This document shows, piece by piece, positions 1 through 33,712 of a stretch of 33,712 bases of DNA. A program made the translations under genes and the position numbers. Below the pieces are notes generated by a model. That model made no database searches, had not been told where the DNA came from, and was given only the letters and a program-made list of their open reading frames with translations. Position 1 is the stretch's first letter; the number at the start of each line of letters is the position of its first letter. The stretch is from a bacterium (lineage in GTDB: Bacteria > JACRDZ01 > JAQUKH01), in contig JAQUKH010000027.1 in NCBI GenBank assembly GCA_028719205.1, positions 1 to 33,712 on the forward strand, written 5' to 3'.

Positions 1-2
1 AG

Positions 3-647
3 ACATTGGATATTTGCCGCGAATATACTGACAAGATCTTTATTAATCCGTGGCCCGGGTGGATAGAACAGAAAAATCTTGCTATATCAAAAAGCAGGAA
101 TAAATGGATCTTGTCATTAGATTCTGATGAGCGAGTTTCAAAAGAATTAAAAGAAGAGATCGCTAAGGAGTTAACTATTGGAGGATGTGACGTTTATTAC
201 ATTCCTATCAGGCCTTTTTATTTAGGTAAACCTATAACGCATTGCGGCTGGTATCCGGGATACAAATTGAGGTTTTTTAATAAGGAAAAAAGCAAATGGG
301 GCGGAGTGGAACCCCATGAAAGCCTTATTTTTTCAGGAAGGTCTAAAAAACTTAAGGGGAATATTAACCATTTTGCTTATGATTCTATTGAAGAACATTT
401 AATAAAAATAAATTATTATAGTAAAGCAGGCGCTGATCTTTTGATCAAAAAAGGAAAAAGGATTAAATTATCGGATCTGGTTTTAAGGCCGGTGTTTACT
501 TTTTTTAAACAATATATTTTACAAACCGGATTCCTGGATGGATGGCGCGGTTTTTTGGTTTGCGCATTTAGCAGTTACGCGAATCTGGCAAAATACAGCA
601 GGGCGTGGGAAATGCAAAAAAGCATAGAGCTAGAGCATAGAGCATAG
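3..647 (+). CDS. Glycosyltransferase family 2 (WaaE/KdtX-like LPS glucosyltransferase), 5'-truncated by window edge
   Basis: Motifs QKNLA..WILSLDSDE, GWYPGYKLR, PHE and GFLDGWRG. The frame is open from the window start (T-L-D-I-C), so the TTG at 6 is probably internal. Confidence 0.85.
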   Translation, partial: TLDICREYTDKIFINPWPGWIEQKNLAISKSRNKWILSLDSDERVSKELKEEIAKELTIGGCDVYYIPIRPFYLGKPITHCGWYPGYKLRFFNKEKSKWGGVEPHESLIFSGRSKKLKGNINHFAYDSIEEHLIKINYYSKAGADLLIKKGKRIKLSDLVLRPVFTFFKQYILQTGFLDGWRGFLVCAFSSYANLAKYSRAWEMQKSIELEHRA

Positions 648-651
648 AGCA
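621..651 (+). repeat. Tandem heptamer repeat (AGCATAG)n, about 4.5 units, one with a 1-nt deletion
   Basis: agcatag agctag agcatag agcatag agca; the last full unit supplies the TAG stop of the GT2 gene. Confidence 0.85.
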
Positions 652-657
652 AAAATT

Positions 658-1452
658 ATGTTAATTTATATCATTATTATTACGCTTATATTTTTGGTAA
701 TTATTGGTTTTTCTGCCAGGTTTAATTACTGGAGGTTTCCAAATAAAGGTATACCTATTCTGATGTATCACATGGTCAGTGAGGAGAAACGCGGTTCGAA
801 AATAAATAAACTACGCGTATCTCCTGAAAAATTCAGAAGGCAAATGCAGTATCTTAAAGAAAAAGGGTATCAGAGCATTTCATTCTCCGGTCTTATCAAT
901 TATTTTAATACAGGAAATTTAGCTGTTAAGAAACCGGTAATAATTACATTCGATGATGGTTACAGAGATAATTATATCAATGCGTTCCCTGTTCTAAAAG
1001 AATTTGGTTTTAAGGCCGCTTTTTTTATTGTGACTGATTTTATAGATGATGATAGCCTGTGGAATATTGAGGATAAAGAAAAACTGATGAATTGGGATGA
1101 GATAAAAGAGATGTTTGGCGCCGGAATGGAAATAGGAAGCCATACTGTCAGTCATCCCTTACTTGTAAATTATAGCCGTGAAAAATTATTTAATGAAATC
1201 GGTTATAGTAAAAGGGCTTTAGAAAAAATATTAGGAGCGGAGGTTACGTGCTTTTCATATCCATATGGAAAGTTCGATGATGAGGCTAAAAAGGTAGTTA
1301 AAAAATGCGAATATAAAACCGCGTGCTCCACTAAAATGGGCAAGGTAAATTTGAAGGATGATATTTATAGCTTAAAAAGGATATTGATTCGCGGTGATGA
1401 AACGATGTTTGATTTTTATCTCCAGTTGACAAAAGGGAAAAATCGTTTATAA
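658..1452 (+). CDS. Polysaccharide deacetylase (CE4/NodB-like, IcaB-type) with N-terminal membrane anchor
   Basis: ILMYH, ITFDDGY, IGSHTVSH and FSYPYG motifs; hydrophobic N-terminus. Confidence 0.9.
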   Translation: MLIYIIIITLIFLVIIGFSARFNYWRFPNKGIPILMYHMVSEEKRGSKINKLRVSPEKFRRQMQYLKEKGYQSISFSGLINYFNTGNLAVKKPVIITFDDGYRDNYINAFPVLKEFGFKAAFFIVTDFIDDDSLWNIEDKEKLMNWDEIKEMFGAGMEIGSHTVSHPLLVNYSREKLFNEIGYSKRALEKILGAEVTCFSYPYGKFDDEAKKVVKKCEYKTACSTKMGKVNLKDDIYSLKRILIRGDETMFDFYLQLTKGKNRL

Positions 1453-1463
1453 ACACTTTTTTA

Positions 1464-1491
1464 TTGACAGTTTTATTTTCCTAGATATAAT
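1464..1491 (+). promoter_or_regulatory. Sigma70-type promoter for the cytochrome pair
   Basis: TTGACA (1464-1469), 16 nt, TATAAT (1486-1491); full SD AAGGAGGTGA at 1541-1550. Confidence 0.75.
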
Positions 1492-1559
1492 GGAAAGGAT
1501 TAAGTTTGGGAAAATATAAACATTATTAAATTTTACAAGTAAGGAGGTGAAAAAATATA

Positions 1560-2054
1560 ATGAAGAAAACAGCAATTTTTTTAACAATGGCTTTAATGGT
1601 TTTAGCAGGCAGTTATTCTGTTTTAGCTCAGCATGATAATAACTGTAAGGATTGCCATAGCATTCATGATGCAAAAGGTGAAAAAATAGTTGCAGTAGCT
1701 CCCGATACAAAGACTATTAACCCGGCGACAAAAAAACCTTTAGCAGGTATTTCTGCTTTGTGCCAGGGATGCCATAAAGGTGAAGGCGGGCCGGAAATAG
1801 GTATTATGAAATCACATCCGGTTGGAATAGTCCCAAATCCGAAAAGAGCGCAGGTTCCAGCAGAATGGTTGAGAGATGGAGGCCTTTTTGAATGCAGCAG
1901 CTGCCATGATTTCCATCCAAGTAATTCTAATTATAAATATTTAAGAGTTGATGTAGGAGCTAGCGGCACTGATTTAGGTAAATTTTGCGCAGTTTGTCAC
2001 GCCGATAAACGAAGCAAAGGTGAAAAGAAAGCAGCGCCAGCACCGGCAAAATAA
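1560..2054 (+). CDS. Exported tetraheme c-type cytochrome (copy 1)
   Basis: Sec signal ending VLA|QH; four CxxCH motifs (CKDCH, CQGCH, CSSCH, CAVCH) plus four extra His. Confidence 0.92.
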   Translation: MKKTAIFLTMALMVLAGSYSVLAQHDNNCKDCHSIHDAKGEKIVAVAPDTKTINPATKKPLAGISALCQGCHKGEGGPEIGIMKSHPVGIVPNPKRAQVPAEWLRDGGLFECSSCHDFHPSNSNYKYLRVDVGASGTDLGKFCAVCHADKRSKGEKKAAPAPAK

Positions 2055-2064
2055 TTAATATAAC

Positions 2065-2092
2065 AAAAAGAGCCCCAAAAGGGCTCTTTTTT
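2065..2092 (+). terminator. Intrinsic terminator, potentially bidirectional
   Basis: aaaaagagccc-caaaa-gggctctttttt: GC-rich stem flanked by an A-tract and a T-tract. Confidence 0.85.
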
Positions 2093-2095
2093 GTT

Positions 2096-2142
2096 GAGCA
2101 TTGAGTATTGAGGGATGAAATTGCCCTCAATACTTAATACTC
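2096..2142. repeat. Long inverted repeat built from heptamer-like units
   Basis: gagcattgagtattgaggg (2096-2114) and ccctcaatacttaatactc (2124-2142): 18 of 19 positions pair, including one G-U; 9-nt loop. Confidence 0.85.
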
Positions 2143-2157
2143 GTTATAGGAGGATCA

Positions 2158-2628
2158 ATGCAAAAGTTTTTCTTTCTAGTGATGGTTTTAACATTGATTT
2201 TAAAACCTGTTTTTGCGCAGCATGATGAAAATTGTTCGGGCTGCCATAACCTGCATGATGCCAAAGCCCCATTCAGTATGGCGATAAAACCTGATACTAC
2301 TATTATTAATCCCTACACTAAAGAAAAGATATCCGGACAGTCAGCAATTTGTATGGGTTGCCATAACGGATCGGCCGGGCCGGAAATAGATATGAAAAAA
2401 ACGCATCCTGTAGGAATGAAACCAAATCCGGATAAAGTGAAGGTTGATACAACTCTTTTAACTAAAACCGGAATATTTGAATGCTCAAGCTGCCACGATT
2501 TTCACCCAAGCAATACAAAATATAAATATTTAAGGGTAGATGTTAAACCGGAAAATTTAGGTTTATTTTGCGCGTTGTGTCATGCTTCAAAAAGACAGAA
2601 AAACGCGCCTATACCAAGTTTAGAATAA
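2158..2628 (+). CDS. Exported tetraheme c-type cytochrome (copy 2, paralog of 1560-2054)
   Basis: Signal ending VFA|QH; CSGCH, CMGCH, CSSCH, CALCH; SD AGGAGG at 2148-2153; collinear with copy 1. Confidence 0.92.
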   Translation: MQKFFFLVMVLTLILKPVFAQHDENCSGCHNLHDAKAPFSMAIKPDTTIINPYTKEKISGQSAICMGCHNGSAGPEIDMKKTHPVGMKPNPDKVKVDTTLLTKTGIFECSSCHDFHPSNTKYKYLRVDVKPENLGLFCALCHASKRQKNAPIPSLE

Positions 2629-2665
2629 ATTTGACTTAAACGGGCCGCATAAAAAGGGATAAAAA

Positions 2666-3718
2666 ATGAAAATAAAAATATTTTTATTTCTAACAATTAT
2701 TATGGTTTGTTCAGGTTTCTCTAATGTTTACGCTAAGCTTGCGGAAAAGGAGTTGATCGAACTTTCTAAAAATATAGAGGCTAAATTAAAGATATCGGAT
2801 GTAAAAAAGATCGCGATCCTTGAATTTGCTAATTCAAAGGGAGATCTGCCTAATGTAGGGAATTATATAAGAAATAATTTGTTTGATCTTTTTTCAGAAA
2901 GTAAAGATATTAATGTAATGTTAAACCGTGACATTAATGAACTTTTAAAAGAACAAAAAATGTCCGCGGGAGCATTAGCTGATGAAAAGTTTATTATTAG
3001 TATTTTGGGGGTCGACGCGGTTGTAACAGGGATTATTACTGATTTCCCCGGTATGATAAAGATCAATACAAAAGTAACTTTAAAAAATGGAAAATTACTG
3101 GCCGTGTATGTTACTGAAATAATAAAAGATGAAAATTCAAAACCTTTTTTAGACAGGATCATCCAGGGTGATGCTTATAAAGAATCAACAGATAAAAATA
3201 CAAATGTTTATTTTAATGAAAATTTTAATACATATAAACCGAACACAGTCCCTGAAAATATCGGATACGGATTTTATATACTTCAGTCAGAAAATAAAAA
3301 CTATATTACTTCAAATCAGCTTGGTGAAAGAGAGTTGATATGGAAAATAGATTTTCCTGAAAACTTTATTTTTAGTTTTAATTTTTTGCCGGTATCAAAA
3401 GATAGCCGTTTGGACTTCAGCGTCATTTTTGTAGACGAGGTAAAAAACGAATTTATATGTAAATTCAGAGCGGGTGGCGGGGAGGCGGAATATATTCTTA
3501 TCCCGGAATCGTCTAAAACCACTGTGTATTTTTCTTCAACTAATTTAAACAATATTAAATTTGAAAAAAAGAAAGATATTTATAAAATACTTTTAAATGA
3601 TAAAGAGACAAATTTTGGGATTTTTACGAGTTTTAGCCGGTTTAATAAGGTAATCATACGCGCAGATTTCAGCCAGGGAAAATTTACCGATTTTCAGGGA
3701 ACTGATCTCGGCAGATAG
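2666..3718 (+). CDS. Exported hypothetical protein, N-terminal FlgO/CsgG/TolB-N-like domain plus beta-rich C-terminal domain
   Basis: Signal peptide (VYA|K); pattern KIAILEF...NRDINELLKEQK...ILGVDAVVTG...IKINTKV is typical of that fold family. Confidence 0.55.
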   Translation: MKIKIFLFLTIIMVCSGFSNVYAKLAEKELIELSKNIEAKLKISDVKKIAILEFANSKGDLPNVGNYIRNNLFDLFSESKDINVMLNRDINELLKEQKMSAGALADEKFIISILGVDAVVTGIITDFPGMIKINTKVTLKNGKLLAVYVTEIIKDENSKPFLDRIIQGDAYKESTDKNTNVYFNENFNTYKPNTVPENIGYGFYILQSENKNYITSNQLGERELIWKIDFPENFIFSFNFLPVSKDSRLDFSVIFVDEVKNEFICKFRAGGGEAEYILIPESSKTTVYFSSTNLNNIKFEKKKDIYKILLNDKETNFGIFTSFSRFNKVIIRADFSQGKFTDFQGTDLGR

Positions 3719-3720
3719 GA

Positions 3721-3767
3721 ACCTCCCCATTTCCCATCCTTTGCAAGGAGGGGATTGAAGGGGTGGT
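3721..3767. repeat. C-rich/G-rich imperfect palindrome (REP-like)
   Basis: Inner tcccatcctt-tgc-aaggagggga; outer acctcccc / ggggtggt. Confidence 0.65.
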
Positions 3768-3793
3768 ATGGGTTATTGGAAGGTTAATTAATC

Positions 3794-4573
3794 TTGAATA
3801 AAATTAAATTTTTGGGCACGGCGGGCGCGCGATTTGTAGTAACCAGGCAGCTTAGGGCATCAGGGGGGATATGGTTTGAACTTGATGATACAAGATTTTT
3901 GCTGGATCCAGGCCCCGGCAGCCTGGTGAAATGTTTTTCCAGCAGGCCTAAAAAAGATCCTTTTACTTTAGACGCGATCATTCTTTCACATCGCCATATT
4001 GATCATTCTTCTGACCTGAATATCATGGTTGAGGCAATGACTAACGGCGGTTTTAAAAAAAGAGGTTCTGTATTTTTACCCCCCGATGCTGTTGAAAAAG
4101 AACCAATATTTTTTAAATACTTATATCCCGCGATAGATGAACTGGTTATTTATGAAGAAAAATCCAGGTATAAAATAAAAAACATCGATATATTAACCAG
4201 CAGAAAACTAATCCATCCGGTTGAAACCTGCGGCTTTGAATTCAAATTTTCAAAAGGCTCAATAGGTTATGTCGCGGATACCAGATTTTTTAATGAGTTG
4301 GTTAATGAATTCAAATCCGATGTTCTGATAATTAATACTGTGCGGTACGATCATGATCCTGACAGCAGTAAGATAATAGATCATCTTACCTTTAATGAAG
4401 CAATCCATTTAATTAAGGAAATTAAACCAAAGCTTGCTGTGCTTACACATTTCGGTATGACTATGCTTAAGAATAAGCCGCATGAATTGGCGGAAAAAGC
4501 GAGCAGGCAAACAGATATAAAAGTTATATGCGCGTCGGATGGTCTGGAAATTGATCTGGACAAAATATTGTAA
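3794..4573 (+). CDS. MBL-fold metallo-hydrolase (TTG start)
   Basis: FLGTAG, LLDPGPG, SHRHIDH (HxHxDH), ADT, HL and LTHF motifs; GGAAGG upstream. Confidence 0.88.
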   Translation: MNKIKFLGTAGARFVVTRQLRASGGIWFELDDTRFLLDPGPGSLVKCFSSRPKKDPFTLDAIILSHRHIDHSSDLNIMVEAMTNGGFKKRGSVFLPPDAVEKEPIFFKYLYPAIDELVIYEEKSRYKIKNIDILTSRKLIHPVETCGFEFKFSKGSIGYVADTRFFNELVNEFKSDVLIINTVRYDHDPDSSKIIDHLTFNEAIHLIKEIKPKLAVLTHFGMTMLKNKPHELAEKASRQTDIKVICASDGLEIDLDKIL

Positions 4574-4578
4574 AAATA

Positions 4579-4767
4579 TTATTTTCTATCTTCCGGATAT
4601 TTCGGTTTTATAAAGATGCTGTGAAACCACATTACACCTGTAATAGCGAATAAAAATCCGAACATTGTTAATAAAATATGTCCGCTGAACATGGCGAAAA
4701 CACCGCAGACAGTAAATATAACAATCAAAATGGTCTCAAAAATGTTATGGATAGTTATTTTTTTCAT
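4579..4767 (-). CDS. Small two-helix membrane protein, unknown function
   Basis: 62 aa with two hydrophobic stretches; fills the intergenic gap; AAGGA just upstream and TGGTAAAAT on the - strand (4810-4802). Confidence 0.6.
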   Translation of the reverse strand: MKKITIHNIFETILIVIFTVCGVFAMFSGHILLTMFGFLFAITGVMWFHSIFIKPKYPEDRK

Positions 4768-4873
4768 GAATTCCTTAAAAATGTTATAATTTGCGTTTCA
4801 CATTTTACCACATAGATAAGAAACTTAAAAGCTAATTTTGAGGTATTTAGAATAAGAATTGTGTTAGGAGCCG

Positions 4874-5854
4874 GTGATTAAAATGGAGAGATTATTGCAG
4901 GAAATTATATTGTTGGCAGGTACACTCCGGGAAGAAATTTTAGACATACTGCCTTATTTTCTTTTTGGAGTAGCACTTGATGCGATAATAAGAACTTTTA
5001 AATTACATGTAAAATTAAGGCAGTCGATAGAAAAAATGGGGATTTTTGCTATCCCGGGCGCGGTTATTATTGGTGTTATCAGCCCGCTTTGCGCGTGCGG
5101 GATTCTTCCTATAGCAATCTCACTTTTGATTAACGGTGTTCCTTTAGCCCCGGTTATGGCGCTGCTGGTTTCTTCTCCTTTAATGAGCCCCAGTGCTTAT
5201 ACGTTAACAGCCTGGGAATTGGGGCAGGATTGGGCGATTGCAAAACTTATTGCGGCTGTTTTTATGGGATTATTTGCAGGATATGTGACTCTTTTATTCC
5301 AGGATAAATACTTTAATTTTAAACAATTATTTAAAGGTGAGCCGCCTTTGCATGATGTTCATGACCATGATTGTGATCCTAAAATAAAATGCACCTGCAA
5401 GGATAAATTAAGCAACCGCCTTGCAAGAGAAGGAAAAAATAAATTTATTGTTTTTAGCGCAAAATTCCTTGAAGGATTTATTACTATCGGTAAATACACC
5501 ATGATAGGTTTGCTTACGGAAATTATCGGCTTGAGGTATATTCCTTCAGATATCATTAATAAGGTTATTTATTCAAAAAGTTTATGGATGATACCAATTG
5601 TAGTTTTTATCAGTATACCGCTTTATGTTAACCAGATCACTGCGGCGGCAGTTCTTTATGGTTTTATTGAAAAAGGGATGCAAATACCCTGGGGAGTAGG
5701 AATGGCATTTTTAGTCGGCGGGCCTGTTACAGCTCTGCCAGTCATTGCTATTTTCTTTTCGCTGTTTAAAAGGCGTGTTCTGTACCTGTATCTTGGAATT
5801 TGCGTGACAGGTTCTTTAATTGTCGCTTATACATTTAATTTTTTAGCAAGGTAG
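4874..5854 (+). CDS. DUF318/ArsP-like permease (putative metal/metalloid transporter)
   Basis: PLCACG, GVPLAPVMALLVSSPLMSP and AFLVGGP motifs; central His/Cys loop. The start may be the ATG at 4883. Confidence 0.82.
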   Translation: MIKMERLLQEIILLAGTLREEILDILPYFLFGVALDAIIRTFKLHVKLRQSIEKMGIFAIPGAVIIGVISPLCACGILPIAISLLINGVPLAPVMALLVSSPLMSPSAYTLTAWELGQDWAIAKLIAAVFMGLFAGYVTLLFQDKYFNFKQLFKGEPPLHDVHDHDCDPKIKCTCKDKLSNRLAREGKNKFIVFSAKFLEGFITIGKYTMIGLLTEIIGLRYIPSDIINKVIYSKSLWMIPIVVFISIPLYVNQITAAAVLYGFIEKGMQIPWGVGMAFLVGGPVTALPVIAIFFSLFKRRVLYLYLGICVTGSLIVAYTFNFLAR

Positions 5855-6967
5855 TTATATTTCAATCAGATCGTATTTACGCGTACCTAATCCCAATTTT
5901 TCCGCGTAATCAAGCTGTATATTCCAATCAATATTAGGATAAATGCCTTTAAATTTATCCTCGCCCGGCAGCAGATTAGTTGTTAAACGGGTATTTGGCA
6001 ATCCCTGGGCTTTATTAACAAGATCCGCGCTTGCCTGATCAATGGCGACCGGATCAAGCGAGGCAAGTATTCCAATATTCGGGACGATAGGGGAATCCGA
6101 AAAAGGATAACAATCGCATTGAGGGGAGACATCCAATACAAAATTAAAAAAGGCTGATTTTTGTTTTTTGTTTAAAAGTACCGCGTAAGCGTATTCAACG
6201 ATTTTTTCCTGGAATACGGAAGTATCCGGATTCCAGTTTATCTGGATGGCTTTTGCCTGGCAAATACTTAAGCATTCTCCGCATCCGATACATTTGTTCT
6301 CGTCAATTTGCGCGTTTGTTTGAGTAAGGATGATCGCTTTTCCCGGGCACCATGAAACACATCTTTTGCATAGGGTGCATTTCCCGCTTTTTACCTTTGG
6401 ACGGACATCCGAATGCATGGCAAGTTTTCCGCCTTTACTGCCGGAACCCATACCTATATTTTTTAAAGCCCCGCCGAAACCGGAAAGTTCATGCGCCTTG
6501 AAATGGCTTAACGCGATAATGCAGTCGGCCTGGGCGATCTCTTTTCCTATCATTGCTTTTTTAAAATTTTTCTGGTTTATGATTATTTCTTCATAGGAGG
6601 CGCCTTTAAGGCCGTCAGCGATTATTGAGGGTATTCCTACGGTTGAGAAGGTAAACCCATTAGCAATGGACGTTTCCAGGTGATTTACAGCGTCTGAACG
6701 GGACGCAAGGTATAAAATATTTGAATCTGTCAGAAAAGGGAAAGAATCTTCTTTTTTAAGCAATTCCGCGATCTTTCTCACAAAAATGGATCTTATAAAG
6801 TTCGAATTGCCTTTTTCCCCAAAATGAAGCTTTACAGCAACAAAATCTTTAGGAGAAACACAGCCGGAAATGTTGCAGGACTTATATAATCGTTCAATCT
6901 TGCTGAAAATATTATCATCAAACTTTGATTTTAATGAGGCAAAATATACGGGAGCAGGAGATACCAT
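5855..6967 (-). CDS. DUF362 Fe-S protein with internal 2x[4Fe-4S] ferredoxin domain
   Basis: VAVKLHFGE, SHFKAH, GGALKNIGMG, CTLCKRCVSWCP, CIGCGECLSIC, CDC and SLDPVAIDQA. Confidence 0.9.
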   Translation of the reverse strand: MVSPAPVYFASLKSKFDDNIFSKIERLYKSCNISGCVSPKDFVAVKLHFGEKGNSNFIRSIFVRKIAELLKKEDSFPFLTDSNILYLASRSDAVNHLETSIANGFTFSTVGIPSIIADGLKGASYEEIIINQKNFKKAMIGKEIAQADCIIALSHFKAHELSGFGGALKNIGMGSGSKGGKLAMHSDVRPKVKSGKCTLCKRCVSWCPGKAIILTQTNAQIDENKCIGCGECLSICQAKAIQINWNPDTSVFQEKIVEYAYAVLLNKKQKSAFFNFVLDVSPQCDCYPFSDSPIVPNIGILASLDPVAIDQASADLVNKAQGLPNTRLTTNLLPGEDKFKGIYPNIDWNIQLDYAEKLGLGTRKYDLIEI

Positions 6968-6970
6968 TTT

Positions 6971-7888
6971 TTAACTTACTTTCTTTTTTAAAAGAAACCT
7001 ATCCCAATCTATTAAAATAGGGGCCGCGATATAAATTGAAGAATAAGTACCTGTAACTATTCCAAACATCATGGCAAACGCGAAATCATGAATGACAGGG
7101 CCGCCGAAGAAGAACAAAACTGTAACAGAAAAGAAGGTTGTTAAACTTGTGATTACTGTTCTTGATAAGGTTTCATTGACGCTGTTATTAACCAGATCAG
7201 GCAAACCTTCCTTCGAATGCAAATGAACATTTTCTCTGATACGGTCATAAACGACAATCGTGTCATTAACCGAATAACCGACCAATGTTAATATTGCCGC
7301 AAGGATTGTAGGCGTAAATTCCTTGTTAAGAAAACTAAAAAGCGCGAGTGTTGTTAAAACATCATGAACAAGAGCAATAATTGCCGCTACTCCATATTTA
7401 AATTCAAAACGAAAGCTTAAATAAATTATTATCCCCAAAAATGAGAAAATAGTGGCCAATACACTTTTTTCAACCATATCTTTTCCAACTACCGGTCCTA
7501 CGTATTCAAGCCTCTCAAAACGGAAAGAATCTTTTCCGTACTTATCCTCCAAAGCTTTTGTGACTTGTTGTTTTATTCCTTCATATCCGGATTCACCGGC
7601 TGTTTTATCTTTTTCCACGCGGATAATAAGATCATTTCTTCCTGAAACTTCCTGTATAATACTTTCTTGTAAATTTATTGTTTTTAGAGCAGAACGTACT
7701 TCTTCGATACTCGGAGCTTTATTAAATGATACCTGCATTAAAATTCCGCCCTTAAAATCAACTCCCATTCTCAGCCCGCCTTTGATAGCCATTGAAATAA
7801 GGCCAGAACATATAAGGATTAAAGAACAGGTAATCGCGATATATCTAAACTTAACAAAATCAAAATGTGTATTTCTAAAAAATTCCAT
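6971..7888 (-). CDS. secF: Protein translocase subunit SecF
   Basis: GVDFKGG, VGPVVG, HDV, GYSVNDTIVVYDRIRE and GTYSSIYIA. Confidence 0.97.
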   Translation of the reverse strand: MEFFRNTHFDFVKFRYIAITCSLILICSGLISMAIKGGLRMGVDFKGGILMQVSFNKAPSIEEVRSALKTINLQESIIQEVSGRNDLIIRVEKDKTAGESGYEGIKQQVTKALEDKYGKDSFRFERLEYVGPVVGKDMVEKSVLATIFSFLGIIIYLSFRFEFKYGVAAIIALVHDVLTTLALFSFLNKEFTPTILAAILTLVGYSVNDTIVVYDRIRENVHLHSKEGLPDLVNNSVNETLSRTVITSLTTFFSVTVLFFFGGPVIHDFAFAMMFGIVTGTYSSIYIAAPILIDWDRFLLKKKVS

Positions 7889-7903
7889 TTAATCTCCTGT
7901 CAT

Positions 7904-9250
7904 TTATATGCTTAACTTAGATGTACTTTTTTCATAAGTTTCCTGGAGCACTCTGGAAAGGGTGATTGCAGTAAACATACTCGCAAGAAGCCCTATAGTC
8001 AGTGAGACAGCAAAACCTCTGATCGAACCTGACCCAAAATAATAAAGGAATACGGCAGAAATAATAGTGGTTATATTGCTGTCAAGAACAGTAATGAATG
8101 CCTTGTGGTAACCATTTTCGATTGCCTTGCGGTTTGATTTCCCCTGGCGCAGTTCTTCACGTATCCGCTCAAAAACCAGGATATTAGCATCAATGGACAT
8201 ACCGATAGTTAAAATAATACCCGCTATGCCGGGTAAAGTTAATGTAGCCTTGATCATTGTCATTGCCGCGATCAGCACAATAACATTGATCAATAAAGCG
8301 AGATTCGCGATCAATCCTGAGAATTTATAATATACTAAAATAAAAAGCCAGATGACTGCAAGCGAAAGAATTCCGCACATAACGCCGCTTTTAATGGAAT
8401 CACTGCCTAAACTTGGCCCGATGGTCTGTTCCTGTTCAATTTTTACAGGAGCTGGAAGAGAGCCTGCGCGAAGTACTATAGAGAGATCCTGCGCTTCTTC
8501 CATAGTAAAACTACCGCTAATTTCCGCGTTGCCGCTTGGGATCATTTCCCTTATGACAGGGGCTGATTTTATAACGCCGTCAAGAACAATTGCGAGCCGC
8601 CGTCCTACATTGTCACCGGTTACATTGGAGAATATTTTTCCGCCTTCTTCGTTAAAGGCAATCGTTACTCTTGGTTCGTTAAATTCCCCAAACTTGATCT
8701 GGACCTCTTTTAAATACTTTCCTGTTAATTTGGCTTCCTTTTCAATCAGGAGCTGGCTTCTGGTGATATTTTTATTTTCATCCAGATGTTCCATTGATAA
8801 AAGTTCAAGGTTATCAGGAATTTGGTTTTTATTTATCGCGCTTTGAAGGTCTGCCTGTTCATCTACTAATCTGAATTCAAGCATAGCAGTTCGCCCGATC
8901 AGTTGTTTAGCGCGGGCAGAATCTTTAATTCCCGGTAATTCTACAATTATTTGGTTAGTACCCTGCCGTTGGATGACGGGTTCGGCAACTCCGAATTGGT
9001 CTATCCTGTTACGGATAATTTCTTTAACCACCTCAACCGCGTCATCAGCGTTTGAACCTGCCGGGAGTTTGGAGGTGTCCACGCTTAAAACCAGATGTGT
9101 TCCGCCCTGAAGGTCAAGGCCAAGGTTTACTTTTTTGCCTGGCAGATATTTTGCCAAAATATCCGGAAAGAAAATGTTTGCTGTCGGCATGGCATAAAAT
9201 ACCGATGTGGCAATAATCAATATGATAGCGAAAAGTTTAAAATTTTTCAT
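7904..9250 (-). CDS. secD: Protein translocase subunit SecD
   Basis: LGLDLQGG, RIDQFGVAEP, LRAGSLPAP, IGPSLG, DANILVFERIREE and DSNITT. Confidence 0.97.
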   Translation of the reverse strand: MKNFKLFAIILIIATSVFYAMPTANIFFPDILAKYLPGKKVNLGLDLQGGTHLVLSVDTSKLPAGSNADDAVEVVKEIIRNRIDQFGVAEPVIQRQGTNQIIVELPGIKDSARAKQLIGRTAMLEFRLVDEQADLQSAINKNQIPDNLELLSMEHLDENKNITRSQLLIEKEAKLTGKYLKEVQIKFGEFNEPRVTIAFNEEGGKIFSNVTGDNVGRRLAIVLDGVIKSAPVIREMIPSGNAEISGSFTMEEAQDLSIVLRAGSLPAPVKIEQEQTIGPSLGSDSIKSGVMCGILSLAVIWLFILVYYKFSGLIANLALLINVIVLIAAMTMIKATLTLPGIAGIILTIGMSIDANILVFERIREELRQGKSNRKAIENGYHKAFITVLDSNITTIISAVFLYYFGSGSIRGFAVSLTIGLLASMFTAITLSRVLQETYEKSTSKLSI

Positions 9251-9283
9251 AATTTATTTTTGAATTTTAAAAATTTAGTGTAT

Positions 9284-9312
9284 ATTCTACGAGAAAAAAA
9301 TATATATGTCAA
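9284..9312 (-). promoter_or_regulatory. Sigma70-type promoter for secD-secF-DUF362
   Basis: On the - strand: TTGACA (9312-9307), 17 nt, TAGAAT (9289-9284). Confidence 0.75.
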
Positions 9313-9398
9313 GAGAAAATCATTTAAAATAATTTTATTGGAGATTTTTTACATATTGTATTATAATTATTTTGTTTTAAAAAGGTATAAATGTATTT

Positions 9399-9761
9399 AT
9401 GCTGACAAAATCGGATATAAGTTTAGTCCTTAGCGTGATAGCGGTAATAGTAGGGTGTTATTTTTTATATGACCTGTCACGCGGCGTGGAAAAATTCGTT
9501 GTCGTTGAAATTGACGGCAGGATTGAAAAAAAAATTGATCTGCCGAAAAATTTGATTTTTGATGTTAATGGAGTGAACGGCCCGATAAAAATAGAAATTA
9601 GCGGCAGGAAAGTACGGATGCTGGATTCATCCTGTCCGAATAAAATTTGCGTAAAATCCGGCTGGATAAATAAAAGAGGAGAATCGATAATTTGCCTCCC
9701 GAACCGCGCGATAGTAAAAATCCTTGGTGAAGAAGAAGAACTTGATGGTACAACAAGATAA
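9399..9761 (+). CDS. NusG domain II-containing membrane-anchored protein
   Basis: N-terminal TM helix; SCPNKICVKSGWI...IICLPNR signature. Confidence 0.88.
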   Translation: MLTKSDISLVLSVIAVIVGCYFLYDLSRGVEKFVVVEIDGRIEKKIDLPKNLIFDVNGVNGPIKIEISGRKVRMLDSSCPNKICVKSGWINKRGESIICLPNRAIVKILGEEEELDGTTR

Positions 9762-10311
9762 AAAAATTGGGCATAATAATTCCAGGATAAAAACCATTAT
9801 TGAAATTTCTTTAATGGTTTCCTTAGGTATAATACTCCAAATTATCGAGGCGCCGCTTCCAAGGCCGTTGCCATGGGCAAAGCTTGGATTGGCAAACGTT
9901 ATTACATTAATATCACTATTGCTATTCAGCCTGAAAGAGGCTGTTTTTATTTCAATTATAAGGATCGCTCTGGTCTCGATCTTATTAGGGACCATTTTTA
10001 ATCCCGGATTTTTTTTAAGTTTGTCCGGAGGTTTGATGAGCACTTTTATAATGGGGCTTGTTTTAATTATATTTCCTAAACGGTTCAGCCTTATCGGTGT
10101 AAGCCTGATAGGCGCCCTGGTTCATAACATGACTCAATTGGGCGTGGCGTATATACTTTTTTATAATCAACTGCATATTTCATGGAATAATGTTTTATAT
10201 TTCCTGCCCTTAATGCTTGCCTGGGCGATTCCCACAGGTTTTATTGTGGGATATTTAACTAAATTGATTTTACCTGTTATTTTGAATACCAGAAAAAGGG
10301 TCAACTGGTAG
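9745..10311 (+). CDS. Gx transporter family protein ('heptaprenyl diphosphate synthase component I'-like)
   Basis: IEAPLPRPLPWAKLGLAN and SLIGVSLIGALVHNMTQL. ATG 9745 is preferred over the TTG at 9724. Confidence 0.87.
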   Translation: MVQQDKKIGHNNSRIKTIIEISLMVSLGIILQIIEAPLPRPLPWAKLGLANVITLISLLLFSLKEAVFISIIRIALVSILLGTIFNPGFFLSLSGGLMSTFIMGLVLIIFPKRFSLIGVSLIGALVHNMTQLGVAYILFYNQLHISWNNVLYFLPLMLAWAIPTGFIVGYLTKLILPVILNTRKRVNW

Positions 10312-10314
10312 GGA

Positions 10315-10743
10315 GTGAAAATGATCAGAGAAAAAGGTAGAGTAATAGAATATAAAACCGGCTTAGTAAAAATACAGATCGACGCGAAAACTTCATGCCA
10401 CAGCTGTAAGTTATGCAGCAGGGAAAAAGAGGGAATGACAATGGAGGTACTCGTTGATTCTGCCTTTTCAACAGGAGATATGGTTAATATAGAAATAGAA
10501 GGGCGAAATTTGCTTTTTTGTTTTTTTATGCTGTATCTTTTTCCGGTTATCAGTTTTATCGCGGGGATTATTTTTGGAATGATAATTGCTGATATATTAT
10601 CTTACGCGAAATTCAAGGAACCATTAGAAATTATTTCCGGTTTTATATTCTTCGCGGTATCTTTACTTTATATTATTTGGTTTGATAAAAAGTATAAAGA
10701 AAAAGGTATAATAAAGGTAAAACCTGCCCCAAAACAAGATTAA
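10315..10743 (+). CDS. RseC/MucC family membrane protein
   Basis: N-terminal E.G.V, Cys cluster CHSCKLC, GD.V..E, LYLFP, then two TM helices. Confidence 0.8.
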   Translation: MKMIREKGRVIEYKTGLVKIQIDAKTSCHSCKLCSREKEGMTMEVLVDSAFSTGDMVNIEIEGRNLLFCFFMLYLFPVISFIAGIIFGMIIADILSYAKFKEPLEIISGFIFFAVSLLYIIWFDKKYKEKGIIKVKPAPKQD

Positions 10744-10782
10744 ATTTGAAAATAGGCTTATTTGTGATAAAATATATATTTT

Positions 10783-12111
10783 ATGATTACAACAATAAAA
10801 AGTAATATAAATTTTTTTATTAAAACCTTCGGATGCCAGATGAACGAGGCGGACTCTGAAAAGTTAAAGGCCCTGCTGATACATAATGGTTTTAATTATT
10901 CGGATAATTTTAACGATGCTGATATAATTATCATGAATACGTGCAGTGTCAGGGAAAAAGCGGAAAAAACGGCGTTCCAGTATTTGAATCAGTTCAGGAG
11001 CCATAAAAGAGATAATCCGGAAAAAATTATCGCGTTTGGCGGGTGTATAGGGCAGGAGAAAAAGAAAGAGCTTTTAAAAAAATTTCCCGGGCTGGACCTG
11101 GTTTTCGGAACTGAGTCCTTATTAAAAGTTCCGTCGCTTTTGGAAGAGATAAGAAAAAAACGAAGGCGGATCTATGATACGGAATGGGATAAAGAAAACC
11201 GGATAATAAATGAAAATATTCCGTGGGTAAAAAATGGAAAGATAACCGGATTTGTGCCGATAAGCAGGGGATGTAATAATTTTTGTTCGTATTGTATCGT
11301 GCCCTTTACGAGAGGGGAAGAAAAGAACCGCCCGTTTATTTCTGTGATGGAAGATGTTGAAGATGCGGTACGAAACGGGATCAGGGAAATTACTCTTCTG
11401 GGCCAGAATGTTAATTCTTATTATGACGGAGATAAAAGTTTCAGAGATCTCGTGGGAGCGTTAAATAAAATTGACGGCTTAAAAAGAATACGGTTCATGA
11501 CCTCGCATCCGCGGGACTTGAGCGAGGAAGATATACAAATGATGAATAAATGCGCGAAGGTATGCGAGCATTTTCATCTGCCTCTTCAGTCGGCTTCGAA
11601 CCGTATTTTAGAACTTATGAACCGAGGTTACACTTTAGAAGAATATGATAAGAAAATACGATATATCAAAAGATTAAAACCTCATACAATAGTTACTACT
11701 GATATAATAATAGGTTTTCCCGGTGAAACTGAAAAGGATTTTGAAGATACGTTGAATTATGTTAAAAAAACGGAGTTCGATTCCGCGTTTACTTTCATGT
11801 ATTCAAAAAGGCCGAATACAAAAGCATCTGAACTGGAAGATACTGTGCCTGAATCTGTTAAGAAAAGAAGATTGCAGGATGTAATTGACCTGCAGGAGAA
11901 GATATCAAGGTGTATAAACGAAAAATATTTAGATAAAAAAGAAAATGTATTAGTTGAAGGAATTTGTAAGAATGAAAAACTTAAGCTCTTCGGTAAGACG
12001 AGGACAGGCAAGGCGGTTATTTTCAGCGGAAGTGATGAGCTTGTCGGGCAGGAAGTAGATCTAAAAATAATAAACACCGGGCCGCATACGCTGGCAGGTG
12101 AAATAATCTAA
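10783..12111 (+). CDS. miaB: tRNA-i6A37 methylthiotransferase MiaB
   Basis: [44 protein letters not shown] and C-terminal TRAM domain. Confidence 0.95.
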
Positions 12112-12122
12112 CAGGAGAAATA

Positions 12123-13520
12123 ATGGACTCATTAACACCAAAAGAAATTGTTGCTGAACTTGATAAATATATTATCGGGCAGACAAAAGCGAAGATGGCA
12201 GTGGCTATAGCGCTCAGGAACCGCTGGAGAAGGCAGAATCTGCCGCCGGAACTGAAAGACGAAGTTACGCCGAAAAACATTATAATGATAGGGCCTACCG
12301 GGGTGGGAAAAACGGAAATCGCAAGAAGGCTGGCAAAATTAGTTAAAGCGCCTTTCCTGAAAATTGAAGCGTCAAAATTTACCGAGGTAGGATATGTCGG
12401 ACGGGATGTGGAATCTATGATCAGGGATCTTGCTGATATATCCGTAAAAATGGTTCGTGAGGAAAAGACAGAAGCAGTCAGGGAGCTGGCTGAGGAAATG
12501 GTTGAAGAAAGGCTGCTTGATATCCTATTGCCCCTGGAGAAAATGGAAGAAGAAGAAAAAAATCCCAAGGAAGTTTTAACAGTCACGGAAAAAGATGAAA
12601 GAATGGCGAGGACGAGGGAGAAAATAAGAGGCATCTTAAAAACCGGAAAAATGGAAAACAGGGAAATTGAAATTGACTCAAGAGACTCGTTAATGCCTAT
12701 GATAGAGATATTTTCTTCCTCAGGAATAGAAGAGGTTGGTATGCAGGTCCATAACGCTCTGGGAAATCTTTTTCCTAAGAAATCAAAAAAAAGGCGTATG
12801 GATATTGAAAATGCCAGAAAATTTTTGTTTCAGGAGGAAGTACAAAAACTTATAGATATGGATGATGTTGTTTTAGAGGCGCTGAAACGGGTTGAAGAAA
12901 CAGGTATAATATTCCTGGATGAAATAGATAAGATCGCGGGGCGTGAATCAGGCAAAGGCCCTGATGTTTCAAGGGAGGGCGTTCAGAGGGACCTGCTTCC
13001 GATAATTGAAGGTTCAACTGTAACTACAAAATACGGAATGGTCAGGACAGACCATATTCTTTTTATCGCGGCGGGCGCGTTTAATGTGAGTAAACCGTCT
13101 GATCTTATACCGGAATTGCAAGGCCGGTTCCCGCTTAAAGTGAAATTAAATTCGCTTTCAAAGGAAGATTTTTTACGCATTTTAACTGAACCTAAAAATG
13201 CTTTAATAAAACAGTATATAGCGCTTTTAAAAACAGAAAACGTGGATGTCAGTTTTAAAAAAGACAGTATCGAAAAAATTGCGATGGTGGCAATGGAACT
13301 GAATGAAAAAACCGAAGATATCGGGGCGAGAAGGTTGTACGCCCTTATGGAAAAATTATTGGAAACCGTATCTTATGAAGCACCGGACATGAAAGGTGAA
13401 AAAGTGATGATCGATAAAAATTATGTTTTAAAAAGGCTTAATCCCGATGAAATAGTAAAAGATGATGAATTAAAACGTAAATGGAAAGTTGGATTTGAAG
13501 AGATAAAGCACGAAGATTAA
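12123..13520 (+). CDS. hslU: HslU (ClpY) AAA+ ATPase with atypical C-terminus
   Basis: [59 protein letters not shown] and GARRL. Confidence 0.95.
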
Positions 13521-13533
13521 ACATGGAGATAAA

Positions 13534-14376
13534 ATGAAACAATTGATTGAAAAAGCAAATGTATTGATGGAAGCGCTGCCGTATATAAAGAAATTTTACG
13601 GTAAAACTATTGTTATCAAATACGGCGGAAGCGCCATGACAAACGAAAGCTTGAAAAGAAGTGTTTGTATGGATATAATTTTGATGAAATATATCGGAAT
13701 TAGCCCTGTGATCGTTCACGGCGGAGGCAAAGAGATATCCGAGTTAATGGTTAAACTCGGTAAACAGCCGAAATTTGTAAACGGGCAAAGAGTTACAGAC
13801 GCTGAAACAGTTAAGATCGTGGAAATGGTACTTTCCGGTTCGATAAATAAAGAACTTGTAGGGTTCATTAATTCAAACGGCGGGAACGCGGTAGGATTAA
13901 GCGGGAAGGATGGGAATCTTATTATTTCAAAGAGGCTTTCTAAAAATTCAGGAGATTTTATCGGGGGTGTCAAAAAAATAAATCCTGAAGTTATTAATTT
14001 GTTGGATGAAAAGGGTTTTATTCCGGTAATTTCATCAGTCGGGTTAGGAGAGGATGGCCTTACATATAATATTAACGCGGATCTCGCGGCAGGCGAGATC
14101 GCTGCTGCGGTTAACGCTGAGAAACTGATCCTGTTAACGGATACACCGGGGGTATTAGATAAAAACGGTAATTTGATACCGCATCTGGACCAGGCCAAAA
14201 TAAAAAAATTGATCAAAGCGGGTGTGATCCAGGGCGGAATGATGCCGAAGATCGCTGCCGGATTAAAGGCGTTAAACGCCGGCGTTAAAAAAGTTCATAT
14301 TATTGACGGAAAGATCGAACATTCTATTTTGCTGGAGATAATGACGGATAAAGGTGTGGGGACGGAAATAGTATAA
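13534..14376 (+). CDS. argB: Acetylglutamate kinase
   Basis: EALPYI, VIKYGGSAM, VHGGG, NINAD and GGMMPK. Confidence 0.96.
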   Translation: MKQLIEKANVLMEALPYIKKFYGKTIVIKYGGSAMTNESLKRSVCMDIILMKYIGISPVIVHGGGKEISELMVKLGKQPKFVNGQRVTDAETVKIVEMVLSGSINKELVGFINSNGGNAVGLSGKDGNLIISKRLSKNSGDFIGGVKKINPEVINLLDEKGFIPVISSVGLGEDGLTYNINADLAAGEIAAAVNAEKLILLTDTPGVLDKNGNLIPHLDQAKIKKLIKAGVIQGGMMPKIAAGLKALNAGVKKVHIIDGKIEHSILLEIMTDKGVGTEIV

Positions 14377-14410
14377 AAGTCACAAAGTTACAAGTGCAAA
14401 AGTCACCAGT
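14377..14410 (+). repeat. Degenerate heptamer-like repeats (AAGTCAC-like) between argB and argD
   Basis: aagtcac a aagttac aagtgca a aagtcac cagt. Confidence 0.55.
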
Positions 14411-14435
14411 AAAAAAATTAGAAGAGAGAAAAATT

Positions 14436-15626
14436 ATGAATAAAGAGAAAATAATAATTAATGAAGAAAAATATGTTTGTCAGACTTATAAGAGAATACC
14501 TGTAGTTTTTGAAAAGGGGGAAGGGTGTTATCTCTGGGATAGTGAAGGAAAACGGTATCTCGATTTTGTCGCGGGACTCGCGGTAAACGCGTTGGGGCAC
14601 GCCCATCCGAAAGTGGTAAAGGCAATAAATAAGCAGGCGAAGAAACTGATTCATACCTCCAACCTATATTATACCGAGCCTATGGTTGATCTCGCGAAAT
14701 TGTTGATCAAAAACAGTTTTAACGGCAAATGTTTTTTCTGTAACAGCGGGGCTGAGGCAAATGAGGCGGCGATAAAACTTACAAGACTTTACAGTAAAAC
14801 CACATTCTCGCCGGACAGATATGAAATCATTACCTTTGATAATTCGTTCCATGGAAGAACTTTGGCCACTATCACGGCTACCGGGCAGAAAAAATATCAG
14901 GAGGGTTTTGAGCCTCTGATGCCTGGTTTTGTGACTATTCCTTTCGGGAACCTTGCCGCGCTTAAAGCGGTGATAAAACCGACAACATGCGCGATCCTGA
15001 CTGAGGTGATACAGGCTGAAGGCGGAATAAATGAAGCGGATATTTCTTTCTGGCAGGGAGTTTCGGAAATAGTAAAAAAAGAAAAAATGCTTTTGATCGT
15101 CGATGAGATCCAGACCGGTATGGGACGGACAGGACAATTATTCGGTTATCAGCAATATGGTTTAGACCCTGATATAATTACTTTAGCTAAAGCATTGGCC
15201 AACGGATTGCCGATAGGGGCAATGATCGCTAAAAAGAAAATAGCGGAAACATTTAAACCCGGGCATCATGCCTCAACCTTTGGGGGTAATCCTTTAGTTA
15301 CGCAGGTTGCTCTAACGGTTTTGAAAACGCTGCTTAAGGAAAATATAATTAATAAAGTAAGAGACGACGGGATTTATTTTCAGGAAAAATTATCAGGTTT
15401 AAAAAATAAATATAAATTTATTACAAAAATAAAAGGAAAGGGGCTGATAATAGGTATGGAGCTGGCTGTTGACGGCCAGAATATAGTTCAGAAGTGTTTT
15501 GAAAAAGGTTTGATAATTAATTGTTTGAAAAATAATATTTTACGGTTCATTCCGCCTTTAATTATTAAAAGAGAGGAAATCGATTCGGCGGTAAAAATTC
15601 TGGATGAGGTTTTTGGGGAGATTTAA
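14436..15626 (+). CDS. argD: Acetylornithine aminotransferase
   Basis: NSGAEANEAA, SFHGRT, DEIQTG, LAKAL and STFGGNP. ATG 14436 is preferred over the GTG at 14394. Confidence 0.94.
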   Translation: MNKEKIIINEEKYVCQTYKRIPVVFEKGEGCYLWDSEGKRYLDFVAGLAVNALGHAHPKVVKAINKQAKKLIHTSNLYYTEPMVDLAKLLIKNSFNGKCFFCNSGAEANEAAIKLTRLYSKTTFSPDRYEIITFDNSFHGRTLATITATGQKKYQEGFEPLMPGFVTIPFGNLAALKAVIKPTTCAILTEVIQAEGGINEADISFWQGVSEIVKKEKMLLIVDEIQTGMGRTGQLFGYQQYGLDPDIITLAKALANGLPIGAMIAKKKIAETFKPGHHASTFGGNPLVTQVALTVLKTLLKENIINKVRDDGIYFQEKLSGLKNKYKFITKIKGKGLIIGMELAVDGQNIVQKCFEKGLIINCLKNNILRFIPPLIIKREEIDSAVKILDEVFGEI

Positions 15627-15628
15627 TT

Positions 15629-16570
15629 ATGATGAAAGATTTAATTAATTTAAAAGATCTAAGCGCGAAAGAAATCAATGAACTCTTTAAATTAGCGTTC
15701 ACAATTAAAAAAAATAAGAAAAAATACAATCAGATCCTAACCGGGAAAACATTGGGATTGCTTTTTGCGAAACCTTCGACAAGAACGCGCGTTTCTTTTG
15801 AAGTCGCGATGCATCAGCTGGGTGGAGATACTATTTTTCTCCGGTCTAAAGAGCTCCAATTGAACAGGGGCGAAACGATCGCGGACACGGCTAAAGTGTT
15901 ATCGCGCTATCTGGACGGCCTTGTTATCAGGACCTTCTCCCAGGAAGAGGTTGAAGTTTTGGCAAAAGAATCCAGTATTCCCGTAATTAACGGTTTAACG
16001 GATAAATTCCATCCCTGCCAGGTTTTAACGGATTATTTTACATTGGTAGAAAAAGGGATCGATCTTAAAAAAATGAAATTCGCGTATGTCGGGGACGGTA
16101 ACAATGTCTGCCATTCATTAATGCAGGCCGCGGTAAAATTAGGAGTTGAATTTTGGGCGGCGGTGCCTGAAGGTTATGAGCCGGATAAGGATATTTTATG
16201 CGAAGTAAGCAGTGAAGCTGATAAAAACGGATCAAAAATACATCTGACTAATTCTCCTCAAGAGGCGGCTGAAAATGCCGATTGTATTTACACTGATGTA
16301 TGGGTCAGCATGGGCCAGGATGATTCAAAAGATAAGAAGATAAGTAAATTCAAAGATTTTCAGATAAATAACGCGTTGGTTAAACTTGCTAAGAAAAATT
16401 ATGTGATCATGCATTGCCTGCCCGCGCACCGTGAAGAAGAAATTACGAGTGAAGTATTAGATAGTAAAAATTCAATCGTATGGGATCAGGCGGAAAACAG
16501 GCTTCATCTGCAAAAGGCGATTCTTGTGACTTTAATGGGAGATAAACTTGAGTTAAACGGTTCCGATTAA
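15629..16570 (+). CDS. argF: Ornithine carbamoyltransferase
   Basis: PSTRT, HPCQ, GDGNNV, TDVWVSMG, HCLP and QAENR. Confidence 0.96.
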   Translation: MMKDLINLKDLSAKEINELFKLAFTIKKNKKKYNQILTGKTLGLLFAKPSTRTRVSFEVAMHQLGGDTIFLRSKELQLNRGETIADTAKVLSRYLDGLVIRTFSQEEVEVLAKESSIPVINGLTDKFHPCQVLTDYFTLVEKGIDLKKMKFAYVGDGNNVCHSLMQAAVKLGVEFWAAVPEGYEPDKDILCEVSSEADKNGSKIHLTNSPQEAAENADCIYTDVWVSMGQDDSKDKKISKFKDFQINNALVKLAKKNYVIMHCLPAHREEEITSEVLDSKNSIVWDQAENRLHLQKAILVTLMGDKLELNGSD

Positions 16571-16620
16571 TATCGGAATCCGCTTTTACTCATTGTTATC
16601 CTCGAAGGGGATAAAAAAAT

Positions 16621-17823
16621 ATGATAAAGAAGATCGTTGTCGCGTATTCAGGAGGATTGGATACCTCGGTAATTGTGCATTGGCTGAAAAATAAATATAA
16701 ATGCGAGATAATCGCTTTTTCCGCCGATGTCGGGCAGGGAGAGGATCTTGAACCTCTAAAGAAAAAAGCCATACAAACTGGAGCGAGCAGGATCTACATC
16801 GAGGATCTTAAAAATGAATTCGCCAATGAATATATTTTACCGGCGATATACGCGAACGCGGTTTATGAAAGTAATTATTTTATGGCAACGGCCCTGAGCA
16901 GGCCTCTGATCGCGAAACACCTGGTAAAGATCGCGTTAAAAGAAAAGGCTGACGCTATCGCCCATGGCTGCACAGGCAAAGGAAATGACCAGGTACGCCT
17001 GGAATTGGCGGTAATGAATCTTGCCCCTCAGTTAAAGATCTTGGCGCCGCTTCGGGATTGGGAGATGAAGTCCCGCGAAGAAGAGATGGCGTACGCTAAA
17101 AAATATAAAATTCCCGTAAAAGCGACAAAAAGATCTCCTTACAGTATTGATAAAAATATCTGGGGTGTAAGTATTGAATGCGGGCTTTTGGAAGACCCCT
17201 GGCAGGTTCCGCCTGAAGACGCCTATCAGATGACAAAATCTCCTCAAAAGGCCCCGGATAAACCGTTGGAAATTGAGATCGAGTTTGTTTCAGGGGTTCC
17301 GGTTAGATTGAACAACAAAAAATATGAACTGGTTGACCTGATCGAGGAATTAAATATTATTGGCGGCGGGTATGGAGTCGGTCGGACGGATATGGTCGAG
17401 AACCGGCTGGTCGGGATTAAATCCCGTGAAATATATGAAGCGCCGGCGGCTTTAATTATTAATAATGCTCACAAGGCCGTAGAAAGTTTAACACTGGACC
17501 GCGAAATGCTCCATTTTAAAGATCAATTAGTGACAAAGTACAGCGAGCTTATTTATTTCGGCCAGTGGTTTACCCCGCTTAGAGAGGCACTGGATGAATT
17601 TATCAGAAAAACTCAAAAATATGTTTCAGGAACTGTTCGGTTAAGATTATATAAAGGAAATTGTGAAGTAATAGGGCGTAAATCGCAATATTCATTATAT
17701 AAAAAAGATTTAGCAACCTATGATGAAGGCGACCTTTTTGATCATCGCTCGGCCGAAGGTTTTGTGAAACTCTGGGGTTTGCCCGGAAAGATCGTCGGGA
17801 TGAGGGACAAAAAAAATGGCTAA
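16621..17823 (+). CDS. argG: Argininosuccinate synthase
   Basis: AYSGGLDTS, HGCTGKGNDQVR and VENRLVGIKSREIYEAP. Confidence 0.97.
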   Translation: MIKKIVVAYSGGLDTSVIVHWLKNKYKCEIIAFSADVGQGEDLEPLKKKAIQTGASRIYIEDLKNEFANEYILPAIYANAVYESNYFMATALSRPLIAKHLVKIALKEKADAIAHGCTGKGNDQVRLELAVMNLAPQLKILAPLRDWEMKSREEEMAYAKKYKIPVKATKRSPYSIDKNIWGVSIECGLLEDPWQVPPEDAYQMTKSPQKAPDKPLEIEIEFVSGVPVRLNNKKYELVDLIEELNIIGGGYGVGRTDMVENRLVGIKSREIYEAPAALIINNAHKAVESLTLDREMLHFKDQLVTKYSELIYFGQWFTPLREALDEFIRKTQKYVSGTVRLRLYKGNCEVIGRKSQYSLYKKDLATYDEGDLFDHRSAEGFVKLWGLPGKIVGMRDKKNG

Positions 17824-19189
17824 TATTTTAAGAAATAAACGTTTTGAAAATGATGTCAGTAATTTGACCCTGGATTTTGTAGAATCGATTTCTTTTGATA
17901 AAAGGCTTGCCGGATATGATATCTCAGGAAGCCTGGCGCATGTTACAATGCTTTCGAAATGCAAGATCATCCCGAAAAATGACGCGGATAAAATAATAAA
18001 AGGATTAAAAGAAATTGGCCTTGAAATCGCGGAGGGAAAGTTCAGATTTAAAACGGAACTCGAGGATATTCACTTTAATATTGAATCACGGTTAAAAGAA
18101 AAAATCGGATCTGTCGCGGGAAAGCTTCATACGGCAAGAAGCAGGAATGACCAGGTGGCGCTGGACCTGCGTTTATTTTTGCGTGAAGAAGTAAAATTGC
18201 AGATCGTGCAGATAAAAAAAATGCAGCATATTTTATTAAATATAGCGGAGAAAAATATTGATCTGATAATGCCCGGATACACGCATCTCCAGCACGCGCA
18301 GCCGGTTTCACTGGCTCATCATTTTTTGGCGTATTATTTCATGTTCCAAAGAGATAAAGAAAGGCTGACAGAAACATTGACAAGGATAAATGTTATGCCT
18401 CTCGGTTCAGCAGCTCTGGCAGGAACGGCATTCCCGATCGACAGGAATTATACGGCAAAACTTCTTAATTTTCCTAAAATAGCAGAGAACAGCATGGACG
18501 CGGTTTCAGACCGTGATTTTGCCGTCGAATATTTATTTGATGCCTCCCTGATAATAATGCACCTGAGCAGGCTCAGCGAAGAATTAATATTATGGTCCAG
18601 CCAGGAATTCAGTTTTATTGAAATAAACGATGAGTTTACGACAGGAAGCAGTATTATGCCGCAGAAGAAAAATCCGGATATCTGTGAACTGGTAAGAGGG
18701 AAAACCGGCCGGGTTTATGGAAATCTTATCTCAATGCTTACAATAATGAAATCTCTTCCGATGACCTATAACAGGGACCTGCAGGAGGATAAGGAAGCTG
18801 TTTTTGATTCAGTGGATACTTTGGAAAAATGCCTGGAAATTTATATAGCGATGCTTCCAAAAATAAAATTTAATGAGAAAAATATGGCGCAGTCAGCGGC
18901 ACTAGGATTTCTTGAAGCTACGGAGATCGCCGATTATCTTGTCAGAGAAGGTATGCCGTTCCGTGACGCGCATTCAATAACCGGTAAAATTGTCCGCTAT
19001 TGCCTGAAAAATAATATAAGATTTCTGGACCTGGATATCGGAACATTCCGCTCATTCTCGGATTTGTTCAGGGATGACATTTATGAGCATGTTACTTTAA
19101 CCCAGTCTGTTGACAGTAAAAAGTCTTTTGGAGGGACTTCATTTAAAAATATCAAAGAAACGATCAGAAAAGAAAAAGGAAGGCTTTAA
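17816..19189 (+). CDS. argH: Argininosuccinate lyase
   Basis: HTARSRNDQ, PGYTHLQHAQP, GSSIMPQKKNPD and YNRDLQEDK. Confidence 0.97.
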   Translation: MANILRNKRFENDVSNLTLDFVESISFDKRLAGYDISGSLAHVTMLSKCKIIPKNDADKIIKGLKEIGLEIAEGKFRFKTELEDIHFNIESRLKEKIGSVAGKLHTARSRNDQVALDLRLFLREEVKLQIVQIKKMQHILLNIAEKNIDLIMPGYTHLQHAQPVSLAHHFLAYYFMFQRDKERLTETLTRINVMPLGSAALAGTAFPIDRNYTAKLLNFPKIAENSMDAVSDRDFAVEYLFDASLIIMHLSRLSEELILWSSQEFSFIEINDEFTTGSSIMPQKKNPDICELVRGKTGRVYGNLISMLTIMKSLPMTYNRDLQEDKEAVFDSVDTLEKCLEIYIAMLPKIKFNEKNMAQSAALGFLEATEIADYLVREGMPFRDAHSITGKIVRYCLKNNIRFLDLDIGTFRSFSDLFRDDIYEHVTLTQSVDSKKSFGGTSFKNIKETIRKEKGRL

Positions 19190-19193
19190 AATA

Positions 19194-19790
19194 ATGGATC
19201 TATGCAGGGACGTGATATTGAAAGAACTTAGAAAGATCCAGGGACGGGAACTTTTTACACATTCAAAAGCGACAAGCCAGATGGCTGTCAGCCTCGCTGA
19301 AAATCTGAATATAAAAAACCCATCATTAAAAATTGATATAAAAAAAGTTGAAATAGCTTCTCTGCTCCATGACTGGGCAAAAGGATTTTCGAAAAGCAAA
19401 CTGATAGGCCTCGCGAAAAAATATAAATTAAATATTGATGATTTTGAATTAAAAAATCCGGGGCTGCTGCATGGGCCTGTAGGCGCCGCGGTAGTGGAAA
19501 AGAAATTAGGCGTTAAAGACAGGGTAATACTGAAGGCCATAAAAAATCATACTACGGGTGACAGCAGTATGAGCGTTTTTGATAAAATAATTTTCGTCGC
19601 TGATCATATTGAGATGAACCGTGATTACCGTATGGTAGAAGAAATACGCGGTATAGCGGTAGATGATTTTAAACAGGCGGTCATTATGGTGATCGAGAAT
19701 AAAATATTTTATGTTTTGCAAAAAAGGGCCCTGCTTCATCCAAAAACAATATCCGCGTGGAACGCGGCCATTAAAGAACAAAGGAGATAA
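19194..19790 (+). CDS. yqeK: HD-domain Ap4A hydrolase, YqeK family
   Basis: HS..T, LLHDWAK, LLHGPVGA, HTTG and FVADHIE..R; lies next to rsfS. ATG 19194 avoids overlap with argH. Confidence 0.85.
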   Translation: MDLCRDVILKELRKIQGRELFTHSKATSQMAVSLAENLNIKNPSLKIDIKKVEIASLLHDWAKGFSKSKLIGLAKKYKLNIDDFELKNPGLLHGPVGAAVVEKKLGVKDRVILKAIKNHTTGDSSMSVFDKIIFVADHIEMNRDYRMVEEIRGIAVDDFKQAVIMVIENKIFYVLQKRALLHPKTISAWNAAIKEQRR

Positions 19791-19792
19791 AA

Positions 19793-20152
19793 TTGGCGAG
19801 ACCAAAAAAAGATTCGACTGAGTATTATGTTGCAATGATCAAAAAGGTAATTGAGGATAAAAAGGGCAATGATATCGTAACCCTTGATATGAAGGGTTTC
19901 TCTTTTACCGATTATTTTATAATAGCGAGCGGTGAAACCGCGATACAGTTGAACGCGATCGCGGACGAAATGATAATTAAACTTGATGAACACGGCAAGT
20001 CTCACTGCCGCCGTGAAGGAAAACAGGATTCAAAATGGATCCTGCTGGATTTTGGAGATATCGTTGTGCATTTATTTGAAGAGAACGTAAGAAAATATTT
20101 TAACCTCGAAAGGCTTTGGTATAAGGAAAAGCCTAAGGCTAAAAAGGAATAA
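19793..20152 (+). CDS. rsfS: Ribosome silencing factor (Iojap)
   Basis: DKKGNDI, DYFIIASG, WILLDFGDIVVHLF and YFNLERLW. Confidence 0.95.
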   Translation: MARPKKDSTEYYVAMIKKVIEDKKGNDIVTLDMKGFSFTDYFIIASGETAIQLNAIADEMIIKLDEHGKSHCRREGKQDSKWILLDFGDIVVHLFEENVRKYFNLERLWYKEKPKAKKE

Positions 20153-20154
20153 TA

Positions 20155-21849
20155 ATGCGGGAAAAGATCAAAGAAGAATTATCCCGAAAGATTAGAGACG
20201 CCGCCGGTAAATATATTTTAGAGTTAAAACTGGATCTGACGGTAATGCCTCACATAAACCTGGAATCTCCGAAAGACAAGGCGCACGGGGATTTCGCGTC
20301 CAACATCGCTCTGCAATTATCTAAACAGTTGAAACTTGCGCCGCGTATTATCGCTGAAGCGATCATTAAATATTTTGATCCTGATTGTTCATGGATAAAA
20401 AAGAAGGAGATAGCGGGGCCGGGGTTTATCAATTTTTATCTTCATGATTCATGGCTTTTTGAAATAATACCGGAGGTGATAAAACAGAAAAAGAAATATG
20501 GTTCCTCCGATATCGGGAAGAATCAAAAAGTAATGGTTGAATTTGTAAGCGCGAATCCTACGGGGCCTTTACATGTGGGGCATGGCAGGGGAGCTGTTGT
20601 CGGTGATGTAATAGCGAATATTATGGAATTCGCGGGTTTTTCTGTGACACGGGAATTTTATATAAATGATACCGGTAACCAGATGGAATTATTGGGACTT
20701 TCTGCATGGATAAGATACCAGGAGTTGCTGGGAGAAGAAATAAAATTCCCGGATAACGGTTATAAAGGGGATTATATAAAAGATATCGCGAAGCAATTTT
20801 TTGCAAAATATAAGGATAACTATAAACGCGGCGCGAAAGAAGAATATCCGGGTAAAACAAATATTAAGATATTTTCAAAATTTACAGGGAATTATATTTT
20901 AAAAAATATTAAAGAAGACCTTAACATATTCGGCGTTAAATTTGATAATTGGTTCACGGAAAAATCTCTTCATGAATCCGGGCAGGTTAAAAGTGCCATT
21001 GAAGAGCTTCGGCAAAAAGGTTATATTTATGAGCAGGATGGAGCTCAATGGTTCAAATCGACTGTGTTCGGTGATGATAAAGACAGGGTTGTCATTACAA
21101 AAGAGAACAAAACAACTTACTTCGCCGCGGATATCGCGTATCATAGAAATAAATATGAAAGAGGCTTTGACAAATTAATTGATATCTGGGGCGCGGATCA
21201 CCATGGCTATATTAAAAGAGTAAAAGCTGTTGTTGAGGCCTTTGGCCATCCGTATGATTCCCTGGACATTATCATGATACAACTGGTATCGCTTATGAGA
21301 AATGGCGTGCCCGTTTCCATGTCCAAAAGGGACGCGGAATTTGTGACGTTAAAAGAGATCATAGATGAAGTGGGAAGCGATGTTTCCAGATTTTTCTTTT
21401 TAATGAGGAGCTGTGACAGTGACCTGGAATTTGACCTGGAACTCGCTAAAAAAGAGTCTATGGAAAATCCTGTTTATTATATCCAGTACGCGTATGCCCG
21501 GATCTCAAGTATTTTCAGGGAAATGGAAAATCAAAAAATAAAATTAGTTCCGTTAAGCAAGATTGACTTTAATGAATTAAAAGAGGAACATGAGACCGAA
21601 CTTGTAAAAAAACTGGCTTGTTTCCCCGGGCTTCTTGTCCAATGCGCGGCCGCACATGAGCCGCATCATTTAACAAAGTATCTTCAGGAACTTGCCGGTA
21701 TATTCCACGGTTATTATAAAAAACATAAGGTGCTTTTGCCTGATCAAAAAGGGAAAATGCAGGCAAGGCTTTATCTTGTAAAATCCGTTAAGCAGGTCAT
21801 TGAAAATGGCCTTGAGCTTATGGGTGTTTCACTTCCCGAAAAAATGTAA
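20155..21849 (+). CDS. argS: Arginine-tRNA ligase
   Basis: AGPGFIN, EFVSANPTGPLHVGH, WGADHHGY, MSKR, NPVYYIQYA and terminal PEKM. Confidence 0.97.
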   Translation: MREKIKEELSRKIRDAAGKYILELKLDLTVMPHINLESPKDKAHGDFASNIALQLSKQLKLAPRIIAEAIIKYFDPDCSWIKKKEIAGPGFINFYLHDSWLFEIIPEVIKQKKKYGSSDIGKNQKVMVEFVSANPTGPLHVGHGRGAVVGDVIANIMEFAGFSVTREFYINDTGNQMELLGLSAWIRYQELLGEEIKFPDNGYKGDYIKDIAKQFFAKYKDNYKRGAKEEYPGKTNIKIFSKFTGNYILKNIKEDLNIFGVKFDNWFTEKSLHESGQVKSAIEELRQKGYIYEQDGAQWFKSTVFGDDKDRVVITKENKTTYFAADIAYHRNKYERGFDKLIDIWGADHHGYIKRVKAVVEAFGHPYDSLDIIMIQLVSLMRNGVPVSMSKRDAEFVTLKEIIDEVGSDVSRFFFLMRSCDSDLEFDLELAKKESMENPVYYIQYAYARISSIFREMENQKIKLVPLSKIDFNELKEEHETELVKKLACFPGLLVQCAAAHEPHHLTKYLQELAGIFHGYYKKHKVLLPDQKGKMQARLYLVKSVKQVIENGLELMGVSLPEKM

Positions 21850-22397
21850 TGGAAAAACAACGGCCTAATTCAGAAAATAGCAGTATATTCGGTAAGATCG
21901 TTAATTACCTGGTTATTATAACTATATTTTTCGGATTAGGATATTGGTGTGGAAAGCAAAATTATACTTACCAGACCGCGATAGATTTTCTCTCCTCTAA
22001 AAAACCGGGCATAAAAAAGGCCGTAAAACCAAAATCGGAAGAAGAAATTCCGGATGACCTGACTTATAATAAAAGTTTAAAAGATAATGATGAAATATTA
22101 TTGCCGTCTGAAAAACTTAAAGCGGGTAAAAAAGAAAGCCCGATTGAAGATAAAATAATAGTAAAACCGGTCACTCTGCAATTAGCTTCTTATAAAAAAG
22201 AAATTAATGCTATAGATCACGTTAAAAAATTAAATATGGTCGGCCTGAAGCCTTATGTAAAAAAGTATGACCTGAAAAAGCAGGGTATATGGTACAGGGT
22301 TTTATGGGGCGATTTTGAATCAAAAGAGGCCGCGTTGGAATACGCGGACCAGAATTTTAAGCCGCTTAATATATATTATATGGCTGTTGAAAAATGA
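21849..22397 (+). CDS. SPOR-domain membrane protein (FtsN-like)
   Basis: N-terminal TM helix, linker, then LQLASY...WYRVLWGDF...A; coupled to argS through TAATG. Confidence 0.8.
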   Translation: MEKQRPNSENSSIFGKIVNYLVIITIFFGLGYWCGKQNYTYQTAIDFLSSKKPGIKKAVKPKSEEEIPDDLTYNKSLKDNDEILLPSEKLKAGKKESPIEDKIIVKPVTLQLASYKKEINAIDHVKKLNMVGLKPYVKKYDLKKQGIWYRVLWGDFESKEAALEYADQNFKPLNIYYMAVEK

Positions 22398-24304
22398 GAA
22401 TTATAAAATTTACAATATTCTTGTTGTTAATTTTATCCTGTGTATATGCCCAGGATGTTGAATTTGGAAAAGTGGAACAGGGCCAGTTAGATTCCTTCCG
22501 TTTTAATCAGAAACAAATAGATTTTTTAAAGTCAAACGGGTTTGTAATAGTTAAAAGATCCGAACCTGTGATCAATTTTAATGACGTTTATCAATATAAT
22601 CTGGATCACGACATTCCTAATTATGTAACGATCGATTCAATCCTGAATACTACCTCAAAGATAATACATAAATATTTATGGCTTATTGAAACAGAGCATT
22701 TATATCCGGATCTGATCTCGCTTTCAAAAGCCCTGTACGAAAGTTCATTAGATTATTATAAAAATGCCGGTGACCCGAAATTAAAAACAGCCGCGCTGGA
22801 TAATTGCTGTTTCTTCGCCGTGGCAATGGCAATTGCTGATGAAAAATTTGTTCCGCCTTTGGAAATAAAGAGCAAAGTTATGGCAGAAATCGAGCTGCTT
22901 AAGGCTGAGAAGGGTGTAAATAAATCTCCGTTATTTCAGGTGAATGATGATTATTCTTATTTCGCTCCAACTGCTTATTACCGGGCTTCAAAGAATTTGA
23001 GCAGCTATTTTAAGATAAAAGAGTGGTTCAGCAGAAAAAGTTTTATTCTTGAAACGGATGTGACCAGGGAATTGAAGGCGTCAAATATTCTGCATAATGC
23101 CAGGTGCTCCTTATTGATATATCTTGCGATAAATGAAGGAAAAACAGAGACAGATAAAACAAAGAGTATCTGGGAGAAAATTAATCAGTTGTATTCTTTG
23201 TTCTTTCAACGCGATGAAAAATATAATTTTTTCGATTATGACCATGTTTGTTTTAAGATATTCAGCGGCCCGCCTTCAATAAACCAGTTAAAAGATGACA
23301 GAATGATAGAAAACTTTCTGGCCGAATTAAAAAAATACCGGAAATACAGCCTTCGAACGCAGCCTGCTCAATATGTCCTTTTTAACGCCCAGATATCTTT
23401 TAATAAATATTTATTATCCCTGCGAAAAGATCCGTCCGATTTTTCAGATCTCATTAATATATTTGGTATACCGGGAGATAATGGGATTCAGGAAAACGCG
23501 GATGTGATAAAACAGATAAAAAATATGGAAGAAAATTACTGGTTTACAAGTATAGAGATACGCAAAAAAACATGGAACGCCATTCCTGCCTCGTTTAAAT
23601 TGACTAATCCGTTAAAAATAAATAACAGATTATGGAATAAAAGAATATATTATTCATCTCTAGGTTCATGGATCGATATGACTGAAAGTAAATTAACAGG
23701 AGTGAAAAGCCCTGTAAAAATGGAAAACGCGAGATCAGGCAATATTAAATATACCCGTGGTTTTGTTGACCCTTATCCTGAAATATACCTCGCGGAGAGG
23801 GATGTAATAAAAACATTAATAAATAAATTAGCCTCATATAAAATTTTGTCGGAAAAGGCGGATGATAATTTGAATAGATATATCAGCCTTCTTGAGTTTT
23901 TATCAAAACTTTCGGAAAAAGAAATTGAGGGGAAAAGGCCTGTCAATTCTGATGAGTATCGCACAATATGGAAAATTGGTAACGAGTTAAAAGAGGTATC
24001 AAAACTTTCCGACAACTTTGAAAGCCAGTTGTTTTACGAAACTGAACAAACAGTCGCTCAAGCCGCTTTGATCGGAGATAACGGTAAAAAACAAAATATG
24101 GAAGCCGCCCTGGGTAATCCGCTCTTTTTATATGTTTTGATACCGGATGGTTCAAATTACAGTATCGCCTGCGGCCCCATTTTTTCATATTACGAATTTA
24201 ACCTGCCTGATGATAAAATTATAACAGACAATGAATGGATCGAATTGCTGTCGTTGCGTTCCCCCGCGTTTCCCGCATGGATGAAAGATATGATATATGA
24301 ATGA
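22394..24304 (+). CDS. DUF3160-like exported protein
   Basis: Signal peptide; L..NGFV, P.YVTIDSIL, DYS.F.P, GFVDPYP, GPIFSYYEF and P..P.W near the end. Confidence 0.72.
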   Translation: MRIIKFTIFLLLILSCVYAQDVEFGKVEQGQLDSFRFNQKQIDFLKSNGFVIVKRSEPVINFNDVYQYNLDHDIPNYVTIDSILNTTSKIIHKYLWLIETEHLYPDLISLSKALYESSLDYYKNAGDPKLKTAALDNCCFFAVAMAIADEKFVPPLEIKSKVMAEIELLKAEKGVNKSPLFQVNDDYSYFAPTAYYRASKNLSSYFKIKEWFSRKSFILETDVTRELKASNILHNARCSLLIYLAINEGKTETDKTKSIWEKINQLYSLFFQRDEKYNFFDYDHVCFKIFSGPPSINQLKDDRMIENFLAELKKYRKYSLRTQPAQYVLFNAQISFNKYLLSLRKDPSDFSDLINIFGIPGDNGIQENADVIKQIKNMEENYWFTSIEIRKKTWNAIPASFKLTNPLKINNRLWNKRIYYSSLGSWIDMTESKLTGVKSPVKMENARSGNIKYTRGFVDPYPEIYLAERDVIKTLINKLASYKILSEKADDNLNRYISLLEFLSKLSEKEIEGKRPVNSDEYRTIWKIGNELKEVSKLSDNFESQLFYETEQTVAQAALIGDNGKKQNMEAALGNPLFLYVLIPDGSNYSIACGPIFSYYEFNLPDDKIITDNEWIELLSLRSPAFPAWMKDMIYE

Positions 24305-24348
24305 AGGAATCATAAATGCTCAATAAAATATTGTATAATTGTAAGACA

Positions 24349-24377
24349 TTGCATTAAAAATATATATTTGATATACT
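24349..24377 (+). promoter_or_regulatory. Promoter for the nucleotidyltransferase pair
   Basis: TTGCAT, 17 nt, TATACT with a TGn extension. Confidence 0.6.
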
Positions 24378-24406
24378 GTAAATATATTTATATTGAGGGG
24401 AAATAA

Positions 24407-24901
24407 ATGCAATATGATGCCATTTTTAGAAAATTTAATGAATTAGATATAGAATACATAGTGGTAGGAGGATTGGCGGTAAATTTTCAGGGAGTTCCAC
24501 GGCTTACATACGATATTGATCTATTAATTTATTTTTCGCAGAAGAATGTGAAAAAACTTGTTAATCAATTATTGGAATGGGGATATAAACCAAAAGTTCC
24601 AGTTGATCCTTTTGATTTTGCTGATGAGACAATAAGAAAAAAATGGATAACTGAAAAAAATATGAAAGCATTTAATTTTTATAATGAAAAATCGCCCATT
24701 GCTGAAATCGATATTATTATCGATTCCCCTGTAAATTATTCTCAAGCTAAGAAAGATATTGTAAAGGTAAAACTGTATGATTTAGAAATTCCAGTCATAT
24801 CAATTCCAGATTTAATTAAGATGAAAGAATTTGCCGGAAGAAAACAGGACCTTATGGATATAGAGCATTTAAAGAGAATAGAAAATTATGAAAAAAAATA
24901 A
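24407..24901 (+). CDS. Pol-beta-like nucleotidyltransferase family protein
   Basis: VVGGLAV...G..R.T.DID and LIKMK...GRKQDLMDI. Confidence 0.8.
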   Translation: MQYDAIFRKFNELDIEYIVVGGLAVNFQGVPRLTYDIDLLIYFSQKNVKKLVNQLLEWGYKPKVPVDPFDFADETIRKKWITEKNMKAFNFYNEKSPIAEIDIIIDSPVNYSQAKKDIVKVKLYDLEIPVISIPDLIKMKEFAGRKQDLMDIEHLKRIENYEKK

Positions 24902-25094
24902 AAATGTACTTAAAAACATGAATCATACAGTTCCTTCCAAAGGATTTTCTTATTACGTCAAAGATGATCAACTGCAGGCGTATCATGAATGGCCTATTGA
25001 AAAACGGCTTGAATGGTTATACGCGGTTAATTTATTGCGAAAAGGATTGCCCTCCAGAGTAAAAAATATTCAGGATAAATTCCGTTCAGAATAA
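24888..25094 (+). CDS. Small hypothetical protein overlapping the nucleotidyltransferase gene
   Basis: 68 aa, 14-nt overlap; contains a P.EKRLEWL helix pattern. Confidence 0.6.
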   Translation: MKKNKNVLKNMNHTVPSKGFSYYVKDDQLQAYHEWPIEKRLEWLYAVNLLRKGLPSRVKNIQDKFRSE

Positions 25095-25118
25095 ACTTAA
25101 TTGGATAAATATTATTTT

Positions 25119-25145
25119 GTAGGGGTGATTCGTGAATCGCCTTAG
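25119..25145 (+). repeat. GTAG-type REP-like palindrome (degenerate)
   Basis: gtaggggtgattc-gt-gaatcgccttag. Confidence 0.65.
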
Positions 25146-25208
25146 TTTTTTACATTCTTGAATTTCTTTAGACTGGCAGTGTTTTTTTTAAAGTGCTATA
25201 ATTTTAGT

Positions 25209-26348
25209 ATGCTTATTAAAAAATCAATAGATACAAAAGAAAAGTTTCGGATACTCACTCAGGATTCCCAGTATGATCTTGCCTGTGCTTGCGGAACAAA
25301 CGATTCTGACAGAAGGCATAGATCTGAAGACGATAAGTGGATATATCCTGTTTCTCTGGGTAATGGAAGAACGACTTTCCTTTTTAAGACACTATTATCA
25401 AATGCGTGTTCTAATAACTGTAAATATTGTCCTATAAGGGCAAGTAATGATTTAAGGAGATGCTCTTTAACTCCGGAAGAGACTGTAAAGGTGTTTATGG
25501 AATATTATGGAGCAGGGAAAGTAAGCGGGCTATTCCTTTCAAGCGGGGTAATGGGAAATCCGGATAACACCATGGAAAGCATAAATAAAACCGCTATTAT
25601 CTTAAGAAGGAAGGGCTTTAGAGGATATGTGCATTTAAAGGTAATGCCTGGCGCGTCTAATGCCGCTATTGAACAGGCTGTATCTCTCGCAAGTGCGGTA
25701 TCACTTAACATAGAAACTGCCGGAGAAAAGCATTTTAACAAAATTGCATCCGGTAAGAATTACATGGATGATATCATCAGGCCTTTAAAATATATAAGTA
25801 AATTAACAGAGAAAGGCTCATTATTTGACAGGATAAAGCATACAACACAATTCATTGTCGGAGCATCGGATGAAACAGATAAAGAGATAGTTAAATATTT
25901 CTGGGGATTATACAAGAGGCTGGGTTTGAGCCGGGTATATTTCAGCGCGTACCAGAGAGGGTTGGGAACTAATGATCTTCCCGGTGAAAACTCTTCCAGC
26001 AGTAATTCTGATATCCTTTTACGTGAACATAGGTTATACCAGGCAGATTGGCTTGTTCGAAAATATGGATTTACAGAAAATGATATATTATTTGAAAAAG
26101 ATGGAAATTTGTCGCTTAAGTATGATCCTAAAGAATACTGGGCAATTAATCATCCGGCATATTTTCCTGTTAATATAAACAGGACTGATAAATATGAATT
26201 GCTGCGAGTGCCGGGTCTGGGACAAGTTACGATTGATAGAATACTTGAACTAAGAAGAAATGGTATTATGATAAAATCACTGCAGCAACTGGGTAAAATA
26301 GGTAAAAGACTAAAAAAGGCAGAACAATATGTTCGATTCGGTTATTAG
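25209..26348 (+). CDS. Putative DNA modification/repair radical SAM protein with C-terminal helix-hairpin-helix
   Basis: YDLACACG, CSNNCKYC, GLFLSSG, YVHLK, SLNIE, TQFIVGA, RVYFSAY, REHRLYQADWL and LLRVPGLG. ATG 25209 is preferred. Confidence 0.88.
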   Translation: MLIKKSIDTKEKFRILTQDSQYDLACACGTNDSDRRHRSEDDKWIYPVSLGNGRTTFLFKTLLSNACSNNCKYCPIRASNDLRRCSLTPEETVKVFMEYYGAGKVSGLFLSSGVMGNPDNTMESINKTAIILRRKGFRGYVHLKVMPGASNAAIEQAVSLASAVSLNIETAGEKHFNKIASGKNYMDDIIRPLKYISKLTEKGSLFDRIKHTTQFIVGASDETDKEIVKYFWGLYKRLGLSRVYFSAYQRGLGTNDLPGENSSSSNSDILLREHRLYQADWLVRKYGFTENDILFEKDGNLSLKYDPKEYWAINHPAYFPVNINRTDKYELLRVPGLGQVTIDRILELRRNGIMIKSLQQLGKIGKRLKKAEQYVRFGY

Positions 26349-26487
26349 AACCAAAGGCCATCATGAGAATCGATATGGAACAAAAATAGCAGAGGTTAAA
26401 AAAAAATAGCGAGGTTTCGAAATAACACCTTACCGCCCTATAGTTTCGAACTAACCGTCAAAAAACCCGCCGGATGGCACTGGATTA

Positions 26488-26510
26488 AGGACCCAGCCGG
26501 CCGCCCCTAC
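26488..26510 (-). repeat. Partial GTAG-type REP-like sequence
   Basis: Minus strand reads GTAGGGGCGGCCGGCTGGGTCCT; same GTAGGGG(C/T) head as 25119 and 28983. Confidence 0.45.
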
Positions 26511-26537
26511 ATTAATAACCAGAATTAAATGAATAAT

Positions 26538-26566
26538 TTGCAATTTCACACCGCCTATGATAAAAT
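26538..26566 (+). promoter_or_regulatory. Promoter for lpdA
   Basis: TTGCAA, 17 nt, TAAAAT with a TGn extension; AGGAG SD before ATG 26615. Confidence 0.65.
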
Positions 26567-26614
26567 TACATGAATTTACAAGCATAAATAACAAATCACA
26601 GGAGAAAATAAAAT

Positions 26615-28006
26615 ATGAGTTATGATATTTTAATCATCGGGGGTGGGCCTGGAGGGTATGTCGCGGCTATACGCGCGGCGCAGTTGGGGGCTAAGGTTTG
26701 CGTGGTGGAAAAAGATAAGGTTGGCGGGACATGCTTAAACAGAGGGTGTATTCCGACAAAATCTATTCTTTCAAGCATAAAGGTTTTGTCGTTAATAACT
26801 GAGGCGGAACATTTTGGGATAGAAGTCGGAAATTTTAAACCTAATTTTAAAGCGATTATTGACCGTAAGAATACCATTATTGAAAAATCGGTGCAGGGGA
26901 TAGAATTCCTTTTTAAAAGTTACGGGGTCGATCTTGTGAGAGGCGAAGGGAGTATAAAAAAGGCCGGGCTTGTCGTAGTGAAAGATGCAAGCGGCGAGAA
27001 GGAAATAGAGGCGAAAAATATTATTGTCGCGAGCGGTTCGGAACCGGCGAATATTCCAATGTTCCAGATAGACGGGAAAAAGGTTATAACAAGTACCGAA
27101 GCCTTGAATTTAACTGAATATCCTGAGAAGATAATAATAATCGGGGGAGGAGTAATTGGCTGTGAATTTGCCACTATTTTTAGCAGGCTTGGAGTCAAAG
27201 TAACAATAATTGAAATGATGCCATGCATTATTCCTACTGAGGATATACAGCTTGGAAGAAGGCTTCAGTCGTTATTAAAGAAACAAGGGATCGAAATATT
27301 TACCGGAAGTAAGATCACAAAATTAACTAAAGATAAAGATGTTACGGTGGAACTCGAATCCGGTGAAAAATATACGGCTGACCTTGTGCTTGTATCTATA
27401 GGCAGGAGTTTAAATACAAAGAACTTAGGGCTTGAAAATATCGGTGTAAAAACCGGGCCGCGCGGGGAAATAATCGTGAATGAATTTCTGGAGACAAATG
27501 TCCCTGGTATCTACGCGATCGGCGATGTTACCGCGAAGATCATGCTCGCGCATGTGGCATCCGCGCAGGGCAGGCAGGCGGTCGAGAATATTTTAAAAGA
27601 GAAAAAACCTATGGATTACAGTTTGATACCAAGCTGTATTTTTACACAACCTGAGATTGGGACTATTGGCCTTTCTGAAACCAAGGCGAAAGAAAAGGGA
27701 ATTGATGTGACAACAGGGACATTCCAATTTGCGGGATTAGGTAAGGCGCAGGCAATGGGTGAAACTGAGGGTATAGCCCGTTTGATAGTCGATAAAAAGA
27801 CAGATAAGATTTTAGGCGGCCAGATAATCGGCCCTGATGCGACAAGCCTTATCGCGGAAGTGGTTTTAGCGATAAAACTTGGAGCAACGGCTATGGAGAT
27901 AGCCGAGACAATACACGCGCATCCTACATTGCCTGAAGCGGTTCTGGAAGCGGCGGAAGATGTTCATGATATGTCGGTGCATTTAGCGAAGAAAAAGAAA
28001 AGGTAA
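26615..28006 (+). CDS. lpdA: Dihydrolipoyl dehydrogenase
   Basis: GGGPGGY, GGTCLNRGCIPTK, GGGVIGCE, YAIGD and HAHPTLPE. Confidence 0.96.
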   Translation: MSYDILIIGGGPGGYVAAIRAAQLGAKVCVVEKDKVGGTCLNRGCIPTKSILSSIKVLSLITEAEHFGIEVGNFKPNFKAIIDRKNTIIEKSVQGIEFLFKSYGVDLVRGEGSIKKAGLVVVKDASGEKEIEAKNIIVASGSEPANIPMFQIDGKKVITSTEALNLTEYPEKIIIIGGGVIGCEFATIFSRLGVKVTIIEMMPCIIPTEDIQLGRRLQSLLKKQGIEIFTGSKITKLTKDKDVTVELESGEKYTADLVLVSIGRSLNTKNLGLENIGVKTGPRGEIIVNEFLETNVPGIYAIGDVTAKIMLAHVASAQGRQAVENILKEKKPMDYSLIPSCIFTQPEIGTIGLSETKAKEKGIDVTTGTFQFAGLGKAQAMGETEGIARLIVDKKTDKILGGQIIGPDATSLIAEVVLAIKLGATAMEIAETIHAHPTLPEAVLEAAEDVHDMSVHLAKKKKR

Positions 28007-28052
28007 TTTTGGCAAATACATTAATTCCAAAATCTATTTTTGCTTAAACCCG

Positions 28053-28108
28053 TCCGCCTCAGGCGGATGATAAATCTTCCGCCAAAGGCGGATCTGCCTA
28101 TGGCATGA
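28053..28108. repeat. Three tandem short palindromes (TCCGCC-nnn-GGCGGA type)
   Basis: tccgcc-tca-ggcgga (28053-67), tccgcc-aaa-ggcgga (28078-92), tctgcc-tat-ggcatga (28093-108). Confidence 0.8.
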
Positions 28109-28127
28109 AAGGCTCATTTTTAAATTT

Positions 28128-29015
28128 ATGGTTAAAATACCTGAGTGGATAAAAAGGGATATACCAAGGAAAAAAAGTTTACTTGTAAAAAAAAACTCAC
28201 TTGGAACATTAAATGTTATCTCTGAATTAAAATTGAACACAGTTTGCCAGTCGGCAAAATGCCCGAACATAGAAACTTGTTTTAAAAACAGCACGGCAAC
28301 TTTTATGATACTGGGTTCCGTGTGTACAAGAGCCTGCGGATTTTGCGGTGTAGGAAAAGGGAAGCCTGCCGATATTGACAATAACGAGCCTTTGAGGATC
28401 GTTGACGCGGTTAGGCAGTTAAAAATAAAGCACGCGGTAATTACATCGGTGACGCGCGATGACCTCCCTGATGGAGGTGCCGGGCAATTTATAAAAGTAA
28501 TTAATTTATTGCGGAAAGAGGTACCGGATGTAGCTGTTGAAGTATTGACTCCTGATTTTAAAGGAGACCTTGAAGTTACAAAAGGTATCTTATTGCAAAA
28601 GCCGGATATTTTTAATCATAACATAGAAACTGTGCCTCGGCTTTATGGAAAAGTAAGGCCTCAGGCTGTATATAAGAGGTCCCTGGATATATTAAGATTC
28701 GCGAAAGGCCATAATAAAAAAATATTTACAAAATCAGGGATAATGGTAGGCCTTGGAGAAAAAAAAGAAGAGGTGCTGTCAAGCCTTTTAGATCTTAGAG
28801 AAAATAACTGTGATTATGTGACTATTGGCCAGTATTTCAGGCCTAATATTAAGAATCTTCCGGTAGTTGAATATTTACCGAAAGAATATTTTGTTGGAAT
28901 AGAGAACGAAGCGAAAAAAATGGGTTTCCTGAATGTCTTTTCAGGCACATGGGTGAGGAGCTCGTTTCACGCTGAAAAACTTGTAGGGGCACGGCTTGCC
29001 GTGCCCCTACCTTAG
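28128..29015 (+). CDS. lipA: Lipoyl synthase
   Basis: CQSAKCPNIETC (Cx4Cx5C), CTRACGFC, TSVTRDDL, NHNIETV and VRSSF. Confidence 0.96.
   Translation: MVKIPEWIKRDIPRKKSLLVKKNSLGTLNVISELKLNTVCQSAKCPNIETCFKNSTATFMILGSVCTRACGFCGVGKGKPADIDNNEPLRIVDAVRQLKIKHAVITSVTRDDLPDGGAGQFIKVINLLRKEVPDVAVEVLTPDFKGDLEVTKGILLQKPDIFNHNIETVPRLYGKVRPQAVYKRSLDILRFAKGHNKKIFTKSGIMVGLGEKKEEVLSSLLDLRENNCDYVTIGQYFRPNIKNLPVVEYLPKEYFVGIENEAKKMGFLNVFSGTWVRSSFHAEKLVGARLAVPLP
28983..29010. repeat. Perfect GTAG-type REP palindrome inside the 3' end of lipA
   Basis: gtaggggcacggc-tt-gccgtgcccctac, 13-bp perfect arms. Confidence 0.88.
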
Positions 29016-29023
29016 GAGAAATT

Positions 29024-29929
29024 ATGTCGATATTGGTTGTAGGTTCGGTTGCAATGGATACTATTGAGACACCGTTTGGGAAAGTTACAAATGCCCTGGG
29101 CGGGTCCGCGGTTTATTCATCCTATTCAGCGTCATTTTTTTCCACGGTTAAGCTTGTGGCGGTGGTCGGTTCCGATTTTCCGGAAAAATACAAGAATATC
29201 CTGAAGGAACGGAAAATTGACCTCCAGGGCCTGCAGGAAGAAGAAGGAAAAACCTTTCATTGGGAGGGTTTTTACGATTTTGACCTGAATACTGCGCATA
29301 CAATTAATACGGAATTAAATGTTTTTGAAAATTTTGAGCCTGTTATACCTGACTCCTTTAAAAATACACCATATGTATTTTTAGCGAATATTGACCCTGA
29401 ACTTCAGCTGAAAGTTTTAAATTCGATTAAACATCCAAAACTTGTGGTTTGTGATACAATGAATTTCTGGATTGAAAAGAAAAGAGACGCGCTTTTAGAA
29501 ACTATCAAGAAAGTCGATATATTTATTATTAACGAAGGTGAGGCGCGTGAATTATCGGGCGAGTCTAATCTGATCAAGGCGGCAAAAAAGATCAGGTCCT
29601 TCGGCCCGAAAGGTTTGATAATTAAAAAGGGAGAACACGGAGCGCTGCTTTTTAGTGATAATATTTTTTCCGCGCCCGCGTACCCGCTCGAATCTGTTTT
29701 TGACCCGACCGGAGCAGGAGATACGTTTGCCGGCGGTTTTATCGGATATCTTGCAAAGTGTGGGGACCTGACCGATGCGAGCTTACGCCGCGCCGTGGTA
29801 AGGGGAACGACTATGGCGTCTTTCTGCGTGGAGAATTTTACTTTAGACAGGATGAGAATGCTGACTGAAACAGAAATAACTTCAAGATGCCGAAAAATAA
29901 AAGAATTAAGCCATTTTGAAAACATTTAA
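29024..29929 (+). CDS. PfkB family carbohydrate/nucleoside kinase
   Basis: LGGSA, INEGEAR, KKGEHGA and DPTGAGDTFAGG. Confidence 0.92.
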   Translation: MSILVVGSVAMDTIETPFGKVTNALGGSAVYSSYSASFFSTVKLVAVVGSDFPEKYKNILKERKIDLQGLQEEEGKTFHWEGFYDFDLNTAHTINTELNVFENFEPVIPDSFKNTPYVFLANIDPELQLKVLNSIKHPKLVVCDTMNFWIEKKRDALLETIKKVDIFIINEGEARELSGESNLIKAAKKIRSFGPKGLIIKKGEHGALLFSDNIFSAPAYPLESVFDPTGAGDTFAGGFIGYLAKCGDLTDASLRRAVVRGTTMASFCVENFTLDRMRMLTETEITSRCRKIKELSHFENI

Positions 29930-29942
29930 ATGCGGAGTATAA

Positions 29943-31109
29943 ATGATAGCATCAAACAGAATTAACAGGTTTCCTGAGTACATGTTCGCGAAGATAAATA
30001 GCCAGAAACTCGCGGCGAGAAGGAAAGGCATTGATATAATTGATCTGGGTATGGGAAATCCGGATCATCCGACGCCTGTGCCCGTAGTACAGGCGTTAGT
30101 AAAAGCGGTTCAGGATACGAAGACACATCGTTACTCGGTAGCCAGGGGTATTTATAATTTCAGGCGGGAGGCAAGCAGGTTTTATGAGAGAAAATTTAAT
30201 GTTTCGATCGACCCTGATAAAGAAGTTGTCGCGCTGATCGGAACAAAGGAAGGCCTTGCTCATCTTATGTTCGCTATTTTAAATGAAGGGGATTCGGCGG
30301 TTGTTCCAAATCCTACCTATCCGATCCATATGTACGGTGTAATTATGGCAGGGGGGAACCTTATTAATGTTCCGCTTTTTCCATTTGATACTTTTCTTCA
30401 GCGTATGTCGGATACTATTAAAAACACATGGCCTCAGCCAAAGATATTGATACTGAATTTCCCAAATAATCCGACAACACTCAGTGTTGAACTGGGTTTT
30501 TTTGAAGAAGTTGTCGCGGTGGCGAGGAAACATAATTTACTGGTTGTTCATGATATGGCCTACGCTGATATTGTATTCGATGATTATGTCGCCCCGAGTA
30601 TACTCCAGGTAAAAGGCGCGAAGGAAATCGCTATAGAGTTTTATTCATTTTCAAAATCCTTTAATATGCCCGGCTGGAGAGTCGGGTTTGCGTGCGGTAA
30701 CGCGGAAATCGTTCAGGCATTAACCAAGATAAAAAGCTATCTGGATTACGGTATATTCACGCCGATCCAGATCGCAGGAATAAAAGCGCTCCAGTGCCCT
30801 GAAGCGTGGATAAAACAAAACTCGGATAGTTATTCCAAGCGCGCTGATATAGCGGTAAAAGAAATGAACAAAATGGGCTGGCCGGTCGAAAAACCGCGCG
30901 GGACAATGTATCTCTGGCCTGCGATCCCCGAAAAATTCAAAAATATGAGCGCGATGGATTTTTCAATGATGCTGCTGGAAAAAGCGGAAGTAGCTGTTTC
31001 TCCAGGAGTAGGTTTTGGCGAATATGGAGAAGGGTATGTCCGTATAGCGTTAGTTGAGAACGAGAACAGGATCCGTCAGGCCTTGAAAAATATTAAGAAA
31101 CTAATGTAA
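29943..31109 (+). CDS. PLP-dependent class I/II aminotransferase, AlaC-like
   Basis: IIDLGMGNPD, HRYSVARG, GTKEG, YPIH, NFPNNPT, SFSKSFNMPGWRVG, KSYLDYG and ALVENE.RIRQA. Confidence 0.88.
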   Translation: MIASNRINRFPEYMFAKINSQKLAARRKGIDIIDLGMGNPDHPTPVPVVQALVKAVQDTKTHRYSVARGIYNFRREASRFYERKFNVSIDPDKEVVALIGTKEGLAHLMFAILNEGDSAVVPNPTYPIHMYGVIMAGGNLINVPLFPFDTFLQRMSDTIKNTWPQPKILILNFPNNPTTLSVELGFFEEVVAVARKHNLLVVHDMAYADIVFDDYVAPSILQVKGAKEIAIEFYSFSKSFNMPGWRVGFACGNAEIVQALTKIKSYLDYGIFTPIQIAGIKALQCPEAWIKQNSDSYSKRADIAVKEMNKMGWPVEKPRGTMYLWPAIPEKFKNMSAMDFSMMLLEKAEVAVSPGVGFGEYGEGYVRIALVENENRIRQALKNIKKLM

Positions 31110-32357
31110 AAAGGTGGCGGCTGCGGCTTTACCCGCCGCCCAGCCGGTTGAAAAAGCGGCCTGCAGGTTATAACCTCCGGTATCCGCGTCAAGATCCAGT
31201 ACTTCACCGGCGAAATACAGGCCTTTTATTAATTTCGATCCCATTGTGTTCGGGTCGATCTCTTTAAGATTTACACCGCCCGCGGTAACAATAGCTTCAG
31301 GTAACGGTCGATAATTTTTAACTTCCAGACGAAAATCCTTTAACCATATACGTAACTTTTTTCTTTCTTCCGCATTGATCTGGTTGCAAAGTTTGTCCGG
31401 CTGTATGTTTAAAAGGTTTATGCAGGCCGGTACTAATTTTTTTTGGAGCCATTCATTAAGGAGAGTTTTAAAAAGTTTTTTACCGTGTGTTTTAATTTCA
31501 CTCAGTAAAAAAGCGTCAAGTGTTTTATCATCCATTTCGGGTTTAAGATCTATCGAGAGAAATACTTTTTGTTTTATCAAAAGGTGCTCAACAACTATTT
31601 TGCTTATTAAAAGTATTAGAGGCCCTGAAACACCATAATGTGTAAATACCATTTCACCTGATCTTGATGTTATATTCTTTCCGTTTACTAGTACCTTTAC
31701 GGTTACATTACTCAGGCTGATACCTTGCAGGTCCTGCGCGATATTTCCTGCTATTTCAAGAGGAATCAGAGAAGGCCTGATATTTATAATAGTATGTCCT
31801 GCGGATTTTGCAAGCGAGTAGCCGTCTCCGCTTGAACCTGTACCCGGGTAAGAAGCTCCGCCTGTTGTAATAATTATATTTTCAGTATAATATATTTTAT
31901 CAGAAGATGATCCCGCGATGCCGGTCAATTTTCCGTTCTCAATAAGTAAACGGTTTACAGTAAAGCCTGTTTGTAAAGTTACCCCGCGTTCCCTGATCCA
32001 ATTCAGTAAAAAATCAACTATCGTATCGGCTTTATCATCCTCGGGAAAAATTTTACCATCAGCCTCTGTTACAAACCGAATGCCTGCATTATAAAAAAAT
32101 TGGAGGAGTTCAGTCGAAAAAAATCTGGAAAAAACAGGGCGTAAAAACCGGCCGTTCATCCCGAAGCTTTTAATAAATTCGTTAATGGGCGCGGCATTTG
32201 TTATATTACAGCGTCCGCCTCCGGTGATCCGGAGTTTATTAGCAGGGGTATCCATTTTTTCAAGAAGCAAAACCTTTGTGCCTGATTCTGCCGCCTGCCC
32301 CGCGGCCATAAGACCCGCTGGCCCGGCGCCAACTACAATAACATCATATTTATTCAT
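31101..32357 (-). CDS. HI0933/BaiN-family NAD(P)/FAD oxidoreductase
   Basis: GAGPAG, ITGGGRCNITN, TGGASYP.TGSSGDG, FTHYGVSGP, VTAGGV and TGGYNLQAAFSTG. Confidence 0.93.
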   Translation of the reverse strand: MNKYDVIVVGAGPAGLMAAGQAAESGTKVLLLEKMDTPANKLRITGGGRCNITNAAPINEFIKSFGMNGRFLRPVFSRFFSTELLQFFYNAGIRFVTEADGKIFPEDDKADTIVDFLLNWIRERGVTLQTGFTVNRLLIENGKLTGIAGSSSDKIYYTENIIITTGGASYPGTGSSGDGYSLAKSAGHTIINIRPSLIPLEIAGNIAQDLQGISLSNVTVKVLVNGKNITSRSGEMVFTHYGVSGPLILLISKIVVEHLLIKQKVFLSIDLKPEMDDKTLDAFLLSEIKTHGKKLFKTLLNEWLQKKLVPACINLLNIQPDKLCNQINAEERKKLRIWLKDFRLEVKNYRPLPEAIVTAGGVNLKEIDPNTMGSKLIKGLYFAGEVLDLDADTGGYNLQAAFSTGWAAGKAAAATFLH

Positions 32358-32391
32358 ATGTACAATTATAACATAATTATTTATTCCAAAT

Positions 32392-32422
32392 AAAAAAGCC
32401 CCGCATTTTATAATACGGGGCT
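32392..32422 (-). terminator. Intrinsic terminator of the cold-shock gene
   Basis: Minus strand: agccccgtatt-ata-aatgcggggct-type stem-loop followed by a T-run. Confidence 0.85.
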
Positions 32423-32439
32423 CTGATATTCGTTTTTGG

Positions 32440-32640
32440 TTAGATCTTGTTTACGTTTGAAGCTTGCTTGCCTTTAGGGCCTTGCTCGACATCAAATGTA
32501 ACAGCTTGACCTTCTGACAAAGATTTAAAACCACTTCCCTGAATTACGCTGTGATGTACGAATACATCGTCGCCTGATTCGCAAGAAATAAATCCAAATC
32601 CTTTTGCGTCATTGAACCATTTTACTTTTCCTGTTTCCAT
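32440..32640 (-). CDS. Cold-shock protein (CspA family)
   Basis: GKVKWFN, KGFGFI and DVFVHHS; AAGGAGGT SD. Confidence 0.97.
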
Positions 32641-32686
32641 TATTTATTACCTCCTTCTTTATTAAGATGGTAGTAAATATAAATAT

Positions 32687-32727
32687 AAAAAAAAATCCGT
32701 AGGGCAAATTCGATTCACCTTACGGAT
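32687..32727 (-). terminator. Terminator-like hairpin within the csp 5' leader
   Basis: Minus strand: atccgtaaggtgaa-tcgaa-tttgccctacggat followed by a T-run. Confidence 0.6.
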
Positions 32728-32760
32728 AAAGTCCAAAATTTACTATTTACTACAATTATT

Positions 32761-32788
32761 ATTATACACTGCTATTTGAATATGTCAA
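32761..32788 (-). promoter_or_regulatory. Promoter for csp
   Basis: Minus strand: TTGACA (32788-83), 16 nt, TATAAT (32766-61). Confidence 0.72.
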
Positions 32789-32823
32789 GATAAAAGAATA
32801 TTTATTTTACCATGTATTTGCTC

Positions 32824-32852
32824 TTTACAAAAACATTGAAATATGTTATTTT
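32824..32852 (+). promoter_or_regulatory. Promoter for hom (possibly leaderless)
   Basis: TTTACA, 17 nt, TATTTT with a TGn extension; ATG 7 nt downstream. Confidence 0.5.
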
Positions 32853-32859
32853 TACTCAA

Positions 32860-33712
32860 ATGAAAAAAATAAATTTAGGACTGATAGGTTTAGGCACGGT
32901 TGGTGCCGGTGTGTTAAAGATCTTTGATAAAAATAAAGCGCTTATTGAGAATAAGCTTGGCGTGAGCCTGGATATAAAAAAGATCGCGGACCTTGATATT
33001 AAAACGCCGCGCGGTGTTGAGATCGACCCGAAAAAACTTACTGTGAACGCGGAAGATATAATTTCAGACCCTGATATCGAGATCGTGATAAGCCTTGTCG
33101 GGGGTATCCATCCTGAACAGGAATTTATCCTTAAATCGCTGAAAAACAAAAAGCACGTGGTAACCGCGAATAAAGCTTTGCTTGCTAAATGCGGTAAAGA
33201 AATATTTGATACGGCGTTCGAGAATAACGTAAGGATCTGTTTTGAGGCAAGTGTCGGGGGAGGAATACCGCTCATCCGTTCACTCGGAGAGGGCCTTGCG
33301 GCAAACAGGATCCAATCAATATTCGGCATAGTGAACGGGACCGCGAATTTTATCCTTACAAAAATGCGGGATGAAAAAAAGAATTTTAAAGCCGCGCTTA
33401 ATCAGGCAAGAGAACTTGGCTACGCTGAAGCTGATCCCACGCTTGATATTGAAGGCATCGATACCGCGCATAAACTATGCATTTTATCCTCAATGGCGTT
33501 CGGCCAGCCAATTCCTCTTGAAAAAATATTCTGTGAGGGGATTTCTCATATAAACTCTTTTGATATCGAATACGCGGAGGAATTTGGTTTTTGCATAAAA
33601 CTTCTGGCAATAGCGAAGGATACTGAAAAAGGTATTGAGGTCCGGGTACATCCGACGATGCTTCCCAAAGAATATATGCTTTCATCTGTTGACGGGGTTT
33701 TTAACGCTGTAT
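32860..33712 (+). CDS. hom: Homoserine dehydrogenase, 3'-truncated by window edge (absent from the ORF track)
   Basis: Hand translation: MKKINLGLIGLGTVGAG...HVVTANKAL...FEASVGGGIP...GIVNGT.NFIL...GYAEADPTLDIEGID. Confidence 0.96.
   Translation, partial: MKKINLGLIGLGTVGAGVLKIFDKNKALIENKLGVSLDIKKIADLDIKTPRGVEIDPKKLTVNAEDIISDPDIEIVISLVGGIHPEQEFILKSLKNKKHVVTANKALLAKCGKEIFDTAFENNVRICFEASVGGGIPLIRSLGEGLAANRIQSIFGIVNGTANFILTKMRDEKKNFKAALNQARELGYAEADPTLDIEGIDTAHKLCILSSMAFGQPIPLEKIFCEGISHINSFDIEYAEEFGFCIKLLAIAKDTEKGIEVRVHPTMLPKEYMLSSVDGVFNAV

Follow-up and report, generated by a model that had tools for sequence, protein, structure and literature searches.

Two small genes near the start of the window, a 33,712-nt stretch of DNA from a bacterial contig (JAQUKH010000027.1, assembly GCA_028719205.1), encode tetrahaem cytochromes of about 140 aa, raising the question of whether proteins this compact could assemble into haem wires as OmcE and OmcS do or act as soluble electron carriers. 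To our knowledge, the solved 'insulated' bacterial cytochrome nanowires all come from Desulfuromonadia and are built of subunits of 200-400 aa encoded beside porin-type assembly genes, in contrast to the approximately 140-aa stand-alone family described here, which is widespread over 154 species genomes, mostly of Nitrospirota. Were its members to form chains, they would rank as the smallest building block of a natural haem wire and offer a convenient scaffold for bioelectronic engineering, with cytochrome polymerisation taking place without the OmcE/OmcS accessory machinery and possibly giving wires inside the periplasm. Were they monomeric, they would mark the soluble ancestral state behind the OmcE/OmcS filaments and would point to the main carrier in the periplasm of these lineages.

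The gene pair, its products and its expression signals

The first gene, P1 (positions 1560-2054, plus strand), encodes a 164-aa precursor of a predicted 141-aa mature tetraheme c-type cytochrome and the second, P2 (2158-2628, plus strand), a 156-aa precursor of a predicted 136-aa mature paralogue. Both N-termini are hydrophobic and signal-peptide-like, ending in VLA or VFA followed by Q-H, with the cleavage sites and mature lengths read by eye; the signals are of the Sec type and there is no lipobox Cys. In P1 the CxxCH motifs lie at residues 29, 68, 112 and 143 and the His residues at 25, 33, 36, 72, 86, 116, 119 and 147, while in P2 the motifs are at 26, 65, 109 and 138 and the His residues at 22, 30, 33, 69, 83, 113, 116 and 142, each protein having eight Cys and eight His in total. 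The residue count bears out in both proteins an earlier note on this DNA, which had described mature proteins of about 140 aa starting with Q-H and carrying four CxxCH and exactly four other His, and the order that it gave (H..CxxCHxxH..CxxCH..HP..CxxCHxxH..CxxCH) is correct for both. Its figure of 55-60% identity between the copies was close, the measured values being slightly lower at 53% (84/158, E 4e-61, BLASTP) and 55% of 155 positions (global alignment), while the eight His and eight Cys that it took to be conserved are invariant in a 17-sequence alignment. The best explanation for these features is that P1 and P2 are exported through Sec and that each holds four bis-His haems arranged as an OmcE-like linear chain.

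Upstream of P1, a sigma-70-type promoter-like site (TTGACA-16 nt-TATAAT, 1464-1491, plus strand) matches the consensus at 12/12 positions and ends 69 nt 5′ of the P1 start. The whole region carries 13 promoter-like sites, where shuffled sequences have 9.8 ± 3.1, such that only the perfect match at 1464-1491 is notable. Direct reading of the sequence places a Shine-Dalgarno-like element, AAGGAGGTG, ahead of P1 (1541-1549, plus strand). Between the genes there is an intrinsic-terminator-like hairpin (2065-2091, plus strand) with a core GAGCCCC..GGGCTC at 2070-2086 followed by T6; this palindrome was listed on the minus strand by the scan, with the T-run coming after the G+C core on the plus strand. 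A second long hairpin of 33 nt (2103-2135, plus strand), read from the RNA fold and the sequence, abuts the P2 ribosome-binding site TAGGAGGA (2147-2154, plus strand), and the P1-P2 intergenic RNA as a whole has a predicted folding energy of -42.4 kcal/mol (z -8.6). The first spacer hairpin is kept in the genus relative G001, while the spacer of G002 forms a different G+C-rich structure. P1 is probably more strongly expressed than P2, as judged from the perfect promoter ahead of P1 and the terminator-like hairpin between the genes. Strongly structured P1-P2 spacers were noted at three loci, the window (2052-2160, plus strand), L096 (3421-3493, minus strand) and L009 (3920-4053, plus strand).

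Among relatives of the window's genome, the gene was present in 5/5 genomes of the same phylum and 0/25 genomes of other phyla, with two copies in the genus (3/3 genomes) and a single copy in each of the other three same-phylum genomes. Orthologues are 77-90% identical to P1 and 81% identical to P2 (G001 and G002), indicating that both paralogues are maintained. Contigs from one genome per species gave 154 stretches encoding relatives, and at the best 80 of these 154, on which the locus comparisons are based, a tandem second copy was found once (L009). The tandem pair is confined to one genus, the family being mostly single-copy and commonest in Nitrospirota. The presence of both paralogues, with all ligands conserved, in 3/3 genomes from the genus would suit the obligate two-subunit P1+P2 heteropolymer raised in the earlier note, but the lone tandem copy among the best 80 of 154 loci and the single copies elsewhere in the phylum (3/3 genomes) speak against it, as does the terminator-like hairpin, which argues for unequal expression. 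In addition, P1 and P2 have the same His set and neither looks like a nine-His cap, leaving the heteropolymer very unlikely and the least probable of the readings considered.

Relationship to OmcE, OmcS and other cytochromes

At E<=1e-3 an exhaustive profile search of the library gave 1355 representatives, ranging from single modules of 150-210 aa to giant multihaem proteins repeating the module, and a word-indexed search found 16 close relatives. With 154 relatives in species genomes in addition to these 1355 representatives, the conserved Cys/His pattern is not a product of chance. Nitrospirota/Thermodesulfovibrionales MAGs dominate the species contigs (best 80 of 154), with Anaeromyxobacter, Aquificales and 'Deltaproteobacteria' also represented, the first by the A. 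terrae and A. soli loci L075 and L078. In a 117-sequence alignment the eight haem Cys are each present in 116-117 of the 117 sequences and the four proximal His in all 117, with the distal ligands nearly as constant (His25 116/117, His36 110/117, His86 113/117 and His119 115/117). Four CxxCH together with eight His, as in P1 and P2, were found in 33/117 relatives, most others having nine or more His, and an extra His lies 2-3 residues N-terminal of His86 (positions 83/84) in 68/117. The C-terminal tails of the 117 sequences are K/A/P/S-rich with a median of 34 aa, that of P1 being a K/A/P-rich stretch of 17 aa beyond the last CxxCH.

Searches of the PDB with single sequences were weak (E 0.0053 to 2.2), with P1 matching OmcS (E 0.32) and P2 matching 9yuq (E 0.0053). 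The 117-sequence profile gave OmcS (6ef8, E 1.1e-8) as its best match, followed by OmcE of D. soudanensis (9yuq, E 6.9e-7), OmcE of G. sulfurreducens (7tfs, E 1.5e-5) and NrfB (2OZY, E 1.4e-4), with NrfA (E 6.5e-3), cytochrome c3 (3cyr, E 0.018) and AvECN (8e5g, E 0.077) lower down. The AF2 model of P1 (pLDDT 84.4, pTM 0.71; least confident, at 61-67, over residues 21-40) had OmcE 7tfs as its best and sole clear Foldseek match (E 4.1e-3, prob 1.00), with no c3 chain among the matches listed and NrfB at E 5.6. The resemblance in motif order to the longer OmcE that the earlier note had drawn is backed by profile homology with both OmcE structures and a fold match to one of them. Both proteins score above the cut-offs for Pfam PF09699 Paired_CXXCH_1 (P1 39.7 and P2 32.6 bits, cut-off 20.6) and for the TIGR01905 doubled CXXCH domain (32.0 and 33.7 bits, cut-off 25.2), and P1 scores 38.2 bits with Pfam Cytochrome_C7, a model that covers the last two haem motifs only. 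Neither reaches the cut-off for the class III cytochrome c3 model, Pfam Cytochrom_CIII (PF02085; 14.2 and 14.5 bits, cut-off 22.9), or for the NCBIfam NrfB model NF008659 (27.9 and 23.1 bits, cut-off 184), NrfB having five haems rather than four. Taken together, sequence profiles and the model support the view of P1 and P2 as compact (~140 aa), distant members of the OmcE/OmcS superfamily.

OmcE (7TFS, 9YUQ) has four CxxCH and four further His in the same order as P1 and P2, with the 'HP' His and the C-terminal CxxCHxxH..[FY]L[RQ]..CxxCH block aligning, but it has about 200 mature residues where P1 and P2 have about 140, and its N-terminal His lies approximately 16 residues before the first Cys (9yuq) instead of three. 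With OmcS (6EF8) it is the N-terminal CxxCHxxH..CxxCH block of about 60 residues that aligns, OmcS carrying six haems in about 400 aa as against four CxxCH in 141 and 136 mature residues. The basic C-terminal tail of P1 and P2 has no counterpart in either OmcE or OmcS. PMC13712944 describes 9YUQ as the OmcE nanowire bundle of D. soudanensis (WTL) and OmcE gene clusters in which the subunit gene is next to genes for a large beta-barrel/porin and for two each of multihaem cytochromes and beta-propeller lipoproteins; set against that account, the P1/P2 locus is without the porin, beta-propeller, multihaem accessory cluster and glycosylation gene island of OmcE. The same paper reports OmcE homologues in Nitrospirota and Aquificota, selected ones having a porin nearby (PMC13712944). 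A literature search on OmcE-like cytochromes in Nitrospirota and Thermodesulfovibrio returned nothing on the short family, members of which may be included in the homologue lists of PMC13712944. The family is best called a new, short form of OmcE/OmcS-type cytochrome that is without an accessory cluster.

The principal rival to polymerisation is that P1 and P2 are soluble monomeric periplasmic tetrahaem carriers analogous to c3, PpcA or STC, with all eight His used within one chain, shuttling electrons from inner-membrane quinol-oxidising complexes to large multihaem cytochromes or outer-membrane conduits, a reading given rather less than an even chance. In keeping with this, NrfB, a soluble, Sec-exported periplasmic pentahaem protein whose paired-CxxCH C-terminal block is related to that of P1 and P2, is the fourth-best PDB match, and a strong promoter with a terminator would suit an abundant carrier. 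With c3 and PpcA (c7), which are small soluble multihaem carriers, P1 and P2 share the size class, bis-His haems and, possibly, a role as periplasmic carriers. Against it, fold and profile match OmcE/OmcS and not c3 or c7, neither of which was among the fold matches listed. Long basic tails are unusual in freely diffusing shuttles, and those of the family also tell against a carrier.

His36, natural fusions and a possible haem wire

The candidate trans (inter-subunit) ligand is His36 of P1 (codon at 1665-1667, plus strand), the +3 His of the haem-1 motif, which aligns with OmcS His16, OmcS C9/C12/H13/H16 falling on P1 C29/C32/H33/H36 in HMM alignments. In OmcS, His-16 reaches across to the next monomer and ligates its haem V (PMC13319180), and in OmcE an unsatisfied haem is completed by the next subunit (PMC13712944; PMC9473688), the identity of the trans residue in OmcE being assigned here by analogy with OmcS.

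Natural fusions of the module from other metagenomes (P0017, P0018, P0166, P0168, P0169 and P0171) bear on this assignment. They form one lineage, in which five are full-length with two modules and the sixth has three, at 42-59% identity to P0018; the first module has CxMCH with the +3 His absent in 6/6, while the later modules have CxxCHxxH with the +3 His kept in 7/7. Every fusion tail carries a VG[IVT]H motif (VG[IVT]H..DDYL-like), the end of which lines up with [IV]FxSMDE, a tail motif found in single-module proteins of Nitrospirota, and the single-module proteins all align to the later-module type. The pattern fits a daisy chain in which the +3 His of one unit would complete a haem of the preceding unit, with the tail His capping the last. 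P1 and P2, each with exactly eight His, retain His36 and have none in the tail, such that as monomers they would be left with one spare His and one incomplete haem. For the carrier, by comparison, eight His are enough for four bis-His haems and most relatives have a ninth His near His86, but a His36 used within its own chain should persist in the first modules of the fusions, where it is lost in 6/6. The fusions supply a testable rule for the trans His, namely that the first module is without its +3 His while the tail has acquired a His.

The seven of 117 sequences without His36 comprise two with a tail His, four with an extra His before His86 and one with only seven His. As evidence of compensation for a lost His36 by an extra His they gave no usable signal, the His at 83/84 being equally common in sequences that contain His36, and the giant multihaem relatives were uninformative as a guide to the ligand rule as their N-terminal motif differs. 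In the AF2 model of the two-module P0018 the junction blocks at 161-180 had pLDDT values of 55 and 48 (pTM 0.55), the haem-1 motif of module 2 not being confidently placed despite the presence of a preceding module, and the model was uninformative on ligation. Prediction of self-association (two copies of P1 24-155, the 117-row alignment and four of the eight haems), run without controls, scored 0.01 against a mark of 0.42 and gave no verdict, so that it weighs on neither side.

It is proposed, tentatively and at somewhat short of even odds, from the sequence pattern and the analogy with OmcS, that P1 and P2 form chains through His36. Each protein would consist of two di-haem units, H..CxxCHxxH..CxxCH, with the +3 His of the second unit (His119) completing a haem of the first unit in the same chain. 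For the equivalent His of the first unit, His36, there would be no preceding unit in its own chain; it would instead complete a haem at the C-terminal end of a second copy, in the manner of OmcS His16, the outcome being head-to-tail chains that amount to a haem wire. P1, with its perfect promoter and own terminator, may serve as the major subunit, with P2 in a minor or specialised role. The chain would be more likely to lie in the periplasm or cell envelope than to be a classical extracellular OmcE filament, since there is no dedicated export cluster, and it would transfer electrons in an organism whose genome has many multihaem cytochromes. The absence of an accessory cluster, the ninth His in most relatives, tails foreign to OmcE and OmcS and the origin of the fusions in one lineage weigh against polymerisation, and the present analysis does not separate chain formation from the soluble carrier, which are judged about equally probable. 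The fullest version of the proposal, in which a minimal ~140-aa wire self-assembles via the +3 His of the first motif without a porin/usher cluster and spans or lines the periplasm or envelope, is a core gene in many Thermodesulfovibrionia-type Nitrospirota and in this small phylum, and has split within the genus into a major P1 and a minor P2, is doubtful as a whole.

Gene neighbourhood and cytochromes of the host genome

An OmcE-type porin/propeller/multihaem cluster is absent beside the pair in the window, which begins at a contig end. Among the scanned neighbours of the best 80 of the 154 related loci there was no recurrent porin, beta-propeller or cytochrome and no candidate functional partner, the recurrent neighbours being a methyltransferase (27 loci), ATP synthase subunits (15), an RNase-H-like protein (14) and a Lon-like protease (14). 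Such housekeeping surroundings, as for a core respiratory component, together with a stand-alone gene, a Sec-type signal without a lipobox Cys and no accessory export genes, favour the soluble carrier. The host genome encodes Omp85/BamA-type proteins and three secretins, the Omp85/BamA-type matches indicating that the cell is diderm, which also suits a periplasmic carrier. Both Ccm-type and ResB/CcsA-type maturation genes were present when the genome was checked, and P1 and P2 would be matured by these Ccm/Ccs systems.

The genome (G000) has 42 ORFs with at least two CxxCH, and multihaem genes were noted on contigs C12 (38726-46306), C21 (23299-33378 and 44118-46805) and C42. They include 37-haem (2526 aa) and 34-haem (1387 aa) proteins on C12 and C21 in which the same module as in P1 and P2 is repeated, as it is in many giant library proteins. 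This recurrence would be in keeping with P1 and P2 being docking or extension subunits whose His36 would serve the terminal haem in a giant multihaem protein, or in another partner, as would the 15- to 45-haem cytochrome found directly 3′ of the small gene at 7/80 loci (best 80 of 154). Against this, these adjacent large cytochromes differ in repeat architecture, the giants of the window's genome sit on other contigs (C12 and C21), and at their N-terminus the giants examined carry another motif and yield no ligand-bookkeeping signal; docking is considered improbable. The C21 cluster, with 15-haem, 6-haem, b-type, 3-haem, NHL beta-propeller and 34-haem proteins, looks like an extracellular-electron-transfer type locus. 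Just 3′ of a 15-haem protein gene, contig C21 also encodes a 188-aa protein with four CxxCH and a CxxxCH-like motif (C21:46239-46805, plus strand), whose NHPVEIVP/..FLR.. pattern is reminiscent of the OmcE/OmcS superfamily; as a single sequence it had no OmcE match in the PDB and was set aside as an OmcE relative.

In the window, P1 is preceded by a GT2 glycosyltransferase fragment (3-647, plus strand) and, directly 5′, by a PgaB/IcaB-like polysaccharide N-deacetylase (658-1452, plus strand), with an extra 384-aa ORF lying 5′ of the GT2 gene in L009. This GT2 and deacetylase pattern recalls the glycosylation genes beside Geobacter omcE clusters and was found within this genus only. P2 is followed after 38 nt, with no intervening terminator, by the gene for a 350-aa secreted protein (2666-3718, plus strand) with a weakly CsgG-like N-terminus (Pfam E 0.0085, residues 62-127). 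It had no PDB or NCBIfam match, and its nearest Atlas clusters, which are leads only, are of the CsgG family with or without a 3-keto-disaccharide-hydrolase-like domain (scores 0.89 and 0.88). G001, from the same genus, has this gene conserved 3′ of the pair, the phylum's other families do not, and the gene order of the window is likewise kept within the genus and not in those families. Further downstream lie an MBL hydrolase, a permease and SecDF, then a row of arginine biosynthesis genes (13534-19189, plus strand) for an amino-acid kinase, class-III aminotransferase, ornithine carbamoyltransferase, argininosuccinate synthase and argininosuccinate lyase, and other housekeeping genes, among which is a 164-aa AbiEii or nucleotidyltransferase-toxin-like ORF (24407-24901, plus strand; Pfam E 1.5e-6).
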